Sequence record: OL451225.1
Reading direction: 5' to 3' (one strand)
Length of the DNA stretch: 64,000 nucleotides
Source of the DNA: Escherichia phage P896
Part shown: piece by piece, positions 1-64,000 of the stretch
How the letters are laid out: each line of letters begins with the position of its first letter
Position numbering within the stretch: position 1 is the stretch's first letter
Translations under genes and position numbers: made by a program
Notes under the pieces: model-generated
What the model was told of the DNA's origin: nothing
Database searches by the model: none
What the model saw: the letters and a program-made list of their open reading frames with translations, nothing else

Positions 1-1
1 A

Positions 2-64
2 CCAGTCTCCATGAAGCTCGCCATTAAGGTAGCCGAGACACAAACCATTGGGGTAGCAATCTAA
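2..64 (+). CDS. 9: C-terminal fragment of baseplate wedge protein gp9 (5' end outside window)
   Basis: Open frame ending ...LAIKVAETQTIGVAI, stop TAA overlapping the gene 10 ATG; position immediately upstream of gene 10 as in T4. Confidence 0.4.
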   Translation, partial: PVSMKLAIKVAETQTIGVAI

Positions 65-1875
65 TGAAACAAAATTTAAAAATAGGCGTGATGGTCGATG
101 ATGGTACCGGCGATTATCTTCGTCTCGGCGGCCAAAAAATTAATAACAACTTTGATGACCTTTACTACCAGCTCGGCGATGGGGAAAATCCTCATGCTGC
201 GGGTGCATGGAAAACATGGACCGTGGCCGACGGCACAACTCTGGAAGCTGTTATGGGTCGTAGCTATGCAGTGAATACCTCAAATGGTATGATTACTGTT
301 AAGCTCCCTAAAGGAACTCCGTCCGAATATAATTACGTTATCCGTTTGCGTGATGTGTTTGCAACCTGGCAAGTCTCCCCGGTGACGATTGTTCCGGCTG
401 TTGGTGACACAATGAAAGGTTCCCCTGACCCTGTTGTTATTCGTCGTAACCTGGCGGATATCGAACTGGTTTATTGCTCTCCTGGTCGTTGGGAATATAT
501 TGACAACAAACAGATTGACAAGATTTCGAATAATGACGTGGCAACTGTTGAGACCCAGCAATTCATCGCAACAGAAGGTCAAACGGACTTCCTGGATGTG
601 TTTAATGGTCGTCCTTATAACATTGCAAGCCTCGAAGTTAAACATCGTGGTAACGACCTGTTTTATGGCAAAGATGATATTTTCGACCCGGTGAATGCTG
701 AATTCGGTTCGCCTGGTGCTGCGCCTGGTGAAATTGTAACCCTTGACGGTCGCAACATTCGTTTACGTATGCCTTGCGCGGCTGGTGACACGGTTATTGT
801 TAGAACATTTAACGATGGTATTGCTCAGTATCGTAGTTCTTATAACCGTCGAGATGTTCAAATCCGTGATTCGAAATTTACTCTTGAAACCCCGGTCGAA
901 GGCTCTTTGGTTGTAGCTGATTTATCTACTAAACACACATTTATGGTTACTGAACTTGCGGTATCTCCAAGCAGTCCAATTAACCCGAATGCCTGTGAAG
1001 TTTATATTAACAGCATATTACAACACGAAGCAGGAACTGCAAACTATCCAGCTTATACCTGCGAAGGTGCTGATGGTGAAACTGCAGAAGAGTGTACAGA
1101 TAATGGTGGTCAATGGTCTAAATCAAAAGAAGACTATATAACAGCCTTTGATGAAGACAACCGTATTGAATCTTTTGAGTTTGCTCGCACATTTGAAGAT
1201 GGTGATATTCTGTCTATCGTTTGGTATAATAACGATATCGGCACCACAATGACTCTTGACGAAATTACAGATGAAACAAATAACATCTATGTTTCCCAAG
1301 GTCCAGAAGTTTCAATCACCGGCGATATAAGAATTACGGATTACGATAATCCATTTGCTCCTAACCTGGAACCGGTTGACCCAAGCGAAATTAAACCATC
1401 TGCTGTTTCGATTCTCTTTAATATGTTCCATCCAATTGGCACAATTTACGAGAACACGACTAACCCAAATAACCCTGCAACATATATGGGTATGGGAACA
1501 TGGAAGCGCCTTGAAGAGCGTGTTTTGATTGGTTGGTCTGCTGACCCGGCCTCGAACTTCCATACAAACAATAACGACCTGGATTCTTCTGGTGTTCCAC
1601 AGGCAACTGCTGGCGGAACTGGTGGTGATGTACAGATTCACATTAAACCAACCAATATTCCTAAAATTAAAACTGATGAAAAAGTATTGGTAGCTGATGC
1701 AACTGGTCCAATTATTGTTGGCGGCTGTCAGGTTGACCCGGATGCACAAGGTCCTGCTTATACAAACTATCGCGAAGATTATGCGACTATTAACGAAGCT
1801 CTTGACCCACTGGCACAGCCAATAAATACGCTTCCTCCATATTTGATTGTTTACCGTTGGGTAAGGATTGCATAA
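64..1875 (+). CDS. 10: baseplate wedge subunit and tail pin gp10
   Basis: 603 aa; N-terminus MKQNLKIGVMVDDGTGDYLR recognised as T4 gp10-like; T4 synteny. Confidence 0.9.
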   Translation: MKQNLKIGVMVDDGTGDYLRLGGQKINNNFDDLYYQLGDGENPHAAGAWKTWTVADGTTLEAVMGRSYAVNTSNGMITVKLPKGTPSEYNYVIRLRDVFATWQVSPVTIVPAVGDTMKGSPDPVVIRRNLADIELVYCSPGRWEYIDNKQIDKISNNDVATVETQQFIATEGQTDFLDVFNGRPYNIASLEVKHRGNDLFYGKDDIFDPVNAEFGSPGAAPGEIVTLDGRNIRLRMPCAAGDTVIVRTFNDGIAQYRSSYNRRDVQIRDSKFTLETPVEGSLVVADLSTKHTFMVTELAVSPSSPINPNACEVYINSILQHEAGTANYPAYTCEGADGETAEECTDNGGQWSKSKEDYITAFDEDNRIESFEFARTFEDGDILSIVWYNNDIGTTMTLDEITDETNNIYVSQGPEVSITGDIRITDYDNPFAPNLEPVDPSEIKPSAVSILFNMFHPIGTIYENTTNPNNPATYMGMGTWKRLEERVLIGWSADPASNFHTNNNDLDSSGVPQATAGGTGGDVQIHIKPTNIPKIKTDEKVLVADATGPIIVGGCQVDPDAQGPAYTNYREDYATINEALDPLAQPINTLPPYLIVYRWVRIA

Positions 1876-2540
1876 TGACTACTTTGACAAATAAAAAGGC
1901 GGGTGTAATATCCCGCCATGCTGGTTACCTCCAGTTTGATTATACCACTACCGATTCCACTGCTGTAGCGGGTAACCGCTATATCGGTGGTCCATCTGCT
2001 AACCAGACAAATGACGGTGTATTCTATCCGACAGTCCAGAGTGCAATTGATGATATTGCATTTCGTGCAGAACTTCCTGTCGGGTCGATAATTACTCGTC
2101 ATGAGAATACTGCTCCTGGATTTATTAGTCAGTCAGATAAGATTAAGTTCACCGGGTCTATTTCTGGCGAAAACCTTGGCGAAACGGTTCTTATTAAAGT
2201 ATTCGGTTTCCCGGTAGAAGTTATTGTCGGTGACTCGAGCGTGCTGGTTGCATCGAAGGTCAATGACGTTCTTTTGACTGCAATTTCCCAAGGAATGATT
2301 ATTTCTGCGACTGCTATCGATGCGCTGGACCAGTCTATATTAAATATTACATATAACGACTATCAGAATCACATCTTTGCTCCTACGACTCAATATGGTT
2401 GTGTTATGGAACAGACTATTGTTCAGCAACCTCGCTCCGGCTATGGTCAATGGGAATATCTTGGCGCACAAGATGTAGTATTGCAAGGTGGTTCGGTTAA
2501 TGGTCCAACATCTCTTTATCACTATAAGCGAGTCTACTAA
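1875..2540 (+). CDS. 11: baseplate wedge subunit and tail pin gp11
   Basis: Start at MTTLTNKKAGVISR with AAGGA RBS; track ORF has a longer N-terminal extension; stop of gene 10 overlaps the ATG. Confidence 0.85.
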   Translation: MTTLTNKKAGVISRHAGYLQFDYTTTDSTAVAGNRYIGGPSANQTNDGVFYPTVQSAIDDIAFRAELPVGSIITRHENTAPGFISQSDKIKFTGSISGENLGETVLIKVFGFPVEVIVGDSSVLVASKVNDVLLTAISQGMIISATAIDALDQSILNITYNDYQNHIFAPTTQYGCVMEQTIVQQPRSGYGQWEYLGAQDVVLQGGSVNGPTSLYHYKRVY

Positions 2541-4075
2541 TGACAACGACTAACACGCTAAAACATATTAGCGATAAATCCGAATATAAAACATTTGACC
2601 CGGCGGGAACTTCATTCTCGCCAGAAGTAACAAACGTTCAAGATGCATTAGGGGCTTTGGCTCCTATTGCTATTGATGGATTTATCCCAGAAGCAACAGT
2701 TGCAGTTCCAGGTATTATTCGTCTGGCTACTGAACAAGAAGTTATTGATGGTCTCGGTAATAATACCGCAGTAACTCCAGAAACTCTTAAAGCTCGTTTG
2801 GCTATTCCAACTCAGGCTACCGAAACATATATTGGTATTACCCGTTATGCAACCGATGCAGAAGCTATTGCCGGAACCGTTTCGACTGCTGCAATTGTTC
2901 CATCAAGCCTCAAGGCTTCTATTGATGATACATTTAATACTCGTACGTCTACAGAAGACCGCAACGGTGTAATTAAAATTTCAACACAACCGGCTGCACT
3001 AGCAGGAACAGATGATACAACAGCTATGACTCCTCTGAAGGTTTCATTAGCAATCGGCAAAGCTACAGCTGCACTTCCGACTTATAGCACCGCAACAACC
3101 ACTGTACAGGGGATTGTTAAAATTGCAACTCCAGCTGAAGTCCAACAGGGAACAATGAATGATGGCGTTGCTGTTTCTCCATTGGGCTTGAAACAACTCG
3201 TTTCTACTCAGGGTCAAAATGGTCTTATTCGTCTGGCCACTCCGACCGAAGCCGCTGCAGGCAGTAACTCGAATATTGCATTATCTCCGTCCACTCTTTT
3301 ATCGAGAACAGGTACAACTGGGCGTCTCGGGGTTGTTAAATTAACAACTACTGTTGGTTCTGGTGATGGTAATACAGCTCTTGCGTATAATGCAAATGTC
3401 ATTTCAACTGGTGGTGGTACGATTAACGGAACTCTTAACGTTAACGGAACTTTACGCAGAAATGGTCAGGATGTCGTAACCCGTAACGAACTAAAAGATA
3501 GTGTACCAATCGGAACTATTATCATGTGGGGCGGTCAAACTGGTAATATTCCTTCTGGCTGGGAAATCTGTGATGGTGGTAACGTTGGTGATGCTGGTTT
3601 CCGAAATGTCGTTGGCGGTAAATGGGGTGCAACTGGTAACAAACCAGATTTTCGTGGCTTATTCCCGCGTGGTTCCAACAGCTCTAACGATGGTGCTATG
3701 AAGGAATGGGAAACAAACATTAATATAAGAAACGCCAAGGGAAATGATTCCAAACAAAAACCTAAATTGGGTCAAGGTGTTGGTTCATATGGTCATGGTA
3801 CAGTACAGGCACAACAACTCCGTTTCCATAAGCATGCCGGTGGTTTTGGTGAGCATGATAATGCTGGTGCATTTGGTAACACAGTTCGTTCAAACTATGC
3901 AGGCACTCGTAAAGGTTTGGACTGGGATAACCGTTCTTATTTCACGAACGAAGGTTATGAAATCGATGGCGCTGGTAGCCGTGATTCTCGAACTACATTA
4001 AACAGCGAAGGTCTGATAGGTAATGAAAGCCGCCCATGGTCCATGTCCATTCTTTTTATTATTAAGGTCAGATAA
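2540..4075 (+). CDS. 12: short tail fiber gp12
   Basis: 511 aa, Gly/Thr/Ala-rich repetitive fibre sequence; ATGA overlap with gene 11; T4 synteny. Confidence 0.85.
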   Translation: MTTTNTLKHISDKSEYKTFDPAGTSFSPEVTNVQDALGALAPIAIDGFIPEATVAVPGIIRLATEQEVIDGLGNNTAVTPETLKARLAIPTQATETYIGITRYATDAEAIAGTVSTAAIVPSSLKASIDDTFNTRTSTEDRNGVIKISTQPAALAGTDDTTAMTPLKVSLAIGKATAALPTYSTATTTVQGIVKIATPAEVQQGTMNDGVAVSPLGLKQLVSTQGQNGLIRLATPTEAAAGSNSNIALSPSTLLSRTGTTGRLGVVKLTTTVGSGDGNTALAYNANVISTGGGTINGTLNVNGTLRRNGQDVVTRNELKDSVPIGTIIMWGGQTGNIPSGWEICDGGNVGDAGFRNVVGGKWGATGNKPDFRGLFPRGSNSSNDGAMKEWETNINIRNAKGNDSKQKPKLGQGVGSYGHGTVQAQQLRFHKHAGGFGEHDNAGAFGNTVRSNYAGTRKGLDWDNRSYFTNEGYEIDGAGSRDSRTTLNSEGLIGNESRPWSMSILFIIKVR

Positions 4076-4084
4076 GGAATAAAA

Positions 4085-5662
4085 ATGATTAACAAATTAG
4101 AATTAGCGAATCTTCCGTTTGTCGATGGTGTACCAGAAGCTGACCAGAAACGAATTGAATGGATTCGCAACGGTGATTGCTTAACTGCAGCCACTACCAA
4201 ATACGGGCACGATGGTGCCCTTAACGCCGCAGCTTTTGGTGTACAGACCAACGTTGAAACTCTGGAAAAGAATGACACAACCACTAAGGACAAAGTAAAC
4301 GAAATTGTTGATAGTGTTAACCAGATTAAAGAAGCTCTGGATATTTCCACTGATGCAAGCGTTATCCAACAGATTGAAACCAACCGTCTTAATATTGTAA
4401 GTCTCCAGACGGGTTTAGCCGAAACTGATATTGCTTTACTTGATACCAGCACAAATCTCGGTGAATTACAGGAAGATGTTGGTTATTATAACCCACTGGA
4501 AGATGGGCCATATTTGACCGTTCGTGCTAATATTAACCGTATTAAGCGTGAAATGGGCCATTATGCAAACCAAGATATCAATGGTGACCCATTGCCTGAA
4601 GGCGAAACTAATGATGCCACCGGGATGAAACGTATTATCATCGATAACAGTACAGCAATTGCAACTACGCAACGTCGTCTTACTATTCTCGAGGAAAATT
4701 ACAATGATTCTGATGTAGGCGGTCTTACGATTAAATTAAATGAGATACGCGAAGAATTAGGTCCGCGTATAGAAGGTATTGGTAAATCTCCTGTTTATAC
4801 TCGTTTAACTGCAGTCGAAGCTAAAGCCGGAACTAATGAAACCGATATAGGGAATATCAAAACCGCAATTGGTTTTGGCCAAGGTCAAAGTATCGCAAAC
4901 CGTGTCGGGACTCTGGAAACCAAGGCAACAAATTTAGAAAATACCACTTCTGGTATGAATACAAGATTGTCGAAAGTTGAAACAGATATTGGTACTGATG
5001 CCGAACCGACTTCCATTAATGGCCGTCTAAAAACGTTGCGTGATGACATGACAGGTGTTCGTGTTGTTATCGGGGAAAATACAAGCAGTGGCTTACAGGG
5101 ACAAGTTGTTGCCCTTAACGTTGCGGTAGGTATTAGTGATAGCCCGGCACCGACTTCCTTAATTCCTCGTATGCGTGAAGTCGAAACTTCTAGTCGTGCG
5201 AACGCTGCAGCTATTCAGGATATTCAAGCCGAAATCGGTAACAATCAGTCAGGCATCAAAGGTTCTATCCTGACTATTAAATCACAAATCGATGGGACCA
5301 ACCCAAACGGTTCGACTGTTGTCGAAAAAGGTATTCTCCCGACTGTTGAAGGTCTGGTCAATGAAATGCCGACTAAGCTTAGTGACGCTCCATCTGATAC
5401 GAAGATTTACGGTCGTCGAGACGGTGCTTGGGCCGAAATCGTTGGCGGTGATATTCCCGCTCTAGTATCACGTGTGGATGGTATCGAATCGCGCACCAGT
5501 GGAGCCGAGATACTGATAACTGAACTTGAAGGTAAAGTATCAGCCTTAGAAACAGAGCTCGCCAAAAGGCCTCCTGTCGCGCCTGCAGCTGACGGACTTC
5601 CTTATGTGCTCGTTGATAATGCATGGGTTCTTTTGTCGACATTCGTGACTGTTGGACCATAA
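4085..5662 (+). CDS. wac: fibritin (whisker/neck fibre) Wac
   Basis: 525 aa, long coiled-coil-like central region and C-terminal foldon-like segment ...DGLPYVLVDNAWVLLSTF. Confidence 0.85.
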   Translation: MINKLELANLPFVDGVPEADQKRIEWIRNGDCLTAATTKYGHDGALNAAAFGVQTNVETLEKNDTTTKDKVNEIVDSVNQIKEALDISTDASVIQQIETNRLNIVSLQTGLAETDIALLDTSTNLGELQEDVGYYNPLEDGPYLTVRANINRIKREMGHYANQDINGDPLPEGETNDATGMKRIIIDNSTAIATTQRRLTILEENYNDSDVGGLTIKLNEIREELGPRIEGIGKSPVYTRLTAVEAKAGTNETDIGNIKTAIGFGQGQSIANRVGTLETKATNLENTTSGMNTRLSKVETDIGTDAEPTSINGRLKTLRDDMTGVRVVIGENTSSGLQGQVVALNVAVGISDSPAPTSLIPRMREVETSSRANAAAIQDIQAEIGNNQSGIKGSILTIKSQIDGTNPNGSTVVEKGILPTVEGLVNEMPTKLSDAPSDTKIYGRRDGAWAEIVGGDIPALVSRVDGIESRTSGAEILITELEGKVSALETELAKRPPVAPAADGLPYVLVDNAWVLLSTFVTVGP

Positions 5663-5663
5663 C

Positions 5664-5686
5664 AAAAGGGCTTCGGCCCTTTTTTC
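5664..5686 (+). terminator. intrinsic terminator after wac
   Basis: GGGCttcgGCCC hairpin (5668-5679) followed by TTTTTT. Confidence 0.6.
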
Positions 5687-5687
5687 G

Positions 5688-5695
5688 TATAAATA
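5688..5695 (+). promoter_or_regulatory. T4-type late promoter TATAAATA upstream of gene 13
   Basis: Exact TATAAATA 19 nt upstream of the gene 13 ATG. Confidence 0.6.
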
Positions 5696-5713
5696 CAGTA
5701 AAGAGGAAAACAT

Positions 5714-6652
5714 ATGGCAACTGAATCATACAACCCGAAACAATTAAAAGATGCAATCCTTCGTCGTCTTGGTGCTCCAATCACGAATATCGAAGTCACG
5801 ACCGAACAGGTTTATGATTGTATCCAGCGCGCATTAGAATTATATGGCGAATATCATTATAATGGATATAACAAAGGTTATCAGGCTTTTTATATTGGTC
5901 ATGATGAAGTTTCACAGCAGAAATTCCGTGACGGTGTTTTCGATTTAAAAGGTCGTAATATTTTTGCAGTAACGCAGATTATTCGTACTAACGTCGGTTC
6001 ATTAACTTCGATGGATGGTCAAGCAACATATCCATGGTTCACAGATTTCGTTCTGGGGCTGGCTGGTATTAATGGCGGAATGGGTAGCTCGTGTAATAGT
6101 TTTGGTCCAAATGCTTTTGGTGCAGACCTTGGTTATTTTACACAGCTTATGCAATATCGTTCGATGATGCAAGACCTGATGGTTCCGCTGCCGGATTACT
6201 GGTATAATGACGATACTGAACAACTTAAAATTATGGGCAACTTCCGTCAGGGAGATGTTATTGTAATTGAAGTTTACACCAAATCCTTTAATGGTGTTGA
6301 TGCAATGGCCAGCAATACTGCGGGTTACGGTTATGCTTCAGGTGATTGTTCAAATCCATGGAATGCTGGTGCACAGTGGGATAATCCGGCGCGCAGAATA
6401 GGCGGTATGAGAGCCGGTGAGGACCTCGGACTTCAAGATGGTGCATACAACAACCGTTGGGTGAAAGACTATGCCACGGCGCTCGTTAAGGAAGTTAACG
6501 GCAACGTATTGGCTAAACACCAGGGAATGATGATGCCAGGTGGTGTCACAGTTGATGGTGTCCGTTTAATCGAAGAAGCTCGCATGGAAAAAGAACGTCT
6601 TCGCGAAGAACTTGACCTGCTGGATGCACCGACTCCTATATTGGTGGGCTAA
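5714..6652 (+). CDS. 13: neck protein gp13
   Basis: 312 aa; position and size as T4 gp13; AGAGGA RBS. Confidence 0.85.
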
Positions 6653-7437
6653 TGGCTACTTATGACTCAAGATTATTCGCCCGGCTCGAAGACGGGACCG
6701 GTTATGACAATACCAATGCTACAGAGATATTGAACCCTTATGTAAACTTTATGCATCATGAAAATACCCAGACTTTAGCTGATGCTATTGTTGCTGAAAG
6801 TATTCAGATGCGTGGGATGTCTCTCTATTATATCCCAAGACAATTCGTTAAACCAGATTTGTTATTTGGTGAAGACCTTCAGAGTAAATTTGATAAAGCG
6901 TGGAAATTTGCGGGCTATCTAGATACGTTCGATGCTTATCAGGGTGATGGTTCTATCTTTAGTAAATGGGGTATGTCTGTGAACGATGAAATTACAATAT
7001 CGATTAACCCTAACCTGTTTAAACACCAATGCAATGGAACTGAACCTATTGCCGGGGATTTGATTTATTTCCCTCTTGATAACAGCCTGTTCGAAATAAC
7101 CTGGGTACAACCTTATGACCCGTTCTATCAGGTAGGTCAAAACGCCATTCGTAAAATAACTGCGAGCAAATACATTTACTCCGGGGAAGAGCTTAAACCT
7201 GAATTACAACGAAATGAAGGTATTAATATTCCAGAATTCAGTGAGCTCGATTTGCAACCAATCCACAATATTGATGGCCTTACAGATATCAGCGATATCC
7301 CTTATGCAGAATCCGATGAGATTAACGCAGAAGCGGCTGAATATGTTAAACCATATTTTGTGCAGAATGGTCGTGGGCTTGAGGCTCCTCCTAAGGCAAA
7401 ACAGGATAGCTTTGACGATAGTTTCTTTGACGAATAA
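6652..7437 (+). CDS. 14: neck protein gp14
   Basis: 261 aa; T4 synteny; start overlaps the gene 13 stop. Confidence 0.85.
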
Positions 7438-7451
7438 ATACATTTATTAAT

Positions 7452-7468
7452 GCGCCCGGACTGGGCGC
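7452..7468 (+). promoter_or_regulatory. RNA hairpin immediately upstream of the gene 15 RBS
   Basis: GCGCCCggactGGGCGC inverted repeat, not followed by a T tract; GGAGG RBS lies 2 nt downstream. Confidence 0.4.
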
Positions 7469-7480
7469 CTGGAGGTTACT

Positions 7481-8352
7481 TTGTTTGGGCATTTTTATAA
7501 TTCGTCTCTGCGTCGCTATATCGTTTTAATGGGCGATTTATTTTCCCATGTACAAGTGGCCAGAACCAGAGAAGACACTGGACTTAAATATATTAAGGTC
7601 CCTATTTCTTATGCGTCAAAAGAAAAATTCATGATGCAGCTTGGAAAATGGACCGCTATTCAGAATACACCGACTCCTGACATGTCGCCGCAAGAACGCG
7701 CTGCTCAGAAGGCTAAAATCGAGACCGTATTGCCCCGTATGAACCTACATATGGTTGACTTGATGTATAACGGGCAATATAAAACGGCTCTCCAGAATCA
7801 CACACAGGCGCGATTTGCTAATAACGACCCTCGCAAGCAGATATCTCAATATTCTCCAGTGCCGGTCAAAATGATTTTCGAGCTTGGAATATATACAAGG
7901 CATCAAGATGATATGTTCCAGATTATCGAACAAATCATGCCTTACTTCCAACCACATTTTAATACAACTATCACGGAACTTTATACGAATGAAATTACAT
8001 TCGAACGTGATATAAGAATTGTGCTCCAGTCCATAGCTATGGATGAGCAAATTGAAGGTGATGCAATGACTCGCCGTAGACTCGAATGGTCAATTATGTT
8101 CGAAGTTAACGGTTGGTTATATCCACCGGTTAAGGAAGTGGCCGGGGAAATCCGTACTATCTATCTTGACTTCTTTGCAAATTCTAGAGAGCTTGCACCG
8201 GAAGGTAATTTCGAATCTGTTGACTCGGAAGCCGTTCCACGAGACGTCGACCAAGAAGACTGGCAAGGTGAATCTGTCCAAACCTACTCGCAGGATATTC
8301 CTGTACCGGTTGACCCAGCACCTCCGGCACCAAGAAAAAATAGGGTACCATT

Positions 8353-8356
<4 letters not shown>
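7481..8356 (+). CDS. 15: tail sheath stabiliser / tail completion protein gp15 (TTG start)
   Basis: N-terminus [13 protein letters not shown] recognised as T4 gp15-like; first codon is TTG preceded by GGAGG. Confidence 0.85.
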
Positions 8357-10663
<2,307 letters not shown>

Positions 10664-10692
10664 AAGTAAAGCAAACTATTAGAGGACTCAAA

Positions 10693-12672
10693 ATGGCTTT
10701 ATTATCCCCGGGCATTGAGCTCAAAGAAACAACGGTCCAAAGCACTGTTGTTCGTAACGCGACGGGTCGTGCGGCGCTGGTTGGTAAATTCCAGTGGGGC
10801 CCAGCTTTCCAGGTAACTCAGATTACAAACGAAGTGGAACTTGTCGATTTGTTTGGTGGCCCGAACAATATTACGGCTGACTACTTTATGAGTGGAATGA
10901 ACTTCCTTCAATATGGTAATGACCTGCGCACTGTTCGTGTTGTTAACCGCGAATTTGCTAAAAACGCATCCCCGGTAGCAGGGAACATCGAAAGTACAAT
11001 CGCTACTGCTGGTTCCAACTATGCAGTCGGTGACGCTATCCAGGTTAAATACAACCAGACTGTTGTTGAAACTTCTGGCCGTATCACCAAGGTTGACGTT
11101 GACGGGAAAATCCTCGCAGTCTTCATTCCGTCTGACAAAATTATTGCCTTTGCAAAATCTGTAAACCAGTATCCTGCTTTAGGCCCGGCTTGGACTGCTG
11201 AAATCCTGACCACTTCTTCAGGTGTGTCTGGTACGATTACCCTCGGGAAAATCGTTACCGATTCCGGTATCCTGTTGACCGAAGCGGAAAATAGTGAAGA
11301 AGCTATTACCTCTCTGGAATTCCAGGCTTCCCTGCAGAAATATGCAATGCCAGGTGTTGTTGCTCTTTATCCTGGTGAAATCGGCTCGACTCTCGAAGTT
11401 GAAATCGTTTCCAAAGCTGCTTATGATGCTGGCGCTTCGAAGATGCTTGACATCTATCCGAATGGCGGTTCCCGCGCTTCTGTAGCTCGTGCAGTGTTTA
11501 ACTATGGTCCACAGTCTGACGACCAGTATGCAATCATCGTTCGCCGTGATGGTGCTATCGTTGAAAACGTTGTTCTGTCAACTAAAGAAGGCGATAAAGA
11601 CGTTTACGGCAACAACATTTATCTGGATGACTACTTTGCAAAAGGTACTTCCAATTACATCTATGCAACTTCTCTGAACTGGCCAAAAGGTTTTGCAGGC
11701 ATCATCAATCTGATGGGCGGTATTTCTGCAAACGACCAGGTTACCGCTGGTGATTTGATGCAAGGTTGGGACCTGTTTGCTGACCGTGAAGCACTGCACA
11801 TTAACCTGCTTATCGCTGGTGCTTGTGCTGGTGAAGGTGATGCGACTGCTTCCACTGTTCAGAAGCACGTAGTTTCTATCGCTGACGAACGTCAGGATTG
11901 CTTGGCATTTATCTCTCCACCGAAAGGTCTGTTGGTTAACGTTCCCCTGACCCGTGCAGTGGATAACCTGATTGACTGGCGTACAGGTAGTGGTGCATTT
12001 GATACTGATAACATGAATATCAGCACGACTTATGCAGCGATTGATGGCAACTATAAATATCAGTATGATAAATATAACGACGTTAACCGTTGGGTTCCTC
12101 TGGCAGCTGATATGGCTGGTCTGTGTGCTCGTACTGATGATGTTTCTCAGCCTTGGATGTCTCCGGCCGGCTATAACCGTGGTCAGATTCTGAACGTTCT
12201 GAAATTGGCTGTTGAACCACGTCAGACCCAGCGTGACCGCATGTATCAGGAAGCTATCAACCCGGTTGTTGGTTTCGCAGGTGGCGATGGTTTTGTTCTG
12301 TACGGTGATAAGACTGCAACTAAAGTTCCATCTCCGATGGACCATATCAACGTTCGCCGTCTTACGAATATGCTGAAGAAAAATATCGGTGACGCATCCA
12401 AATATAAACTGTTTGAGCTTAACGATAACTTCACTCGTGCATCATTCCGTATGGAAACTTCTCAATACTTGGATGGTATTCGTGCACTCGGTGGCATTTA
12501 TGAAGGTCGTGTGGTTTGTGATACTACTAACAACACCCCGTCGGTCATAGACCGAAATGAGTTTGTTGCTAGCATTTATTTTAAACCTGCGCGCAGCATC
12601 AACTATATCACTCTTAACTTCGTGGCAACAAGCACGGGTGCAGATTTTGATGAGTTGATTGGACCACAATAA
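10693..12672 (+). CDS. 18: contractile tail sheath protein gp18
   Basis: 659 aa, same length as T4 gp18; T4 synteny. Confidence 0.95.
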   Translation: MALLSPGIELKETTVQSTVVRNATGRAALVGKFQWGPAFQVTQITNEVELVDLFGGPNNITADYFMSGMNFLQYGNDLRTVRVVNREFAKNASPVAGNIESTIATAGSNYAVGDAIQVKYNQTVVETSGRITKVDVDGKILAVFIPSDKIIAFAKSVNQYPALGPAWTAEILTTSSGVSGTITLGKIVTDSGILLTEAENSEEAITSLEFQASLQKYAMPGVVALYPGEIGSTLEVEIVSKAAYDAGASKMLDIYPNGGSRASVARAVFNYGPQSDDQYAIIVRRDGAIVENVVLSTKEGDKDVYGNNIYLDDYFAKGTSNYIYATSLNWPKGFAGIINLMGGISANDQVTAGDLMQGWDLFADREALHINLLIAGACAGEGDATASTVQKHVVSIADERQDCLAFISPPKGLLVNVPLTRAVDNLIDWRTGSGAFDTDNMNISTTYAAIDGNYKYQYDKYNDVNRWVPLAADMAGLCARTDDVSQPWMSPAGYNRGQILNVLKLAVEPRQTQRDRMYQEAINPVVGFAGGDGFVLYGDKTATKVPSPMDHINVRRLTNMLKKNIGDASKYKLFELNDNFTRASFRMETSQYLDGIRALGGIYEGRVVCDTTNNTPSVIDRNEFVASIYFKPARSINYITLNFVATSTGADFDELIGPQ

Positions 12673-12707
12673 TTATCATCGCTTGGAATGAATTAATCAG
12701 TTAGAAA

Positions 12708-12758
12708 CCGTAGAACCATTATACAGTGTTATAAATAAAAGCATAATCGGTTCTACGG
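12708..12758 (+). promoter_or_regulatory. long-loop hairpin enclosing a late promoter (18-19 intergenic)
   Basis: 10-bp stem CCGTAGAACC/GGTTCTACGG with a 31-nt loop containing TATAAATA (12730-12737). Confidence 0.5.
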
Positions 12759-12816
12759 ACTCCTGTGGTTGATTCTGGGAAGCCATTATCTTGAGATGAT
12801 GAATCATATTACCTAG

Positions 12817-12824
12817 TATAAATA
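12817..12824 (+). promoter_or_regulatory. late promoter TATAAATA proximal to gene 19
   Basis: Exact TATAAATA about 50 nt upstream of the gene 19 ATG. Confidence 0.6.
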
Positions 12825-12876
12825 CATGCATCAGGGACGCGTTCGCGCGACCTGTGTCTATAAAGAGGATTCCTTA

Positions 12877-13368
12877 ATGGAGTTGACCGATATCACACGC
12901 GCTTTCGAATCCGGCGACTTTGCTCGCCCTAACCTGTTCGAAGTCGAAATCCCATTCCTGGGTAAAAACTTTGCTTTCCATTGTAAAGCAGCCCCGATGC
13001 CAGCAGGCATTGTAGAAAAAGTTCCGGTCGGTTACATGAACCGTAAAATCAACGTAGCGGGTGACCGTACATTTGATGACTGGACTATTACGATTTATAA
13101 CGACGATGCTCATAAAGTTCGTCAAGCAATTGTTGATTGGCAAAATCTGTGTCACGGTATGACTAACGAAATTACCGGTGCAGCTCCTGCTGATTATAAG
13201 AAAACTGCTACTGTCCGCCAGTTCCATCGTGACGGCAAAACTGTTACGAAAGAAGTTGTTATTACCGGCATGTGGCCAACCAACGTTGGTGAAGTCCAGA
13301 TGGATTGGGATTCAAACAACGAAATTGAAACGTTCGAAGCAACGTTCGCAATTGACTGGTGGGAATAA
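12877..13368 (+). CDS. 19: tail tube protein gp19
   Basis: Start at MELTDITRAFESGDFARPNLFEVEIP (recognised T4 gp19 N-terminal region) with AAGAGGA RBS; the track ORF starting at 12826 is an upstream in-frame extension. Confidence 0.9.
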   Translation: MELTDITRAFESGDFARPNLFEVEIPFLGKNFAFHCKAAPMPAGIVEKVPVGYMNRKINVAGDRTFDDWTITIYNDDAHKVRQAIVDWQNLCHGMTNEITGAAPADYKKTATVRQFHRDGKTVTKEVVITGMWPTNVGEVQMDWDSNNEIETFEATFAIDWWE

Positions 13369-13369
13369 G

Positions 13370-13377
13370 TATAAATA
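13370..13377 (+). promoter_or_regulatory. late promoter TATAAATA for gene 20
   Basis: TATAAATA just after the gene 19 stop, followed by a GAGGCttcgGCCTC hairpin (13387-13402) in the leader. Confidence 0.55.
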
Positions 13378-13425
13378 AAGTTATTATGAGGCTTCGGCCT
13401 CATTTCCCAAACTTCGGAGACTCTA

Positions 13426-15000
13426 ATGGCAGGTTTTAACACAATACTAAATTTTCTTAAGCCTTGGGCTAAAGAAGATGAACAAGAATATAAGCAACAA
13501 GAAAAAAATAATTTAGAGTCAATGACCGGGCCGAAGTTTGATGATGGGGCTCGCGAAATTGAGTCACAAGAACAAAACGTCCCGTATAATGCATTGATGC
13601 AACAGATGTTCGGGAGCAATGAACCTGAAGTAAAAAATACCAGGGAATTAATTGACACCTACCGCAACCTACTAAATAATTATGAAGTTGATAACGCGGT
13701 GCAAGAAATTGTGTCTGATGCTATCGTTTTTGAAGACGGTAAAGATGTTGTAGCTCTTAACCTTGATGCTACCGAATTTAGTCAGAAAATTAAAGACCGA
13801 ATCCTCGAAGAATTTTTGGAAGTCAATAACCTCCTTAATTTCGAGCGTAAAGGTTCTGACCATTTTAAACGTTGGTATGTGGATTCTCGAATTTTCTTCC
13901 ACAAAATTATCAACCCATCAAAACTTAAAGATGGTGTTCAAGAACTTCGTCGCCTTGACCCAAGACAAATCCAGTTCATCCGTGAAATCGTTACACGCAT
14001 GGAAAATGGTACAAAAATTGTCGACGGTTACAGAGAATATTTTGTATACGATACGGGCCATGAAAGTTATTGTGCCGATGGTCGTATATATGAAGCAGGT
14101 ACTAAAATAAAAATTCCTCGTGCGGCGATTGTATATGCGCATTCTGGGTTACTTGATTGCTGCGGCAAGAATATCATCGGATACTTGCAACGAGCAATTA
14201 AACCTGCAAACCAATTAAAACTATTAGAAGATGCTTTAGTCATTTATCGTATAACTCGTGCTCCAGACCGCCGAGTCTTTTATATCGATACCGGGAATAT
14301 GCCGTCTCGTAAAGCAGCAGCACACATGCAACATATTATGAACACGATGAAAAACCGTGTCGTATATGATGCAACTACGGGTAAAATCAAAAACCAACAG
14401 CACAACATGTCAATGACAGAAGACTATTGGTTGCAACGTCGTGATGGTAAAGCAGTCACTGAAGTTGATACACTCCCGGGTGCGCAAGGCATGTCGGATA
14501 TGGACGATGTTCGCTGGTTTAAGAACAACCTATATCAGGCTCTCCGAATTCCATTATCTCGTATCCCTAATGACCAAAACAGTGGCGTTATGTTTGATGC
14601 AGGCGCGACAATTACTCGCGATGAATTGAATTTCGCTAAATGGATTAGGCAACTACAGAATAAATTTGAAGAAGTTTTCCTCGACCCGCTTAAAACAAAC
14701 CTTATCCTGAAAAAAATTATTTCAGAAGAGGAATGGGACAAGGAACTAAATAATATTAAAGTTACGTTCAACCGTGATAGCTATTTCACCGAAATGAAAG
14801 ATGCAGAAATCATGGAACGCAGAATCAATATGCTAACGATGGCTGAACCGTTTATCGGTAAATATATTTCGCATCAAACGGCTATGAAGGATTTCCTCCA
14901 GATGTCTGATGAAGAAATTAATCAAGAAGCTAAGCAAATTGAATTGGAGTCCAAAGAGGCTCGTTTCCAAAACCCTGAAGAAGAAGAAGAGGATTTCTAA
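13426..15000 (+). CDS. 20: portal vertex protein gp20
   Basis: 524 aa, same length as T4 gp20; T4 synteny. Confidence 0.95.
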
Positions 15001-15266
15001 TGGATGATTTATTTGAAGCCATTAAATCAAACGACCTCGTAGCCGTTCGCAAATATTTTGCTGAAAACATTGGCCCAGTATGCGGTAGTTTGATTGAAGA
15101 ACGTAAGATTGAAATTGCACGTTCCATCATGATTGAAGGCGAAGAGCCTAAAGAAGATGAAGATGAAGATGAAGACAAGGACGACGGTAAAGCAGAAAAG
15201 AAAGACAAAAAAGAATCTGATGACGCTGACGAAGGCGACGATGATGAAGATGAGGACGATGAATAA
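15000..15266 (+). CDS. 67: prohead core protein gp67
   Basis: 88 aa with strongly acidic C-terminus ([11 protein letters not shown]...); position between 20 and 68. Confidence 0.8.
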
Positions 15267-15694
15267 TGTTTATTATCCCTGATGATTACGAATTAACTCT
15301 TGAAAACATCGAAAGTGTTTCCGAAGAAGCTCAGGGACAATTTGATTCATTATCTGAAGCCTTAGAAAAAGACGATATAAATATTATTGTAGAAAACATG
15401 TTTGCAGCCAGTGAATACGAAAAAGCAACGGTTATCGGCGCTCTGAATGAAGGTGTTCAGCTTAACGAATTTATCGTTAAACATGTATCGTCTCGCGGTG
15501 AGTTAACCCGCACAAAAGACCGAGCTACTCGTAAGCGTAATGCTTTCCAAACAACTGGTCTTTCTAAAGCTAAACGTCGTCAAATTGCCCGTCTGGCTAC
15601 TAAAACGAAAAGAGCAAACCCATCTACGCAAATCAGAGCAGAGCGCAAGCGCAAAAAAGCTCGAGCTAAGCGTAAAGCATTCGGACTTGATTAA
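15266..15694 (+). CDS. 68: prohead core protein gp68
   Basis: 142 aa with basic C-terminus; T4 synteny. Confidence 0.8.
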
Positions 15695-16332
15695 TGGAAC
15701 AGAAACCAGAGTTACTAATCGAACACTGGGGTCAACCGGGCGAAATTAAAGATGGTGTACCTATGTTGGAATCTCATGATGGTTCCAGCAGCGGTTTAAA
15801 GCCAGGACTTTATATTGAAGGTATTTTCCTACAAGCTGAAGTTGTTAACCGTAATAAACGACTTTATCCTAAACATATTTTGGAAAAAGCCGTTGCGGAC
15901 TATATCGCCGAACAGGTTGAAACCAAGCAGTCTCTTGGAGAATTAAACCATCCACCTCGCGCAAACGTTGACCCTATGCAGGCAGCAATTATTATCGAGG
16001 AAATGTGGTGGAAAGGGAATGATGTATATGGCCGCGCGCGTATTATCGAAGGCGACCATGGCCCAGGCGATAAACTTGCTGCGAATATAAGAGCAGGTTG
16101 GATTCCTGGCGTATCTAGTCGTGGACTCGGTTCCCTGACTAAATCAGCAAAAGGTTATAGCATCGTTAATGAAGGTTTTAAATTGACGGTTGGAGTAGAT
16201 GCAGTATGGGGGCCAAGTGCTCCGGACGCTTGGGTCAAACCAAAGCAGATTACAGAATCACAAACGGCTGTTGCCGATACCAGTGCCGATGACGCCTTTA
16301 TGGCTCTCGCAGAGGCTTTAAAGACGTTATAA
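15694..16332 (+). CDS. 21: prohead core scaffold protein and protease gp21
   Basis: 212 aa, same length as T4 gp21; T4 synteny. Confidence 0.9.
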   Translation: MEQKPELLIEHWGQPGEIKDGVPMLESHDGSSSGLKPGLYIEGIFLQAEVVNRNKRLYPKHILEKAVADYIAEQVETKQSLGELNHPPRANVDPMQAAIIIEEMWWKGNDVYGRARIIEGDHGPGDKLAANIRAGWIPGVSSRGLGSLTKSAKGYSIVNEGFKLTVGVDAVWGPSAPDAWVKPKQITESQTAVADTSADDAFMALAEALKTL

Positions 16333-16335
16333 ATA
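16328..16335 (+). promoter_or_regulatory. late promoter TATAAATA for gene 22
   Basis: TATAAATA overlapping the gene 21 stop, 30 nt upstream of the gene 22 ATG. Confidence 0.6.
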
Positions 16336-16364
16336 AATGTATATCTTAACAACAGGACTACAAA

Positions 16365-17183
16365 ATGCTTAAAGAACAACTCATTTCTGAAGCTCAGAAT
16401 ATCGATGCTTCCGTTGCTCTCGATAGTATTTTCGAATCAGTTAATTTGTCCCCGGAAGCGAAAGCTACCTTCGGCACTGTATTCGAAGCTACCGTCAAGC
16501 AACACGCCATCAAACTGGCAGAATCTCACATTCACGCCATCGCTGAAAAAGCTGAAGAAGAAGTCGAAAAGAATAAAGAAGAATCCGACGAAAAAGCAGA
16601 GAAAAAACTGAAAGAATCTGCAGCTAAATTCCTGGACCACGTTGCTAAAGAATGGCTCGCTGAAAATAAACTGGCTGTCGACCGCGGCATCAAAGCTGAC
16701 CTGTTCGAATCCATGTTCACCGGCATGAAAGAACTGTTCGTTGAGCACAACGTTGTTGTTCCGGAAGAATCTGTTGATGTTGTTGCAGAAATGCAGGAAG
16801 AACTGGCTGAACAGAAAGAAGAAACCGCTAGCCTGTTCGAAGAAGTTTCTAAGCGTGATGCTTATATCAATTATGTCCAACGTGAAGTTGCGTTGACTGA
16901 AGCAACTAAAGACCTGACTGAATCTCAGAAAGAAAAAGTTGGTTCTCTGGTAGAAGGCATGGAATACTCTGATGCATTCGGTACCAAAATTGGCGCTATC
17001 GTTGAAATGGTTAAAGGTCAGGTAGAACCCACCGACAAACCAATCACCGAAGCCGCTATAAATAAAAATGTAGACGATGCTGCGGCACTGAATTACATTT
17101 CAGAAGCAGTTGAAGAAAAAGGCGCCAAGCCTACCCTGTCCTTCGCGGACTTGTCTGCTCTCGCAGCATCACGAATTTCTTAA
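16365..17183 (+). CDS. 22: prohead core scaffold protein gp22
   Basis: 272 aa, acidic, helical and E/K-rich; T4 synteny. Confidence 0.9.
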   Translation: MLKEQLISEAQNIDASVALDSIFESVNLSPEAKATFGTVFEATVKQHAIKLAESHIHAIAEKAEEEVEKNKEESDEKAEKKLKESAAKFLDHVAKEWLAENKLAVDRGIKADLFESMFTGMKELFVEHNVVVPEESVDVVAEMQEELAEQKEETASLFEEVSKRDAYINYVQREVALTEATKDLTESQKEKVGSLVEGMEYSDAFGTKIGAIVEMVKGQVEPTDKPITEAAINKNVDDAAALNYISEAVEEKGAKPTLSFADLSALAASRIS

Positions 17184-17204
17184 TTTAATAAGGTTATACA
17201 ACAC

Positions 17205-18764
17205 ATGAAAAAGAATGCATTAGTTCAAAAATGGTCCGCTCTGTTGGAAAACGAAGCTCTTCCGGAAATCGTTGGTGCTTCTAAACAAGCTATCATCGCT
17301 AAAATCTTTGAAAACCAGGAACAAGATATCCTGACCGCTCCAGAATACCGTGACGAAAAAATCTCCGAAGCATTTGGTTCTTTCCTGACCGAAGCTGAAA
17401 TCGGTGGTGACCATGGTTATGATGCTACCAATATCGCTGCTGGCCAGACCTCTGGTGCAGTAACTCAGATTGGGCCAGCAGTTATGGGTATGGTTCGTCG
17501 TGCTATCCCGCATCTGATTGCGTTTGATATTTGTGGCGTACAGCCTCTGAACAACCCGACTGGCCAGGTATTTGCCCTGCGTGCAGTTTACGGTAAAGAC
17601 CCTGTCGCTGCTGGTGCTAAAGAAGCTTTCCACCCGATGTATGCTCCGAACGCTATGTTCTCCGGTCAGGGCGCTGCTCAGACTTTTGAAGCATTGGCTG
17701 CAGGCAAAGTTCTGGAAGTTGGTAAAATTTATTCTCACTTCTTCGAAGCAACCGGTTCCGCACACTACCAGGCTGTTGAAGCTGTAACCGTTGATGCTGG
17801 TGCTACTGATGCTGCTAAACTTGACGCTGAAGTTACCAAACTGCTCGAAGCTGGTCAGCTGGCAGAAATCGCTGAAGGTATGGCTACCTCCATCGCCGAA
17901 CTGCAAGAAGGTTTTAACGGTTCCCAGGATAACCCGTGGAACGAAATGGGCTTCCGCATCGACAAACAAGTTATCGAAGCTAAATCCCGTCAGCTGAAAG
18001 CAAGCTACTCCATCGAACTGGCACAGGACCTCCGCGCTGTTCACGGTATGGATGCTGATGCCGAATTGAGTGGTATTCTGGCTACCGAAATTATGCTGGA
18101 AATCAACCGCGAAGTTATCGATTGGATTAACTACTCCGCACAGGTTGGTAAATCTGGTATGACCAACACCGTTGGCGCTAAAGCTGGTGTGTTTGACTTC
18201 CAGGACCCGATTGATATCCGTGGTGCTCGTTGGGCTGGTGAAAGCTTCAAAGCTTTACTGTTCCAGATTGATAAAGAAGCCGCTGAAATCGCTCGTCAGA
18301 CCGGTCGTGGTGCAGGTAACTTCATCATCGCTTCCCGTAACGTAGTTAACGTGCTGGCTGCTGTTGATACTTCTGTTAGTTATGCTGCTCAGGGTCTGGG
18401 TAAAGGTTTCAACGTTGACACCACTAAAGCTGTGTTCGCTGGTGTTCTGGGTGGCAAATACCGTGTCTATATCGACCAGTATGCTCGTGCAGATTACTTC
18501 ACCATCGGTTACAAAGGCGCTAACGAAATGGATGCTGGTATCTACTACGCACCATATGTTGCACTGACCCCGCTGCGTGGCTCTGACCCGAAAAACTTCC
18601 AGCCGGTTATGGGCTTCAAAACCCGTTACGGTATCGGTATCAACCCGTTTGCTGACCCTGCTGCTCAGGCTCCGACCAAGCGCATTCAGAATGGTATGCC
18701 GGACATCGTTAATAGCCTCGGCTTGAACGGTTACTTCCGTCGCGTATATGTTAAAGGAATTTAA
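17205..18764 (+). CDS. 23: major capsid protein gp23
   Basis: 519 aa; size and position as T4 gp23; codon usage typical of a highly expressed gene. Confidence 0.95.
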   Translation: MKKNALVQKWSALLENEALPEIVGASKQAIIAKIFENQEQDILTAPEYRDEKISEAFGSFLTEAEIGGDHGYDATNIAAGQTSGAVTQIGPAVMGMVRRAIPHLIAFDICGVQPLNNPTGQVFALRAVYGKDPVAAGAKEAFHPMYAPNAMFSGQGAAQTFEALAAGKVLEVGKIYSHFFEATGSAHYQAVEAVTVDAGATDAAKLDAEVTKLLEAGQLAEIAEGMATSIAELQEGFNGSQDNPWNEMGFRIDKQVIEAKSRQLKASYSIELAQDLRAVHGMDADAELSGILATEIMLEINREVIDWINYSAQVGKSGMTNTVGAKAGVFDFQDPIDIRGARWAGESFKALLFQIDKEAAEIARQTGRGAGNFIIASRNVVNVLAAVDTSVSYAAQGLGKGFNVDTTKAVFAGVLGGKYRVYIDQYARADYFTIGYKGANEMDAGIYYAPYVALTPLRGSDPKNFQPVMGFKTRYGIGINPFADPAAQAPTKRIQNGMPDIVNSLGLNGYFRRVYVKGI

Positions 18765-18782
18765 TCCTAGATTAAATTAAAT

Positions 18783-18815
18783 AAAAAGGGACCCTTGAGG
18801 TCCCTTTCTTGTTTT
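18783..18815. terminator. bidirectional intrinsic terminator between gene 23 and the convergent orphan gene
   Basis: GGGACCcttgaGGTCCC hairpin (18788-18804) flanked by A and T tracts. Confidence 0.65.
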
Positions 18816-19096
18816 CATACCATACCATTTAAATGAACTTCTACCCGGCGCTTGATGAGGTCTCTGAAGTTAACATTGTTTTCTTGAAGTTTCAACCAGT
18901 TACCATTTTTATCTTTAGTGTGAGTAGAATAATTACCATTCCACCAGAAATCAGTGTCATATGCTAAGTTTTCATATTTTTTAACTAGTTTGTTCAGAGC
19001 ATTACCATTAACACCATTCGGGTATTTGTTGACCAATGCAATAACTTCAATTTCCAATTTTTTAAAGGTGTTCAGAAGGAAAGTTGATTTGTTCAT
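18815..19096 (-). CDS. hypothetical early protein (orphan gene between 23 and 24)
   Basis: 93-aa ORF with GGAG RBS, preceded by an early-promoter cassette and followed by a terminator; no family recognised. Confidence 0.6.
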   Translation of the reverse strand: MNKSTFLLNTFKKLEIEVIALVNKYPNGVNGNALNKLVKKYENLAYDTDFWWNGNYSTHTKDKNGNWLKLQENNVNFRDLIKRRVEVHLNGMV

Positions 19097-19166
19097 TTTA
19101 AACTCCAGGTTTTGTTTGTTAACTCAGTATGGAATCATTATGTCTTATCTTAATCTGGTTGTAAAC
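19097..19166 (-). repeat. early promoter + 5'UTR cassette, family A copy 1
   Basis: -35 GTTTAC (19161-19166), 18-bp spacer, -10 CATAAT (19137-19142), conserved leader TTCCATACTGAGTTAAC...CTGGAG; near-identical copies at 44425-44495 and 60143-60213. Confidence 0.6.
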
Positions 19167-19172
19167 AACTTT

Positions 19173-19180
19173 TATAAATA
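19173..19180 (+). promoter_or_regulatory. late promoter TATAAATA for gene 24
   Basis: Exact TATAAATA 27 nt upstream of the gene 24 ATG. Confidence 0.6.
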
Positions 19181-19206
19181 AAGTATATCACAAAAGGAAA
19201 GCGCAA

Positions 19207-20487
19207 ATGGCAAAGATTAACAAATTACTGCGCGAGTCAACTACCACTACCAGCAACTCCTTGGGCCGCCCGAATCTTGTTGCTTTGACCCGCGCTACAA
19301 CCAAATTGATTTACCGCGATATTATCGCTGAACAACGTACGAACCAGCCAGTTGCGGCTCTGTACGGTGTTAAATATCTTACCCCTGATAATGAATTCAG
19401 TTTCCAAACCGGTGCCGTTTATGGCGGTGAAGTTGGTTCTAAAGACCGTGAAACTATCCCGGAATTTACAACCCCAACTCAAGCCGTAGCTAAAGGTGGA
19501 TACATTAAATTCCAGAATATCGTTTATAAAGCTCTGGTTGATAATCCATTTGCATCGACTACCGAAACTGTATTATCCGATGTTCTGCAAGAAGGTCTTA
19601 TTGCATTAACTATTCGTTTGGTTCCTGATGCGGCGCACACCGAGAAATTTGAAGCCGGTGATGTTGAGATTAGTAATGCTGTATTCCAGGTCAACAAATG
19701 GAATGCTCCGGTTAAAACACGTAAATTGAAAACTGCATTAACTGTTGAGCTTGCTCAGGATATGGAAGCAAATGGTTTTAATGCTCCTGCTTTCTTGGAA
19801 GACTTGCTTGCCACTATTATGGCAGATGAAATTAACAAAGATGTTCTTCAGTCTCTTATTACCGTTTCCAAGCGTTATAAAGTAACTGGTGTTTCTGACA
19901 ATGGCGTCATCGATTTAACATATGATGCAGCTCCAGAAGGTGCACGTAAACTGTACGAACTGGTTTGCGAAATGAACTCCGAGATTCAGAAAACTACATC
20001 TTATTCCGGTACCTTTGTTGTTGCCTCTAGCCGTGTTGCTGCTATGTTGGCCGGTTCTGGTTGGCTGAAGCATAAACCTGAAGACGAACAATGGCTTCCT
20101 GAAACAGCGTACGGTTATTTGATTAATGGCCTCCCTGTATTCTGTGATGTTAACAGTCCATTGGATTATGTAACCGTTGGCGTTAAAGAAAATTACGGTG
20201 GAAACGAAGTCGTAGGCTCAATCTTCTATGCTCCTTATACCGAAGGTCTGGACTTAGATGATGAAGAGCATGTAGGCGCGTTTAAGGTCATTGTGGACCC
20301 TGACAGTTTGCAACCAGCTATCTCTCTGATGGTTCGTTATGCACTTTCAGCTAACCCGTACACCGTTGCTAAAGACGATAAAGAAGCTCGTATTATCGAT
20401 GCAACCAATATGGATTTAATGGCCGGTCAGAGCAATATGTCTTATCTGCTCGGTGTTAAACTTCCGCCAATCATTTATGAGGCGTAA
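19207..20487 (+). CDS. 24: capsid vertex protein gp24
   Basis: 426 aa; N-terminus MAKINKLLRESTTTTSNSLGRPNLVALTRATTKLIY recognised as T4 gp24-like. Confidence 0.9.
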   Translation: MAKINKLLRESTTTTSNSLGRPNLVALTRATTKLIYRDIIAEQRTNQPVAALYGVKYLTPDNEFSFQTGAVYGGEVGSKDRETIPEFTTPTQAVAKGGYIKFQNIVYKALVDNPFASTTETVLSDVLQEGLIALTIRLVPDAAHTEKFEAGDVEISNAVFQVNKWNAPVKTRKLKTALTVELAQDMEANGFNAPAFLEDLLATIMADEINKDVLQSLITVSKRYKVTGVSDNGVIDLTYDAAPEGARKLYELVCEMNSEIQKTTSYSGTFVVASSRVAAMLAGSGWLKHKPEDEQWLPETAYGYLINGLPVFCDVNSPLDYVTVGVKENYGGNEVVGSIFYAPYTEGLDLDDEEHVGAFKVIVDPDSLQPAISLMVRYALSANPYTVAKDDKEARIIDATNMDLMAGQSNMSYLLGVKLPPIIYEA

Positions 20488-21771
20488 ATGCAAAAGATTA
20501 ACGCACTAATTCACGAATCAACATTAACGGCGGCCAACCAGGTCGCCCGTCCTAATTTGCTTTCTTATACTCAGGCTACGAATAAACGAATTTTTAAAGC
20601 ACTCGTTGCTGAACAGAAAACTACCCAGCCTGTTGCGGCGCTGTATGGTGTTCGCGTTCTTAACCCAGATGATAAAATGACTTATCTTGGCGGAGCAACA
20701 TTTGCAGGCCAGATTGGTATGTTCGAGCGTAAGAATATTCCAGAATTTACGAACAAAGACGAAGCTTATGCAGTCGGCGATATGTTCCAGTTTGAAAGTG
20801 TTGTGTTCAAAGTTTTGGAAGCATCACCATTCGCCGGGACTCTCGAAACTGATTTGGGCGAAGTTATTTCTGAAGCCATTGCGGCTGGCCATATAAGAAT
20901 GATGTCAGATGCGGCTTTCACTGATAAATTTGAAAAAGGTCATCCTGAAATTGCTGAAGCTGGTTTTCGTATTGATAAATGGCAGACTGAAGTTAAATCC
21001 AGAAAGCTGAAAACTTCTTTAACTGTCGAGCTTGCTCAAGACCTGGAAGCGAACGGTTTCGATGCAACGGATTTCATTGATAATATTCTCGGTATCCAAA
21101 TGGCAGAGGAAATTAATAAGGATGTACTGCAATCCCTTATTACTGTCAGTTCTCGCTTCAAGGTGCAAGGTGTTTCTGAAAAAGGTGTATTGAATCTAAC
21201 TGACCCGAAATATGATAACGCTCAGGACCGTGCGCGAACCCTGTATTATTATATGTGTGAAATGAACTCCGCAGTTCAACGTCAGACTTCGTTTGCTGGT
21301 ACATATGCAGTCGCTTCTTCCCGGTGTGCAGCTATTTTAGCAGCTTCTGGCTGGGTTGAGAAAAAGGAAGACCAGGATGAATTAGCCTATGGCGTTCTGA
21401 AGAACGGTTTACCACTTTATGCAGATATGAATAGTCCATGTGATTATGTTATTGTTGGTGTAAATGCTGATATGGGTGAAGGTCAGACGGTCGCATCTTT
21501 GTATTATGCGCCTTATACGGAAGGACTTAGTGAAGTTGATGATGAGGGTGATACCTCGGTCGGGGAATTCAAGGTTATTGTTGACCCTGAAAGCTTGCAG
21601 CCTACTGTTGCGCTATTAGCTCGTTATGCATTGACAGCAAACCCTTATACGGTTGCGAAAGATGATAAAGAAGCTCGCATTATTGATGGTGCTGATATGG
21701 ATAAGATGGCCAACCAAAGCCAATTGAGTTCTTATCTTGGTGTTAAACTTCCACCACTGGAAAAAGAATAA
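20488..21771 (+). CDS. second gp24-like capsid vertex protein (tandem paralog)
   Basis: 427 aa; by eye roughly half identical to the preceding gp24 (shared TQPVAALYGV, SRKLKT, LTVELAQD, EINKDVLQSLITVS, ANPYTVAKDDKEARIID motifs). Confidence 0.85.
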   Translation: MQKINALIHESTLTAANQVARPNLLSYTQATNKRIFKALVAEQKTTQPVAALYGVRVLNPDDKMTYLGGATFAGQIGMFERKNIPEFTNKDEAYAVGDMFQFESVVFKVLEASPFAGTLETDLGEVISEAIAAGHIRMMSDAAFTDKFEKGHPEIAEAGFRIDKWQTEVKSRKLKTSLTVELAQDLEANGFDATDFIDNILGIQMAEEINKDVLQSLITVSSRFKVQGVSEKGVLNLTDPKYDNAQDRARTLYYYMCEMNSAVQRQTSFAGTYAVASSRCAAILAASGWVEKKEDQDELAYGVLKNGLPLYADMNSPCDYVIVGVNADMGEGQTVASLYYAPYTEGLSEVDDEGDTSVGEFKVIVDPESLQPTVALLARYALTANPYTVAKDDKEARIIDGADMDKMANQSQLSSYLGVKLPPLEKE

Positions 21772-21793
21772 GGGCCGCAAGGCCCTTTTTTTT
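21772..21793. terminator. bidirectional terminator between the 24 paralog and rnlB
   Basis: GGGCCgcaaGGCCC hairpin followed by T8. Confidence 0.65.
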
Positions 21794-22799
21794 ATTCACT
21801 AACTAATGCAATCCAAACATGTCTTAATGTTTCTCTTACATTTGCGATGAGTTGCTTTTTAACTTCAACAGGATTTTCCGTCAGGGTCAATTCAAGACCT
21901 TCGCGACCGGCTTCTTCCAGAATATCTTGGACTGTTAGCCCCATTACCTTTCCAAAATCCTTCGGTGATACTTCACCAATCTTACTGATAACATTATTGA
22001 TGCGGTTAACAGTCACATAATCAGTGAAATTCCACAGCAAATCCATATCATTTTGGCTCAGAACCACTGCAGCCTTAATAGGCTTATCAGACTTTTTCTT
22101 TTCACTGAATTTAGAGTTCTTACATTTAATCGCTACACGCTCGCCGTTAGGCAACCAGGCCGGAACATCAGGTTTTAATACAAATCCTTCGGCAGTGAAT
22201 ACTTTACCTTCCACCTTTGCATCAAAATCAGTGGTATTTGCTGTAGTCAAACCTGCGTTATCCACTGTAAAATTGTAATCAGGGACAACAGAATCCAGGT
22301 CATTAGGGAGCTTAATTAATTCTTCAAAACTACCTGTAGCCAGGCGCGGCGCAACCTTAAACTTATGGATAATACAGAATGCTTCCATAAGGGTGTCAGT
22401 CAGGACGGATTCAAAACCATCTTCTTTAGTAACGCGGATATCAAATACATAAAAATCTTTATCACCGTAATCCACATTCTTCTGGATACCTGCCCCGGCA
22501 AACTCACCATAAATCTGATATGCCTGGTAATTAATATCCTGCAAAAGTTTCTGCACAGATTTAATAGAATCTGCATAGTTCTTTAATACAATTTCATAAC
22601 CATAGAAATCTTCTGCAGGTAGGATAGGTCCAGTGCGTTTCGCACATGTCACATTGTCTTGTTCAATGATTAATGAAAAGTTGGTGCCATGAATCTTTTC
22701 ACGCGCTACCCATTCACCGCTGGTGAAGCCTTGCAGGCGAATCTTTTCAATGAACTTGTTGTTATAGTGATTTTCAAGGCTGTTGTATTTCTTAAACAT
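21792..22799 (-). CDS. rnlB: RNA ligase 2 (RnlB)
   Basis: 335 aa; [19 protein letters not shown]...[13 protein letters not shown] adenylylation lysine motif; size as T4 Rnl2. Confidence 0.9.
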
Positions 22800-22897
22800 A
22801 ATCTCTCACTTTTGATGTTATAAATATCATTATAAATTAGACCCACTATACTTTCTTTCTCTGAAAGGAATTAATAGTCGCAAAGGGGTCTAGAACC

Positions 22898-22925
22898 ATT
22901 ATACCACAATTTTATTTGAAGCAAA
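22898..22925 (-). promoter_or_regulatory. MotA-dependent middle promoter upstream of rnlB
   Basis: Minus strand reads TTTGCTTCA (MotA box), 13 bp, TATAAT. Confidence 0.55.
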
Positions 22926-22930
22926 AAGGG

Positions 22931-23194
22931 TCAGAATTTTACATACAGCATTGGCTTGCCTTCTTGCCAATCATAATTCCAGGTAAATGATGTAAATTTT
23001 TCTGCCCGCAGAAAATCAGATATTTTTCCACGATTACCTTCTTCATACTCTTTTTCAGAAACTGCCATATTAACAGCATCTTTGCCATTTTCAGCGGCGG
23101 CAACTGCCACTTTACGGAATATAGCAATAAAATCATTTGCAACTTTATCTTGGGATTCTTTTGCGATTTGACGTAGTTCTTCTGCGAATGTCAT
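22931..23194 (-). CDS. hypothetical protein (T4 24.x region)
   Basis: 87-aa ORF, overlaps next gene by ATGA-type coupling. Confidence 0.6.
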   Translation of the reverse strand: MTFAEELRQIAKESQDKVANDFIAIFRKVAVAAAENGKDAVNMAVSEKEYEEGNRGKISDFLRAEKFTSFTWNYDWQEGKPMLYVKF

Positions 23195-23394
23195 TTCTTC
23201 ACCTTTTTGTTATTCAAACGTTTACGATAAACAATCTTTTCTTTCGCTTTAAATTTAGCTTTGGCTTGTTCTACATCAACCCAGGCCTTTGCCATTTCTT
23301 TAGCAGTCCCGCCTAATACCTTGGCGATTTCAATAAATGTCATACCAGATTCATGCAGAAAATGTACTTTAACCTTATCCATAATGATTCTCAT
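23191..23394 (-). CDS. hypothetical small protein with helix-turn-helix-like segment
   Basis: 67-aa ORF; MTFIEIAKVLGGTAKEMAKAW resembles an HTH; basic C-terminus. Confidence 0.55.
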   Translation of the reverse strand: MRIIMDKVKVHFLHESGMTFIEIAKVLGGTAKEMAKAWVDVEQAKAKFKAKEKIVYRKRLNNKKVKK

Positions 23395-23411
23395 GTTGAG
23401 TTGGTGAAGCT

Positions 23412-23441
23412 ATCTTAACATGGAATTTTTAACTTGTAAAC
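23412..23441 (-). promoter_or_regulatory. early promoter upstream of the 24.x-like genes
   Basis: Minus strand GTTTAC, 18 bp, TAAGAT. Confidence 0.45.
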
Positions 23442-23487
23442 AGGGTTTTTATGCCAGGCAACGTTTGTACAGTACCATAAAAACAAA

Positions 23488-23509
23488 GGGACCCGAAGGT
23501 CCCTTTTTA
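23488..23509. terminator. terminator downstream of hoc
   Basis: GGGACCcgaaGGTCCC hairpin flanked by A/T tracts. Confidence 0.6.
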
Positions 23510-23510
23510 A

Positions 23511-24644
23511 TTAATAAACGTAATCGTATATAATACCAGATTCTAAAGCGGTGCGATGAATAATTCGACCATTACGAGATTCTTGTACATCAACCTCTGG
23601 ATAGTCGGTAATCATTTTTTGAAGGGTATATCGGTGCAAATAATATGGGCTATCTGGAGCATCAGTTTTCCAGTCTTGCCCAGCAAGAGTCATTTTCTGA
23701 ATTTCGTCCATAACCCACCAACCACACCAGATATAAGCTGAATTACGAACCGGTAGCGGATGAACGTAAGGTAGTTCGCCCTCTGGTTCAGGTGCGACTT
23801 TAGCGGTGACTGTTACATTACCAGTTTTTGTTACCGTCACTGGGTTATAATCAGTCGCCGAAACCACAACAGAAACTTCAATAACCTGTGAACCTTCAGC
23901 ACTTGTATCAATTGCTAGAGTATCCGTGGTGCCAGCAACAGGTGAACCATCTTTCTTCCAAGAATAGGCAAAAGTAGCACCAGCAGGCGCGCCGACTACA
24001 TCCGCTTTAAAAGAGGCCGGGGTGTCTTCCGGAACATTAATTGATTCTGGGGTTAATGTCACAGAAACATCAGACATAGTTTTCTTAACAAAGATAACAG
24101 CAGCACCTTCAGTTGCTGTGCCATTATCATAATCTGCTGCTGAAACAGTAACTTCACAGTTCAATGTATAATTTGCTTCAGTCGATTCGGTGACGGTGAT
24201 TGTTTTACCAGTTTGTCCTGGGATTACGTCGGCATTTCGTTTCCATACATAAGAAGCAGACGCCCCGTCTGGTTGCCCGCTGATATTAGCTGTAACAACT
24301 TGAGATTGCCCTATTTCTTTAGTAACAGAGGCCGGGTCTAAAGTCAGCGTGATTGCCGGCATTGTTTTATTCTGGATAGTTAAAGTCGTCTCAGCTTCAG
24401 CAGTTTCCGGTTCACCGTCTGCTGGAGTGGTGGTTGCAACAACTTTAATAGTCTTACTGCCTGCCGGGCCAACTGCAACATAATCCATTGCAGCAGTCAC
24501 AGAAGATTGAGGAACACCATCAACGGTCCAGACAAATGATTCGGTACCTTCAGCTGCAGCACCGGAACCGGTTGCAGTGAAATTGGTTGTTGCTCCAATA
24601 ACGGCCGTAGCCGCCAAAGGAGCAATAGTTACGGTATAAGCCAT
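23511..24644 (-). CDS. hoc: Hoc, highly immunogenic outer capsid protein (Ig-like domains)
   Basis: 377 aa; repeated Ig-like segments and C-terminal ...ELPYVHPLPVRNSAYIWCGWWVMDEIQKMT recognised as T4 Hoc-like. Confidence 0.9.
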   Translation of the reverse strand: MAYTVTIAPLAATAVIGATTNFTATGSGAAAEGTESFVWTVDGVPQSSVTAAMDYVAVGPAGSKTIKVVATTTPADGEPETAEAETTLTIQNKTMPAITLTLDPASVTKEIGQSQVVTANISGQPDGASASYVWKRNADVIPGQTGKTITVTESTEANYTLNCEVTVSAADYDNGTATEGAAVIFVKKTMSDVSVTLTPESINVPEDTPASFKADVVGAPAGATFAYSWKKDGSPVAGTTDTLAIDTSAEGSQVIEVSVVVSATDYNPVTVTKTGNVTVTAKVAPEPEGELPYVHPLPVRNSAYIWCGWWVMDEIQKMTLAGQDWKTDAPDSPYYLHRYTLQKMITDYPEVDVQESRNGRIIHRTALESGIIYDYVY

Positions 24645-24653
24645 AATAAACCC

Positions 24654-25319
24654 TTATTTTAAAGTGACAAAAGATGAGTTACGAGTTTCTCGTACTAGAA
24701 CAGACCCATTACGATTGATGTAATAAATCAAACTGAATAGAGTTTGGTGCGCGGTGGGATGTGGGAAAGCAGTTGGACGTTCTTTCCAATCTGGAGTCTC
24801 GGCAATCCACTGATAAATCCACCATGGAACAGTACAGAATCCAGGGTTCTTACCAATAAGCATAAGATTTGGGCTAAAGTTTTTTGGCAGAGCAAATACA
24901 GGTTTTTCAGATTCGATAACCTTAGCAACAGCTGCTTCGAACTTTTCTTCGACAAAAGGAACATCTTCTTCAACCACAACAACTGGTTCTTCGATTTCAA
25001 CAACTTCAACCTTTGCTTCGGTTGGAGCATCAAATAAGAGCTTAGCTTCTTCTTTAGCTGACTCATCGCCATCAAATTTAGCACCTGACAATTCATCATC
25101 GGCATCGATAAGGTCAGTGATGCTCAAGCCTTCATTATCATCAGGCATAGGCATGTCAGCAAATGCTTTAAGTCCTGCTTCCAGGTCAGCCAACATATTA
25201 TCAAAGGTTTTTGTTTTCTTAACATCAACACCAAGTGATGCTGCATATTCGGCTAATTTTTCTTTGGCTTCTTTTTTCTCGAGGACACGAATTTCCTCAA
25301 TGTAGTTCTTGTCAATCAT
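24654..25319 (-). CDS. inh: Inh, inhibitor of prohead protease
   Basis: 221 aa; position between hoc and uvsW as in T4; GAGG RBS. Confidence 0.7.
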   Translation of the reverse strand: MIDKNYIEEIRVLEKKEAKEKLAEYAASLGVDVKKTKTFDNMLADLEAGLKAFADMPMPDDNEGLSITDLIDADDELSGAKFDGDESAKEEAKLLFDAPTEAKVEVVEIEEPVVVVEEDVPFVEEKFEAAVAKVIESEKPVFALPKNFSPNLMLIGKNPGFCTVPWWIYQWIAETPDWKERPTAFPHPTAHQTLFSLIYYINRNGSVLVRETRNSSFVTLK

Positions 25320-25337
25320 GATGAACCTCGGTTAGTG

Positions 25338-25345
25338 TATAAATA
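25338..25345 (+). promoter_or_regulatory. late promoter TATAAATA for uvsW
   Basis: Exact TATAAATA 29 nt upstream of the uvsW ATG. Confidence 0.6.
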
Positions 25346-25373
25346 TAGATATATTTATTACCTTGGAATCATC

Positions 25374-26873
25374 ATGGATATTAAAATCAACTTTCTAAAT
25401 TTTAGTCACGTGCATGTTGAATGTGAAGATGGAATCTTCTACGAACTCCGTGATTACTTCAGCTTCGAAGCTGAAAACTATCGCTTCAATCCAAAGTTCA
25501 AGCAGGGAGTTTGGGACGGACGAATCCGCCTCCTGGATTACAATCGTAAATTACCATACGGTTTGGTTAATCAAATTAAAAAGTTCGCTGACCAGTTTGG
25601 TTATTCATTCTGGATTGACCCGCAAATCACCGAGAAAGAAGAAATCTCTCGCGAAGAATTCGACAAATGGGTCGAGTCAAAAGAAATCTATTCAGGCAAT
25701 ACCAAGATAACGCCCCATTGGTATCAATCTGACGCCGTATATGATGGTCTGGTCAACAGAAGAAAGATTCTGAACTTACCTACGTCTGCAGGTAAAAGCC
25801 TCATCCAGGCGCTTCTGGCGCGATATTATCTCGAGAACTATGAAGGCAAGGTGCTTATCCTTGTTCCCACAACTGCCCTTGTCGACCAGATGATTAATGA
25901 CTTTGTTGATTATCGACTTTTCCCTCGTGCAGCTTGTCTGGGTATTCGTTCCGGGACTAAACGCGATTCTGATGCGATGATTTATGTATCGACTTATCAG
26001 ACGGCTGTAAAACAACCTAAAGAATGGTTTGAACAGTTTGGCCAGTTTATGAATGACGAATGTCATATGGCTACAGGTAAATCGATTTCGACGGTTATCG
26101 AAGGCCTTACGAATTGCATGTTTAAATTTGGTCTGTCAGGTTCACTCCGTGATGGCAAAGCCAACCTTATGCAATATATGGGTCTGTTTGGTGATATCTT
26201 TAAACCAGTATCAACATCCAAATTGATGGAAGATGGCCAGGTTACTGACCTTAAAATAAATAGTATTTTCCTTCGTTACCCTGATGAATTCACCGTTAAA
26301 ATGAAAGGTAAAACTTATCAGGATGAAATCAAGGTAATTACAAAAGCTACACGCCGAAATAAATGGGTAACAAACCTTGCACTCAAGCTTTCTAAAAAAG
26401 ATGAAAACGTCTTTTTGATGTTTAAGAATATCGAGCACGGTAAATCGATGTTTGAAATGATTAAAGAAGCTGGTCATGAGAAAGTGTATTATGTTTCCGG
26501 GGAAGTTGATACCGAAACCCGTAATGCTCTGAAGGTCATGGCCGAGAATGGAAAGGGAATTATTGTTGTAGCTTCATATGGTGTATTCTCAACGGGTATT
26601 TCCGTTAAAAACCTCCATCATATTATTTTCGCCCACCCGGTCAAGTCAAAGGTAATTGTACTCCAGACAATTGGCCGCGTGCTTCGAAAACATGAATCCA
26701 AATCGACCGCAAACGTGTGGGACATTGTGGATGATATGGGGGTCAAACCAAAATCAGCAAACGCTAAAAAGAAATATGTTCATATTAACTTTGCGCTTAA
26801 ACATGCACTAGAACGTATTCAGCGGTATGCAGACGAAAAATTCAATTATGTAATTAAACAGGTGGAAATATAA
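25374..26873 (+). CDS. uvsW: UvsW DNA/RNA helicase
   Basis: Start MDIKINFLNFSHVHVECEDGIFYELRDYFSFEAENYRFNP; Walker A LPTSAGKS; the track ORF from 25335 is a GTG-extended artefact. Confidence 0.9.
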   Translation: MDIKINFLNFSHVHVECEDGIFYELRDYFSFEAENYRFNPKFKQGVWDGRIRLLDYNRKLPYGLVNQIKKFADQFGYSFWIDPQITEKEEISREEFDKWVESKEIYSGNTKITPHWYQSDAVYDGLVNRRKILNLPTSAGKSLIQALLARYYLENYEGKVLILVPTTALVDQMINDFVDYRLFPRAACLGIRSGTKRDSDAMIYVSTYQTAVKQPKEWFEQFGQFMNDECHMATGKSISTVIEGLTNCMFKFGLSGSLRDGKANLMQYMGLFGDIFKPVSTSKLMEDGQVTDLKINSIFLRYPDEFTVKMKGKTYQDEIKVITKATRRNKWVTNLALKLSKKDENVFLMFKNIEHGKSMFEMIKEAGHEKVYYVSGEVDTETRNALKVMAENGKGIIVVASYGVFSTGISVKNLHHIIFAHPVKSKVIVLQTIGRVLRKHESKSTANVWDIVDDMGVKPKSANAKKKYVHINFALKHALERIQRYADEKFNYVIKQVEI

Positions 26874-27100
26874 TGAAATCCTTCGAAGAAATTATGTACG
26901 AAGCATCAATCGAAAGCTTTATGTCTAAGATTGGTACCTGTCAGACCATGGACGGTCTGAAGGAGCTGGAAGGCTATTATAAGAAACGCAGCAAAGAAGC
27001 CGAACTGAAAGATTCCGATGATATCAGTGTTCGCGATGCTCTTGCCGGTAAACGCGCCGAGCTTGAGGATATGGACGACGAAGAAGACGAAGATTTCTAA
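26873..27100 (+). CDS. uvsW.1: UvsW.1 small acidic protein
   Basis: 75 aa; ATGA-coupled to uvsW; acidic C-terminus. Confidence 0.8.
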   Translation: MKSFEEIMYEASIESFMSKIGTCQTMDGLKELEGYYKKRSKEAELKDSDDISVRDALAGKRAELEDMDDEEDEDF

Positions 27101-27158
27101 ATAAAAAGGCCCCAACCAAAAGGAAGGGGCAAAACCAAAAAATGGTTAACAACACTAG

Positions 27159-27326
27159 CTAAATTAAAAGTTGGGTCTCGTTCAGTTGCTCTTCTGTATT
27201 TTCCGTAACTGGCAAACTCTGAACATAATTATAACAGGCGCCCGGATGCACCGGACCTTGGTCTGTATCCACAACCAATGCAGAATCGATTGGAGTTTTA
27301 CAGACAACACAAATCTTATCTGACAT
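27159..27326 (-). CDS. small Cys-containing protein (uvsY.-2-like)
   Basis: 55-codon ORF read by hand: MSDKICVVCKTPIDSALVVDTDQGPVHPGACYNY...; GAGGAG RBS 6 nt upstream; absent from the track because <60 aa. Confidence 0.6.
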   Translation of the reverse strand: MSDKICVVCKTPIDSALVVDTDQGPVHPGACYNYVQSLPVTENTEEQLNETQLLI

Positions 27327-27354
27327 GATTGTCTCCTCAGTTAAACTTACATAT

Positions 27355-27471
27355 CTATTTAGTGCTCTTCATAATAGCAGCACGAGCTTTCATCTCATTA
27401 ACAATTTCGGTTATTCGGTTTGCAGAGATAACCATCTCGTCGAGAATCTTACTAATATTCTGTTTCATCAT
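27355..27471 (-). CDS. small protein (uvsY.-1-like)
   Basis: 38-codon ORF MMKQNISKILDEMVISANRITEIVNEMKARAAIMKSTK; its ATG overlaps the uvsY stop (ATGA). Confidence 0.45.
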   Translation of the reverse strand: MMKQNISKILDEMVISANRITEIVNEMKARAAIMKSTK

Positions 27472-27902
27472 TTACCTGCCTCGAATTGTCTTATTTCTAA
27501 CATATGTTTAAGTGCGAAACTTCGTGACTTAACACCATCTAATGCCGCGCTACAGAAATCCTGGAGCAGTGCCCAATACTGAATTGAAGTATCAATCTTC
27601 AGTACGCTTGAATCTGCGGCCATGACTGTTTTCAATTCTGACTTCTCGTATACATCCATGCATACTTCTTCCCCTGGGTCACCCCTTCCTGTATAATGGT
27701 CTAGTCGTTTTTTCAGTGCAGTTTTCTTCTGAATCTCAAGACGCATTATTTCTTTCTTGCAGTTGGTATACAATCTCAACCATTTGCTATGCAACAAAAC
27801 GTTGTTTTGTGTTTCATATTGAAGTTGTGTACCATCAATTTTTAAATCTGCATCTAACTCGTCCTGAAAGACTTCCAACTTATATTCAATCTCTGTTTTC
27901 AT
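27468..27902 (-). CDS. uvsY: UvsY recombination mediator
   Basis: Start at MKTEIEYKL...; segment ...QYETQNNVLLHSKWL...RGDPGEE...EAGK recognised as T4 UvsY-like. Confidence 0.9.
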   Translation of the reverse strand: MKTEIEYKLEVFQDELDADLKIDGTQLQYETQNNVLLHSKWLRLYTNCKKEIMRLEIQKKTALKKRLDHYTGRGDPGEEVCMDVYEKSELKTVMAADSSVLKIDTSIQYWALLQDFCSAALDGVKSRSFALKHMLEIRQFEAGK

Positions 27903-27930
27903 AATGTATCCAATGTAAGGGTCTAGAACC

Positions 27931-27957
27931 ATTATACAGCCATAAAATTAAAGCATT
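27931..27957 (-). promoter_or_regulatory. MotA-dependent middle promoter upstream of uvsY
   Basis: Minus strand ATGCTTTA (MotA box), 12 bp, TATAAT, then the conserved GGTTCTAGACCC block. Confidence 0.55.
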
Positions 27958-28345
27958 AACCGTTTTGACTTAGCTGAATCCTGATTTGTTCGAGGGTGTC
28001 AGGGTCATCAACAATGCTGAACTGAACCGTTACGATAATGGAGTTATCATCATACATAGGGACAACTGCAACCTGTAGATTGCTTATCCTTGGTTCAAAG
28101 TTCCGCACCGCGGAGACGATGTTGCGTTTAATGGTATCTGTGATTAATGGAGTGATATTCTCAAAAAGCTGATTACTTATATCACATCCAAATTCAGGCA
28201 TAAAAGGCCTTGACCCTTTTCTTGTGGTGATTATTCCCAGAAGGCTGTTCTTAACAGACCTTGCACCGGTTACTTTAGCAACGTCTTTATCCCAACTCAT
28301 TGACAAGTCGGGAGACACATCGCTATACATTTTGTTTATATTCAT
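27956..28345 (-). CDS. 25: baseplate wedge subunit gp25
   Basis: 129 aa; ...NSLLGIITTRKGSRPFMPEFGCDISNQLFEN... recognised as T4 gp25-like. Confidence 0.9.
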   Translation of the reverse strand: MNINKMYSDVSPDLSMSWDKDVAKVTGARSVKNSLLGIITTRKGSRPFMPEFGCDISNQLFENITPLITDTIKRNIVSAVRNFEPRISNLQVAVVPMYDDNSIIVTVQFSIVDDPDTLEQIRIQLSQNG

Positions 28346-28969
28346 TTACATAAACTTAAAGAATTCTTTAAGCCCCTTAATTACATGGACAGAATGCGCT
28401 CCACACTCGCAAGAGATAGGAATAGCCATTTGGACCTGTGGCTTGAGAAGTTCTTCCGTTAGTGCATTTATATCATCGAGGGTAATTGCATTGTACAGGT
28501 CCTCGATTTCGGCTTCATTTAAGTCATCAACAACGATGCGCTCACCGCCTTCCGTGATAATATATTCGATACAACAAGCAATCATTTTTCCTTTATCACC
28601 GTCTTCAAACAGTCCAGGATAACGGAATTTAATTTTAAACGCCCCGAAATCACGAATAACTTCAGACTCATCCACGATGCTTGCGCGACTTATAGTCACA
28701 GGAATATCTTGTTCCTTTCCGCACTCACATACCCATGTATGTTCGACGTTAACAGCTCCGAGACTATTTGCCCAGAGATTAATAAGAAGCAGCTCGGCTT
28801 CCTGTTTGTTTAACCCTTTAGCATCAGTGCATTTATTAAGCAGTTCAATTATTGCAGGTTCCATACGCTTTTCTAATTTTGCCTGAAGCAAATCTTTGTA
28901 TTCGCGCAAGGTAAAAGCCCTACAATTTATAGTTTTATTTTTAATTTGGACAATAAATTCATAAGTCAT
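28346..28969 (-). CDS. 26: baseplate hub subunit gp26
   Basis: Start at MTYEF with AGGAG RBS downstream of the minus-strand late promoter; 207 aa. Confidence 0.8.
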   Translation of the reverse strand: MTYEFIVQIKNKTINCRAFTLREYKDLLQAKLEKRMEPAIIELLNKCTDAKGLNKQEAELLLINLWANSLGAVNVEHTWVCECGKEQDIPVTISRASIVDESEVIRDFGAFKIKFRYPGLFEDGDKGKMIACCIEYIITEGGERIVVDDLNEAEIEDLYNAITLDDINALTEELLKPQVQMAIPISCECGAHSVHVIKGLKEFFKFM

Positions 28970-28986
28970 AATTTGCTCCTTTACTG

Positions 28987-28998
28987 TATTTATAAATA
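28987..28998. promoter_or_regulatory. divergent overlapping late promoters for gp26 (minus) and gp51 (plus)
   Basis: Palindromic TATTTATAAATA gives TATAAATA on both strands (minus 28987-28994, plus 28991-28998). Confidence 0.55.
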
Positions 28999-29022
28999 TC
29001 AATAAAGATAAAAGGGGATTCT

Positions 29023-29775
29023 ATGGCCAATATCGTAAGATGTGAAATGCCAGACGGAGTTCATCGTTTCAAACCGTTTACAGTCGCTGATTACCGTGAT
29101 TTACTGCTTGTGCGAAACGACATGAACAACAAACCCGTCGAAGAACAAAAACAATTATTAGACGAACTGTTGGAAGATTATTTTGGAGAGTATCCGAAAG
29201 CATGGAGACCTTACATATTCCTGAAGGTATTCACTTCCTCTATCGGTAAGACAAAAGTCCCGGTAGCGTTCGAATGTCAAAAATGTAAAAAGACAAAGCA
29301 GACTTTGTTTAATATGAGTCAAGGGCCATTGATAAATCCAACAATGGAAACCGCCGGGATAAAAATACAATTTAAGTTCCCCGAAGTGGAATATAAAGAT
29401 AAGTCGGAGCTTGTTCTAAACACCATCCAGACTGTCGAAGACTCAGAACAAAAGTACAATTGGGAAGACCTTCCTGAAGAAACGAAGATGCAGGTTATCG
29501 ATGCTATTGATATAGAGAGCCTCGAAGAGCTCCTTAAGAAAATGCATTCAGTTTATATCCCATTTACATATGGTTGCTGCGAAAAACACAAAACCGAATA
29601 TACAGACTTGATTGATGTCTTTAAGCTTATCCTTAACCCGGATGAAGTCTTTGTATTTTATCAAATTAACCACTTGCTGGTAAAGAACCAATATACGCTC
29701 GATAGCATCATGCATATGATTCCCATCGAACGAGGTATTGCTTTATCGTTAGTTGAGAAGGACTTGAAGAAATGA
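29023..29775 (+). CDS. 51: baseplate hub assembly catalyst gp51
   Basis: 250 aa; T4 synteny 26-51-27. Confidence 0.8.
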
Positions 29776-30941
29776 CAGCTAAATCTATGCAGCGTGAAGG
29801 CTTTCCTAATATCAGCATACGCCTTTACGAAGATTATGATGCCTGGCTAGAACACCGTTTTGTAGAACTGGCTGCAACATTTACAACCATGACCATGCGC
29901 GATTCTCTTTACGGAAGAAACGAAGGCCTGTTGCAATTCTACGACACAAAGAACTTGCATACAAAAATGAACGGTGAACAAATTATACAAGTCTCCGTTA
30001 AGAATGCTAACTCAGACCGAACCCAATCCAGGATATACGGAAGTAAGCACTTTGCTGTTTCCGTGGATTCAAAGGGTGATAACATAATTACAATTCAGCT
30101 GGCACCGATTCATGAAATTGAAGACCTGAAATTTAGTCGTATGTTTTATCCGAGTGTGCAAGAAACATTAGTAGAAATGACTGGGGTAATTTATCAGGAC
30201 AGACCTTTGCTTGCTCCTCCGATAAACGGTATAAACGTTTATGCTCCTAATGTTCCGTGGTGTGATTCGATGAGCCAGTATATGGAATTCATCAGGGAAG
30301 TTGGTCTTGCGGTTGAATCTGATAAATTTGTATTTGTATGGCAGGATATCGACGGTATAAGTATCCAGGATTATGAATGGTTAACTAAACAAGAACCAAT
30401 TAATTTCGTGGTAGGAGAACCTCGATTGGTTGGTCAGTTTGTACAAAACCTCGATACTCCATTGGCCTTCGATTTCGAATGGTTAACAAAGGCAAACCAA
30501 CACACAAGAAAACCATACGAAAACGCAACCGTGTATGCGCATTCATTCCTTGATAAGAACGCAACCAGAATAACTTTTGGGGAAGGACAAAACAGCATTC
30601 TGGTATCTCGTTCTGGTGGCTATTCGGATTATACATATCGAAATGGTTTCGAGGAAGCACAGCGATTAATAACCATGTCACAATATGACGGTTACGCGCA
30701 TTGCAAAACATACGGGAACTTTGAATTAACTCCGGGCGATAAGATAAATTTCTATGACCCGAAGAACCAATTCAAATATGATTTTTACGTAGACGAAGTT
30801 ATTCATGAAGTGAGTAACAATACATCAATTACAAACCTCTATATGTTTACCAATGGTAAGCCTATCGAAGTTGAAGAACCACCGAAGGTTAAAAATGAAC
30901 TTAAAACTGATTCTGCCGACGAAGAAAATACAGCTGGGTGA
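29772..30941 (+). CDS. 27: baseplate hub subunit gp27
   Basis: 389 aa; ATGA overlap with gene 51; T4 synteny. Confidence 0.9.
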
Positions 30942-31413
30942 TAAAGAGATTCATGTACCTAAGCTTGGACTTAAGCATCACAATCTGATTAAAAACGAAC
31001 CTAATCCTTATGCTGCATTAAGAAAGATTATGCAATCGATATTCCCTAATCTTACAGCAGCCGAATCCGACTTTGTATCTTTACATCTTCTGGAATTCAA
31101 TGGTAAACTAAAAGACAAACGCGAGATTAATGGATTTACATATAAGCTGGATGATGTTTATATCTGTCAGCGCCTTGAATTCTCTTATCAAGGAAAGACA
31201 TTTAAATTCCGCTCTAATAAACCGTATGAAGAATTCGGACCAGTTGACAATCTCCTGGAGACCCTTTATCTCGGGGAAGATGTTCCAGACTTTCTGGATA
31301 TGCCTGCTTTTGTTGCTAAGTGGGCAGACGATATCACAAGCACATTAGCAATCCCGGGCCCGAATGGTCCTGTTAAGGGGTTACTGAAAATAATGGAACT
31401 CCTAAATGAATAA
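30895..31413 (+). CDS. 28: baseplate hub distal subunit gp28
   Basis: Start at [11 protein letters not shown] with AAGG RBS (track ORF extends further upstream in frame); 172 aa. Confidence 0.8.
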
Positions 31414-33151
31414 GAACTCCGAACAAACGAGCTTCAGACGCGGTGGACCTAATAAAAAGCTTATCGAAGAATTAGCACCACAAAGGAGGGCGGAAGCCCT
31501 CTCTGCTGAACAGAATGATGAATTATCGAATCTGAATACAACTCTTACAAATACTCAGGCTGCAACCGAACTTGTATCGGAAGCTATTGAGGATAAGGGT
31601 AATCAGATTATCGAGAATATCCAAACCAATAATGGAGTCCTCCAGGATATCAGTGCTGGGGTTGAACTGACGGCTGAAGCCACCGAGAAGACTCAACAAG
31701 GGATTAAAAACCTCACGGACATTCTCTCGGATAAGCTCGACAAACTCAGTGCAATGATAAGCGGTAAAATAGGCGTCACGTCTCCTGTGGCTGGTTCTGA
31801 AAGCCTTAAACCTGTGGAGGATGCACTACCAGAGCCTGAAGAGAATAAGCCCACAGCGAGCGTTCCAGCGCTCATACCGCCTGAAGAACAAAAGCCTGAC
31901 GCTGACTTCATTCCGGAGCCAGAACAGCCAAAAACCGATGCAGAAGGTAAAGAGACTAATACCTGGTCACTTGGTGATAAGCTTGACACCCTTTCGAAGA
32001 TAACCGAAAAAGGATTTAAGGCATCGGTTTCTGTTGCTGACCGAATCTCCGGGATGTTGTTCAAATATACAATTACGGCAGCAGCCGAAGCAGCCAAGCT
32101 TATTGGTGGATTATTGTTGTTGGTATTCGGTATCGATGCGATACGAGTTTACTTCCAATATTTCATGAAGCAATTCGAAAAAGGATGGGCCGAATTTAAT
32201 GATAAGTTCAAAGAATGGGGACCGTTGCTCGAAGGACTAATGACTTGGGCTAAGAACGCCCAGGCGATGTTTAGTGAAAAGAATTGGTTGGGATTAGCTG
32301 AAGCTATTATCCGTGGGATGGTCAACTTAACGAAGAACATGGCTCAACTTCTTATGCTTGGTATTTCGAAACTGATTTCAGCTATCTTAAGCAAAATCCC
32401 TGGGATGGGCGATTTAGCAGATAATGTGGAAGCCTCAGCTTTGATGTCTTATCAGCAAAATACAGGGGCAACTCTGGATGATGAAGACCAAACCAAGATA
32501 GCAAAATATCATGACAAACGTTCGGCTGAAGCAATGGAAGCTGCAGAGAAGATGAATAAGAAGTATAAGGATAAACCTGAACTAATTAATCAAGCCGAAA
32601 AATATGGTAACCTTACCAAGGAACAAGCTGACCAGCTTCGCGCGGGTGGTATTGACACAAGCTTCAGAGACCTTCCGGAAGAAGAACGTCTGGACTATTT
32701 CAAGAAGCGTGACAAAGCACAGGCTGATATTATTCGTTTGACCCAAACTGCGGATAACTTAATGAAGCCAGACGCAACCGATAAAAAGAATGCGATGGAA
32801 ATGAGAGCTAACATTGAAAAACAATTAGCTGACCCAGCTATGGCAAAAGGTGGAGCTCCGAAAGACCTGAATATGCGCGCCCTGTTGGAAAAACTTGATA
32901 AGTCTCTTGAGAAGTTCAAAGACGAACCGAAAGTTAAACCGCCGGATGTTAAGACTTCTCCGGATGCACAACAAGCTGCGAAGGTAGACGAAGGCATGAA
33001 GGCCAAAGAAAATAAATACAAGGATGCACCGGCTCAGGCACAAATTAACACGGTCAATAATATTCAGAAGACTTCCAGGACGCAATACAATATGCCTCCT
33101 CAAAGTTCAACCCCTGCCCCTGGCATGAGACAGGCCACGAGAATTAACTAA
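31406..33151 (+). CDS. 29: baseplate hub subunit / tail length determinator gp29
   Basis: 581 aa, helical, with a hydrophobic segment; T4 synteny. Confidence 0.85.
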   Translation: MNKNSEQTSFRRGGPNKKLIEELAPQRRAEALSAEQNDELSNLNTTLTNTQAATELVSEAIEDKGNQIIENIQTNNGVLQDISAGVELTAEATEKTQQGIKNLTDILSDKLDKLSAMISGKIGVTSPVAGSESLKPVEDALPEPEENKPTASVPALIPPEEQKPDADFIPEPEQPKTDAEGKETNTWSLGDKLDTLSKITEKGFKASVSVADRISGMLFKYTITAAAEAAKLIGGLLLLVFGIDAIRVYFQYFMKQFEKGWAEFNDKFKEWGPLLEGLMTWAKNAQAMFSEKNWLGLAEAIIRGMVNLTKNMAQLLMLGISKLISAILSKIPGMGDLADNVEASALMSYQQNTGATLDDEDQTKIAKYHDKRSAEAMEAAEKMNKKYKDKPELINQAEKYGNLTKEQADQLRAGGIDTSFRDLPEEERLDYFKKRDKAQADIIRLTQTADNLMKPDATDKKNAMEMRANIEKQLADPAMAKGGAPKDLNMRALLEKLDKSLEKFKDEPKVKPPDVKTSPDAQQAAKVDEGMKAKENKYKDAPAQAQINTVNNIQKTSRTQYNMPPQSSTPAPGMRQATRIN

Positions 33152-33159
33152 GGAATAAC

Positions 33160-34254
33160 ATGAAAGTAAAAGAACTCGATATTGATATTGCGAGTTTATT
33201 TAACGGAGGTTCTAAGACCTCCGCTGGGCAGTCAAAAGCTGCCCAGACTCAAGCTACTATTGTGGCGCAATATCCAGCAGAACGAGCTTCCGGTAATGAT
33301 TCTTCAGATGATATGCGAGTTAATGACCTTTATAAAAATGGTCTGTTATTCACGGCATACAATTTCAGTTCAAGAACATCTCCGGAATTACGCTCAGACA
33401 GGTCAAGCCAATTGACTTCATTAAAGAAAGTTTCCAATGGTGCTTCATTTAACCCGGTTAAAAGTTTAACATCTTTTACTAAATCGAAATTAACCGGCGC
33501 TGGCTCAACAGGTAAAAGTTTTGATTCGAACGCTGTTGCAAATATCCTATTGCCTCGTTCGAAGTCTGATGTAGAATCCGTGTCGCATCGATTCAATGAT
33601 GTTGGTGAGTCTCTTATTACGAAAGGCGGTGGCTCAGCTACTGGCATTCTTAGTAACATCGCATCGACTGCAGTTTTCGGCGCACTCGAATCAGTTACAA
33701 ACGGTGTAATGGCCGACCATGGCGAACAGATTTACACAACGGCAAGAAGCATGTATGCTGGTCCAGATAACCGGACAAAAGTTTACACATGGGAAATGAC
33801 TCCACGTTCGGCCCAGGACTTAATCCAGATAGTGAAGATATATGAGATTTTTAACTATTACTCCTATGGGGAAACCGGTAAAAGTTCGTTTGCTTCCGAG
33901 CTGAAAGAAAAAATCGATACATGGTATAAATCCACCTTCAAAAAAGAAGCAATCGATAACTTTGACGGCAAGTTGCTCGGTGAAGAGATAACAAGCTTCC
34001 TAACGAACGTTCTGGTGGTCTCTAACCCTACTATCTGGTATATCCGCAACTTCGGCGATACAAGCTCGTACGATGGTCGTGGGGAGCTATTTGGGCCGTG
34101 TCAGATTCAGAGCATAAGATTCGATAAATCCCCGGATGGTCATTTCGGTGGATTAGCTATTGCTCCTAACCTGCCATCGACTTTTGTACTTGAAATCACT
34201 TTCCGTGAAATCATTACGCTTAACCGTGGCTCATTATATGCGGAAGGTTTCTAA
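33160..34254 (+). CDS. 48: baseplate tail tube cap gp48
   Basis: 364 aa, same length as T4 gp48; T4 synteny. Confidence 0.9.
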   Translation: MKVKELDIDIASLFNGGSKTSAGQSKAAQTQATIVAQYPAERASGNDSSDDMRVNDLYKNGLLFTAYNFSSRTSPELRSDRSSQLTSLKKVSNGASFNPVKSLTSFTKSKLTGAGSTGKSFDSNAVANILLPRSKSDVESVSHRFNDVGESLITKGGGSATGILSNIASTAVFGALESVTNGVMADHGEQIYTTARSMYAGPDNRTKVYTWEMTPRSAQDLIQIVKIYEIFNYYSYGETGKSSFASELKEKIDTWYKSTFKKEAIDNFDGKLLGEEITSFLTNVLVVSNPTIWYIRNFGDTSSYDGRGELFGPCQIQSIRFDKSPDGHFGGLAIAPNLPSTFVLEITFREIITLNRGSLYAEGF

Positions 34255-35195
34255 TGTTTACTTTACAAGAATTTCAAACACAAGCGATTAATATCGACTT
34301 GCAGAGGAATAACCTTTTTAGTGTGGTCTTCGCGACCGCACCTTCCTCTAAATCTCAGAATCTTCTGGACCAGTTTGGTGGCGCATTATTCAGCAACCTT
34401 CCTGTTAACTCAGATTGGTTCGGATTAACACAAGGTGACTTAACTCAAGGGATAACAACTCTTGTTACTGCCGGGACACAAAAGCTTATTCGTAAATCAG
34501 GGATAAGCAAATATCTTATCGGGGCAATGAGTAACCGTGTTGTGCAATCATTATTAGGTGAATTTGAGGTTGGTACTTACCTGCTTGATTTCTTTAATAT
34601 GGCTTATCCAACGGCTGGTCTATTAGTTCACTCTGTTAAGCTTCCGGATAACACATTGAACTACGAAATGGACCTTAACCATAATGCGCCAAATATCAAG
34701 ATAACAGGGAGAGAATATTCTCCGTTGGTATTGAGTTTTAGAATGGATTCAGAGGCGGGGAACTTCAGAGCATTTAACGATTGGGTTAACTCTGTACAGG
34801 ACCCAGTTACCCAGCTAAGGGCTTTGCCTGAAGACGTTGAAGCTGATATTCAGGTTAACCTTCATTCGCGTAATGGGTTACCGCATACGGTTGTTATGTT
34901 AACTGGTTGTGTTCCTGTGAGTGTATCAGCGCCTGAATTGAGCTATGAAGGGGATAATCAGATAGCTACATTTGATGTTACTTTTGCTTATCGTGTTATG
35001 TCAACTGGTGCGGTGGGAAGAACTGCAGCATTAGAATGGTTGGAAGATAAGGTTATTAAAGGTGTATCTGGTATTAGTTCAGATAACAACTTGAACTCAG
35101 AAGTTGCCAAATTGAGTCGCTTGTCTGGTGCTCAATCTGGATTAACAAGTCTATACAATACGTTCACTGGTTCTGGGAGTCAACGTATATTATAA
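34254..35195 (+). CDS. 54: baseplate tail tube initiator gp54
   Basis: 313 aa; ATGA overlap with gene 48; T4 synteny. Confidence 0.9.
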   Translation: MFTLQEFQTQAINIDLQRNNLFSVVFATAPSSKSQNLLDQFGGALFSNLPVNSDWFGLTQGDLTQGITTLVTAGTQKLIRKSGISKYLIGAMSNRVVQSLLGEFEVGTYLLDFFNMAYPTAGLLVHSVKLPDNTLNYEMDLNHNAPNIKITGREYSPLVLSFRMDSEAGNFRAFNDWVNSVQDPVTQLRALPEDVEADIQVNLHSRNGLPHTVVMLTGCVPVSVSAPELSYEGDNQIATFDVTFAYRVMSTGAVGRTAALEWLEDKVIKGVSGISSDNNLNSEVAKLSRLSGAQSGLTSLYNTFTGSGSQRIL

Positions 35196-35202
35196 AAAGA
35201 AA

Positions 35203-35224
35203 GGGACCCGAAGGTCCCTTTTTT
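35203..35224. terminator. bidirectional terminator after gene 54
   Basis: GGGACCcgaaGGTCCC hairpin followed by TTTTTT. Confidence 0.65.
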
Positions 35225-35513
35225 ATTTGCGGAATGAAATGAAACCTGCTGCAGTCATGACAACTTCTTTCTTAGCAAAGACTGTAATTGCAATTGGTGC
35301 TTCGGACTCAAGTTGCCCAGTTACTACACCATTAAAAATATTTTCTGTTTGTTCAGAATTTACAAAGTTTTCAACAGGGCGAAGGTCAAACTTCTTATCT
35401 TCGCCAAACACGCGCCGCAGTTCATTACCCACCGCGCTGTCAAACTCTTCTGAAGCCGGGATAACATTCTCAACTACCAGTTCCTGACCATTAAAGCGAA
35501 AAGATGATTTCAT
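35223..35513 (-). CDS. hypothetical protein (alt.-1 position)
   Basis: Start at MKSSFRFNGQ with GAGGA RBS; 96 aa. Confidence 0.6.
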   Translation of the reverse strand: MKSSFRFNGQELVVENVIPASEEFDSAVGNELRRVFGEDKKFDLRPVENFVNSEQTENIFNGVVTGQLESEAPIAITVFAKKEVVMTAAGFISFRK

Positions 35514-35544
35514 TTTGTTTTCCTCATGTGCAATTGATATGAAC

Positions 35545-35574
35545 ATTGTATCGCACTTCCTTGTGCTTGTAAAC
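35545..35574 (-). promoter_or_regulatory. early promoter
   Basis: Minus strand GTTTAC, 18 bp, TACAAT. Confidence 0.5.
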
Positions 35575-35576
35575 CC

Positions 35577-37637
35577 CTACGAAAGGAATTTAGGAGGAAT
35601 AGCTTCCAAATTAATACAACTAGCAAGAATACCAAGACCTTGATTGACTTTCTTCGTTACCCCAGAGGATGCAAACGATGCAAAGTCAACAGATTCTGCT
35701 GGCTCTTCTGTTTCCTCGCCCTGATAAACGACAAGCTCACCAGTTTCCATCAACACATCACCATCATAGATAACTGCATTTTCATCCAGTTGGTCCGTAG
35801 TCTGGATATCAGCTTCCAGCATTTTGACGTTCGCGTTTCCTTGATACGAAGCATCAGTAATTTTGGTAATCTTAACTACAGTCCCACGAGGAAGAATAAC
35901 TTCCTGCTCGGACGGGTTGCTTGACAATTCCCCAGGAACAATTACGTTAATTAAGTCCGCCCCAGAAATTTTCCAACCAACATGCATCATTACGTGGTCG
36001 CGGCGTGCATCCGGCATATCTGGTAAAACAATTTCGTCATCAGCCTGGAAAGATGTCCCATCACGATAGTCCTGATGAACTGCAGCCATAGCAACGTTCG
36101 CCACCCAGCCACCAAAGATAATCGGTTTAAACGACGTTGATACATAGTTCCTGAAATAAAATAATTTAGATTTCTTAATTTTATCAAATGTAGGAACGTT
36201 TAAATATTGACCACGCCAAAGAGTTGTATTAGGCGGCAACTTATGTCCAATTTCAAAGGCCGAATCCAATTCCTTAATTGTTTCGACAACTCTGTCTAGA
36301 TTTAGGAATTCAGCTTCTTCTTCATAATATTTGCCCATCAAATAATTATTAATATCGGCATAGTTTGCTCCACAATAATCTGCAATTGCTTCTCGCTGGC
36401 CATAATGGAAACGGTTGTCAGTATACCCTGCTGTGAAATTAAGAGTATTTTCTGATGCTTCTTCGGCAAAGTCTTTAACTGCAACACGAATGGCGCTTGT
36501 GTATTCTTTTTCCCAGAGCGAGGCTGCATAAGTGGCTGCATCCAGGTTAGGAGGAGCATCATTCATTTTTCTTTCGATAAATGCGGCTTTGCGAAGGTTA
36601 AGAATCTCTGCGCATGATTCGGCAAAAATCTGCATCTGCTTCATACTACCAACCGGAGCACGTTTAAGTTCACGATGCATACGGTTAAAAATTGGGTCAG
36701 AGTCTTCAACACGAATTTCTTCTTTCCAAACACCATTTGCTCGCATAGCCTCATCTGCTGCACGCATACGAGCCATAGTATTCGTTTCAGAAGGTCGAAC
36801 AAAAATTTCCAGTTCTTCATAATCATCGATAAGTTCTGCCGTAGCCGGTCGACTAAACTTAGCAGCTTCTGCATCAATTTCGTCCCAACCGTCTGGTACG
36901 GAATCACTTGGAGCGTACTGGGCTTGTGCAATAGCTCGGCGACTGATTTTAGTTTTCTGGGCAACAGCAGCATCGGTCTTTTTGTTTGCTGCGTCAATCA
37001 GAACTTCGGCTGCGATTTCTTGTTTGGAGACTTGTGCGCCTGTATCTTTATTAGTGAATACATCGCCGACTTTAGTTTCAACTTTTTGATATTTCTCAGG
37101 GACCGGTGGCATACCATCAACCGAAAGCAGGTCAACACCCTTTTTGTACATAATTACATAAGCGTTCTTTTTACCGAGGCCGGAAGCATTCGGAAGAACA
37201 TGATAACGCCCGCTGGTTTTCATTTGAATCAGTCGATTCATAATACGAATAACAGCTTGGTCTTGTCCTTTCATCTTTTTGGATGGGAAACGGAACAAGA
37301 CTACATCAGGTTTGCCTAGTTTAATGCTTTCCCAGACTGTAACAAAAATCAGGTTAATCGCATCAAGAGGTTTTTCACCTAGACCACCCTTCAGAGGAAT
37401 AGCATGGCCATGTGAAGTCCCGGATAACAGGAATACCTCGGCAATTGCATCGCCACGTTTATATTGTTTAACTGTTTCTTTGCCCGTGAATTGCATCAAA
37501 CGGGCCATAAGAGAATTGGTCCCAGGAACACCGAATTGCCAAACCTGCGGGACCTTGTATTTTGGATTCATATTAATGACAGGATAACCGAAGGCTTCGA
37601 TATATTTGTCAAAGAGTTCATTTAATTGTTCAGACAT
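35577..37637 (-). CDS. alt: Alt-family ADP-ribosyltransferase (internal head protein), copy 1
   Basis: 686 aa; N-terminal LNE|LF motif of the prohead-protease type; C-terminal ART signature ...YVSTSFKPIIFGG...EQEVILPRGT. Confidence 0.85.
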   Translation of the reverse strand: MSEQLNELFDKYIEAFGYPVINMNPKYKVPQVWQFGVPGTNSLMARLMQFTGKETVKQYKRGDAIAEVFLLSGTSHGHAIPLKGGLGEKPLDAINLIFVTVWESIKLGKPDVVLFRFPSKKMKGQDQAVIRIMNRLIQMKTSGRYHVLPNASGLGKKNAYVIMYKKGVDLLSVDGMPPVPEKYQKVETKVGDVFTNKDTGAQVSKQEIAAEVLIDAANKKTDAAVAQKTKISRRAIAQAQYAPSDSVPDGWDEIDAEAAKFSRPATAELIDDYEELEIFVRPSETNTMARMRAADEAMRANGVWKEEIRVEDSDPIFNRMHRELKRAPVGSMKQMQIFAESCAEILNLRKAAFIERKMNDAPPNLDAATYAASLWEKEYTSAIRVAVKDFAEEASENTLNFTAGYTDNRFHYGQREAIADYCGANYADINNYLMGKYYEEEAEFLNLDRVVETIKELDSAFEIGHKLPPNTTLWRGQYLNVPTFDKIKKSKLFYFRNYVSTSFKPIIFGGWVANVAMAAVHQDYRDGTSFQADDEIVLPDMPDARRDHVMMHVGWKISGADLINVIVPGELSSNPSEQEVILPRGTVVKITKITDASYQGNANVKMLEADIQTTDQLDENAVIYDGDVLMETGELVVYQGEETEEPAESVDFASFASSGVTKKVNQGLGILASCINLEAIPPKFLS

Positions 37638-37646
37638 TTTTAACCC

Positions 37647-39521
37647 TTAATTGAGAAGGTGTACAAGTTTTTCCATAGACAAATCATAAGAGATTCTGTC
37701 ATATTTTTTCAAAAGCGAATTTGATTCGTCTATCTGGTCATTTTCTAAGATAGAGCATTCAACGAGAATGTATTTACCCATCGAACCCATCATGCCAGCT
37801 GTAGCACCATAGACTTTATCAATCTTAAGCATTGTTCCACGTGGAAGAATAACTTCGGTTTCAACGGACCAGTTTGCCAGGTCACCAGGAATAACTACCT
37901 TGATATTTTCTGCACCTTTGATAATCATACCAATCTTGATTGTAGGTTTCGCCGAACCAGTTGCACTTTTAATAGTTGCATCGATTGCCCCATCATCGAT
38001 ATCACTCGATAATGCATTTGGGTCAAGGTTCGCAGCGGTGTGGCCCATACGACCGAAAATATTTGGCGCCAGAGATGTACTCGCAAACATAGGAAGATAC
38101 ATCGTTTTATTTTTGATGGAATTAATTGCCATATCGGTTGGCATGACTTGAGCACGGTAGATGATAGTTCCTTTTGGAAGCTTAACACCGTTTTCAAATA
38201 CTTTATCCATATCGGAAATCATTTTGATTTCGCTTTCTTTTGCGTCAGCTTTCCCTAGCAGGAAATTATTGATTGCAGTATATTTTCCGCGAGTATATGC
38301 CTTAATTGCTTCGGCCTGGTCTTCAGTTATTTCAGGGTTGTCGGAGATATGAAATAATGGTTGGATGGCCTTGGTGTAAATTTCATCTGCGATAATACGA
38401 ATAGCTTCTTTAGTCTTATCTTCGCGCGCCCAGGTCCCCACAATGGAGTCGTCAAGCAACATATCAGCAACTCTGCGCAATGTATCAACAGGATTCTTTG
38501 AGGCCCGCAGGACGTTCGAAAACTCACTTATTTTGTGTTCCATGCCAACTTCTTTAAGAGCATTAAACACATCCATGGCTACACGAGTTTTTGTCTTATC
38601 TTCACCAACACCACCTTGTGCAACTAAATCAAAATAGTCTGCATACTCATCACCCGCACGGTCGATTACTTTTATTGAAGCTTTAGCTATCTGACTTTCT
38701 CTGGCATCATCTGCTGAATGCACTGCGCTACTGGTCGAGAGTTTTGTATAAATCTCTTTGTGCTCTGGTGAGAATTTAGCAAGGCCAGTTGGTTCGTTCC
38801 CCGAATACAATGCGTTAATAGCTGCGCGTTTAGAAAACTTGGTTTTAACAACAACTGCCTGGTCTGTACGTTTTTCTTCAACCTTTGCAATAGAGGCCGC
38901 AATAGCTTCATTCTTGGTAACAGTTTCGCCGGTGGCTTTGTCTACATAAACATCACCGACTTTCGATTCCACTTTTGTGTACAATTCGGTATTGATGCCA
39001 GGAATTCCGGCGATAGATTCAATTGGTTTGGATTTACGATAAATCAATACGTAAGTATGTTTACCCGTGTACTGATACATATCATCCAGAACTTTGAACT
39101 GACCGCCGGCACGGGCCATAATAAGCCGAGCAAGAACACGCTGAATAGTTCGTTCTTGTCCCTTCATTTTGCGGGTCGGGAAGCGGAACATAATTGCATC
39201 CATTTTCATCAGTTTTACTTGTTCGTAAACTACATCAAAAATGGATTTAATTGCTCCAATCGGGTTATCACCAAGACCACCTTTAAGAATAGCTGGAGTA
39301 CCGTTTGAATTTAATGACATCAAAATAACGTGTGCATACTTATCGCCAGTTTTGACCTGTTTAATAGCATCGCCTTCGGATGCGTAAGACACCATACGAG
39401 CAATAAGATTATCATTCCCCGGGACCTGGATATTCCAAATCTGTGGAACTTTTGACTTTGAAAGGTTAATGGCCGGGATATTAGATTCCCCTTCAAAAAC
39501 CTCTGACAATAATTCGGTCAT
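37647..39521 (-). CDS. Alt-family ADP-ribosyltransferase, copy 2 (tandem paralog)
   Basis: 624 aa; shares the N-terminal region with copy 1 (KVPQIW..., LKGGLG, RFP.KKMKGQ, TKVESKVGDV); ART signature ...FASTSLAPNIFG...ETEVILPRGT. Confidence 0.85.
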   Translation of the reverse strand: MTELLSEVFEGESNIPAINLSKSKVPQIWNIQVPGNDNLIARMVSYASEGDAIKQVKTGDKYAHVILMSLNSNGTPAILKGGLGDNPIGAIKSIFDVVYEQVKLMKMDAIMFRFPTRKMKGQERTIQRVLARLIMARAGGQFKVLDDMYQYTGKHTYVLIYRKSKPIESIAGIPGINTELYTKVESKVGDVYVDKATGETVTKNEAIAASIAKVEEKRTDQAVVVKTKFSKRAAINALYSGNEPTGLAKFSPEHKEIYTKLSTSSAVHSADDARESQIAKASIKVIDRAGDEYADYFDLVAQGGVGEDKTKTRVAMDVFNALKEVGMEHKISEFSNVLRASKNPVDTLRRVADMLLDDSIVGTWAREDKTKEAIRIIADEIYTKAIQPLFHISDNPEITEDQAEAIKAYTRGKYTAINNFLLGKADAKESEIKMISDMDKVFENGVKLPKGTIIYRAQVMPTDMAINSIKNKTMYLPMFASTSLAPNIFGRMGHTAANLDPNALSSDIDDGAIDATIKSATGSAKPTIKIGMIIKGAENIKVVIPGDLANWSVETEVILPRGTMLKIDKVYGATAGMMGSMGKYILVECSILENDQIDESNSLLKKYDRISYDLSMEKLVHLLN

Positions 39522-39546
39522 ATTGTTTTCCTTATAAAATATGATG

Positions 39547-39554
39547 TATTTATA
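39547..39554 (-). promoter_or_regulatory. late promoter TATAAATA upstream of the alt tandem
   Basis: Minus-strand TATAAATA 26 nt upstream of the copy-2 ATG, AAGGA RBS. Confidence 0.55.
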
Positions 39555-39579
39555 CGAAAAAAGGACCGAAGCCCTTTTG

Positions 39580-41121
39580 TTATTTTAATCCAGTCTTTGA
39601 CCAGTCGCCAAATACATCTTCGAATGTGTCTGCATGGTCTTTATCGAAACGGAACCCTTTGATAATCGGCAGGAACAATGCAACCGTATTATCTTTACGA
39701 GTCTCGGAAGTCAACCAACCATTACATTCACAGTCGGCAATCATTCCAACCAATTCGCCTTTACGGGCTTTAACCATCAAGGCTTCACGGTCCATTTCAT
39801 GACGCTCCTCAATCGGAATAGTAACCCATTTTTTGGTTTTCTTATCTTTAACTTGAGTTGTGTCTTTAAAACCAGAACCACAGTTATTTGTAATCTTACC
39901 ACAAGAAGAACGAAGCACAACACCACCAATCTTATTCGGGTCTTTATCGTGCTCGTAATATCCAATGATTTCCATTGCGATGTCAATTACTTCTTTGAAC
40001 TTGTACAAGTTCTTTGAGCGCTTGTTTTCCCAAATCGATGCCATGTTCTTAAGGATAATACCTTCAAGACCTTCATCCACATATTTCTTATAGATAACCT
40101 TCGCTTCATCGAGATTGTTAACAACATGGTTTTCAATCAGAATCATGCGGTCAAAACCATGCAGCACCACGTTATCTGCAATCATCTTTTCCAGAACAGC
40201 AAAACGCACATCGTATTTTAACGGATTGAGTATCTTAACATCAGAATAGACTTCAATCAATGGAACATAATCCCAAACCTGGAATTTCATGCAAGAAGCT
40301 TCTGCTGCAGAAATAGTTCCTTTCAATGATTTGTTTGCCAGACCATTTGAAAAGGTTCTTGATTCCGCGAATTCTGCGAATTCTTTTGCCTTACTAAGCT
40401 CAGGCATATCGTCAAAAAGGAAGCTCAAACCATCATTCTGGGGAGCTATTTTCTGTTCATGATATACTAACTCGCCGTCAATCAAAACGCCCTCAGGATG
40501 TCTCTCACGCGCTTCACGGGTAGCTTCAATCAATTCCTTTTTAAGGAGGTCAAGCTTGAGGTATTCGTTGCCAGCTCGGGATAACAATCGAACATCATCC
40601 AACTCATCGCCACGAACTTCTGCAAAACACCGAGCGCCGTCGGCTTTCAATTGTGCAAAGGCCGGGAACTTAATGTTCTTGGCAATACCGGCTTCATCAT
40701 AGGAAGAAGCGAGCATCTGCGGTTGTTCAGGAATTAAACCTTTCCAAACCTTATTTGCAATTGATACGGATGCCCCGCATTCCAGGTCACGCATCATAAC
40801 ACGCCGCAGGACTTCAACATCTGCTTTTTTACCATCAGCAATATAGCCAGATAATTCCTCGATTGCAGCATTACCTGTTAATTTACGAGAGGCTAATGTG
40901 AATTCAATAAAGTCAAGCATATCATCGATATTCAGCATACCAAAGCTTTGAGTCGTTGTCCCAGGTTTTGGCCATTTCTTAATATAGAACTGGATGCCTT
41001 TGGAATATGTCAAACGATACACACGTTTGAGGGTTTCATTGTCAGAATACGATTCCAGAATAGCTTGTTTCTCTTTAGTAGAATCGGTTGCAGCAATTTC
41101 ATTTAAAATATCTAAAATCAT
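39580..41121 (-). CDS. 30: ATP-dependent DNA ligase gp30
   Basis: 513 aa; MILDILNEIAATDSTKEKQAILE...; adenylylation motif KADGAR. Confidence 0.95.
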   Translation of the reverse strand: MILDILNEIAATDSTKEKQAILESYSDNETLKRVYRLTYSKGIQFYIKKWPKPGTTTQSFGMLNIDDMLDFIEFTLASRKLTGNAAIEELSGYIADGKKADVEVLRRVMMRDLECGASVSIANKVWKGLIPEQPQMLASSYDEAGIAKNIKFPAFAQLKADGARCFAEVRGDELDDVRLLSRAGNEYLKLDLLKKELIEATREARERHPEGVLIDGELVYHEQKIAPQNDGLSFLFDDMPELSKAKEFAEFAESRTFSNGLANKSLKGTISAAEASCMKFQVWDYVPLIEVYSDVKILNPLKYDVRFAVLEKMIADNVVLHGFDRMILIENHVVNNLDEAKVIYKKYVDEGLEGIILKNMASIWENKRSKNLYKFKEVIDIAMEIIGYYEHDKDPNKIGGVVLRSSCGKITNNCGSGFKDTTQVKDKKTKKWVTIPIEERHEMDREALMVKARKGELVGMIADCECNGWLTSETRKDNTVALFLPIIKGFRFDKDHADTFEDVFGDWSKTGLK

Positions 41122-41396
41122 TTAATATCTCTTCTGGTCATAAAGATTCTATTATAAGCTACTTCATCTTGAAGCTCATTTAAAGTCTTTTGATATGTAT
41201 TAATCCAACGTCTACCACGAGAGGTTGTTACAAAATACTCGGAGATGTAAATAAATCCTTGTTCAACACATTCCATGAATATTTTTTCATATCTAGCTTG
41301 GTTGTATAAAGGCTTTGCTCGTAAGAACTGTGTCACATTCCCGTAATCATGGGTAGAACATCTTCCGTCTGAAATATCATGAACGACAAACATCAA
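41118..41396 (-). CDS. hypothetical protein (30.1 position)
   Basis: 92-aa ORF, ATGA-coupled to the ligase gene. Confidence 0.6.
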   Translation of the reverse strand: MMFVVHDISDGRCSTHDYGNVTQFLRAKPLYNQARYEKIFMECVEQGFIYISEYFVTTSRGRRWINTYQKTLNELQDEVAYNRIFMTRRDIK

Positions 41397-42217
41397 TTAC
41401 CCCCTTGGCCACCGGTCGGTTGGTTGTACCAATATTCAATGCCAGTACCTACGCGTGGACCATATTGATATGGATATGCTGGATTATAACCAGGAGTCCA
41501 TGGTTGACCTGGTTGCCAGCCTTGTTGCATTTGTTGTTGAAGACGGCGAGTTTCACGAAACAGCTCTTCCAGTTTACGGAGTTCATCAGGGGTGAATTCT
41601 GGTTTGACTGGTTCATCTTTGTGTTTCAGTTTAAGCTGCCCAGCTACATCGTCCCAATTAAAAACTTTGGAAGCTGTTTTAGGAATAGCATCACGTTCAC
41701 CACGAGCCATCCAATAAACCGGAATCTCAAGGATTTCACTCGCATGGTCGCAATGGTGTGCAAGGTCATCAATATAACAAACGACATTATATTTGGTCTT
41801 CGCCTTCTGGAATAACTCTTCTTTAGAAGCTGTATGGCCGCACATCATCACTTCTTTAAATGCACCAGGGAACAAAGCATTCAGGTTGAATTGACGATTC
41901 AGACGGGCGTCAATGGAATCACCCAGAGCCGTAACAGCCACAAAATCATATTGCTCTTTGAGGTTATTAATAACCCTTAACGCATCTGCGTAAGGAGACA
42001 AATAGCGAATAAAATCTGAACAGTTATATTTCTCAATCAACTGTGCTCCCAACTCTTCATCACAATTGAACAGTTTACCAGGGGTCACAAATTTTTCATC
42101 CTGAATCATCTTAAGGATATGTTCCAGGGGTAAATTATATTTTTGGGCGAAATAAGGCAAGCCAGACTGCCATGACAAACATACGCCATCAATATCTGTT
42201 AAAATAACGGGTTTCAT
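41393..42217 (-). CDS. HAD-superfamily hydrolase (nucleotidase-like) with Q/P/G/Y-rich C-terminal tail
   Basis: 274 aa; N-terminal ILTDIDGV HAD motif I; C-terminal low-complexity ...QQQMQQGWQPGQPWTPGYNPAYPYQYGP... Confidence 0.7.
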   Translation of the reverse strand: MKPVILTDIDGVCLSWQSGLPYFAQKYNLPLEHILKMIQDEKFVTPGKLFNCDEELGAQLIEKYNCSDFIRYLSPYADALRVINNLKEQYDFVAVTALGDSIDARLNRQFNLNALFPGAFKEVMMCGHTASKEELFQKAKTKYNVVCYIDDLAHHCDHASEILEIPVYWMARGERDAIPKTASKVFNWDDVAGQLKLKHKDEPVKPEFTPDELRKLEELFRETRRLQQQMQQGWQPGQPWTPGYNPAYPYQYGPRVGTGIEYWYNQPTGGQGGN

Positions 42218-42699
42218 AATGCATCTCTCAATTGGTTAAGTATGTCAATAAATTCTTGTTCAGTCAATATTGTATCATGAACAGTAAGGTGACTCGCCAT
42301 CGAATGCTTTAAAACTTTGCCCTTTGTAGCTTGTAATGCGTCGCGGAATCCTTTGTTTTGGAGCGCTGCTTCAAAATAAGCATTTGTATACAACTCTTTC
42401 CATGATGTAGAGTATCTTGAAAAGGGAATTCCAAGCCAGAAAAGCGTCCCACGGTCCGCAGCTCTCGCATAAGCTCTTCCACTTTGCTGGGCGGCCAGGC
42501 CGGACATCCCAAATATACGTTTTTGTTGTTCATGATTTCTCACCTTACACCCTTGCAGGAAGCCTTCAAGACCTCCAAACTGGATGCCCTCCATAACAAA
42601 AGGCCATTTAGCAAAGTTACTTAATGCACATGATGGCCATGGGAAATTGCTTCTGATTTCTAACTCAGACATCTTTGACACTGATAATCTTGGTTGCAT
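42214..42699 (-). CDS. NADAR / YbiA-like (DUF1768) domain protein
   Basis: 161-aa ORF (start may be at MSELEIR, 42672); ...SNFAKWPF...EGFLQGCK... matches the YbiA pattern xSNFAxWP...EHYFQAQKF. Confidence 0.65.
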   Translation of the reverse strand: MQPRLSVSKMSELEIRSNFPWPSCALSNFAKWPFVMEGIQFGGLEGFLQGCKVRNHEQQKRIFGMSGLAAQQSGRAYARAADRGTLFWLGIPFSRYSTSWKELYTNAYFEAALQNKGFRDALQATKGKVLKHSMASHLTVHDTILTEQEFIDILNQLRDAL

Positions 42700-42877
42700 A
42701 CCACATACCGTGGTCCGGTAATCTGGATTTAATTGACCGCCCGCGATATGTTTTTCGCATTACAACAGTCTTAATAGCATCTTCATCACAAGCATATGGA
42801 GGTGATAAATCAATAACACGATAAGTAACTTCAACCATTTCCAAGCCAAACAGCTTTTTAAATAATTTCTTAATCAT
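42665..42877 (-). CDS. small hypothetical protein, tandem paralog A
   Basis: 70 aa; ...EMVEVTYRV.D.SP...IISVKD shared with the neighbouring ORF. Confidence 0.6.
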   Translation of the reverse strand: MIKKLFKKLFGLEMVEVTYRVIDLSPPYACDEDAIKTVVMRKTYRGRSIKSRLPDHGMWYATKIISVKDV

Positions 42878-42886
42878 GAAGGTTCC

Positions 42887-43099
42887 TTAAATATCTTTGA
42901 CGCTGATAATATATACATCAGCCCAATGACCATAACCAGGTAGACGGTCTTTAATAGATAATCCACCGTCAGATTTCAGCATTTTAATTGTTTTAGTATA
43001 TGGTTCAATATTTCGGGCCCATGGACTCACGTCAGTTACGCGATAAGTAACTTCAACCATTTCTGTTCCCAAAATTTTCTGAATCAGTTTCTTAAACAT
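42887..43099 (-). CDS. small hypothetical protein, tandem paralog B
   Basis: 70 aa; paralogous to 42665-42877. Confidence 0.6.
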   Translation of the reverse strand: MFKKLIQKILGTEMVEVTYRVTDVSPWARNIEPYTKTIKMLKSDGGLSIKDRLPGYGHWADVYIISVKDI

Positions 43100-43100
43100 A

Positions 43101-43295
43101 TTATCCTCGCCTTAAACATTTGATTACAGACAGTTCACCGTCCATGCGAACGTCTTCTGTTCCGTCAACCCACAGGACTAGATACGCTTCTTTAATTACA
43201 ATACCACCGAATTTAAAAGCAGGCAAGACCTTAGAAATCATTCCAGGAATACCTACGCCTTTTAACTGGACAGTTTGCGATAGAAATAGTTTCAT
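43101..43295 (-). CDS. hypothetical protein
   Basis: 64-aa ORF packed without gap in the early operon. Confidence 0.5.
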   Translation of the reverse strand: MKLFLSQTVQLKGVGIPGMISKVLPAFKFGGIVIKEAYLVLWVDGTEDVRMDGELSVIKCLRRG

Positions 43296-43612
43296 TAGAA
43301 CCTCATCTGGAAACCGTGTGATTTAACATTACCGCCATTAATATCAGACGAATTGACTTCACGTGCTGCAATTGGGTCAATATCAATGTCGCGGCTAAGC
43401 TTGGTGATTGCCAGCGTATCACGTCCATTAACAGTCCTGAATTCAACTGGGCAAACTATATCCACATAGTTTTTAATGGATTCTTTAGTTGGTTCACACC
43501 CAGCAGGAACATTAGGGCCTTTTTTAGAGAAAACAACTTCACAGAAATTTTTGCGTGTATCAAAGTAAGTAGTCATAAACATAGTATTTTCCTCAAGGGG
43601 CTTTCGCCCCAT
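43295..43612 (-). CDS. hypothetical protein
   Basis: 105-aa ORF (start probably at an internal Met). Confidence 0.55.
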   Translation of the reverse strand: MGRKPLEENTMFMTTYFDTRKNFCEVVFSKKGPNVPAGCEPTKESIKNYVDIVCPVEFRTVNGRDTLAITKLSRDIDIDPIAAREVNSSDINGGNVKSHGFQMRF

Positions 43613-43618
43613 TTAAGA

Positions 43619-43984
43619 TTAGATATCAAATTCATTAAGAACTACATCAAAGATTGCTTCCAGGTGTTCAGGTTTTGCTTTGTTACCCAGGATATGACGA
43701 ATCCAAGTTTTAACCAACAGCTTGCGATTAACACCATTCCAACAAGGATGAGTACCTAAATCACGCTCGCGGAAATCATCATCTAAAGCAATTTTAAAGG
43801 TTGAACCAGTCATAGTGATTGAAAGAGTGATACCATTTTCAAATCGCATATAAACGTAGTTAGGAGTCATATACTGTTCAATTTCGCACACTGAACCATT
43901 TTTATGTTTCCACAGGCAAATAACTTCAGAAGAACCTGGGATGCAGTTAGAAACATATTTGCGTTCAAAGTTGATGTAGTTCAT
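43619..43984 (-). CDS. hypothetical protein
   Basis: 121-aa ORF with RBS. Confidence 0.6.
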   Translation of the reverse strand: MNYINFERKYVSNCIPGSSEVICLWKHKNGSVCEIEQYMTPNYVYMRFENGITLSITMTGSTFKIALDDDFRERDLGTHPCWNGVNRKLLVKTWIRHILGNKAKPEHLEAIFDVVLNEFDI

Positions 43985-44055
43985 TTTATTCTCCAGTTGT
44001 TTTCATTTGTTGGTACAGGTCTATAATATCATAACCTGTACCAAAGTAAACTGTT

Positions 44056-44424
44056 TTATGCGACTTTAATCCAATTATCTAAATTTAATTCACCCTTAGC
44101 TTTCATTTTTTCAATCAAATCATCAGCAGTAGTGCGACCATTTTGATACCATGTAACATCTTCAGAATAACCAGTTTCTTCATCTTCATAGGTCTTACAG
44201 CGAATCTTACCAAGAATCAAAGTTTTCAGTTCGTAGGTATCACCAGTAAAAAAGTTTGTTACCATAATTTTCCAGGAGAAGTCATCAGAAGGACCTTCTG
44301 GAGTCATGCAAGAAACGAATTCAAATTGTTCTTTATACAAGTGCCATTGCATTTCTTTAGTTTCAATGGCTTTGTAACCGTCGTGGTCTTTACCTTTGAT
44401 GTATGAGTTAAGATTGATTTTCAT
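44056..44424 (-). CDS. hypothetical early protein
   Basis: 122-aa ORF directly downstream of a family A promoter cassette; GGAG RBS. Confidence 0.6.
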   Translation of the reverse strand: MKINLNSYIKGKDHDGYKAIETKEMQWHLYKEQFEFVSCMTPEGPSDDFSWKIMVTNFFTGDTYELKTLILGKIRCKTYEDEETGYSEDVTWYQNGRTTADDLIEKMKAKGELNLDNWIKVA

Positions 44425-44495
44425 TTTATTCTCCAGTGTTTTATTGTGTAACTCAGTATGGAATCATTATGCACTGGACCAACCCTGTTGTAAAC
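44425..44495 (-). repeat. early promoter + 5'UTR cassette, family A copy 2
   Basis: GTTTAC (44490-44495), 18 bp, CATAAT (44466-44471), leader TTCCATACTGAGTTACACAATAAAACACTGGAGAATAAA-ATG. Confidence 0.6.
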
Positions 44496-44516
44496 CCCTT
44501 TATGGAAAATAAAAAA

Positions 44517-44534
44517 GGGACTCCGAAGAGTCCC
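44517..44534 (-). terminator. intrinsic terminator after the 53-aa gene
   Basis: GGGACTCcgaaGAGTCCC hairpin followed on the minus strand by TTTTTTATTTTCC. Confidence 0.6.
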
Positions 44535-44539
44535 TGAAC

Positions 44540-44701
44540 TTATGCTTTCGGCTTACCAAAGCAAGCTGCATCGGCACGCAATACCGCACGAGCACGAGCC
44601 TGAAGTTTATCAGTTACCTGATTGATTCGCTTGTTGGACGCACGCTTGTAACCAGCGCGTTTGGAGGAGCCATCAACAACTTTAACTTCTTTCTTAGCCA
44701 T
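44540..44701 (-). CDS. hypothetical small basic protein
   Basis: 53-codon ORF read by hand: MAKKEVKVVDGSSKRAGYKRASNKRINQVTDKLQARARAVLRADAACFGKPKA; weak RBS. Confidence 0.45.
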   Translation of the reverse strand: MAKKEVKVVDGSSKRAGYKRASNKRINQVTDKLQARARAVLRADAACFGKPKA

Positions 44702-44996
44702 ATTAAATTCTCTTTAAAATAGAATGCAGGACTTATTGACATTGCCTGCGCAAGCCCTCGAAGGGAACATTAGGTTTCGGATATTTAACGACAGGATAAC
44801 CATAAACCTCGTCATCATACCAACCACGACTTAGACAGATAACCTTTTTCTGACGCGTGATAGTACAAAATACATTCAAGAGGTACACCACAAAATTATC
44901 GGGGTCTAAAACTATAATGATTCGCAAATCATTAATCAGATAATTCGGTGGCTCCTCGATTTTCTAGCCGCACTAAGGTAGCGAATCACCTACAGC

Positions 44997-45251
44997 TTAC
45001 TTCAGGGTTACGACAAAATGGCGAACAGCTTTACGCGCAGCAGATGCCAGCGGCTTAGCAAATTTCAGTTCATCTTTTGCTTCGAGCACTGCGCGAAGGT
45101 CGGTTTGAATCGGGTTAAGATGTTTGAAATACTGCAGAATTTCCAGTGCTTCGGCTTCAACATCAATAGATGCGCCGTAGTTTTCGTGACCGTTATTCCA
45201 TGCAGTGCGTTGCAGTTCGAGAGCGTGTTGTAATTGTTTGTTTAAAGACAT
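44997..45251 (-). CDS. rIII: rIII lysis-inhibition accessory protein
   Basis: Start at MSLNKQLQHALELQRTAWNNGHENYGASIDVEAEALEIL with GAGG RBS; recognised as rIII-like; position before gene 31. Confidence 0.8.
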   Translation of the reverse strand: MSLNKQLQHALELQRTAWNNGHENYGASIDVEAEALEILQYFKHLNPIQTDLRAVLEAKDELKFAKPLASAARKAVRHFVVTLK

Positions 45252-45422
45252 TTTAGAAGCCTCAATATGAGGTGAATATTTGGTGGACACGTTCTTCTGA
45301 ATTTCACTTCCTTTCGGCAAGTCTCTCAGTTGTAGTCCACCGTTTAGGATTAGCTAACCCAATACACCAGCAAAGCTCTGTATGACATCAACCAATCCAT
45401 ATTATTATTTATAACGCTAATT

Positions 45423-45770
45423 TTACTTATAAAGACAAGGAACAGCTTTATAATGACAGGTCACAAATTTCTGCTTAACTTCTTTAGCCTGCTTAAGTCC
45501 CAGAGCAACCAGAGGATGCGGAACGTTTGCAATCTTGCCAACCGGAAGAGGAGTCAAATCACCTACTTCACAGAAACCTTCAGGAACATCCGGACCAACC
45601 GAAAATACTTCACACATCTCCGGGATTTCACCCTGATGGAGTTTTCCGATAACGATACCTGATGCCGTAGTTTCTTCATCACCAGCTTGCTTTGGCTCAG
45701 AAACCAAAATAATATATTCACCTACTGCTTTAATTGGTAATTCCATATTTAATCCATGTTGTTTGGTCAT
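45423..45770 (-). CDS. 31: co-chaperonin gp31 (GroES analogue)
   Basis: ...[23 protein letters not shown]...[14 protein letters not shown] recognised as T4 gp31-like; start may be the internal MELPIK (45746). Confidence 0.9.
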
Positions 45771-45801
45771 GTATTAATAATAACACGCATTGTTTGAAGC
45801 A

Positions 45802-46101
45802 TTAAAGGACAAGCAGTGTCTCGGTCTGCAGTCCATTCACGGAAATCAATTTATTGAAACAGAATGAACGCCATTCATTAAGCTTGGTATCAAATACCCG
45901 GATATAGCTAACTGGTTCTTTATGAGCTTCTGGCCCAGGGACCTGGATTTCTTTATACGGCAGCAGGTCCAGGTCGCGAGTACAAGTCATACGGCGGATG
46001 CTACCATCTGCTTTTTCAAACAGAACTTCGTGAAAACCAACAGACAAAATAGTCTTGACTTTTTCACGGAGACGAATTGTTTCTTGTTCAGTTAAAATCA
46101 T
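45802..46101 (-). CDS. hypothetical protein (31.1 position)
   Basis: 99-aa ORF. Confidence 0.6.
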   Translation of the reverse strand: MILTEQETIRLREKVKTILSVGFHEVLFEKADGSIRRMTCTRDLDLLPYKEIQVPGPEAHKEPVSYIRVFDTKLNEWRSFCFNKLISVNGLQTETLLVL

Positions 46102-46103
46102 AA

Positions 46104-46337
46104 TTATTCCAAAACAGTTTTAATGGTTGTTGCATTACGCTCTTTTAGAGCTCTTAATAGGCTATGGCAATTTTCAAGAATAGGCACCGTTTTATAGTTC
46201 ATTTCGGCGCGAGCCCACTCGGATTTATAGTACGATTTCCAACGAGAGAAAAAGTACTTTTTGTATTCTACTGAATAGGCTACCAGGTTTTCACCTTTTG
46301 AGTTCAGACCTGAAAACTTAACTAGACGAAATTTCAT
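46104..46337 (-). CDS. hypothetical protein (31.2 position)
   Basis: 77-aa ORF. Confidence 0.6.
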   Translation of the reverse strand: MKFRLVKFSGLNSKGENLVAYSVEYKKYFFSRWKSYYKSEWARAEMNYKTVPILENCHSLLRALKERNATTIKTVLE

Positions 46338-46918
46338 TATTCACCACAAAATTCGTTAATGTTTTCCCAGTTCAATTTGTCTAGACTGCGCTTAGGCACA
46401 TTGAACACCTCAATTCCCGCGTTCTTCAGGATATCATCCCAACCAGGAATATTCTTATCATACGTTTCACAGTAAACCAATTTCTTGATTCCTGATTGAG
46501 AAATTGCCTTTGCACAATCAGGACAAGGAGAAAGCGTCACATACATAGTAGCGCCTTCAATTGACGAACCCATTCTGGCTGCGAACAGAATCGCATTAAG
46601 CTCGGCATGAATTTCGTTGTTCTTTGACCATGCAGAATGTTCTTCGCGATGGGCTTTCGCCAATACAAAACGGTCAACCTTACTGAATCTCACACATTCT
46701 GGCTTATGACCAGGGACGAGAACAGGTTTAGGTTTATTCAGTAACCAACCTTGCTCTTCCGCATGCTCGCAACAGTTAACCCCACCTGCAGGGGAACCAT
46801 TATACCCTGTAGAAATAATGCGGCCATTCTTTTCAATAACAGCCCCCACTTTCCAGGAGCAACATTTGGATTCTTGAGATACAAGGTATGCGATTTGCAG
46901 AACAGTAGTTGGTTTCAT
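46337..46918 (-). CDS. cd: dCMP deaminase
   Basis: 193 aa; zinc-binding CEHAE and SPCPDC motifs; same length as T4 Cd. Confidence 0.9.
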   Translation of the reverse strand: MKPTTVLQIAYLVSQESKCCSWKVGAVIEKNGRIISTGYNGSPAGGVNCCEHAEEQGWLLNKPKPVLVPGHKPECVRFSKVDRFVLAKAHREEHSAWSKNNEIHAELNAILFAARMGSSIEGATMYVTLSPCPDCAKAISQSGIKKLVYCETYDKNIPGWDDILKNAGIEVFNVPKRSLDKLNWENINEFCGE

Positions 46919-47254
46919 TTACATCACCACGAGATAATTGGTTTTAATAGTTTCAACACGATATAATTCATGTCGCAATTTAGTAATGCTCTTAACATGT
47001 GTTGTAATTATACTATCACCGTCGCTGAAGCGTTTTTTCTTATCGCCAAAAATCACCCCAAACATTCGCTCACCAATTTCTACAGGAGCTTCTGTAATAA
47101 CAACCGCATCATAATTACTTGGGTGAATACTTTTAAACAGAGCATCATTCGCAAGCGTTACTTTGATAAATGCAGCTGTCTCCGGGTCCAACTTACGATG
47201 GTCACCCAAATCATTTTTAAGGGCTTCCTGGAAAATATCCATTAAATTCATCAT
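46919..47254 (-). CDS. hypothetical protein (cd.1 position)
   Basis: 111-aa ORF. Confidence 0.6.
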   Translation of the reverse strand: MMNLMDIFQEALKNDLGDHRKLDPETAAFIKVTLANDALFKSIHPSNYDAVVITEAPVEIGERMFGVIFGDKKKRFSDGDSIITTHVKSITKLRHELYRVETIKTNYLVVM

Positions 47255-47496
47255 TGAATATACACTCGCTGCGCTTCAACCAGACCATCAGAACCCAATT
47301 TCAGTTGGGTCAACTGGTCACCACCTTTTAGAGTAATTTTCGGATTAATGACAATCATAAAACTGCGTGCGGATTCCTGAATAACTTGCAAAGTCGCATT
47401 AGGGAATCGCTCTGATACGCGATTAATCATCGCTTGAGCGAATGCTTTCACTTTTTCGTGGAACTCTTCAACAGTAATTGGTGTTTCGCTAAGCAT
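47251..47496 (-). CDS. hypothetical protein (cd.2 position)
   Basis: 81-aa ORF, ATGA-coupled. Confidence 0.6.
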   Translation of the reverse strand: MLSETPITVEEFHEKVKAFAQAMINRVSERFPNATLQVIQESARSFMIVINPKITLKGGDQLTQLKLGSDGLVEAQRVYIQ

Positions 47497-48038
47497 CAGA
47501 TTGTCTCCTGTTTTACTTGTTTAACGATAGAAGCTTTTGTGATATCGCCTTTGATAATATAGCAATCTTCTGCAGTACCACGGTTTAACAGACGCTCTGC
47601 CTCGCCTTCCGCATATTCTTTTGACACATGACGAGAGTTAATCTCAATCTTGCCATTTTTAACCACAAGCAATTTCCAAACTGATGCAAGTTTCACTGGC
47701 ACAGGTTCAACTTCTGGCTTAACGCCAACTTCCGCTTGGATGAAATAATCAAATTCATCAGACAATGGACCAGCAGAAACAAACATTGCCCCATGATGCC
47801 TGTTTTCTGCACCAGATATTTTTGCCAAATCCACAAAATTCTTTTCATCAATCAAACGAATCTCACAAACTTTTCTTCCACCGCTAGCAGTATCAGGGAC
47901 AATCTTAACTTCAAACGGAGTCATACCGATGTATTTGGCAATTTGGTAATTAGCTGCCCAGCCTCCGGCAATAAACTGTTTTTTGGCATTTTCAGATGCG
48001 AACTTGTAAAACTTGCCTTCTTCAAAGAAATTACTCAT
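47496..48038 (-). CDS. hypothetical protein with GKFY...AKKQFIAG N-terminal motif
   Basis: 180-aa ORF; shares the N-terminal motif with the ORF at 60476-60843. Confidence 0.6.
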   Translation of the reverse strand: MSNFFEEGKFYKFASENAKKQFIAGGWAANYQIAKYIGMTPFEVKIVPDTASGGRKVCEIRLIDEKNFVDLAKISGAENRHHGAMFVSAGPLSDEFDYFIQAEVGVKPEVEPVPVKLASVWKLLVVKNGKIEINSRHVSKEYAEGEAERLLNRGTAEDCYIIKGDITKASIVKQVKQETI

Positions 48039-48098
48039 TTTGTTTTCCTCATGTGTTGATGAAATTCATTATACACCATCCGTGGTGAAAGTAAACAC

Positions 48099-48377
48099 TT
48101 AAATTGCTTCGACAACTACCGTTTGTTTCTGGAAGTCCATTTTGCATGAAATAGCCAAAATGTGGTTATCAATTTTAAACGGAACAATTGCAAATGCTGC
48201 ACCAGGCGTGAGTTGAACAGTGATTGCATCAACTGCATCCGGGAACATGATTTCCAGAATAGCAGACAAACGACCATGCACTTTTAGTTCAGTCGACACG
48301 TCGACGCTTTCGTATAGATAATCAGATACAATCTGACTAAAAACTACTTTAACAATTTCAGAATACGTAGGAAACAT
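48099..48377 (-). CDS. hypothetical protein
   Basis: 92-aa ORF downstream of a middle-promoter-like element. Confidence 0.55.
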   Translation of the reverse strand: MFPTYSEIVKVVFSQIVSDYLYESVDVSTELKVHGRLSAILEIMFPDAVDAITVQLTPGAAFAIVPFKIDNHILAISCKMDFQKQTVVVEAI

Positions 48378-48425
48378 TTTCTTTTCTCGCTTAGTTATTT
48401 GGGGTATCCAAAGGACCTAGACCCC

Positions 48426-48450
48426 ATTATAACATAAAATTTTTAAAGCG
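48426..48450 (-). promoter_or_regulatory. middle-promoter-like element
   Basis: Minus strand CGCTTTA (near MotA box), 12 bp, TATAAT, then GGGGTCTAGGTCC. Confidence 0.4.
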
Positions 48451-48666
48451 TTAATGAACGGTATGCACCTTGACATTAACGATAAATCGGTCAATGACTT
48501 CAGTCAGCGGAACGAATTCAACATAATATTCGCCCTTGTATCGTTCGTTGATATCATTGCGCAGTGCAGCCAGGTTGTTGATAAGAGCAGGAGACATATT
48601 CTGCCCTACCAGTTTCTGAAGCTCTTTATAAGCTTCTTCTTCAACTTCATGGTGTTTGTTATACAT
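48451..48666 (-). CDS. hypothetical protein
   Basis: 71-aa ORF. Confidence 0.55.
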   Translation of the reverse strand: MYNKHHEVEEEAYKELQKLVGQNMSPALINNLAALRNDINERYKGEYYVEFVPLTEVIDRFIVNVKVHTVH

Positions 48667-48868
48667 AATGTTCTTCCAAGAAGGCTAAGAGTTCTGGAGC
48701 GGATTTAAAGATACCGCCATCAACCTTGTCTTCACTATCATAATCCATTACATCCAGGCCAATACGTCCATCAGTTAAAGGCCATACGCCGAAGAAAAAG
48801 CATTTACGTTTTTCAATTTCTTCGATTGTACGAAAAATCTTTTCGATATTATTCATAGGGGTTTCCAT
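48659..48868 (-). CDS. hypothetical protein
   Basis: 69-aa ORF. Confidence 0.55.
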   Translation of the reverse strand: METPMNNIEKIFRTIEEIEKRKCFFFGVWPLTDGRIGLDVMDYDSEDKVDGGIFKSAPELLAFLEEHYV

Positions 48869-49572
48869 TTTCTACCTAGTTGCCAATCGGGGTGGCTCAA
48901 TCTAGGGTCATTTTCATCGGTGGTAGAAGATTTCTTGCCTGAAATATGGATAAGCCATTTTCTAGACTTAGCTACTCTTGAATAATTGGCTTTTGCCTCA
49001 TCTGAACGAATCTTACCTTTGTTCGATTCAGATATTTTATTGCCCCATTCAATAATAGCTTCTTCACTCATAAAATCTTTTACATTTTTACCGTACACTG
49101 GATTATTTTCGCCTTTAAATGAATTACCATTTTTAAGGCGGCTTTTTTTGGATTTAAGCCCACTACCAGGCAATCTCTTGCCTTTATTCCATGGTATAAC
49201 ACCGTTTTTGTATCTTTGCTTTTGTGATTCTGAAATTTTTAACGAAGTTTCGGGACTCGAGTTAACATTAATACGATTTTCATTAATGTACTCCCAACCT
49301 CCTTCTCCACCGGGCTTCAAATTGTAATTAGTATCCAATTTTATAAATTCTTTAGTTACTAATTCGGCTTCTAAATCATATGCTTCTTGTTTAGTTTCAA
49401 ATATTTTTATGATTTCTTTAATAAAAGAATCTTTACCATATTTTGATTCAGCATTTTTAAAAGCTGTACCGGAACCTAAATAAGAATCGTTTTCTTCCAA
49501 GGTCTTATGAACCCCTATATAAATTTTATTATTAACCAAACATGTAGTTTTATATACAGTATATTTTTCCAT
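48853..49572 (-). CDS. Seg-like GIY-YIG homing endonuclease
   Basis: Start MEKYTVYKTTCLVNNKIYIGVHKT (GIY-YIG motif) with GGAGGTGA RBS; C-terminal repeats resembling NUMOD3 (IPWNKGK, NPVYGKN, EWGNKISESNKGK). Confidence 0.8.
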   Translation of the reverse strand: MEKYTVYKTTCLVNNKIYIGVHKTLEENDSYLGSGTAFKNAESKYGKDSFIKEIIKIFETKQEAYDLEAELVTKEFIKLDTNYNLKPGGEGGWEYINENRINVNSSPETSLKISESQKQRYKNGVIPWNKGKRLPGSGLKSKKSRLKNGNSFKGENNPVYGKNVKDFMSEEAIIEWGNKISESNKGKIRSDEAKANYSRVAKSRKWLIHISGKKSSTTDENDPRLSHPDWQLGRKWKPL

Positions 49573-49581
49573 TAGAATCAC

Positions 49582-49611
49582 CTCCATAGATATTTATACT
49601 TATCTATGGAG
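49582..49611 (-). promoter_or_regulatory. hairpin sequestering the seg RBS, with late promoter in the loop
   Basis: Perfect 11-bp stem CTCCATAGATA/TATCTATGGAG; minus-strand TATAAATA (49591-49598) spans loop and 3' arm; the 3' arm contains the GGAGG RBS. Confidence 0.6.
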
Positions 49612-49619
49612 ATTTCTAA

Positions 49620-50838
<1,219 letters not shown>

Positions 50839-50842
<4 letters not shown>

Positions 50843-51321
50843 ACACCAAGCTCCTTATAAAGTTCTTCGCGACAGGTTTTAAGGATTTTACCAGTTTCAT
50901 AAGCTGCACTTTCAGAAACATCACCAAGTGCAGCGGCAGATTGCATTTGTCCATGGCGTTTAGCTGCATATTCAAAACTTTTCACCAATTCACGAATACG
51001 TTCTTTTTCATTGTACTCTTCAATGAATTCAGGGTATTCCCAAACAGGTCGCATCATACGATACCAATGCTGAATAGTAATATAATTACTTCCATCCAGA
51101 TTAATAATTTGCGAAGGCTTAATAGACCCTGGGGCATAAAAAGTTACCTGTCTTACTACATCAATACCGTCCACCATAGCCCAAGCAAAATCGAAAGTTG
51201 CCTTCTTTTCAATTGGTGTGCTTGCACAGGACCCTAATTTTAAGAGCTTTTGTAATACAGGAGATTTAACACCTGAAATGTATTCAGGATTAGCTACAAA
51301 AGAATTGTCACGTAAAGTCAT
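50839..51321 (-). CDS. hypothetical protein
   Basis: Start at MTLRDNSF with GAGGA RBS (track ORF extends upstream through the promoter region); 160 aa. Confidence 0.6.
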
Positions 51322-51357
51322 AGTCATTTCCTCAAATATTTTATAATCCGTAGGAGC

Positions 51358-51387
51358 ATTATACTCTGCTCCCATGAGTTTGTACAC
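51358..51387 (-). promoter_or_regulatory. early promoter
   Basis: Minus strand GTGTAC, 18 bp, TATAAT. Confidence 0.5.
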
Positions 51388-51490
51388 TACTTTCCAAAAA
51401 GACCCTGAACACATAAAGTGGCCGCAATTCCAAAACAAAAACAGAATGCACCAAATCTAACAATATCCCAACCAAGGCTACAGGTCTCAA

Positions 51491-51781
51491 TCATTTGCAA
51501 CGTTCCTCTTTTAGTTCAGAACGATAATAACATAACATACCTTTTTGGTCACGTACATATCTTTTTACATCATTCATCCAAATCCTGAATTCTTGCGATG
51601 CTTCAAAAGGCATACCAACCCAGGCTTGACCATCAATTACCTTCACTTCCCATTGCTGCTTATAATCAGCCAATGCAACAGGCCAATTAGGATGAACTTG
51701 GATTGTGGGCTCCACAACGGGCTTCTGGGCGCATGAAACGAGTCCAATAGCCAAACATACTGCCATGATAGATTTCATCAT
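51491..51781 (-). CDS. pseT.2: o-spanin (outer-membrane lipoprotein, Rz1-like)
   Basis: 96 aa; signal peptide and lipobox LVSC; Pro-rich periplasmic domain with Cys; ATGA-coupled to the i-spanin gene. Confidence 0.75.
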   Translation of the reverse strand: MMKSIMAVCLAIGLVSCAQKPVVEPTIQVHPNWPVALADYKQQWEVKVIDGQAWVGMPFEASQEFRIWMNDVKRYVRDQKGMLCYYRSELKEERCK

Positions 51782-52131
51782 TTGGTGAGCTCCTGGAAGT
51801 CCTGGGCGAACTTATCAAAAGACTGATTAATCTGTTTTTCAACTAATTTAGGCTTCGCTGCCACAACCTTAGTACGTTTTGCATCTGCGCGAAGTTTATC
51901 ATTTTCCTTCTGCAGGTGTTCAACATATTCCTGGCGCTGTTGGTCAAGGAGATTAATTTGATTAACCTGGTCTTTTATTGATTGCAGATTTTTCGCATTA
52001 TCTTCTGCGACTTTGGTGACTTCCGCCACCGCTGTCTTGAGATTATCCACTTTTGCTTTTAGATAGAAACCACTACCAGCAGTTACTACCAGGGCGAGCA
52101 TAAGCCCTGTGGTGAGATTACTTATTTGCAT
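51778..52131 (-). CDS. pseT.3: i-spanin (inner-membrane spanin, Rz-like)
   Basis: 117 aa; N-terminal transmembrane helix, then coiled-coil-like charged domain. Confidence 0.75.
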   Translation of the reverse strand: MQISNLTTGLMLALVVTAGSGFYLKAKVDNLKTAVAEVTKVAEDNAKNLQSIKDQVNQINLLDQQRQEYVEHLQKENDKLRADAKRTKVVAAKPKLVEKQINQSFDKFAQDFQELTK

Positions 52132-52625
52132 AACTTGATGATTACCTCAACAATATCATCCTGGGATAAACCATTCAGGAGGATGTGATTTGTACTGTCA
52201 GATGCTGAAATGCGGAACTGATTACCAACTTCATCCGCCATATCATCCTGGGTTAACACTGGGTGTTTAATTCCCAGGCGGTGTTGAAGTGTCAGGGGTT
52301 CAACCACAACATAACAAACACATCCATTGATATGCACATTAGGTTGGGTCTGATTGATGAACACTTCTGCATCATATTTAACCAAATGGTTCTTTAAGAA
52401 GTCAACCATTTCAGGAACAGATTCATGCAGTGCTTCTTTCCGCTCTTCTGATTTCTTATCACGATATTCTTTTTGTTTCGCCTTCAACTTATTATCAGAC
52501 GCCAGTTTCTTTCTTAAGTCAGTAAGGAACCCAACATTTTTGGAACCTTTATAAACATAGATTCCGTCATGGCGGTCACCATATACATCAACAATCATTT
52601 CATTTGAAATCAGTTGCATATTCAT
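52122..52625 (-). CDS. alc: Alc, inhibitor of host transcription
   Basis: Start at MNMQLISNEMIVDVYGDRHDGIYVYKGSKN with GAGGA RBS; 167 aa; position between spanins and rnlA. Confidence 0.8.
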   Translation of the reverse strand: MNMQLISNEMIVDVYGDRHDGIYVYKGSKNVGFLTDLRKKLASDNKLKAKQKEYRDKKSEERKEALHESVPEMVDFLKNHLVKYDAEVFINQTQPNVHINGCVCYVVVEPLTLQHRLGIKHPVLTQDDMADEVGNQFRISASDSTNHILLNGLSQDDIVEVIIKLCK

Positions 52626-52638
52626 AATATTTTCCTCA

Positions 52639-52872
52639 TTAGTAGCGGTTGTAACCTCTAGGACCAAAAGAGTTGGCACCCAGGCGTTCATCTTTCTTTT
52701 TGGCTCTTGCTCTAAACCCAGAATCACCTGTTTGAGCTTTCAGTTCTTTTAACAATTTGGCCTTCAGGTCAGTAATGAAACCAATCCGGCGGTCTCCCTT
52801 GTAGACATAGATTCCGTCATTACTGTCACCATATGCCTGTGTAACTCTTTCATTTGTAATTAAGTTTAACAT
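52639..52872 (-). CDS. small protein paralogous to the Alc N-terminal region
   Basis: 77 aa MLNLITNERVTQAYGDSNDGIYVYKGDRRIGFITDLKAKL...; GAGGA RBS and its own early promoter. Confidence 0.65.
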   Translation of the reverse strand: MLNLITNERVTQAYGDSNDGIYVYKGDRRIGFITDLKAKLLKELKAQTGDSGFRARAKKKDERLGANSFGPRGYNRY

Positions 52873-52933
52873 GTTTTAGTCCTCATCAGTAGTTGATGGA
52901 ACCATTATGTATAGAAAGAAGGGGCTTGTACAC
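52873..52933 (-). repeat. early promoter + 5'UTR cassette, family B copy 1
   Basis: GTGTAC (52928-52933), 18 bp, CATAAT (52904-52909), leader GGTTCCATCAACTACTGATGAGGA; the -35 overlaps a GGGGcttgtacaCCCC hairpin. Confidence 0.55.
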
Positions 52934-52942
52934 CCCTTTTTA

Positions 52943-54079
52943 TTATTCAGGAAGGATTACTTCCGCTTGGTAGTCCGACGGAATGTAAAGTTTATGATTT
53001 TTAAGGAAAACTTTATTGATTTGAGCAATCGTTTGTTCGGTTTCCTGGGGGCGTTGATAGGTGTTCATTAATACGGAGAACAATCCCGGGTACGGTTTAC
53101 ACAACTCTTGACCTTTAATCGCAAACTCGCGACGGTCTTTTCCTGCCAGTTGTTTCTGGGCGTCAAGCAACAATCCCAGCGTATTGGACAGATAATCCAG
53201 ATGTACAATGGTAAAGGCATTAACTTTTTCGCGAGCATAATCATCACCAGTAAACATGGCAATAACATCATCAGCCCCGCCGGCAACAACAACTTCAAAC
53301 AAACGCTCATTATTATTAATGGAGTCTTTAGTATGGTGCAGAGCACAATACCATTCTGTTTTCAGCTTGAACTTCTGACCACTTGCCAGCTCGTAGACGA
53401 AGCCTTCAATCTCTTTCATACCACGAACATTCTCAATGCTCACCAGGTCATATGCTTCAACCAGGAAAGGACGGAGTGCAGCATCTTTGAACAGTTCCTG
53501 GTATGGGATATATTCGCCAGTTTCATTATGACGAACGTTCAGTAAAATCAGGTCACGTTCCTGGTAAGGCAAAACAATGCGGTTGGTTGGTGCAACATAT
53601 TCCATATTGCATGCATAACCAGCTTCAGTGATTTCAGTCACACGAGCCCTGAACGCTTCACGGTGCGGTTGTTTAAACACCTGCAGAGATTCAGCAGCTT
53701 GGGAACTTTTAATCGACCCTTTGGATTTAAAAGCAATATTAGTCTGGTCCATATAAGTAGAAACCAAGCTACCATCAGCTTTTGCAGTAACCAGGACAAC
53801 TTCATCAAGGTTAAGGTCCATGGTCATTGGGTTCTCACCCAGATTAAAGAATTTTTCCATAGGACGGGCAGCAATGCGAACTGGACCATTGTCATCCATT
53901 TCAAACATAATGCCGCGGCACTCCAGTGCGTCATCAAGAAGCCAATCACTATAGGAAGCATAGTTATAGCTAAAGATGCGGAACTTAGTTTCAAATGGAG
54001 AAACAAAATCCGTATAGAAAAACTTACCTTTATCGGATTCGGCGCAAAGCTTCATTAAGTTATCATATAATTCAATCAT
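52943..54079 (-). CDS. rnlA: RNA ligase 1 (RnlA)
   Basis: 378 aa; ...FRIFSYNYASYSDWLLDDALECRGIMFEMD...; adenylylation motif KADGSL. Confidence 0.9.
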   Translation of the reverse strand: MIELYDNLMKLCAESDKGKFFYTDFVSPFETKFRIFSYNYASYSDWLLDDALECRGIMFEMDDNGPVRIAARPMEKFFNLGENPMTMDLNLDEVVLVTAKADGSLVSTYMDQTNIAFKSKGSIKSSQAAESLQVFKQPHREAFRARVTEITEAGYACNMEYVAPTNRIVLPYQERDLILLNVRHNETGEYIPYQELFKDAALRPFLVEAYDLVSIENVRGMKEIEGFVYELASGQKFKLKTEWYCALHHTKDSINNNERLFEVVVAGGADDVIAMFTGDDYAREKVNAFTIVHLDYLSNTLGLLLDAQKQLAGKDRREFAIKGQELCKPYPGLFSVLMNTYQRPQETEQTIAQINKVFLKNHKLYIPSDYQAEVILPE

Positions 54080-54486
54080 TTCTTCACCTTATGTTGGTAA
54101 TTCCACGGGGGATTAAAAAGCTTGATGAACATCGGCTCTTCCAGAGACATCGTTTCGACTGACATCGTACCAAGTTCATTGGTCATTGACAGATTGAAAC
54201 ATTGTCGTGCATAGAATACCACCTTTTTACCTTCTTGTAAAGCTTCATGTATCATCCGGGATTTGTTTGAATCACTCGTCTGTTCGATTCGGTTAATTGC
54301 AGTCCGGTAATAGTTGATACGCTTCTTAAGGTTGTTCGTCTTACCAATATACACTAGTTCATCATCAACCGAAATAGCATAGATAACATTTTTCTTATTT
54401 GCGAGAGTAAGGATAGGGATTTTACCATCGACTAACTCCAACTCCGCGTATTTTATAAAACTGTATTCATCAGCGATTTGTTTCAT
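54076..54486 (-). CDS. denA: endonuclease II (DenA)
   Basis: Start at MKQIADEYSFIKY (track ORF is TTG-extended by 2 codons); GIY-YIG-like IYAISVDDELVYIGKT; 136 aa. Confidence 0.85.
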   Translation of the reverse strand: MKQIADEYSFIKYAELELVDGKIPILTLANKKNVIYAISVDDELVYIGKTNNLKKRINYYRTAINRIEQTSDSNKSRMIHEALQEGKKVVFYARQCFNLSMTNELGTMSVETMSLEEPMFIKLFNPPWNYQHKVKK

Positions 54487-54495
54487 GGGCAAAAA

Positions 54496-54507
54496 GGGCC
54501 GAAGCCC
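54496..54507 (-). terminator. hairpin terminator after nrdB
   Basis: GGGCcgaaGCCC hairpin followed on the minus strand by TTTTTG. Confidence 0.5.
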
Positions 54508-54512
54508 TTTCC

Positions 54513-55691
54513 TTATAGATATTTACGGAAACCAGCAAGAACATTCTCATCGACGTCATTGTCAATCTGGGCTACCAGGTAAGCAGACAACTCAACTTCT
54601 TGCGGTGCAGATTGCACATTATCAGAGTTAAGATATTCACGAATCCATGGAATCGGGTGCTTAGTAGATTCTAACACGATTTCACAAGGGAGACCGCATT
54701 GCTTCATACGAGAAACTGTCAGGTAATCGATGAAGCAGTTAAGAATCTCGACGCTCAACCCAGGGAGTCCACCATCTTTAAACAGATGTACGGCCCATTC
54801 TTTTTCCTGGCGATTAACTTCCATGAAAATAGCTGCGGCTTCTGCTTCGCATTCGTGAGCGATTTTAACCCATTCGTCACCGTCAACACCAGTCTGCAGC
54901 TGACGAAGAATATATTGGGTCCCCTTAAGGTGGAGCTGTTCATCACGGGCGATGAACTTCATTATCTTCGCATTACCTTCCATGATTTCCATGTTCTTAT
55001 GGAAGTTGAAAGTACATGCGAAAGATACATAAAAACGAATAGCTTCCAGGGCGTTAATAACATGCAGGCAGAGATAAAGAGACTTCATCAATGCTCGTTT
55101 GGCGATAGCTTCTTGTTTGATAGCTCGTTCCAAACGTTCGTCCGCTTCGGGAGTTTCTTTGGCCAGTTCAACAAAAGCAATCTGGTTTTGCCATTGACGA
55201 GTTTTATTCAGAACATCATCATAGTAATGACCAATGGATTCTGCGCGCTTCATGATTGCATCATCTAACAGGATTTCGTCGAATACCTTCGCCGGGTCCG
55301 TATAGAGATTTCGCATGATGTGCGTATAAGAACGAGAGTGAATTGTCTCGCTGAATGTCCAGGTCTGAATCCATGTATCAAGGCTCGGGTCAGAAACTAA
55401 TGCGGCTAATGCTGCAGCTGGAGCACGCCCCTGGATACTATCCAGAAGTGATTGGTATTTCAGGTTGTTGGTAAAAATATTTTGTTGATGTTCAGGAAGC
55501 TTATTAAATTGGGCTCCATCCATCATCAGGTTTACTTCCTCTGGTCGCCAGAAGAATGATAATTGCTTTTCTGTTAATTCTTCGAAAACTTTATGGCGCT
55601 GGATATCATAACGGGCGATGCCCAATCCTGAGCCAAAAAACATAGGCTCGGCTAAAACATCCACTGGAGTGGTATTAAAAACTGTACTCAT
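54513..55691 (-). CDS. nrdB: ribonucleotide reductase beta subunit (NrdB), uninterrupted
   Basis: 392 aa, single ORF; size as spliced T4 NrdB. Confidence 0.9.
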   Translation of the reverse strand: MSTVFNTTPVDVLAEPMFFGSGLGIARYDIQRHKVFEELTEKQLSFFWRPEEVNLMMDGAQFNKLPEHQQNIFTNNLKYQSLLDSIQGRAPAAALAALVSDPSLDTWIQTWTFSETIHSRSYTHIMRNLYTDPAKVFDEILLDDAIMKRAESIGHYYDDVLNKTRQWQNQIAFVELAKETPEADERLERAIKQEAIAKRALMKSLYLCLHVINALEAIRFYVSFACTFNFHKNMEIMEGNAKIMKFIARDEQLHLKGTQYILRQLQTGVDGDEWVKIAHECEAEAAAIFMEVNRQEKEWAVHLFKDGGLPGLSVEILNCFIDYLTVSRMKQCGLPCEIVLESTKHPIPWIREYLNSDNVQSAPQEVELSAYLVAQIDNDVDENVLAGFRKYL

Positions 55692-55729
55692 TTTATTTCC
55701 TCAATAGCTCATCCATGAGCATAATTATA

Positions 55730-57985
55730 TCAAAGTTTGCAGGCGGAGCAGTCTTCTGCTTTAGGAGCTTCGATTTCGTAATCGTCTGTTCCGGAACCAT
55801 CTCTAGTGTTATGATAATAAAGGTTTTTTCCACCAAAATACCAGAAGTACATCAAGTCGTCAAGCATAACTGACATTGGAACTTTTCCTTTCGGATAATT
55901 CTGCGGGTCATAATACGTATTTGCCGATGCTGACTGACAAATCCATTTCAACATAATCGCGACTTGGGTCAGATAAGGTTTGTTACCCTGCTTAGCTAGC
56001 ACCCATGCGTAATCGTACAATCCTTTATTGTGCTCAATATTGGGCACGACTTGATTAAAGGAACCCTCTTTTGACTCTTTAATAGAGACTGGTCCACGCG
56101 GAGGTTCGATACCGTTTGTACTGTTAGAAACTTGGGAAGATGACTCACAAGGCATAAGTGCTGATAATGTGCTATTACGGATGCCATGTTCAACCAGGTC
56201 TTCCCGCAACTGCGCCCAGTCACAAACGTAGTTTGGAGCTGCGATTTGGTCAATCTTTTTATTGTACCAGTCGATAGGTAATTCGCCTCGAGCCCAACGA
56301 GTGTCTGAATAATATTCGCAAGGTCCTTTTTCTTTGGCGAGCTTGATTGATGCTCGGATAAGGCCATATTGTAATCTCTCGAACAGTTCATGTGTTAAAT
56401 CATTTGCATCAGCATAGGAAGCGAAATTGCTTGCCAGCCATGCAGCATAGTTAGTAACCCCAACACCCAGGTTGCGGCGTTTTTTGGCTTTCAGAGCTTC
56501 TTTAACCGGATAACCCTGATAGTCCAACAGGTTATCAAGAGCACGAACTTGAACTTCAGCCAGCTCGTTAATCTTATCTTGGTCCTGCCAGTCAAAACTA
56601 TCCAGAACAAATGCCGACAATGTGCACAATCCGATTTCAGCGTCTTCGCTGTTCACATCAGTAGTCGGGATTGCAATTTCGCAGCAAAGGTTTGATTGAC
56701 GAATCGGAGCCTTATCACGGATGAACGGAGTGTAGTCATTCACGTTATCGACGAACTGCGGATAAACCCTGGCTGTACCGGAACGTTCAGTCATGAATAA
56801 TTCGAATACATCTTTTGCTTTGATACGTTTCTTGCGAACTGTCGGGTCTTTTTCTAAGGCTTCATATAACTCGCGGAATTTATCCGGGTTATCAAAATAT
56901 GAATAATACAATTCACCGCCAGCTTCGTGCGGACTAAACAGAGTGATGTAATCATTCTTAGCCAGTCGTTCCATCATCAGGTTATTCAGCTGGACGCCAT
57001 AGTCCATATGTCTGATGCGGTTTTCTTCAACGCCCTTGTTGTTCTTCAGAACGAGTAAATTTTCAACTTCCAAATGCCAAATAGGATAATAAGCAGTAGC
57101 AGCGCCGCCACGGATTCCACCTTGTGAACATGATTTAACAGCCGTTTGGAAATGTTTCCAGAACGGAATAACACCAGTATGCTTAACTTCGCCCATACCG
57201 ATTTTCGAACCTTCGGCACGAATCATGCCAACGTTGATACCAATACCTGCGCGCTTACTGATATATTCGATGATTGAATTAGCAGTCTTATTAATTGACT
57301 TCAGGGAGTCAGCCGCTTCGATAACCACGCATGAACTGAACTGCCTGGTAGGTGTTCTGGCGCCCGCCATGATTGGCGTGGGCAACGAAACCTGTCGAGT
57401 GGATACTGCATCATAAAAACGGCAAACGTGCTTCAGACGGTCCGTTGGTTCATCCTGGTGCAGTGCCATGCCGATAGCCATGATTGCGAATTGCGGAGTC
57501 TCGTAGATTTTCCCAGTGGTTTTATCTTTAACCAGGTATTTTTCTTTAAGCTGCATCGCGCCTGCATAAGTCAAGTCAAAATCACGTTCGTGTTTGATAC
57601 GAGATTCCAGATAAGTAATCTCTTCGGCCGAGTAGCTTGACAACAGTTCCGGGTCGTATTTGCCTTCATTGACACAATAAGAAATCTGGTCAATAAAAGA
57701 ACGCGGTTCGAACTGGCCATAAACATCTTTACGCAGAGCAAACATCGTAGCCTTCGCTGCAACGTATTGGTAATCTGGTTCTTCAACCGAGATAAGCCCA
57801 GCAGACACTTTGATGATAACCGTCTGAATATCGCGAGTAGTCATACCATCGCGCAGGTGTGGTTTGATTGTTTCGTATAATTCATACGGGTCGATATTGG
57901 TTCCTTCACATGACCAGGAAAGAACTTTAATAATTTTCTGGCCATCAAAATCTTGAGATACGCCACTACTTTTTTGTACTTGCAT
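55730..57985 (-). CDS. nrdA: ribonucleotide reductase alpha subunit (NrdA)
   Basis: 751 aa; active-site region SNLCCEIAIPT; C-terminal CSACKL. Confidence 0.95.
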   Translation of the reverse strand: MQVQKSSGVSQDFDGQKIIKVLSWSCEGTNIDPYELYETIKPHLRDGMTTRDIQTVIIKVSAGLISVEEPDYQYVAAKATMFALRKDVYGQFEPRSFIDQISYCVNEGKYDPELLSSYSAEEITYLESRIKHERDFDLTYAGAMQLKEKYLVKDKTTGKIYETPQFAIMAIGMALHQDEPTDRLKHVCRFYDAVSTRQVSLPTPIMAGARTPTRQFSSCVVIEAADSLKSINKTANSIIEYISKRAGIGINVGMIRAEGSKIGMGEVKHTGVIPFWKHFQTAVKSCSQGGIRGGAATAYYPIWHLEVENLLVLKNNKGVEENRIRHMDYGVQLNNLMMERLAKNDYITLFSPHEAGGELYYSYFDNPDKFRELYEALEKDPTVRKKRIKAKDVFELFMTERSGTARVYPQFVDNVNDYTPFIRDKAPIRQSNLCCEIAIPTTDVNSEDAEIGLCTLSAFVLDSFDWQDQDKINELAEVQVRALDNLLDYQGYPVKEALKAKKRRNLGVGVTNYAAWLASNFASYADANDLTHELFERLQYGLIRASIKLAKEKGPCEYYSDTRWARGELPIDWYNKKIDQIAAPNYVCDWAQLREDLVEHGIRNSTLSALMPCESSSQVSNSTNGIEPPRGPVSIKESKEGSFNQVVPNIEHNKGLYDYAWVLAKQGNKPYLTQVAIMLKWICQSASANTYYDPQNYPKGKVPMSVMLDDLMYFWYFGGKNLYYHNTRDGSGTDDYEIEAPKAEDCSACKL

Positions 57986-58115
57986 GTTTTCCTCTGTTAT
58001 AAAATGGGGTCATGCTTATAATAACGCATGACCCTGAAGCGGAATCGTATTTATAGAAGGAAGTTAAGCCCAACCATTACGACCAAAAATAAAATGCCAG
58101 CAATTTGAATATTCA

Positions 58116-59892
<1,777 letters not shown>

Positions 59893-59902
59893 TATATTTT
59901 CC

Positions 59903-60142
59903 TCACGCTTTCTTAGCAACTTTCCAGTCAGCTTTAAATTGGTCAACGTCAGAGTGATGAATCCAGAAACCAGATGAGCTACCATCTTCATAAAGAGGAC
60001 AACCATCACACTCATCTTTCCAACCCATCGCGCATAAAGTTTCTTCAGCTTTTTCCAGAGCTTCTGGATTGTTACCCTGGATTGTGAAGTACCATTTGCC
60101 TTTAACTTCTGAATCTTTGATGCTCTCACGTTGTAATTTCAT
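59903..60142 (-). CDS. hypothetical early protein
   Basis: 79-aa ORF downstream of family A cassette copy 3; GGAG RBS. Confidence 0.6.
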   Translation of the reverse strand: MKLQRESIKDSEVKGKWYFTIQGNNPEALEKAEETLCAMGWKDECDGCPLYEDGSSSGFWIHHSDVDQFKADWKVAKKA

Positions 60143-60213
60143 TTTATTCTCCAGGGTTTTAGTTGTTAACTCAGTATGGGACCATTATGTCATAGCCCCA
60201 TTTGGTTGTACAC
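60143..60213 (-). repeat. early promoter + 5'UTR cassette, family A copy 3
   Basis: GTGTAC (60208-60213), 18 bp, CATAAT (60184-60189), leader GTCCCATACTGAGTTAACAACTAAAACCCTGGAGAATAAA-ATG. Confidence 0.6.
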
Positions 60214-60219
60214 TACTTT

Positions 60220-60474
60220 TTAAATTTTATCAAGCCATTTGCCAAGTTTAATCATTTCCTTGGTGGCTTTTTCCATACTTCTGAACTTAACTAATAAAGG
60301 ATGAGTATCAACACCCATAACAAGATTGGTTGCAAGACTGTGCTCACCCACAAGCCACAATGAGTATGTTTGAACATCGAGACCATAATTTCTGTCTTTA
60401 TGAACTCGTACACCCATTACTTCAAATTGCTTGCTTGCTTTTTCTACTGCATCCAGGAAATCATCTTTAGTCAT
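60220..60474 (-). CDS. hypothetical protein
   Basis: Start at MTKDDFLDAV (track ORF is TTG-extended); 84 aa. Confidence 0.5.
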   Translation of the reverse strand: MTKDDFLDAVEKASKQFEVMGVRVHKDRNYGLDVQTYSLWLVGEHSLATNLVMGVDTHPLLVKFRSMEKATKEMIKLGKWLDKI

Positions 60475-60475
60475 A

Positions 60476-60843
60476 TTAGACCCCAAAAGTTGCTTTAATC
60501 AGGGCAATAACTTCCGCGGCATTTTTATGATTTACCTGCACATGAATGGTTTGGGTATCAACATCAGGAGCATCGCCATCAACTTCCAGGAAGTGACAGA
60601 ATTCCCATTCAGCGAGTTCAAAGTACTCATCAACATCACCCATACTATTCAGGATGGTGCCATCTTTCATTTCAACTTTTTCAACAAAATAATCACCTTC
60701 AATATAACACATATCCAGGACTTTGAAGGAATTGCCATGCTGTTCCATTAACTTGACCATGCACGAATTATCATCAGGACTACCAGCGATGAATTGTTTT
60801 TTAGCAGCAGGGTCTAATACGTAAAATTTACCAGTTTCCATCA
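60476..60843 (-). CDS. hypothetical protein (paralog family with 60907-61269 and 47496-48038)
   Basis: Start at METGKFYVLDPAAKKQFIAG with GAGGA RBS; DEYFELAEWEF motif shared with the neighbour. Confidence 0.6.
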
Positions 60844-60903
60844 TTTTAATTTCCTCATGTAGTTGATGGGTCCATAATAACATAATCATAGACCCGTTGT
60901 AAA
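60844..60903 (-). repeat. early promoter + 5'UTR cassette, family B copy 2 (diverged)
   Basis: GTTTAC (60898-60903), about 19 bp, TATTAT, leader GGACCCATCAACTACATGAGGAAATTAAA-ATG. Confidence 0.45.
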
Positions 60904-60906
60904 CTG

Positions 60907-61269
60907 CTATTTGAAAGCTTTTTGTAGAAGTTCAATGATTTGGTCGACGTTATTAGCATCCACAACACAATTAATAGAAACCGCCCCCGAAGGTGTTTTT
61001 GTATAATTGGAGTATTCACGGAAGCAATAAAACTCTTCTTCACTAAGTTCAAAATAATCGTCACCCATGCCATCATCATTATAGATTGCACCATTAGCAC
61101 AAATGATTTCGGTTACATAATCATAGCCGTCTGCACTTGATATTGATTTAACTTCAAACCAACCGCCATTTTCTTGGATGATGTCGACCATACTAGCATT
61201 CGATGAACTAATATCAATGAAAGATTTAATACGATGTGGATTGAACTCATATTTTTTGCCGATTTCCAT
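60907..61269 (-). CDS. hypothetical protein (paralog of 60476-60843)
   Basis: 120 aa; MEIGKKYEF..., DDYFELSEEEF..., C-terminal ...IIELLQKAFK. Confidence 0.6.
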   Translation of the reverse strand: MEIGKKYEFNPHRIKSFIDISSSNASMVDIIQENGGWFEVKSISSADGYDYVTEIICANGAIYNDDGMGDDYFELSEEEFYCFREYSNYTKTPSGAVSINCVVDANNVDQIIELLQKAFK

Positions 61270-61337
61270 TTTTATTTCCTCAGTTGTTATCAGTAGTTGA
61301 TGGAATCATTATGCCTTAGCTCAAAGGACTTGTACAC
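61270..61337 (-). repeat. early promoter + 5'UTR cassette, family B copy 3
   Basis: GTGTAC (61332-61337), 18 bp, CATAAT (61308-61313), leader GATTCCATCAACTACTGATAACAACTGAGGAAATAAAA-ATG. Confidence 0.55.
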
Positions 61338-61357
61338 TACTTTTTGAAAATAAAAAA

Positions 61358-61373
61358 GGGACCCGAAGGTCCC
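61358..61373 (-). terminator. intrinsic terminator after gene 32
   Basis: GGGACCcgaaGGTCCC hairpin followed on the minus strand by TTTTTTATTTT. Confidence 0.65.
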
Positions 61374-61379
61374 CTTATA

Positions 61380-62291
61380 TTAAAGGCCAGCCAGAAGGTC
61401 GTCAAGACCATCATCAGAAGGCTCTGGAGTGCTTGGAGCAGTCGCAGTGCGTTCAGACTTAGCAGGTTTGCTGGAAGTGAAGTCTTCCATATCTTTATCG
61501 AAATCGTCCAGGTCAGCGCCCAGTTTATCAGCTTGTGCAGCGGCTTTAGAAGCAGCCCCGCCAAGAGCAGCCGTACCCATTACTTTAGAGAATTTCTTCT
61601 GATTCTCTTCAAGGGATTTAAATACCAGCAATTCATTCAGGTCAGACATTTCGTCCCAAAGTTTTTTCTGGAATGCTTCATCATTGATACCAGCGATTTC
61701 AGACTGGTTCATGAATTTGGAATCATCGTAGTTTTTATAACCGGAAACCAGTTTGGATTTCAGTACAAAGTTTGCACCTTCAAAAGGACAAGTTACATCA
61801 ATAGCTGTTTCGCCCATGTCAACATCGACTTCAACCATCTGGTTAATTTTGTCCATGATTTTCTTGCCGAAGCGATATTTGAATACTTGACCTTCGTTAG
61901 ACGGAACAGCAGGGTCTTTAATGACCAGGATGTTAGCCCAGTAAGAAGTATTACGCTTCAGTTTACGATATTCGGATTCGTTTGTGTTGTACAGGTCATT
62001 CTTGTTCATGTACGCACACACAGGGCAGTTTTCATAATCGCCGTGGGTAGAAGTACAGTTTTCAATATACCATTGACCGCCATTTTTAAAGCCGTGGTTA
62101 ACGAGCTTGATGAACGGAGATGGATTTTCTTCATTCTTGGAAGGCAGGAAACGAATAACCGCAGAACCGACGCCATCAGTATCTTTCAGTTTCCATTCTT
62201 TTTTATCGTCAGAAGAGAAACCAGAACCACCTTTCAGAGCATTAAGGGAAGCAGCCAGGTCAGCAGGGTTTTTACGTTTAAACATAGACAT
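61380..62291 (-). CDS. 32: single-stranded DNA-binding protein gp32
   Basis: 303 aa; [21 protein letters not shown]...; zinc-binding region [16 protein letters not shown]; acidic C-terminus. Confidence 0.95.
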
Positions 62292-62351
62292 ATGATTTTC
62301 CTTAGATTATTTGATTTTTAGCAGTTGTTTTGATTACATATTAATTATACT

Positions 62352-63020
62352 TCAAAGTGCTTGAAGCGTTATTTGACAGTTTTTAACGGTCTCGATGAAC
62401 AATTTACGAGCTTCAAGAGAATCGATATTTAAGATTTTCTTATAGGCATTTAGTTTGGTTGAATACTTTTCCCAAACCAAGTCGTTAGTCTGTTCATCAT
62501 GTTTATTTATAATATCTAAAAATGAATCAAGCAAACAAAACGTTTCAAATGAGATAACATTCGATTGGAGAAGTTTGAAAATATAACTTGTGTTTACTTT
62601 AGTATTATACTCGAAAATCTCTTGAAGCGATTTGACTTCGACTTTCTTACTGAAGTAATAGATATTCTTTATATCATCTTCGTATACTTGTCTAATTCTT
62701 TTAAGTCTGCCAATGTATTCTCTATAAAATATCAGAGCATCGGCATCACTTATATCGCCTATCCATGCATCCTGGTTTGCAACCAGGTTTGACATGAATA
62801 TTAACGTTAATTCTTTAAGAGTGTACTTATCACTAAGCTTTTCGAAAAAATACTTATCGCGGCGTTTTTGATAAGCACTATCGGAGATTCGCATGGTCCA
62901 GTTATATTTGATAATATCATAACGACCCGAAAAATGCTGTTTGATGGATAAGTACAGTTGATATACTGATTTACCATTTATATATCGGTTGTTATTTGGA
63001 GGCATGCGAATCGTAATCAT
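62352..63020 (-). CDS. 59: helicase loader gp59
   Basis: 222 aa; ...YINGKSVYQLYLSIKQHFSGRYDIIKYNW...AWIGDISDADALIFYREYIGRL recognised as T4 gp59-like. Confidence 0.9.
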   Translation of the reverse strand: MITIRMPPNNNRYINGKSVYQLYLSIKQHFSGRYDIIKYNWTMRISDSAYQKRRDKYFFEKLSDKYTLKELTLIFMSNLVANQDAWIGDISDADALIFYREYIGRLKRIRQVYEDDIKNIYYFSKKVEVKSLQEIFEYNTKVNTSYIFKLLQSNVISFETFCLLDSFLDIINKHDEQTNDLVWEKYSTKLNAYKKILNIDSLEARKLFIETVKNCQITLQAL

Positions 63021-63310
63021 AACAAAAAGTCCAGCGTATTAGTTTTCTGTGTACGAGACATACTCGGACGAAGCAGGTTATCATCATATGCTTCATTCAT
63101 AATCTTATCGACGATTCCCGCAGGGATATATCGAGCAAAATTACCTTCGGGAATTCCACGTTCTTCCAACCAGGCAGTCGCAGCTTCCAGATAAGACATT
63201 TCAGTTGTCTCGACCATGGCTTCAATATCAAGCCCGTTTTGCTGCTTACTAATCGCCCCGGAAGGCGATTCAGTTTTCTGTGTATCAAAATTAACTAAAG
63301 AGGACATCAT
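63017..63310 (-). CDS. 33: late transcription accessory protein gp33
   Basis: Start at MMSSLVNFDTQ just after the dsbA stop (the track ORF extends upstream into dsbA in another frame); position 59-33-dsbA. Confidence 0.7.
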   Translation of the reverse strand: MMSSLVNFDTQKTESPSGAISKQQNGLDIEAMVETTEMSYLEAATAWLEERGIPEGNFARYIPAGIVDKIMNEAYDDNLLRPSMSRTQKTNTLDFLL

Positions 63311-63560
63311 AGAGCTCCACAGCTTCGGTTTTTTCATCTTCAAAACGCTCACGAGTACCTTTATGATACAGACCGAGCTGTGTATTGAACATCTTACCGT
63401 CAACGCCTAATTCAGTTTTTGCCTTATCTTTAAGGTCTTTAATTTCGTCTGCATATGCTTCCATTTTTAATTTGGTATCGGAAGCAGCTTTAATCAGCTT
63501 GGCCAGTTCAGCACCATGAGTATCAGGACAAAATTCAACTTTCACTTTTTTCTCTTTCAT
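63291..63560 (-). CDS. dsbA: DsbA, dsDNA-binding late transcription protein
   Basis: 89 aa; position between rnh and 33 as in T4. Confidence 0.8.
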   Translation of the reverse strand: MKEKKVKVEFCPDTHGAELAKLIKAASDTKLKMEAYADEIKDLKDKAKTELGVDGKMFNTQLGLYHKGTRERFEDEKTEAVELYDVLFS

Positions 63561-63568
63561 AATATACC

Positions 63569-64000
63569 TTAATAAAATTCGGCAATGTTTGCAGTTAGTT
63601 TAGACAGACCAGACTTAACAAAGTAAGGATAAACTTTACTTTTGGCTGGGATAACGTAGTTATTATATCGTTCTAAGATTGAAGCGGATATTTCCGTTGG
63701 GATAAAGTCCATATCAATCAGCAATTGGTTTTCACAGAATCTATTATATTGCTCTTCTGTTAAAAGCGTTTTCAGCACGTCATGGTCGTAATAGTTGAGC
63801 GCAATTTGTTCAAGTTCAGCAGCGCGGGTCGGTGGAGTGCGTTCACCTTCTTCGTGAGTGTAATAAAAATCACCACGAACCTTGATGCTTGACACGTTAT
63901 CTTTTTTGTCACCTTTAACAACCTTTGTCACGCAATCCATAAGGGCATCGCCTGATTTAGTTTTGACATATTTTTTCTGCATCGGGGACCATTGTTTCAC
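63569..64000 (-). CDS. rnh: RNase H / 5'-3' exonuclease, C-terminal part (5' end outside window)
   Basis: 143-aa C-terminal fragment running to the window edge; position upstream of dsbA as in T4. Confidence 0.7.
   Translation of the reverse strand: MKQWSPMQKKYVKTKSGDALMDCVTKVVKGDKKDNVSSIKVRGDFYYTHEEGERTPPTRAAELEQIALNYYDHDVLKTLLTEEQYNRFCENQLLIDMDFIPTEISASILERYNNYVIPAKSKVYPYFVKSGLSKLTANIAEFY

What the first reader, a model, noticed from the sequence alone, without database searches (positions are those of the whole stretch)
41393..42217. HAD-type hydrolase with a Q/P/G/Y-rich low-complexity C-terminal tail
The N-terminal domain has the HAD motif I (ILTDIDGV) typical of nucleotidases and phosphatases, but the last 60 or so residues are a coiled-coil-like stretch followed by a glutamine/proline/tyrosine/glycine-rich low-complexity tail. 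Such a tail is unusual on a small phage enzyme and could mediate assembly, condensate formation or recruitment.
Basis: seen in the sequence. Interest (0 to 1): 0.35.

Follow-up and report, generated by a model that had tools for sequence, protein, structure and literature searches.

The report
T4 gp30.2 phosphatase with docking tail
This is the SP18-type phage's copy of the uncharacterised T4 gene 30.2: a small phosphatase whose real, selected C-terminal tail is a helix, a floppy Trp/Pro/Tyr-rich linker and a short conserved motif that probably tethers the enzyme to an unknown partner.

Summary
A 274-aa ORF on the minus strand (41393..42217) has a HAD motif I. Its last 45 residues are the most Q/P/G/Y/W/N-rich stretch in any ORF of at least 80 aa in the window (80% against 51% for the next).

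It is the orthologue of T4 gene 30.2 in a Gaprivervirus (SP18/VR7-like). The gene sits in a chain of overlapping start and stop codons: 30.3 (AdfN), 30.2, 30.1, DNA ligase.

All four HAD motifs are invariant in 80 homologues. The AlphaFold model is closest to 5'(3')-deoxyribonucleotidases, although Pfam thresholds are not reached.

The tail is not an artefact. Its pN/pS is 0.09, all four indels are in frame, and T4 has a tail too. It is also not plain low complexity. It has three parts:
- an amphipathic helix (210-233);
- a disordered linker (234-255);
- an invariant motif, VGTGIEYWYNQPT (256-268), shared with T4 and with Klebsiella, Citrobacter and Cronobacter phages and found only on gp30.2.

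Half of the homologue clusters have no tail, and others carry unrelated W/P-rich tails.

Best reading: a nucleotide-type phosphatase carrying a fast-evolving tether and docking peptide. Partner and substrate are unknown. Interest is modest.

The parts
41393..42217 (-). gp30.2 orthologue, 274 aa plus stop codon (41393-41395)
   Evidence: ORF. PHROG 420, E 1e-78. 99.6% identical to Escherichia virus TH44, 96.7% to VR7 gene 30.2 and about 67% to RB14/T4-type 30.2. Same position as the SP18 and T4 gene 30.2.
41621..42217 (-). HAD phosphatase core with helical cap, residues 1-199
   Evidence: AlphaFold pLDDT above 90 over nearly all of 1-199. Foldseek top PDB hits are mouse and human 5'(3')-deoxyribonucleotidases (2jao E 2.7e-8, TM 0.65; 3bwv TM 0.70).
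42182..42205 (-). HAD motif I, ILTDIDGV (D8 nucleophile, D10 acid/base)
   Evidence: D8 and D10 are invariant in 80 homologues. Coordinates.
41957..42178 (-). All-helical cap inserted between motifs I and II (residues 14-87), including invariant W16
   Evidence: DSSP helices at 16-26, 32-40, 46-49, 54-65, 68-72 and 77-86. W16 is invariant and aligns with the Phe six residues after the second Asp in cytosolic deoxyribonucleotidase 2jao.
41921..41947 (-). HAD motif II (DFVAVTALG, T96)
   Evidence: T96 is at least 90% conserved and A97 is invariant. It lies on strand 91-96 of the model.
41816..41830 (-). HAD motif III lysine (K132)
   Evidence: Invariant in 80 homologues.
41762..41782 (-). HAD motif IV (VCYIDDL, D150 and D151)
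   Evidence: D150 and D151 are invariant. They lie on strand 145-150 of the model.
41591..41620 (-). Pro/Lys-rich connector, residues 200-209 (KDEPVKPEFT)
   Evidence: pLDDT falls to about 74-85 and no secondary structure is assigned.
41519..41590 (-).
   Evidence: Helix 210-233 with pLDDT about 94 using the deep alignment, and helix 210-232 with the shallow alignment. Other tail classes have a helix-like segment at the same place. About three heptads, too short for a long coiled coil.
41453..41518 (-). Disordered W/P/Y/Q/G-rich linker, residues 234-255
   Evidence: pLDDT below 55 in both models. This is where the in-frame indels among close relatives lie: an 8-aa duplication YNPAYPYQ in phage 212, a 3-aa deletion in PSD2001 and a 2-aa deletion in L014.
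41414..41452 (-). Conserved short linear motif VGTGIEYWYNQPT, residues 256-268
   Evidence: E261 is invariant; Y262, P267 and T268 are at least 90% conserved in 19 class-1 proteins from several genera. Unchanged in all 8 Gaprivervirus genes. In IMG/VR the back-translated motif occurs 9 times, always at the C-terminus of a gp30.2 homologue. Predicted as a single helical turn, 261-264, at low confidence.
41396..41413 (-). Variable extreme C-terminus (GGQGGN)
   Evidence: Varies even within the genus: GGQGGN, GGRG, CGRG. It is SGDNIFQGAF-type in T4-like phages.

Best explanation
The ORF is the Gaprivervirus orthologue of T4 gene 30.2.

Residues 1-199 form a Mg-dependent phosphomonoesterase of the HAD superfamily. 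It has an all-helical cap of the kind seen in 5'(3')-deoxyribonucleotidases, so its substrate is most likely a small nucleotide-like phosphate ester (inferred).

Residues 200-274 are an accessory module found in about half of the family. It consists of an amphipathic helix, a roughly 20-residue intrinsically disordered Trp/Pro/Tyr-rich spacer that tolerates in-frame expansion and contraction, and a strictly conserved motif (G-T-G-I-E-Y-[LW]-x-x-Q-P-T) a few residues from the C-terminus.

I infer that the motif is a short linear docking peptide that becomes ordered only on binding. The spacer would then act as a flexible leash, and the tail would tether the phosphatase to a partner. The partner could be a phage or host macromolecule, or another gp30.2 subunit. 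This would be recruitment, not bulk condensation.

Shown: gene identity, HAD catalytic motifs and fold, tail under purifying selection, motif conservation, and predicted disorder.
Inferred: the substrate class, and docking as the tail's role.
Unknown: the partner.
For: Identity and context:
- PHROG 420, E 1e-78.
- Synteny with SP18 and T4: alt, 30, 30.1, 30.2, 30.3.
- ATGA and TGATG start/stop overlaps with both neighbours.

Enzyme:
- D8, D10, A97 (T96 at least 90%), K132, D150 and D151 are invariant in 80 homologues.
- Core pLDDT is above 90.
- Top solved-structure matches are cytosolic and mitochondrial 5'(3')-deoxyribonucleotidases and other capped HAD phosphatases, probability 1.00, target-normalised TM 0.65-0.70.
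- Viral matches annotated as 5' nucleotidases.
- Sub-threshold Pfam hits to Hydrolase, NT5C and HAD_2 in 11-16 of 80 members.

The tail is real and selected:
- pN/pS is 0.092 for the tail against 0.038 for the core among 8 Gaprivervirus genes.
- All four indels are in frame.
- 868 of 1439 phage records align over at least 80% of the query, T4-type phages among them.

Motif:
- The class-1 alignment of 15-19 proteins from Escherichia, Klebsiella, Citrobacter and Cronobacter phages keeps GTGIEY[LW]xxQPT, while the rest of the tail averages about 30% column identity.
- The motif occurs only in gp30.2 genes, both in 50,697 phage genomes by tblastn and in IMG/VR by DNA pattern.

Disorder:
- Residues 234-274 have pLDDT below 55 in two independent runs, with only a one-turn helix at IEYW.
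Against: - No partner was identified, and no binding or oligomerisation could be computed because only monomer prediction was available.
- Tail presence does not track the presence of either translationally coupled neighbour, gp30.1 or gp30.3, so the obvious candidate partners are not supported.
- Half of the family works without any tail, so the tail is dispensable for catalysis and possibly for the core function.
- Low pLDDT is only a proxy for disorder.
- The nucleotidase assignment rests on fold and motif similarity at 13-18% identity. Pfam NT5C is not reached at its curated threshold.
- The two large profile searches with the tail failed to recover known members that score 64-104 bits locally. 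They give no usable evidence on whether the tail is unique to gp30.2.
Confidence: 0.5

Rival explanations
1. The tail is a prion-like, aromatic-rich low-complexity domain that drives self-association or condensate formation, concentrating the enzyme.
For: In this genus the last 45 residues are 80% Q/P/G/Y/W/N, far above any other ORF in the window. Nine aromatic residues are spaced through a Gly/Pro/Gln background. The region is predicted disordered. The linker gains and loses short repeats, as low-complexity domains do.
Against: The Q/G/Y bias is not conserved. Family-wide, tails are enriched only in W (2.9x), P (2.5x) and T (2.1x), while Y and G are not enriched. The T4 and Klebsiella-phage tails are not Q/G-rich. 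What selection keeps is a specific 12-13-residue motif, which composition-driven phase separation does not need. The disordered part is only about 40 residues, short for a condensate driver (established knowledge, not tested here).
Confidence: 0.15
2. The tail acts within the enzyme or its own oligomer. The helix and motif fold back on the cap or active site as a regulatory lid or pseudo-substrate, or swap between subunits to build a dimer or tetramer.
For: Helix 210-233 is predicted with pLDDT about 94 when a deep alignment is used, consistent with packing against the core. The helix is present in all tail classes. HAD nucleotidases are typically oligomers (established knowledge).
Against: Neither monomer model places residues 234-274 with confidence. 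Tail-less family members keep the same invariant core residues, so the core does not need the tail. Unrelated tail classes sit on nearly the same core, with class-1 and class-3 tails at hhalign probability 1.6% while cores are about 60% identical. That is hard to reconcile with a co-evolved intramolecular interface.
Confidence: 0.2
3. The tail is an annotation or sequence artefact: a read-through, a frameshift, or conservation imposed by an overlapping gene on the other strand.
For: A mechanical 136-aa ORF lies antisense at 41405..41815. The sequence is compositionally odd.
Against: pN/pS is 0.09 in the reading frame of gp30.2. Four indels among eight relatives are all multiples of three. The tail with the same motif is present in T4, in Klebsiella, Citrobacter and Cronobacter phages, and in IMG/VR contigs. 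The antisense ORF has no PHROG match. The stop codon overlaps the start of gp30.1, as it does in SP18 and T4.
Confidence: 0.01

Closest known systems
Bacteriophage T4 gp30.2 (AAD42442.1, 'conserved hypothetical protein'; PHROG 420)
   Same: Orthologue. About 67% identity over 270 of 274 residues to T4-type 30.2. Same position between 30.3 and 30.1/ligase. Same architecture: core, helix, W/P-rich spacer, then GG[IV]EYLYNRPT.
   Different: The spacer in this genus is Q/G/Y-rich (QQGWQPGQPWTPGYNPAYPYQYGP), where T4 has an N/H/T/F-rich one. The extreme C-terminus is GGQGGN against CGDNIFQGAF in T4. No function is published for either in the library searched.
5'(3')-deoxyribonucleotidases cdN/mdN (Pfam NT5C, PF06941; PDB 2jao, 2i7d, 1q92, 3bwv)
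   Same: Best structural matches. DxDGV motif I with the acid/base Asp at +2, a helical cap between motifs I and II, a lysine at motif III and DD at motif IV. An aromatic residue (W16) aligns with the Phe six residues after the second Asp.
   Different: Only 15-18% identity. Sequence searches are insignificant (E 0.29-0.57). The Pfam NT5C threshold is not reached. Those enzymes are about 200 aa and have no such C-terminal extension. Activity and substrate of gp30.2 are untested.
Phage dNMP phosphatases such as the PBS1-type dTMP phosphatase Dtm (PMC12697855)
   Same: A phage-encoded, deoxyribonucleotidase-like HAD enzyme recognised only by its predicted fold, at about 16% identity to the human mitochondrial enzyme. 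It shows that phages use this fold to reshape dNMP pools.
   Different: Dtm belongs to dU-DNA phages and has a defined role. gp30.2 occurs in many T4-like lineages, and no link to DNA modification was seen here. No direct comparison with Dtm was run, and no tail is reported for it.
Enzymes tethered by a disordered linker plus a short C-terminal docking peptide (for example the E. coli SSB Gly/Gln/Pro-rich linker and acidic tip; from memory, not tested)
   Same: The same logic of a folded domain, then a G/Q/P-rich disordered linker of variable length, then a short conserved terminal peptide. The linker composition in this genus (GWQPGQPW) resembles the SSB linker.
   Different: No sequence homology was tested or claimed. 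The terminal peptide here is neutral and aromatic (GTGIEYWYNQPT), not acidic, and its binding partner is unknown.

Membership tests
HAD (haloacid dehalogenase-like) phosphatase superfamily | Motif I DxDx[TV], with a nucleophile Asp and an acid/base Asp at +2 | tested here: met
   D8-I-D10-G-V; D8 and D10 are invariant in 80 homologues.
HAD (haloacid dehalogenase-like) phosphatase superfamily | Motif II Ser/Thr, motif III Lys, motif IV acidic pair (DD) | tested here: met
   T96 (at least 90%) and A97, K132, D150 and D151 are invariant. They sit at the ends of strands 91-96 and 145-150 of the model.
HAD (haloacid dehalogenase-like) phosphatase superfamily | Rossmann-like alpha/beta core fold | tested here: met
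   106 PDB matches at E <= 0.001, and every one of the top 50 listed is a HAD-fold protein or an enzyme engineered on one (probability 1.00).
HAD (haloacid dehalogenase-like) phosphatase superfamily | Match to curated sequence models (Pfam Hydrolase / HAD_2) above the gathering score | tested here: not met
   No Pfam hit at E <= 0.01. HAD_2 scores 14.2 bits against a cut-off of 23.8. No NCBIfam hit. The family is too divergent for these models, so membership rests on motifs and fold.
5'(3')-deoxyribonucleotidase family (Pfam NT5C, PF06941) | Sequence match above the Pfam gathering score | tested here: not met
   No hit for the window protein. 15 of 80 relatives give sub-threshold hits, best E 0.0029.
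5'(3')-deoxyribonucleotidase family (Pfam NT5C, PF06941) | Helical cap inserted directly after motif I, closing over a small-molecule site | tested here: met
   Six helices between residues 16 and 86. The top Foldseek hit is cdN 2jao, with 3bwv, 2i7d, 4yih, 1q92 and 4mum also listed.
5'(3')-deoxyribonucleotidase family (Pfam NT5C, PF06941) | Aromatic base-stacking residues in the cap | tested here: inconclusive
   Invariant W16 aligns with the Phe of DGVLADF in 2jao. The other specificity residues were not mapped.
5'(3')-deoxyribonucleotidase family (Pfam NT5C, PF06941) | dNMP phosphatase activity | not testable with these tools
   Needs an enzyme assay.
T4 gp30.2 family (PHROG 420) | Full-length profile match and conserved position next to DNA ligase | tested here: met
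   PHROG 420, E 1e-78, residues 1-268. Synteny in SP18, T4 and Klebsiella, Erwinia, Citrobacter and Acinetobacter phages.
Prion-like / low-complexity condensate-forming domain | Compositional bias (Q/N/G/Y/S) conserved across orthologues, with little position-specific conservation | tested here: not met
   The bias is present here but is not conserved. Family tails are enriched only in W, P and T, and a position-specific motif is conserved.
Coiled coil | Long heptad-repeat helix (at least 4-5 heptads) that mediates oligomerisation | tested here: inconclusive
   A single 24-residue amphipathic helix, about three heptads. Oligomerisation could not be computed.

The most novel reading that the evidence does not exclude
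The gp30.2 tails could be interchangeable, fast-evolving targeting modules. At least three mutually unrelated W/P-rich classes exist, along with tail-less forms, a different C-terminal region of about 115-130 residues (phiR1-RT type) and a fusion to gp30.1. On this reading they direct one conserved nucleotide phosphatase to lineage-specific partners, as part of the counter-defence island that also holds Alt and the anti-DarT NADAR AdfN (gp30.3). The tail would then be an arms-race interface, for example docking onto a host defence or DNA-metabolism protein, and the class-1 motif GTGIEY[LW]xxQPT would be a new docking peptide of T-even phages.
Probability: 0.12. Interest if true: 0.6.

Novelty: new variant of a known kind. 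Interest (0 to 1): 0.3.

Why it matters
Gene 30.2 is one of the many T4 early genes that remain 'conserved hypothetical' after decades. It lies, with overlapping start and stop codons, between a proven counter-defence gene (30.3/AdfN) and the DNA ligase gene.

This work shows that it is a capped HAD phosphatase with a selected, modular tail that ends in a defined motif. That turns a vague ORF into a testable object. The motif gives a precise handle (point mutants, peptide pull-downs) for finding what the enzyme is tethered to. The tail-less and tail-swapped natural variants provide ready controls.

The practical value is modest unless the partner turns out to be a defence or replication factor.

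Tried and rejected
1. Artefact, read-through or antisense-gene explanation. Rejected on pN/pS, in-frame indels and cross-genus conservation.

2. The tail occurs on other proteins.
- tblastn of the tail against 50,697 phage genomes found only gp30.2 genes, plus one chance hit at E=9.
- A degenerate DNA pattern for the motif in IMG/VR gave 9 hits, all gp30.2.
- Two large profile searches with the tail alignment returned only two unrelated repeat proteins or nothing. They failed to recover known members that score 64-104 bits locally, so I discard them as uninformative.

3. The tail binds gp30.1 or gp30.3. Not supported. Class-1 tails occur without a recognisable 30.3 upstream or a Pfam-recognised 30.1 downstream, and a nearly tail-less form (17 residues beyond the core) occurs with both.

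4. All tail classes share one terminal motif. By eye, EYLxNRQPTA resembles DYVLLNKVTAND. hhalign between class-1 and class-3 tail alignments gave probability 1.6%. Rejected as unsupported.

5. The phiR1-RT-type C-terminal domain is a gp30.1 fusion. BLASTP E 0.66 and no DUF3045 hit. Rejected. Only P0022 carries DUF3045.

6. A second AlphaFold run with a class-1-only alignment, to see whether the motif docks in cis. The tail stayed below pLDDT 50 and the whole model was worse.

7. DNA tandem repeat in the tail: none in this window.

8. Promoter and terminator scans: no excess over shuffles.

9. Literature: no paper in the library discusses the function of 30.2. The T4 genome review was not held.

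Full report
**1. What is there**

The minus strand of 41393..42217 carries a 274-codon ORF beginning MKPVILTDIDGV. Its ATG overlaps the TGA of the upstream ORF (42214..42699) in an ATGA. Its own TGA overlaps the ATG of the downstream ORF (41118..41396) in a TGATG. That ORF in turn overlaps the start of the 513-aa DNA ligase gene (39580..41121). The four genes therefore form a chain of overlapping starts and stops, which suggests translational coupling.

Pfam identifies the neighbours as Phage_30_3, DUF3045 (gp30.1), an ATP-dependent DNA ligase and an Alt-type ADP-ribosyltransferase.

Megablast places the region in SP18/VR7/VR20-like T-even phages (genus Gaprivervirus) at 94-98% identity. The ORF corresponds to the gene annotated gp30.2 in SP18 and 30.2 in T4. 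It matches PHROG 420 ('unknown function') end to end, E 1e-78.

**2. Check of the observation**

- Motif I is ILTDIDGV at residues 5-12.
- Residues 210-233 are predicted helical.
- Residues 234-274 contain 9 G, 7 P, 6 Y, 5 Q, 3 W and 3 N out of 41.
- The last 45 residues are 80% Q/P/G/Y/W/N. The next most biased 45-aa stretch in any six-frame ORF of at least 80 aa in the window reaches 51%.

The gene is on the minus strand.

**3. The enzyme**

In an alignment of 80 homologues the following are invariant: D8 and D10 (motif I), A97 (with T96 at least 90%, motif II), K132 (motif III), and D150 and D151 (motif IV), together with a family signature around W16-Q-S-G-L-P.

AlphaFold2 with this alignment gives mean pLDDT 87.8, with the core (1-199) almost entirely above 90. 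An all-helical insertion lies between residues 16 and 86.

Foldseek against the PDB returns 106 matches at E <= 0.001, and every one of the top 50 listed is a HAD-fold protein or an enzyme engineered on one. The list is headed by mouse cytosolic 5'(3')-deoxyribonucleotidase (2jao, E 2.7e-8, target TM 0.65). It also includes the S. epidermidis deoxyribonucleotidase-like protein 3bwv (TM 0.70) and human cdN and mdN. Viral predicted structures annotated as 5' nucleotidases also match.

Sequence methods alone barely see this relationship:
- phmmer and hmmsearch against PDB sequences give E 0.29-0.57 to 2jao.
- Pfam and NCBIfam give nothing above threshold.
- 11-16 of the 80 relatives give sub-threshold hits to Hydrolase, NT5C and HAD_2.

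I therefore file it as a HAD phosphatase, since motifs and fold are met. It works like, but is not demonstrably a member of, the NT5C deoxyribonucleotidase family. A capped HAD enzyme implies a small substrate. Invariant W16 aligns with the Phe six residues after the second Asp in cdN, which points to a nucleotide. This last step is inference.

**4. The tail is real**

I compared eight Gaprivervirus genes: the window, SP18, phage 212, PSD2001, Yersinia phage P8 and three IMG/VR contigs.
- pN/pS is 0.092 for the tail (residues 193-274) and 0.038 for the core.
- The four length differences are all in frame: an 8-aa duplication YNPAYPYQ, a 3-aa deletion, a 2-aa deletion and a 2-aa shorter end.
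- T4 gp30.2 (278 aa) has a tail too...WRTPGFNPYNPYHPYQTHPFQTWNYIKPGGIEYLYNRPTCGDNIFQGAF.
- 868 of 1439 phage records align over at least 80% of the query.
- The antisense ORF 41405..41815 has no family match.

The artefact explanation is excluded.

**5. Anatomy of the tail**

In both AlphaFold runs residues 210-232/233 form a helix. Its pLDDT is about 94 with the deep alignment. Residues 234-274 fall below 55, with only a one-turn helix at I-E-Y-W.

Aligning the tails shows that a subset ('class 1': 18 of 116 clusters, from Escherichia, Klebsiella, Citrobacter and Cronobacter phages, T4-type proteins included) shares three elements:
- a helix;
- a W-x-x-P...P element;
- near the end, (Y/F)-G-x-G-T-G-I-E-Y-L-x-x-Q-P-T.

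E261 is invariant, and Y262, P267 and T268 are at least 90% conserved. In the window this motif is VGTGIEYWYNQPT (256-268). It is unchanged in all eight Gaprivervirus genes, whereas the linker before it and the few residues after it vary.

The 'low-complexity tail' is thus a helix, a variable disordered spacer and a conserved short linear motif.

**6. Distribution**

Of 112 usable homologue clusters, 56 have at least 40 residues beyond the core. The other 56 end within 40 residues, most within about 20; they include RB43-like, Acinetobacter, Aeromonas, Salmonella and Shewanella phages.

Tails are enriched in W (2.9x), P (2.5x) and T (2.1x) relative to cores, but not in Q, G or Y. The Q/G/Y flavour is therefore a Gaprivervirus peculiarity.

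Core pairwise identity averages 0.60, against 0.18 for tails.

Other tail classes exist:
- a '...LRAYY...' class;
- a 'WSLQLSLPVV...PMTPCDP...LLNKVxAND' class.

hhalign finds no relationship between the latter and class 1 (probability 1.6%). The phiR1-RT-type proteins carry a different C-terminal region of about 115-130 residues, unrelated to gp30.1. One metagenomic contig encodes a fusion of the core with DUF3045/gp30.1.

**7. Is the tail module used elsewhere?**

- tblastn of the tail against 50,697 phage genomes hits only gp30.2 genes.
- A degenerate DNA pattern for GTGIEYxxxQPT in IMG/VR hits nine contigs of about 170 kb, each time at the C-terminus of a gp30.2 homologue.
- The two large profile searches must be ignored. 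They did not return known members that score 64-104 bits with the same profile locally. The two proteins that one search did return are unrelated repeat proteins.

**8. Context and candidate partners**

gp30.3 is AdfN, the NADAR that reverses DarT1 ADP-ribosylation of DNA. The authors note that it may need another T-even protein (PMC11825919).

gp30.2 is always immediately upstream of [30.1]-ligase-alt. However:
- class-1 tails occur where no Phage_30_3 or DUF3045 gene is recognised next door;
- a nearly tail-less form (17 residues beyond the core) occurs with both;
- a tail-less form sits directly between 30.3 and the ligase gene in an Acinetobacter phage.

Neither neighbour is therefore supported as the tail's partner.

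**9. Mechanism**

Most likely (about 0.5): the tail is a leash plus a docking peptide that recruits a nucleotide-type phosphatase to a partner.

Rivals:
- intramolecular or oligomer-forming regulation (about 0.2);
- composition-driven self-association or condensation (about 0.15);
- artefact (about 0.01).

The conserved motif, the variable spacer and the predicted disorder favour docking. The lack of any identified partner is the main weakness.

**10. Novelty and score**

The gene itself has long been known as an uncharacterised T4 ORF. The fold assignment is ordinary, and some depositors already annotate relatives as hydrolase or 5' nucleotidase.

What I did not find described in the library searched is the modular, rapidly swapped tail with a defined motif restricted to this family. 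This is a new variant of a known kind. It is of modest interest (0.3) unless the partner proves to be a defence or replication factor.

Noticed in passing
window 42214-42699 (-): The upstream gene is gp30.3 (Pfam Phage_30_3, E 7.7e-64), the orthologue of T4 AdfN, the NADAR enzyme that counters the DarTG1 defence system (PMC11825919). The mechanical ORF is 161 aa, against 152 aa annotated in SP18, so the true start is probably an internal ATG. Its stop overlaps the gp30.2 start (ATGA).
   Followed up: partly
window 42665-42877 (-) and 42887-43099 (-): Two tandem 70-aa paralogues, 54% identical, both PHROG 2042 (gp30.4 family). SP18 and many relatives carry one copy, which is why most megablast matches stop at query position about 1689 of 1801. 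This looks like a local gene duplication or insertion in this lineage.
   Followed up: partly
window 39580-42699 (-): Genes 30.3, 30.2, 30.1 and 30 (DNA ligase) are linked by overlapping stop and start codons (ATGA, TGATG, ATGA). This suggests translational coupling of a NADAR, a HAD phosphatase, a DUF3045 protein and the ligase.
   Followed up: partly
L006 234-1142 (Logan SRR21148734 contig, protein P0022): A 302-aa protein fuses the gp30.2 HAD core, without a W/P tail, to a DUF3045 (gp30.1) domain (E 8e-15). It could be a genuine fusion hinting at a functional link between gp30.2 and gp30.1, or a lost stop codon or sequencing error. It is a single 1.4-kb contig.
   Followed up: partly
P0062 / P0064 (Yersinia phage phiR1-RT type, 312-328 aa): These gp30.2 homologues carry a different C-terminal region of about 115-130 residues in place of the W/P-rich tail. 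It has no Pfam match and no similarity to gp30.1.
   Followed up: partly
L002 710-1558 (Escherichia phage 212): A 24-nt in-frame duplication doubles YNPAYPYQ in the linker, giving 282 aa. PSD2001 (L003) lacks three residues of the QQQM stretch. L009 and L014 end two residues earlier, and L014 also lacks two linker residues. The linker is a hotspot for small in-frame indels while the motif stays fixed.
   Followed up: yes
L019 1-130 (Citrobacter phage Miller): An Acb2/Tad1-hairpin family gene (an anti-CBASS/anti-Thoeris sponge fold) lies a few kb upstream of gp30.2 in this RB43-like phage. This adds to the impression that the 30.x region is a counter-defence island.
   Followed up: no
tool behaviour: The tail-only profile searches of the 1.84-billion and 5.8-billion protein libraries did not return any gp30.2 member, although 17 members score 64-104 bits with the same alignment in a local hmmsearch at the same database size. 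The cause is unknown. It may be the choice of cluster representatives or candidate selection.
   Followed up: partly
P0118 (315 aa): A repeat protein with the unit GGGxETWEPQDTGHKVVGTGF weakly matches the tail motif region (E 8e-4, summed over 4 repeats). The pattern G-G-x-E-x-W-x-x-Q-x-T-G resembles GTGIEYWYNQPTG. This is probably chance.
   Followed up: no

Follow-up and report, generated by a model that had tools for sequence, protein, structure and literature searches.

An intact orthologue of T4 gene 30.3 (adfN), probably encoding an anti-DarT1 NADAR, in the Gaprivervirus-like Escherichia phage P896

A minus-strand gene of Escherichia phage P896 is very probably an intact orthologue of T4 gene 30.3 (adfN, anti-DarT factor NADAR), specifying a minimal, core-only N-glycosidase of the NADAR fold that acts against DarT1. 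The gene lies in a stretch of 64,000 nucleotides (sequence record OL451225.1), hereafter the window. Its orthology and fold, the intactness of its catalytic set and C-terminal helix, and its synteny with T4 are established in the present analysis. By orthology, the product would be a guanine-specific DNA ADP-ribosylglycohydrolase that counters the host defence in the manner of an orphan antitoxin. The family itself is already in the literature, as are its fold, enzymology and anti-DarTG1 role (Mol Cell 2023;83:2303; Toxins 2024;16:208; Nat Commun 2025;16:1598).

The ORF listing of the window gives a frame of 161 codons at 42214..42699. The original prediction, made from the letters alone, had quoted two motifs from this frame, SNFAKWPF and EGFLQGCK, and had given no strand; by the ORF listing the strand is minus, and both motifs are present in the translation (...ALSNFAKWPFVMEGIQFGGLEGFLQGCKVRN...), so that the frame described was real. 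In a Pfam scan the protein matches PF08010 (Phage_30_3, 'Bacteriophage protein GP30.3') over profile positions 2-138 of 138, with E = 7.7e-64 and a score of 214 bits (cut-off 36), which places the ORF far beyond chance. Identity over the full length is 85% to T4 gp30.3 and 97% to gp30.3 of Shigella phage SP18, and the translated match in Escherichia phage PSD2001 (tblastn) is 99.3% identical. Megablast of 41000..44500 returned T-even phages, the best being Escherichia phage CJ20 (97.0%) and Shigella phage SP18 (95.7%), both of the genus Gaprivervirus; judged by these matches, the window is that of a Gaprivervirus-like T-even phage. Homologues of 30.3 are widespread, with tblastn matches in 1510 phage records, of which 1503 are close to full length, from phages of Escherichia, Klebsiella, Aeromonas, Acinetobacter and Vibrio. 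Among the matches listed from these 1510 records, the proteins carry hypothetical or gp30.3-type names; PHROGs assigns the window protein to phrog_652, 'unknown function', and NCBIfam has no model for it. The annotation of the gene could safely be raised to AdfN or phage NADAR.

The extent first given for the gene, 42214..42699, stands at its end but not at its start. Conservation points to the second in-frame ATG, at 42672, as the start, and the shorter reading, of 152 aa plus stop, is therefore preferred as the most likely extent of adfN/30.3 (Table 1). The gp30.3 proteins of T4 and SP18 are annotated at 152 aa, and most database homologues have 150-153 aa. In T4, an in-frame TAA occurs 12 nt upstream of the 30.3 ATG, and the 30.3 start codon meets the 30.4 stop codon in an 8-nt overlap, ATGTCTGA, that is common to the window and T4. 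The longer start at 42699 was rejected on these grounds, and the upstream segment MQPRLSVSK is probably not translated as part of the 30.3 protein. The same overlap suggests that 30.4 and 30.3 are translationally coupled. At the other end of the gene, the 4-nt overlap of 30.3 with 30.2 also occurs in T4 (30.2 end 128310, 30.3 begin 128307).

Table 1. Positions of adfN/30.3, its parts and its surroundings in the window
Feature	Position	Strand	Basis or remark
adfN / gene 30.3 CDS	42214..42672	-	ORF listing, PF08010, identity to T4 and SP18, start kept in T4; extent most likely
Upstream in-frame extension MQPRLSVSK, 27 nt	42673..42699	-	Within gene 30.4; T4 TAA; homologue lengths; probably not part of the protein
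ATGTCTGA overlap, 30.3 start/30.4 stop	42665..42672	-	Same 8 nt in T4
ATGA overlap, 30.3 stop/30.2 start	42214..42217	-	Direct sequence reading, ORF coordinates
SNFAKWPF motif, residues 18-25	42598..42621	-	Family alignments; aligns to YbiA FSNFAAWPI
EGFLQGCK motif, residues 36-43	42544..42567	-	Glu36 42565..42567, Lys43 42544..42546
His123 codon	42304..42306	-	Phage-NADAR replacement of the last-strand Glu (YbiA family) or Asp (DarG1 family)
C-terminal alpha-helix, residues 138-151, intact	42220..42261	-	Model secondary structure
ORF 30.3', 74 aa	42309..42533	-	+1 frame within 30.3; probably not a gene
Gene 30.2, 274 aa	41393..42217	-
Gene 30.4, copy next to 30.3, 70 aa	42665..42877	-	phrog_2042, unknown function
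Gene 30.4, upstream copy, 70 aa	42887..43099	-	phrog_2042, unknown function
DNA ligase gp30	39580..41121
30.1 (DUF3045), then 30.2, 30.3, two 30.4 paralogues, 30.5, 30.6, 30.7 (PF06919), 30.8 (PF06019)			Order of neighbours
Alt-like ADP-ribosyltransferase paralogues	35577..37637 and 37647..39521	-	PF03496
Terminator-like hairpin	44535..44516	-	8 pairs, then T-run; between 30.9 and 30.8
Promoter-like site	44494..44466	-	TTTACA-17-CATAAT, 10/12; just after the hairpin, upstream of 30.8

Membership of the NADAR superfamily becomes visible at the level of the family. Scanned alone against Pfam, the window protein gave only PF08010 and no match to PF08719 (NADAR) at E <= 1, and a single-sequence phmmer search of PDB sequences returned only a chance match (chitin deacetylase, E = 1.4). 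Taken by itself, the PF08719 scan would have wrongly dismissed the NADAR idea, and family profiles and structure were therefore used. The PF08719 profile search that had been put forward as a check thus failed for the single sequence and succeeded for the family: four of 12 aligned family members match PF08719 individually (best E = 3.5e-6), a hmmsearch of PDB sequences with the family HMM finds E. coli YbiA (2b3w) at E = 2.4e-4, and when the 23-sequence family alignment is compared by hhalign with E. coli K-12 YbiA, the probability is 95.3% (E = 2.4e-8), with family residues 15-122 paired with YbiA 27-124. The AlphaFold2 model, built from an alignment of the window and database sequences only, with the T4 and SP18 rows left out, has a pLDDT of 93.0 and a pTM of 0.88, contains no segment below pLDDT 50, and shows the YbiA-like alpha-helical core fold. 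E. coli YbiA is the best solved relative by sequence and is tied best by fold match. Every sequence and structure feature of gp30.3/AdfN and of NADARs that could be looked for was found. The link to the NADAR superfamily is solid, and within it the window protein belongs to the gp30.3/AdfN (phage NADAR) family, in keeping with the YbiA/NADAR assignment that had been drawn from the two motifs.

The catalytic residues, for which conservation had also been proposed as a check, are kept. Glu36 and Lys43 (numbering as in T4) are invariant in 23 homologues and are aligned by hhalign with YbiA E48 and K55; the corresponding pairs are E43/K50 in PnNADAR and E88/K95 in the E. coli C7 NADAR. In and beside the first motif, the family alignments show no variation at L17, S18, N19, F20, A21 and F25. 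His123, likewise invariant in the 23 homologues, is positioned in the model just after the last predicted strand (residues 120-122) and falls opposite YbiA E125 if the hhalign pairing is carried one residue further. Replacement of the last-strand Glu by His is the signature of phage NADARs (PMC11543638, PMC11125620).

The function of the family is known from T4. NADARs undo the ADP-ribosylation of guanine catalysed by DarT1, and a phage group was noted among them (Schuller et al., Mol Cell 2023;83:2303, PMC11543638). In DNA, guanine-ADPr is a substrate of purified T4 gp30.3, whereas thymidine-ADPr is left in place (Cihlova et al., Toxins 2024;16:208, PMC11125620). Phage crosses defined gene 30.3 as a determinant of DarTG1 resistance, and it was renamed adfN (Johannesman et al., bioRxiv 2024 PMC11257639; Nat Commun 2025;16:1598, PMC11825919); AdfN is the main factor in the DarTG1 resistance of T4 and T2 (Nat Commun 2025;16:1598, PMC11825919). 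Deletion of adfN from T4 or T2 costs ~10^4-fold in plaquing on DarTG1 lawns relative to empty vector, and ectopic AdfN rescues RB69; in a two-hybrid assay AdfN gave no interaction with DarT1, and the purified protein strips ADP-ribose from DarT1-modified DNA (PMC11257639, PMC11825919). The E36A and K43A substitutions impair T4 AdfN yet still permit partial rescue (PMC11825919), and catalysis by these residues may therefore explain only part of what AdfN achieves in vivo. In uninfected cells DarT1 is not neutralised by T4 AdfN, which also gives hardly any rescue to phages whose DNA is unmodified (PMC11257639); its activity is therefore context-dependent.

The suggestion in the original prediction that the gene acts as a counter-defence against DarT1 is thus borne out for the T4 orthologue, gp30.3/AdfN (PMC11825919, PMC11125620); enzymatic activity and the counter-defence phenotype are ascribed to the window protein by extension from these experiments. 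In the mechanism proposed, DarT1 of a host DarTG1 system would ADP-ribosylate guanine bases of replicating phage DNA, and the window enzyme would hydrolyse the guanine-ADP-ribose bond by means of Glu36, Lys43 and His123. Its target would be the DNA lesion rather than the toxin; with a replicable template restored, the phage would escape the abortive defence.

Comparison with characterised NADARs sets the window protein closest to T4 AdfN (gp30.3), with which it shares full length, sequence, both the 30.4 and 30.2 overlaps, the neighbourhood, the E36, K43 and H123 residues and an intact C-terminal helix. The two differ by ~23 substitutions (~15% of positions), none of them at a family-invariant position, and in the phage that carries them, Gaprivervirus-like for the window and Tequatrovirus for T4. 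DarG1, as in the Geobacter lovleyi NADAR (PDB 8BAT) and the E. coli C7 NADAR, is adjacent to DarT1, whereas the window 30.3 is an orphan: it is flanked by 30.4 and 30.2, no DarT-like gene was seen among the scanned neighbours, and the Alt paralogues, at least 3 kb away, are exoenzyme-type ADP-ribosyltransferases. The DarG1 chain in 8BAT has 219 aa with an N-terminal extension, against 152 aa and a core-only model for the window protein (134 residues align), and its catalytic Asp is replaced by His. T4 AdfN, moreover, is no substitute for DarG1 in uninfected cells (PMC11257639). The window protein is DarG1-like in chemistry but is not a DarG1, because it has neither an adjacent DarT1 gene nor the N-terminal extension. 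E. coli YbiA (PDB 2B3W) and the Phytophthora nicotianae NADAR (PDB 8BAU), both of the PF08719 type, are only ~20% identical to the window protein, which has no direct match to PF08719 and carries His in place of their last-strand Glu. The role of YbiA is metabolic, and its substrates include cytidine-ADPr, which the T4 NADAR does not remove (2026 study, PMC12945103).

Natural broken alleles of 30.3 exist, both in RB69 and among database homologues, and raise the question of whether the window allele is itself a decayed, non-functional copy kept only by synteny. The RB69 gene has a frameshift, so that its protein ends with TILT at residue 137; in the window there is no frameshift, and the sequence is ...TILTEQEFIDILNQLRDAL. 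The window 30.3 is full length and retains all 24 residues invariant in the family as well as the C-terminal helix, and the AlphaFold2 model is confident throughout. Decay of the window allele is thus very unlikely. An RB69-like C-terminal truncation of AdfN reduces its activity (PMC11825919), and RB69 is the one T-even phage found to be sensitive to DarTG1. The state of the 30.3 allele, intact as in the window or truncated as in RB69, would predict DarTG1 resistance among T-even phages and would be useful in choosing phages against DarTG1 hosts. The broken or rearranged alleles among database homologues (P0013, P0014, P0016, P0018 and P0019) include N-terminally truncated calls, hybrids that change from the 30.3 to the 30.3' frame or the reverse (P0014, P0019) and, in P0018, a fusion of 30.7 with 30.3. 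Errors of sequencing or gene calling may account for some of them; any that are real would predict DarTG1-sensitive phages like RB69. A different departure from the T4 picture would be a Gaprivervirus-type allele tuned to another DNA hypermodification, or to a defence toxin that ADP-ribosylates guanine but is not the E. coli DarT1 used in the tests. The idea derives solely from published work in which T4 AdfN performed best in T-even infections; set against it is the window protein itself, in which all family-invariant residues are unchanged. Such tuning seems unlikely, and if true it would mean that AdfN alleles have substrate preferences specific to the phage lineage.

The remaining alternatives give an intact enzyme another substrate. 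The original prediction had offered, beside counter-defence, that the enzyme balances the phage's own ADP-ribosyltransferases, that is, reverses modification by the two Alt paralogues ~3-7 kb away or by any ModA/ModB-type enzymes elsewhere. It had placed the gene near the alt genes, correctly in that two Alt-like PF03496 genes are found in the same region, with DNA ligase, 30.1 and 30.2 in between, and the alt...30.3 synteny is kept in T4, SP18 and RB69. Alt, ModA and ModB, however, modify arginine side chains of proteins, whereas NADARs cleave base-linked ADP-ribose. Of the nucleic-acid substrates tried with the T4 NADAR, only guanine-ADPr is acted on (PMC11125620, PMC12945103). The adfN deletion phenotype is specific to DarTG1 hosts (PMC11257639): the four-log drop was measured relative to empty vector, and adfN mutants therefore plaque on cells without DarTG1. 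The intervening genes separate alt from 30.3, the two show no sign of varying together, and RB69 keeps alt despite its frameshifted 30.3. From substrate specificity, the DarTG1-specific phenotype and the RB69 arrangement, a balancing role finds no support and is most improbable; a functional link between 30.3 and alt was rejected on the same grounds. A metabolic N-glycosidase of the YbiA type, detoxifying riboflavin-pathway intermediates as the product of a phage auxiliary metabolic gene, could be imagined from the standing of E. coli YbiA as nearest solved relative in sequence and joint nearest in fold. The last-strand Glu that defines that subfamily is, however, His in the window and in every homologue, phage gp30.3 forms its own NADAR family, closest to the DarT-associated NADARs (PMC11257639), and DNA de-ADP-ribosylation has been demonstrated for the T4 protein, all of which leave a metabolic role hardly credible. 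Removal of ADP-ribose from guanine in phage DNA, as for T4 AdfN, is the reading preferred for the window protein.

Pfam and PHROGs assignments of the neighbours, set against published annotations, give the window the same gene order as T4, alt-30-30.1-30.2-30.3-30.4...30.7-30.8, which is also that of SP18 and RB69. The gene occupies the orthologous position of the family, between 30.4 and 30.2 and downstream of ligase gene 30 and alt. A scan of 39000..46000 for promoters and terminators found no more sites than expected from shuffled sequence (17 against 18.1 and 5 against 5.1), and no transcription unit is therefore claimed. The terminator-like hairpin and the promoter-like site upstream of 30.8 (Table 1) could mark the start of a transcription unit that includes 30.3, although such sites are no commoner than in shuffled sequence.

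Within 30.3, the overlapping ORF 30.3' has a counterpart in T4 and matches Pfam DUF2883 (E = 3.3e-24). SP18 and RB69 have interrupted versions of it, of 53 and 34 aa, and Yersinia phage MHG19 lacks it. When synonymous codons of 30.3 were shuffled, the share of trials that left an alternative frame open for at least this length was 23-36% for the window and 6-10% for T4. On these grounds 30.3' was rejected as a second product of the locus, and it is probably not a gene.

Several neighbours have features of their own. The two tandem Alt-like paralogues (686 and 624 aa) are only 32% identical to each other; T4 has a single full alt plus the alt.-1/alt.-2 remnants, and the SP18 copy that adjoins the ligase gene is annotated 'alta'. 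Gene 30.2 is probably translationally coupled to 30.3 through the ATGA overlap. Its protein has a weak HAD-like match (PF13419, E = 0.049, below the cut-off), weakly resembles polynucleotide kinase-type PHROGs, and has a C-terminal tail in which Q, P, G and Y abound (...QQQMQQGWQPGQPWTPGYNPAYPYQYGP...GGQGGN). The tandem 30.4 paralogues are 54% identical to each other, and the upstream copy is closer than the other to the 30.4 of SP18 and RB69. Gene 30.4 is single in T4, SP18 and RB69, and the two-copy arrangement is found in 13 phage records, including CJ20, PSD2001, TH44 and WG01.

Follow-up and report, generated by a model that had tools for sequence, protein, structure and literature searches.

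On the minus strand of Escherichia phage P896 (sequence record OL451225.1), two small ORFs adjoin each other directly upstream of an ADP-ribosylglycohydrolase gene with an anti-defence role. This arrangement raises the question of what the two encoded proteins are, why the phage has two of them, and how they relate to the gene that follows. A preliminary description, made from the letters of a 64,000-nucleotide stretch of the genome (hereafter the window), had presented the ORFs as tandem paralogues of unknown function in an early operon and had compared them to rapidly evolving host-takeover or anti-defence factors. We followed up these proposals by computational analysis of the window and of related phage records, together with published data on phage T4.

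Two tandem paralogues with their own translation signals

The two 70-codon ORFs, here called copy A (upstream) and copy B (downstream), were confirmed to be true tandem paralogues. Their products aligned without gaps and shared 38 of 70 residues (54%; BLASTP, E = 9e-23), while the top ungapped identity reached between copy A and 100,000 shuffled versions of copy B was 17/70. The similarity thus held on proper alignment, and the motifs given in the preliminary description, EMVEVTYRV.D.SP and IISVKD[VI], were found in both copies, as were the basic N-termini. Each protein is about 8 kDa in size and basic, with a pI of 9.3 for A and 9.7 for B. No third copy was detected when the whole window was searched with A and B using tblastn.

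Both copies are equipped with a Shine-Dalgarno sequence. Pairing with the anti-Shine-Dalgarno of 16S rRNA was predicted at -7.5 kcal/mol for the start of copy A (site GAGGA) and at -6.1 kcal/mol for the start of copy B (site AAGGA). The separation of 9 bp given in the preliminary description is exact and corresponds to GGAACCTTC. Copy A ends in GAT ATT TAA, is followed by this spacer and does not overlap 30.3; the Shine-Dalgarno sequence of copy B is composed of the TAA stop of copy A and the spacer. The coordinates of these and the neighbouring features are listed in Table 1.

Table 1. Features of the 30.4 locus in the P896 window
Feature	Position	Strand	Remarks or basis
Terminator-like hairpin	44516-44535	minus	upstream of 30.8; consensus scan only
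Sigma-70-like promoter, following the hairpin	44466-44494	minus	upstream of 30.8; consensus scan only
30.8		minus	Pfam Phage_30_8
30.7		minus	Pfam Phage_T4_Gp30_7
30.6		minus	PHROG 2153
30.5, upstream neighbour, 64 aa	43101-43295	minus	PHROG 1690, E = 1.6e-28; T4 synteny
30.4 copy A, upstream paralogue	42887-43099	minus	70 codons plus stop; Shine-Dalgarno GAGGA
23-nt block GAAATGGTTGAAGTTACTTATCG in copy A	43041-43063	minus	exact repeat
A-B spacer, 9 bp	42878-42886	minus	sequence, GGAACCTTC
30.4 copy B, downstream paralogue	42665-42877	minus	70 codons plus stop; Shine-Dalgarno AAGGA
23-nt block GAAATGGTTGAAGTTACTTATCG in copy B	42819-42841	minus	exact repeat
Overlap of B stop and adfN start, ATGTCTGA	42665-42672	minus	sequence; putative translational-coupling junction
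adfN (30.3), NADAR-type anti-DarTG1 ADP-ribosylglycohydrolase, 152 aa	42214-42672	minus	Pfam Phage_30_3, E = 7.7e-64
30.2		minus	PHROG 420
30.1		minus	DUF3045
Gene 30, DNA ligase, 513-aa ORF beyond 30.1		minus	synteny; annotations of CJ20, T4 and SP18

A and B both correspond to T4 gene 30.4

Over a 2-kb region, the locus was 96.8% identical to that of Escherichia phage CJ20 (Straboviridae, Tevenvirinae, Gaprivervirus), and 713 T-even records matched. The window is thus that of a T-even, Gaprivervirus-like phage with CJ20 as its closest relative. Both products matched the profile phrog_2042 over residues 1 to 70 (E = 1.3e-33 for A and 7.7e-26 for B), and both genes lie between 30.5 and 30.3. 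These full-length matches, together with the position, identify A and B as two copies of T4 gene 30.4 and not as orphans of the P896 genome. Indeed, the gene order 30.8-30.7-30.6-30.5-[30.4]-30.3-30.2-30.1-30 is that of T4, SP18 and WG01, and T4 and SP18 annotate the gene at this position as 30.4. In precomputed annotation, all homologues that we found carry PF26911 (Phage_T4_Y12I). The label "unknown function" was thus correct as to function, but the proteins belong to a catalogued family (T4 30.4, PHROG 2042, PF26911).

Scans of A and B against Pfam-A (a set without PF26911), NCBIfam and PADLOC gave no match at E <= 0.1, and NADAR- or DarG-like domains were likewise absent at this threshold among the Pfam, NCBIfam and PADLOC profiles. 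Searches of the literature for gp30.4, Q02405 and phrog_2042 returned nothing relevant, numeric gene names making full-text searches noisy. The adjacent gene 30.5 was considered as a third, distant 30.4 paralogue and rejected, since its comparison with the 30.4 alignment in hhalign reached a probability of 0.2%.

T4 gp30.4 (UniProt Q02405) has in common with A and B the profile family, the position between 30.5 and 30.3 and a size of 68 to 72 aa, and a predicted fold of one helix and three strands is common to the alignment of the family. It overlaps 30.3 by 8 nt, as copy B does, whereas copy A has no such overlap. T4 gp30.4 is acidic (pI 4.6), unlike the basic P896 proteins, and T4 has a single copy where P896 has two. 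The early-operon setting that had been proposed is plausible: the pair lies in the T-even accessory block from 30.8 to 30, and the evidence for early expression comes from the T4 orthologue, which is early at the level of both RNA and protein (PMC9697503, supplements). The promoter-like sequence upstream of 30.8 is the likely start of a 30.8-to-30 transcription unit.

The pair is found in a dozen phages and has a single origin

A tblastn search recovered 30.4 in 721 phage records, all of them enterobacterial T-even, and an HMM search run exhaustively against 1.84 billion representatives yielded three true family clusters only. The family is thus confined to core T-even genera. Presence and absence of the second copy, which the preliminary description had suggested checking, proved informative: about 700 related records have one copy, and only 13 records, from 12 phages, have two. 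The two-copy phages comprise CJ20, TH44, TH54, TH57 and PSD2001 in Gaprivervirus, WG01, PSD2002, dhaeg and 04086 in Dhakavirus, and fDHCT2 (lineage given to class only), LHE83 and ABTNLS3, which were assigned to no genus here. One metagenome contig also carries the pair.

The junction between the copies, GAT ATT TAA GGAAYCTTC/GGAGTCTTC ATG ATT, was common to the two-copy loci whose junction was compared (CJ20, WG01, dhaeg, TH54, PSD2001 and 04086), which points to a single origin of the pair. The A-B arrangement thus arose one time only and afterwards spread by recombination. Pairs in published genomes (among others WG01 ORF207/208, dhaeg_55/56, PSD2002_0109/0110, CJ20 and TH44/54/57) have the same A-B order and junction as in P896, and CJ20 is nearly identical overall. 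They differ in the central cassette of copy A, for which three versions were seen in two-copy phages (WARNIEPY.., VHPQDEPY.. and HTADHLEPY..). A dozen published genomes already contain the pair, if not in every case with an annotation, and that of P896 represents a paralogue subtype within a catalogued family.

The CDS annotation of the closest relatives includes neither copy in CJ20 and only copy A in PSD2001, with 30.3 over-extended across copy B. A longer, 161-codon version of 30.3 swallows copy B and carries a risk of misannotation.

The two copies differ in their relationship to the rest of the family. Copy A was 95 to 99% identical to the sole 30.4 gene of several relatives and is an ordinary 30.4 allele. 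Copy B was 94 to 100% identical across the 12 two-copy phages, and the B subtype is limited to these phages and to A/B chimeras. P0023 carries a single-copy allele whose central segment is B-like in part. Given this allele, the pair could consist of two divergent alleles that were stacked, or it could stem from an ancient duplication.

A trace of exchange between the copies was found in the 23-nt block GAAATGGTTGAAGTTACTTATCG, which occurs exactly twice in the window, once in each copy, with no occurrence expected by chance. Outside this block, the DNA of A and B is 59% identical. Phage 212 and three metagenome contigs possess one 30.4 gene that is A-type before the block and B-type after it. 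Such chimeras are the expected product of an unequal crossover within GAAATGGTTGAAGTTACTTATCG, which would have collapsed the pair to one gene.

Both copies are old and evolve under constraint

Between A and B, pS was 0.75 and hence saturated, and dN was 0.41 overall, with 0.22 for residues 1 to 26, 0.79 for residues 27 to 47 and 0.38 for residues 48 to 70. A precise dN/dS ratio, proposed earlier as a check, is not computable from saturated synonymous sites; the saturation itself indicates that the copies are old and that the duplication is not recent. When copy B of the window was compared to ten other B copies, dN was 0.015 to 0.034 and dS 0.25 to 0.28, giving a dN/dS of about 0.1. In a set of 22 distinct alleles, made up of A copies and single-copy genes, pN/pS was 0.09 for residues 1 to 23, 0.59 for residues 24 to 47 and 0.18 for residues 48 to 70. 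The value for residues 24 to 47 is raised, yet it stays below 1 on average and so falls short of demonstrating positive selection. The central segment is thus relaxed or diversifying in the A lineage and fixed in B (0.14), and both copies are kept as protein-coding genes by purifying selection.

Identity to T4 gp30.4 was 43% for A and 28% for B. Most neighbouring genes are closer to their T4 counterparts (30.7, 89%; 30.3, 85%; 30.6, 80%; ligase, 71%; 30.5, 70%; 30.2, 66%), while 30.1 (46%) and 30.8 (40%) have diverged from T4 to a similar degree as 30.4. Rapid evolution, as ascribed to the two genes at first, is thus a property of the family, with its distance from T4 and its hypervariable segment, but does not extend to copy B, which is conserved. 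The net charge of family members ranges from about -6 (T4) to +6 (B), which argues against a conserved electrostatic mode of action, for example nucleic-acid binding or the mimicry of DNA.

These results bear on the idea that one of the copies is redundant, lacks a distinct function and is decaying towards loss. The single-copy A/B chimeras suggest that the array collapses readily, and one copy is enough for most relatives. However, both copies are intact in 12 out of 12 phages, and ten distinct B sequences keep a dN/dS of about 0.1. Moreover, A and B have diverged to synonymous saturation with neither copy disabled and with a Shine-Dalgarno sequence retained by both. We thus regard decay of one copy as most improbable.

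The last 30.4 copy overlaps the start of adfN

Gene 30.3 encodes AdfN, a NADAR enzyme that strips the ADP-ribose added by DarT1 off guanosine (PMC11257639; bioRxiv 10.1101/2025.11.20.689424). AdfN alone is reported to be required for, and enough to confer, resistance to DarTG1, and its ectopic expression suffices (PMC11257639). The window encodes a full-length AdfN that shares 85% identity with T4 AdfN across 152/152 residues.

In all loci compared, T4 included, the last 30.4 copy ends in ...GAT GTC TGA and contains the adfN start within this end (ATGTCTGA). This overlap between the stop codon and the start of 30.3 (…GTC TGA / ATG TCT GA) was seen in copy B and in every single-copy gene compared, and it is absent from copy A. 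Predicted anti-Shine-Dalgarno pairing at the adfN start was -0.7 kcal/mol in the window as well as in T4, so that adfN has essentially no Shine-Dalgarno sequence; the corresponding values for 30.4A, 30.4B, 30.5, 30.7 and 30.8 were -6 to -7.5 kcal/mol, and T4 follows the same pattern. An overlap such as ATGTCTGA combined with a start that lacks a Shine-Dalgarno sequence is the classical hallmark of translational coupling, and copy B probably drives the translation of adfN. Ribosomes finishing the last 30.4 copy, here B, would reinitiate on adfN by termination-reinitiation. No RNA hairpin sequestering the start of adfN or of copy B stood out from shuffled controls, with z = -0.12 and -0.19, respectively.

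On E. coli K-12, T4 30.4 is non-essential, insertions being tolerated at 21/21 TA sites (bioRxiv 10.1101/2025.11.20.689424), and its knock-down in CRISPRi-ART gave no phenotype (PMC11879866, supplements). The tables of the HIDEN-SEQ preprint are consistent with such a coupling: insertions in 30.4 were depleted on DarTG1 hosts (log2FC -1.79, p 0.0001, adjusted p 0.014) but neither on DarTG2 (log2FC -0.03, p 0.93, adjusted p 1.0) nor in the library-versus-library control (log2FC 0.21, p 0.66, adjusted p 1.0) (bioRxiv 10.1101/2025.11.20.689424). In the same data set, insertions in adfN were depleted on DarTG1 with a log2FC of -7.25 (p 0, adjusted p 0), and insertions in 30.6, 30.7, 30.2 and 30.1 were unaffected. 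Gene 30.4 goes unmentioned in the main text of that preprint, whose authors leave this depletion undiscussed. The HIDEN-SEQ transposon has no terminator and carries stop codons in three frames (bioRxiv 10.1101/2025.11.20.689424); an insertion in 30.4 would thus break coupling and leave transcription intact. Coupling in cis would hence explain why the depletion of 30.4 insertions in T4 is confined to DarTG1 hosts, and a polar translational effect on adfN is the simplest reading of this depletion.

A second role for gp30.4 in the same pathway is an alternative reading. The genes of gp30.4 and AdfN belong to one operon, are adjacent and overlap, and T4 insertions in both are depleted on DarTG1 hosts. 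In this reading, gp30.4 would be a second anti-DarTG1 component, either a direct binder or inhibitor of DarT1 or a partner of AdfN, with the paralogues covering different DarT1 variants. The restriction of the depletion to DarTG1 fits this proposal, as does the strict adjacency of 30.4 and adfN in all of the approximately 720 T-even records that have 30.4. The hypervariable loop is of the kind usually seen at arms-race interfaces, and a combination of enzymatic reversal with direct toxin binding would parallel DarG. However, ectopic AdfN alone is sufficient (PMC11257639), and insertions in 30.4 are depleted about 3.5-fold compared to about 150-fold for adfN, a difference of about 40-fold, and their depletion may be polar; the overlapping adfN start without a Shine-Dalgarno sequence makes a polar effect the simpler explanation. 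In contrast to AdfN, gp30.4 has no NADAR domain or enzyme-like signature, it shows no similarity to DarG or to PADLOC models, and AdfN is far better conserved (85% identity to T4, against 28 to 43% for the 30.4 copies).

The distribution of the two genes also weighs against a second component. Homologues of AdfN were found in 1,510 phage records, and 30.4 accompanies them only where identity to the AdfN of the window reaches 80% or more (about 720 records), leaving about 780 other phage records in which adfN occurs without 30.4. A 30.4-like gene beside adfN in distant T4-like phages was looked for in loci of Krischvirus, Slopekvirus, Jiaodavirus, Tegunavirus, Lazarusvirus, Angelvirus and Citrobacter phage Ci1, and this candidate was rejected, as the upstream genes there are unrelated. 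The pairing of 30.4 with adfN is thus lineage-specific and does not form a universal module, and a link of 30.4 to AdfN in trans, if any, would be lineage-specific as well. Taken together, we consider it unlikely that gp30.4 is a second component of the defence against DarTG1.

A shared predicted fold with a hypervariable loop

AlphaFold2 models built with family alignments reached a mean pLDDT of 89.2 for A and 86.1 for B and had identical secondary structure, with a helix at residues 2 to 10, a strand at 14 to 23, a variable loop, a strand at 34 to 41, a short helix at 49 to 52, an RLPxYGxW loop and a strand at 60 to 69. The fold is confidently predicted as an N-terminal amphipathic helix and a three-stranded antiparallel sheet with the conserved RLPxYGxW loop. 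The hypervariable residues 24 to 47 of A-type alleles correspond to the β1-β2 loop and β2 of these models.

The confident fold common to both copies is relevant to the notion that the ORFs matter in cis only, acting as leader or coupling ORFs to determine the level of AdfN translation and encoding functionless peptides. The ATGTCTGA overlap, the missing Shine-Dalgarno sequence of adfN, the depletion of 30.4 insertions specifically on DarTG1 and the lack of a K-12 phenotype would all be expected if this were so. Besides the fold, purifying selection at the amino-acid level argues against it, both in copy B, with its dN/dS of about 0.1, and in the first and last thirds of all alleles (0.09 and 0.18), and T4 gp30.4 protein was detected early in infection (PMC9697503). 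Moreover, all two-copy phages retain copy A together with its Shine-Dalgarno sequence, although this copy is not coupled to adfN. A role in cis only is therefore very unlikely in our estimation.

Searches with the two models did not reveal a known relative. Foldseek found no match in the PDB at E <= 0.001 for either model; the top match for A was YkzG (4njc_A; E 0.72, probability 0.69, TM 0.46/0.52), which ranked fifth for B (E 2.1, probability 0.38). A T7 Gp2/YkzG (RNAP epsilon) fold was accordingly rejected for A and B, the superposition not being significant. In BFVD, Foldseek recovered only the 30.4 family and uncharacterised T4-like proteins (Citrobacter phage Merlin and Escherichia phage EcS1), and a profile search of PDB sequences returned only noise (SufB, E 0.9).

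The YkzG matches would be of interest if gp30.4 were a host-takeover factor directed against conserved core machinery, for example an RNA polymerase binder similar to Gp2 or epsilon (YkzG). YkzG interacts with RNA polymerase, and gp30.4 is small and early-expressed, as such a factor might be. However, neither match is significant, the hypervariable surface and a pI that ranges from 4.6 to 9.7 are a poor fit to an invariant host target, and no fitness effect was seen on K-12. We thus view a core-machinery target as decidedly unlikely. More generally, the 30.4 proteins resemble the class of T7 Gp2 and T4 Dmd in their size of 60 to 70 aa, early expression, dispensability on laboratory hosts, helix/sheet mini-fold and fast evolution, but they differ from this class in having no significant sequence or structure similarity to it.

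Functional reading of the 30.4 pair

We favour, with a confidence only somewhat above even, the reading that A and B are functional tandem paralogues of T4 30.4, that the last copy is coupled to adfN, and that the proteins are putative binders of host or defence factors. In addition to the coupling in cis described above, the 30.4 proteins would act in trans as small stoichiometric binders of a variable, probably defence-related, host factor. The conserved scaffold would hold a specificity loop, and two diverged copies may provide a wider target range. Such trans-acting anti-defence or host-factor binding may reasonably be deduced from the fact that 30.4 is expressed early, dispensable and fast-evolving, and from the genes around it. 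The assignment to the anti-defence or host-takeover type in the preliminary description has support in context, since the pair adjoins adfN and T4 30.4 is non-essential, and is putative as to activity: the only hint of function, the depletion of T4 30.4 insertions specific to DarTG1, could stem equally well from lost translational coupling to adfN.

A more specific version, in which gp30.4 acts in trans against DarT1 as a toxin binder or AdfN cofactor and its loop tracks DarT1 diversity, is hardly probable. If it were true, the A-B pair would constitute an anti-DarT module with two specificities, coupled to AdfN, and thereby a phage analogue of the dual mechanism of DarG.

Gene 30.4 is one among many small early T-even genes of unknown function. 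Our analysis adds to this the restriction of the family to core T-even phages, a scaffold with a cassette-like hypervariable segment, the conserved B subtype and the junction with adfN. If the effect of 30.4 insertions on DarTG1 hosts is purely polar, the lesson of this locus lies in how adfN is expressed and in the risk of misannotating 30.3 from its longer start; if the 30.4 proteins are trans-acting, 30.4 would be a new anti-defence protein.

Start of adfN and annotation in related phages

In CJ20 and PSD2001, the closest published relatives, the anti-DarTG1 gene adfN (30.3) is annotated as a 161-aa ORF that starts at an upstream ATG and shares 35 nt with copy B, the downstream member of the tandem 30.4 pair. 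The true start is almost certainly the conserved one at ATGTCTGA, which gives 152 aa. CDS features are missing for 30.5 and for both copies (A and B) in the CJ20 annotation, and for B in that of PSD2001. A 74-codon ORF was also observed within adfN in a different frame; its positional counterpart in T4 is the annotated internal gene 30.3'.

Insertions in T4 30.4

Public T4 transposon-insertion data (HIDEN-SEQ preprint, bioRxiv 10.1101/2025.11.20.689424; Extended Data Table 6, sheet Control vs DarTG1) list a significant depletion of 30.4 insertions under DarTG1 (log2FC -1.79, adjusted p 0.014). These insertions were depleted neither on DarTG2 nor in the library control, and 30.4 is nowhere named in the main text of the preprint.

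Neighboring genes 30.5 and 30.2

gp30.5 was ruled out as a relative of 30.4 by hhalign, being unrelated, and has a short variable patch of its own at residues 28-33. Judged from sequence, its pattern G.V.LKG.G.PG.I.KV…Y.V.WVDG…ELS.I recalls small SH3/Tudor-like beta-barrels. The 30.2 protein is weakly HAD-like (its match to HAD_2, at E = 0.049, falls short of the Pfam cutoff), and its C-terminal tail is of low complexity and rich in Q/G/P/Y/W (…QQQMQQGWQPGQPWTPGYNPAYPYQYGPRVGTGIEYWYNQPTGGQGGN). In WG01 and other Dhakaviruses, the 30.2 gene is far shorter (639 nt) than that of the window.

Transcription and translation of the 30.8-to-30 block

A strong terminator-like hairpin, AGGGACTC…GAGTCCCT, is followed by a T-run and directly thereafter by a promoter-like site (TTTACA-17-CATAAT) about 40 nt upstream of 30.8; together they probably mark the boundary of the 30.8-to-30 early transcription unit. 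The GGAG motif is a target of the RegB endoribonuclease. It arises within the Shine-Dalgarno site of B in the A-B spacer of WG01, GGAGTCTTC, but is absent from that of the window, GGAACCTTC. ATGA stop/start overlaps were found also at 30.3/30.2 and 30.1/30, and the Shine-Dalgarno sites of the downstream genes, 30.2 and 30, are weak (-2.9 kcal/mol). Thus, translational coupling may link successive genes across much of the block.

Coordinates of the features described
Feature	Sequence	Position	Strand	Remark
Terminator-like hairpin and promoter-like site	window	44466-44535	-	
Gene 30.5	window	43101-43295	-	gp30.5, 64 aa
Annotated 30.3/B overlap	window	42665-42699		
74-codon ORF	window	42309-42533	-	
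30.3/30.2 ATGA	window	42214-42217	-	
Gene 30.2	window	41393-42217	-	PHROG 420
30.1/30 ATGA	window	41118-41121	-	
161-aa annotated 30.3	CJ20 (L001)	4215-4700		
161-aa annotated 30.3	PSD2001 (L025)	1679-2164		
30.4	T4 (L002)	5259-5465		counterpart of window 42665-43099
A-B spacer with GGAG	WG01 (L003)

Follow-up and report, generated by a model that had tools for sequence, protein, structure and literature searches.

The early promoters in front of gene 30.8, gene frd.1 and a small ORF of 93 aa in Escherichia phage P896 belong to one family of cassettes, here called A-type, in which a strong early promoter is probably combined with a standardised leader. The likeness among the copies is probably due to selection on a box at the transcription start and on the translation start rather than to recent duplication, with the exchange of genes between cassettes as a by-product. 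The A cassette is a known kind of T4-like regulatory cassette. The original prediction, which had likened the three copies to the promoter-early stem-loop (PeSL) cassettes of T4-type phages and had regarded the genes behind them as recently acquired cargo, is partly supported, in that the PeSL-like reading is partly right.

Our analysis covered a window of 64,000 nucleotides, which is the whole stretch of DNA under consideration. It derives from a T4-like phage of the genus Gaprivervirus, with CJ20, PSD2001, SP18 and the VR7/VR20 group as the closest records. For family counts, the complete SP18 genome served as a proxy; its shared blocks are 86–99.7% identical to the window.

Anatomy and likeness of the three units

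In line with the original prediction, three units of the same type, each consisting of a promoter and a leader, are present on the minus strand (Table 1), where they directly precede the ATGs at 19096, 44424 and 60142. All three follow the same order: an A/T-rich stretch, the −35 element, a 17-nt spacer, CATAAT, the box, an A/C-rich stretch and the translation start. The AT-rich stretches 5′ of the three promoters read tatttataaaagtt, ttttttattttccataaagg and gataaaatttaaaaagtag, and that of copy 3 contains the TAA of the upstream ORF. The box has the sequence G(A/G)T(T/C)CCATACTGAGTTA in the three window copies. At the 3′ end of the units, CTGGAG is followed by either AATAAA or TTTAAA and then by the ATG, such that the Shine-Dalgarno (SD) sequence GGAG lies 7 nt 5′ of the start codon in all three copies.

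Table 1. Positions of the A-type cassettes, the genes behind them and neighbouring features in the window
Feature	Position	Strand	Remarks
A-type copy 1 (A1)	19097..19166	-	No stem-loop
A1 -35	19160-19165	-	TTTACA
A1 -10	19137-19142	-	CATAAT
A1 box	19120-19136	-	GATTCCATACTGAGTTA
A1 SD/RegB-like site	19096-19106	-	GGAGTTTAAAA
A-type copy 2 (A2)	44425..44495	-	
A2 -35	44489-44494	-	TTTACA
A2 -10	44466-44471	-	CATAAT
A2 box	44449-44465	-	GATTCCATACTGAGTTA
A2 RegB/S1 site	44424-44434	-	GGAGAATAAAA, exact optimum
A2 intrinsic-terminator stem-loop	44516..44535	-	AGGGACTCttcgGAGTCCCT + T run; 21 nt 5′ of A2 -35
A-type copy 3 (A3)	60143..60213	-	
A3 -35	60207-60212	-	TGTACA
A3 -10	60184-60189	-	CATAAT
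A3 box	60167-60183	-	GGTCCCATACTGAGTTA
A3 RegB/S1 site	60142-60152	-	GGAGAATAAAA, exact optimum
A3 imperfect inverted repeat	60176..60201	-	ATGGGGCTAT / ATGGTCCCAT; 10 pairs incl. 2 G-U
93-aa ORF	18815..19096	-	phrog_6003; homolog of SP18gp189 / JS98 gp173; lone early gene flanked by late genes 23 and 24
Bidirectional terminator hairpin	18783..18809	both	Closes gene 23 (+) and 93-aa ORF (-)
Gene 30.8	44056..44424	-	Pfam PF06019 (Phage_30_8); conserved among T4-like phages
Gene frd.1	59903..60142	-	Pfam PF17438 (DUF5417); first in frd.1-frd-td stretch
Gene 30.7 early promoter	43984..44050	-	Start module CTGGAGAATAAAATG; RegB optimum 43984-43994; start region unlike A

The early promoters of T4-like phages have a consensus with GTTTAC at −36 to −31 and C at −3 to −1 (PMC1524935), and additional regions of consensus are known in the early promoters of T4 (PMC2988021). 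The A copies fit this type, with a GTTTAC-like sequence at −36 to −31, an A-rich stretch at −40 to −44, a TATAAT-like −10 element with A at −11 and T at −7, and a C-rich stretch at −3 to −1, as judged by comparing the alignment of the A copies and the SP18 family consensus with the description in PMC1524935. A sequence scan matched the three promoters to the sigma-70 consensus at 9–10 of 12 positions with 17-nt spacing in each copy. Two details of the original prediction need adjustment. The −35 element had been given as G(T/G)TTAC, while the actual variants are GTTTAC and GTGTAC; and the spacer of 18 bp holds only for the −35 as it was counted there, since it measures 17 nt with the hexamer TTTACA or TGTACA.

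The copies resemble each other far more in some parts than in others. Over 83 nt, their ungapped identity is 64–76%. The leaders are 83–90% identical among A copies, versus a mean of 59% and a maximum of 76% between A leaders and the remaining seven early leaders of the window. In contrast, the spacers between −35 and −10 share 47–65% identity versus 51% for generic early pairs, and the upstream AT-rich parts share 52–71% versus 57% for generic pairs. Hence, the description of the copies as near-identical is appropriate for the leader and inappropriate for the spacer and upstream parts, which are as similar as those of generic early promoters.

The likeness of the leaders exceeds chance expectation. 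The 15-mer CCATACTGAGTTAAC occurs at the three A sites as two exact copies and one copy with two mismatches. Allowing up to 3 mismatches, it has 8 matches in the window versus 1.34 expected, a number reached in none of 100 shuffles, and an independent repeat search of the window recovered the A family too. The remaining fuzzy matches, with 2–3 mismatches, lie off early-promoter-like sites, and no further A-type copies were found in the window. A regular-expression scan of the window detected seven more early-type promoters on the minus strand, several of which have a second start-region motif in common, CCATCAACTAC, here called B-type. The three copies that had been predicted are thus the complete A-type set of the window, although the family as a whole is larger, with 13 members in the complete relative SP18.

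A second sigma-70 promoter in tandem might be sought within the leader itself, formed by TTAACA, a gap of 16–17 nt and a TAAAAT that overlaps the ATG. A consensus scan scored this arrangement at 10 of 12 positions in copies 1 and 3, and at 9 of 12 in copy 2. However, GTTAMC and TAAAATG are spaced very differently across the family, because the intervening leader lengths differ greatly, and transcription from such a promoter would start within the ORF, 3′ of the ATG. We therefore rejected this candidate, which seems most improbable.

A start-region box in two versions

The early promoters of SP18 include 13 with the A-type box and 13 with the B-type box ATCAACTAC, and the two versions are mutually exclusive. 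In both classes, information content peaks in the box, which extends from approximately −6 to +13 and surpasses even the −35 element; the spacer is essentially uninformative. The spacers at orthologous A loci in SP18 and CJ20 are locus-specific, as they are in the window copies. Since these locus-specific spacers are kept in the orthologs, the A paralogs appear to be older than the diversification of Gaprivervirus. Conservation of the box and the translation start, but not of the spacer, points to selection on function rather than to recent duplication.

The A box is also found in a phage of another genus. In Morganella phage MP1 (Gualtarvirus, outside the Tevenvirinae), an identical A-type block occurs in at least six early cassettes. 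One of these precedes a homolog of Frd.1 with 49% amino-acid identity to the window protein, and the leader of this MP1 gene has 1 difference from the window leader in the first 26 bases (CCCATACTGAGTTAACAA.TAAAAC). The orthologous loci in the examples from Dhakavirus and Mosigvirus have B-like start regions (..TATCAAC..). At the orthologous loci of T4, neither an A nor a B box was found. An exact-pattern scan of IMG/VR for the A box returned only 14 stretches, with the box in few other contigs, and a wide environmental distribution of the box was rejected.

A conceivable explanation for these results is that the box is itself functionless, and that its copies are kept identical by frequent gene conversion (concerted evolution) through the very active recombination system of the T4 type. 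Some exchange of sequence among cassettes is indeed seen. In CJ20, a variant known from other A leaders has taken the place of the central part of the A3 leader, one cassette of SP18 is a chimera of two cassettes found in VR20 (see the next section), and T4 recombination requires <50 bp of homology (PMC2839356). Yet, all 13 SP18 copies have the same sharp boundaries, with unrelated spacer immediately upstream. Conversion tracts alone would end variably, and the common end base of the 13 boxes thus argues for selection. Moreover, the same box is present in MP1, a phage of a different genus and with a different host, next to a gene whose protein is only 49% identical. The identity across genera, the sharp common boundaries and the unrelated spacers together suggest that the box is selected, and make plain gene conversion an improbable explanation.

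An invariant start-region box from −6 to +13 that comes in two versions, and that is common to Gaprivervirus and Morganella phage MP1, is modestly new. Tentatively, the A/B box could be a functional element in the early transcription units of T4-like phages that has so far gone undescribed, acting either as a signal in the start region or as a tag at the 5′ end of the mRNA. If so, the box would split the early genes into two control classes, which may differ, for instance, in promoter escape, shut-off timing or mRNA handling. The A box is conserved from Gaprivervirus (E. coli/Shigella hosts) to Gualtarvirus (Morganella host), and would also offer a homology patch for the exchange of modules.

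Downstream genes, stem-loops and exchange between cassettes

As had been predicted, the proteins encoded behind the three copies are unrelated and fall into three separate families (PF06019, PF17438 and phrog_6003). Their designation as recently acquired cargo, however, does not hold. The 1035 phage records with a homolog of gp30.8 include those of T4, PST, CC31 and phages of Klebsiella and Aeromonas. Homologs of Frd.1 are found in 1419 records, and T4 Frd.1 shares 72% identity with that of the window. The 93-aa ORF has homologs in 236 records, with one copy each, which are 92–100% identical within Gaprivervirus, ~62% in Dhakavirus and ~35% in Mosigvirus. In Dhakavirus QL01 and Mosigvirus PhAPEC2, the one record examined for each genus, the homolog occupies the same slot between genes 23 and 24. 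All three downstream genes are in the same places in SP18 and CJ20. The flanked genes are mostly conserved in place in the relatives, which largely runs against the original prediction, and this conservation across genera indicates that gp30.8, Frd.1 and the 93-aa ORF are not recent cargo.

Because the 23/24 slot varies between phages, copy 1 is the one among the three that best fits the notion of an accessory gene in a promoter slot, though the gene does not seem recent. In T4, this slot holds segD behind an early promoter, which stands back-to-back with the late promoter of gene 24 as in the window. In the Dhakavirus dhaeg, the promoter has been kept, and the leader and the ORF have been lost.

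A PeSL combines an AT-rich region and a strong early promoter (sigma-70-like) with a stem-loop and with the SD sequence and ATG of the next gene. For the stem-loop, five positions are allowed: around the −35 or the −10, between these two elements, in the AT-rich region 5′ of the promoter, or immediately ahead of the start. PeSLs are clustered in hyperplastic regions and recombine with one another (PMC2839356; PMC4122927). The three units share part of this description. Copy 2 has an 8-bp, GC-rich stem-loop (z −2.8) upstream of its promoter. Copy 3 has an imperfect inverted repeat that encloses most of the −10 element and could form a hairpin only in read-through RNA or in single-stranded DNA. 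As RNA, this hairpin is significant, with a predicted energy of −15.4 kcal/mol (z −1.97) and 7 of 200 shuffles equally good; as DNA, it is not (z −0.01). For copy 1, no stem-loop was found in or near the promoter (z +0.6 and +0.2). Copies 2 and 3 are located in stretches where the gene content of the relatives differs (rIII-30 and 32-frd, respectively), and copy 1 lies within the head-gene block, where its slot between the structural genes 23 and 24 differs from genus to genus.

Inverted repeats around the −10 element are common in the early promoters of these phages. A perfect inverted repeat of at least 7 nt flanks the −10 in 11 of 37 early promoters of SP18, versus 1.6% of random sites; the arm sequences differ between promoters, and each arm fits its own partner. 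In the window, the −10 of the gene 30.7 promoter is enclosed by a long perfect inverted repeat with the core GGTACAGG/CCTGTACC. We considered this arrangement as a novel feature and rejected it, as it corresponds to the described PeSL class ‘overlapping the −10 box’ (PMC2839356).

Several relatives differ in gene content at A- or B-type cassettes. VR20 and VR25 carry an extra 98-aa ORF with its promoter, which is absent from SP18 and VR26. In SP18, the cassette of a 147-aa ORF is a chimera, which matches the 98-aa-ORF cassette of VR20 to the left of the box and is identical to VR20's own 147-aa-ORF cassette to the right of it. These matches to two different VR20 cassettes place a crossover within the ~20 shared bases of the A box, the one crossover inside this box that is documented (VR20/VR25 versus SP18/VR26). 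Relative to CJ20, which has an frd.3-like ORF between two B-type cassettes, the window shows a deletion between these cassettes, and one hybrid cassette, at 60842-60903, stands in their place. In the window, an additional ORF of 162 aa is inserted precisely behind the leader of the promoter at 51386, separating this leader from the gene that it precedes in SP18. At the three window copies, the only indel is the insertion of gene 30.6A beside copy 2 in SP18, which brought its own terminator and lies between the T run of the A2 hairpin and the A2 −35. These comparisons of sequence show that the A/B cassette family is indeed a recombination site in this lineage, at which flanking genes are gained and lost between close relatives. 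The other differences between the window, SP18 and CJ20 are mostly insertions of homing endonucleases or gains of paralogs.

Could the three units nevertheless be recent copies of one mobile PeSL cassette, each marking a recently acquired accessory gene? Shuffling of the PeSL type exists in the lineage, the slot of copy 1 varies at longer range from segD in T4 to an empty slot in dhaeg, and the stretches around copies 2 and 3 are hyperplastic. On the other hand, the spacers and upstream parts of the three units resemble each other only as much as those of generic early promoters do, and the spacers are kept in the orthologs, gp30.8 and Frd.1 are conserved down to T4, the 93-aa ORF tracks the phage phylogeny in one slot, and the three genes have not moved in SP18 and CJ20. 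Recent mobility therefore appears quite improbable. What remains of the PeSL interpretation is the layout of early promoter, SD sequence and ATG, the predicted stem-loops at copies 2 and 3, and the exchange in relatives; the unstructured leader, the lack of a stem-loop at copy 1 and the age of the copies, which are not recent duplicates, depart from it.

Leader, putative shut-off site and comparison with known systems

Folded from the likely transcription start, the leaders of the three copies reach minimum free energies between 0 and −1 kcal/mol, and are less structured than 198–200 of 200 dinucleotide shuffles. These predicted folds give the impression that the A leaders have been selected to stay open. 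A stem-loop within the conserved A leader was considered and rejected in view of the same low folding energies.

The target of the phage endoribonuclease RegB with ribosomal protein S1 is the 11-nt sequence GG*AGRAYARAA, with GGAGAAUAAAA as its optimum (PMC1702504; PMC3014915), and early mRNAs are inactivated by a RegB cut in the SD sequence (PMC3014915). The optimum GGAGAAUAAAA closes two of the three leaders, as copies 2 and 3 terminate in GGAGAATAAAA-TG, and the sites of both are single-stranded in the predicted leader structures. The corresponding site of copy 1, GGAGTTTAAAA/GGAGUUUAAAA, matches 9 of the 11 positions and is off-consensus at positions 5 and 6, and may thus be a poor substrate for RegB. 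Exact matches to GGAGRAYARAA are strongly enriched. The window contains three (30.7, 30.8 and frd.1) versus 0.31 expected, all at early translation starts. SP18 contains 12 versus 1.2 expected, 8 of them in A leaders, and all 12 lie on the early strand, at translation starts shortly 3′ of early promoters. The T4 orthologs of 30.8, 30.7 and frd.1 have an identical GGAGAATAAAATG, which suggests that the translation-start module is old and moves with the genes. The gene regB is annotated in SP18 (SP18gp116).

Open leaders and the RegB/S1 optimum in two of the three copies lead us to read the unit as a promoter, a leader and an SD sequence that doubles as a shut-off site. Host sigma-70 RNA polymerase would recognise the T4-type promoter with its UP-like A/T stretch, T(T/G)TACA, 17-nt spacer and CATAAT. 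Transcription would most likely start at the A of CCAT, given the published preference for C at −3 to −1 in T4-like early promoters (PMC1524935). The resulting leader of 34–35 nt is predicted to be unstructured and would comprise three modules: the invariant box, from the discriminator to approximately +13 (GRTYCC-AUACUGAGUUA); a variable A/C-rich spacer; and the translation start CUGGAGAAUAAAAUG, in which the SD sequence would serve also as an optimal 11-nt target of RegB and S1. By analogy, the downstream gene would be strongly expressed right after infection and efficiently translated from its open leader, until a RegB cut in the SD sequence switches it off within minutes, as work on T4 and RB49 would lead one to expect. 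The position of regB falls outside the window, and we assume the gene to be present from relatives that are 93–99% identical. Judging from the SP18 counts, a Gaprivervirus genome would have ~13 A-type and ~13 B-type cassettes. As a by-product, the box and the stem-loops could act as short homology patches, at which modules of a promoter plus an ORF are occasionally gained or lost by PeSL-type shuffling. At the three window loci, the downstream genes would be old residents.

The role of the box itself may be at the level of DNA and RNA polymerase, in the choice of the start site or in promoter escape. We favour this possibility because the invariance of the box begins upstream of +1, but it is weakly grounded, since an invariant block of 13 nt exceeds what promoter escape usually needs. 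The main alternative to a role at the DNA level is that the box acts as RNA, as a 5′-terminal tag by which early mRNAs are recognised by a factor of the host or the phage, be it ribosome/S1, RNase E/G or an RNA-binding protein of the phage, such that the A and B boxes define two classes of mRNA that are handled differently. Two discrete and mutually exclusive boxes (13 + 13 in SP18) do resemble class labels, the A leaders look selected to be unstructured, and some early transcripts processed by RegB are reportedly cut in their 5′ regions by RNase G (PMC3014915). An invariance that begins at −6 and runs continuously across +1 fits a DNA element better, however, and no Rfam family was matched at gathering score anywhere in the window. 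An RNA tag thus seems rather unlikely, and we retain a role in start-site choice or promoter escape as the favoured reading.

The combination of promoter, box and RegB-type translation start could provide a precise signature by which immediate-early genes are recognised in phages of the Gaprivervirus type, a group with many members used in phage therapy, and would predict which of these genes are switched off by RegB. Our results also caution that a common regulatory cassette alone is no marker of recent cargo; here, selection on regulatory sequence probably explains the likeness. If the box is functional, it would be a new element for the well-studied early promoter of T4, and might help to explain why early transcription is shut off so abruptly.

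Compared to the PeSLs described for RB49/phi1, PST/T4 and nt-1/KVP40 (Arbiol 2010; Comeau 2014), the A cassettes share the AT-rich region, the sigma-70-like early promoter, the SD sequence and the ATG, the placement of stem-loops upstream of, around the −35 or around the −10, and the presence of multiple copies, mostly in hyperplastic regions. Recombination of neighbouring cassettes that adds or removes ORFs, as known for PeSLs, is likewise seen in the relatives of the window. In contrast, the A subfamily is defined by its transcribed start region and leader, which are outside the PeSL definition. Furthermore, copy 1 has no stem-loop and lies between genes 23 and 24, and the sole A-type crossover that has been mapped falls in the leader box, not in a stem-loop.

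The early promoters of T4 (Pe, with UP, −35, TGn and −10 elements) resemble the A promoters in the GTTTAC-type −35, the A-rich UP element, the TATAAT-like −10, the C-rich −3 to −1 and the start at A. They likewise drive immediate-early genes, and the 30.8, 30.7 and 23/24 loci of T4 have early-type promoters at the same places. The difference is in the invariant +1 to +13 box, which is absent from four T4 early-type promoter regions (segD, 30.7, 30.8 and alt.-3); the published logos in PMC1524935 end at the start site.

The putative shut-off sites are similar to the RegB/S1 sites of T4, as the SD sequences of A2 and A3 are exact optima, are predicted to be single-stranded and lie on early transcripts, and as such sites are strongly enriched at early translation starts. 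They differ in that copy 1 is off at two positions, and in that the sites here are candidates known from sequence. In very strong coliphage promoters such as T5 N25 and T7 A1, the region from +1 to ~+20 affects promoter clearance and strength, and contains short conserved motifs. However, the initial transcribed regions of T5 N25 and T7 A1 are only loosely conserved, whereas the A and B boxes comprise 13 invariant nucleotides in two discrete versions.

Gene gains and losses around early cassettes

The window differs from the close Gaprivervirus relatives SP18 and CJ20 at several points. CJ20 carries an additional frd.3-like ORF between two early promoter/leader cassettes of the B type, whereas the window has a single hybrid cassette (60842-60903), whose junction, in the comparison with CJ20, falls within the ATGAGGAAA Shine-Dalgarno region. 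This difference is a deletion or insertion of the promoter-early stem-loop (PeSL) type, as in the mobile cassettes of T4-like phages. An insertion of the 162-aa ORF, which matches nothing in Pfam, lies precisely at the junction of the leader belonging to the promoter at 51386 with the next gene; in SP18, the equivalent leader runs directly into that next gene.

At the spot between cd.4 and pseT, where the window encodes a homing endonuclease, the endonuclease of SP18 is a different one, encoded on the plus strand, and CJ20 lacks any. A 1.9-kb segment (37637-39528) that is present in SP18 but missing from CJ20 corresponds to a second alt (ADP-ribosyltransferase) paralog. About 200 nt at 42688-42893 are missing from SP18. 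This stretch includes a 75%-identical copy of a nearby 68-nt segment (repeat 42810-42877 / 43032-43099), and probably represents the duplication of a small gene within the 30.3-30.5 stretch.

Features of the window, with the T4 counterpart interval in the last line
Feature	Position	Strand	Details
Gene 24 late promoter	19173-19180	plus	TATAAATA
Tandem gene 24 (head vertex) paralogs (n=2)	19207-20487 and 20488-21771	plus	
Weaker B-type variants	near 48040-48095 and 35515-35573		start-region motif
Gene 30.7 promoter	43995-44050	minus	long perfect inverted repeat
seg-like homing endonuclease	48853-49587	minus	244 aa; GIY-YIG/NUMOD3; between cd.4 and pseT
162-aa ORF	50839-51327	minus	
B-type promoters/leaders	52870-52932, 60845-60903, 61298-61336	minus	start-region motif
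Promoter at 52932	52915-52945	minus	hairpin GGGG-tgtacaag-CCCC
T4 locus L008	44006-44143		frd.2/frd.1 interval

Hairpins and a second promoter class

At the gene 30.7 promoter, the inverted repeat encloses the -10 hexamer, with the core GGTACAGG/CCTGTACC (DNA fold z -2.7), and belongs to the PeSL class overlapping the -10; T4 has identical core arms at its own 30.7 promoter. The promoter at 52932 has its -35 hexamer in the hairpin loop and a T-rich run after the hairpin (DNA fold z -2.9). This is a composite terminator/promoter, a PeSL of the G(n)-loop-C(n) type.

The B-type promoters and leaders form a second early class, whose start region reads (C/T)(C/T)ATCAACTAC; in most of them a GAGGA-type Shine-Dalgarno sequence comes after it. 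SP18 has 13 of them alongside 13 of the A type, and B-like promoters occupy the orthologous 23/24 slot in Dhakavirus QL01 and Mosigvirus PhAPEC2.

The 23/24 slot and the T4 counterparts

The gene 24 late promoter stands back-to-back with the -35 of A1 (19160-19165, minus), the A-type early promoter in the 23/24 slot, at a gap of only 7 nt. The same layout is found in T4 ahead of segD and gene 24. In the repeat search, the gene 24 paralogs shared a stretch with 73% identity over 198 nt; CJ20 likewise has two copies, and SP18 has one.

In place of the window phage's promoter A3 at the frd.1 locus, the T4 sequence contains a small hydrophobic ORF (MFAPYIMAAVMLVCLYLLIKAC) and no promoter. T4 frd.1 retains the same translation start, GGAGAATAAAATG, as the window phage.
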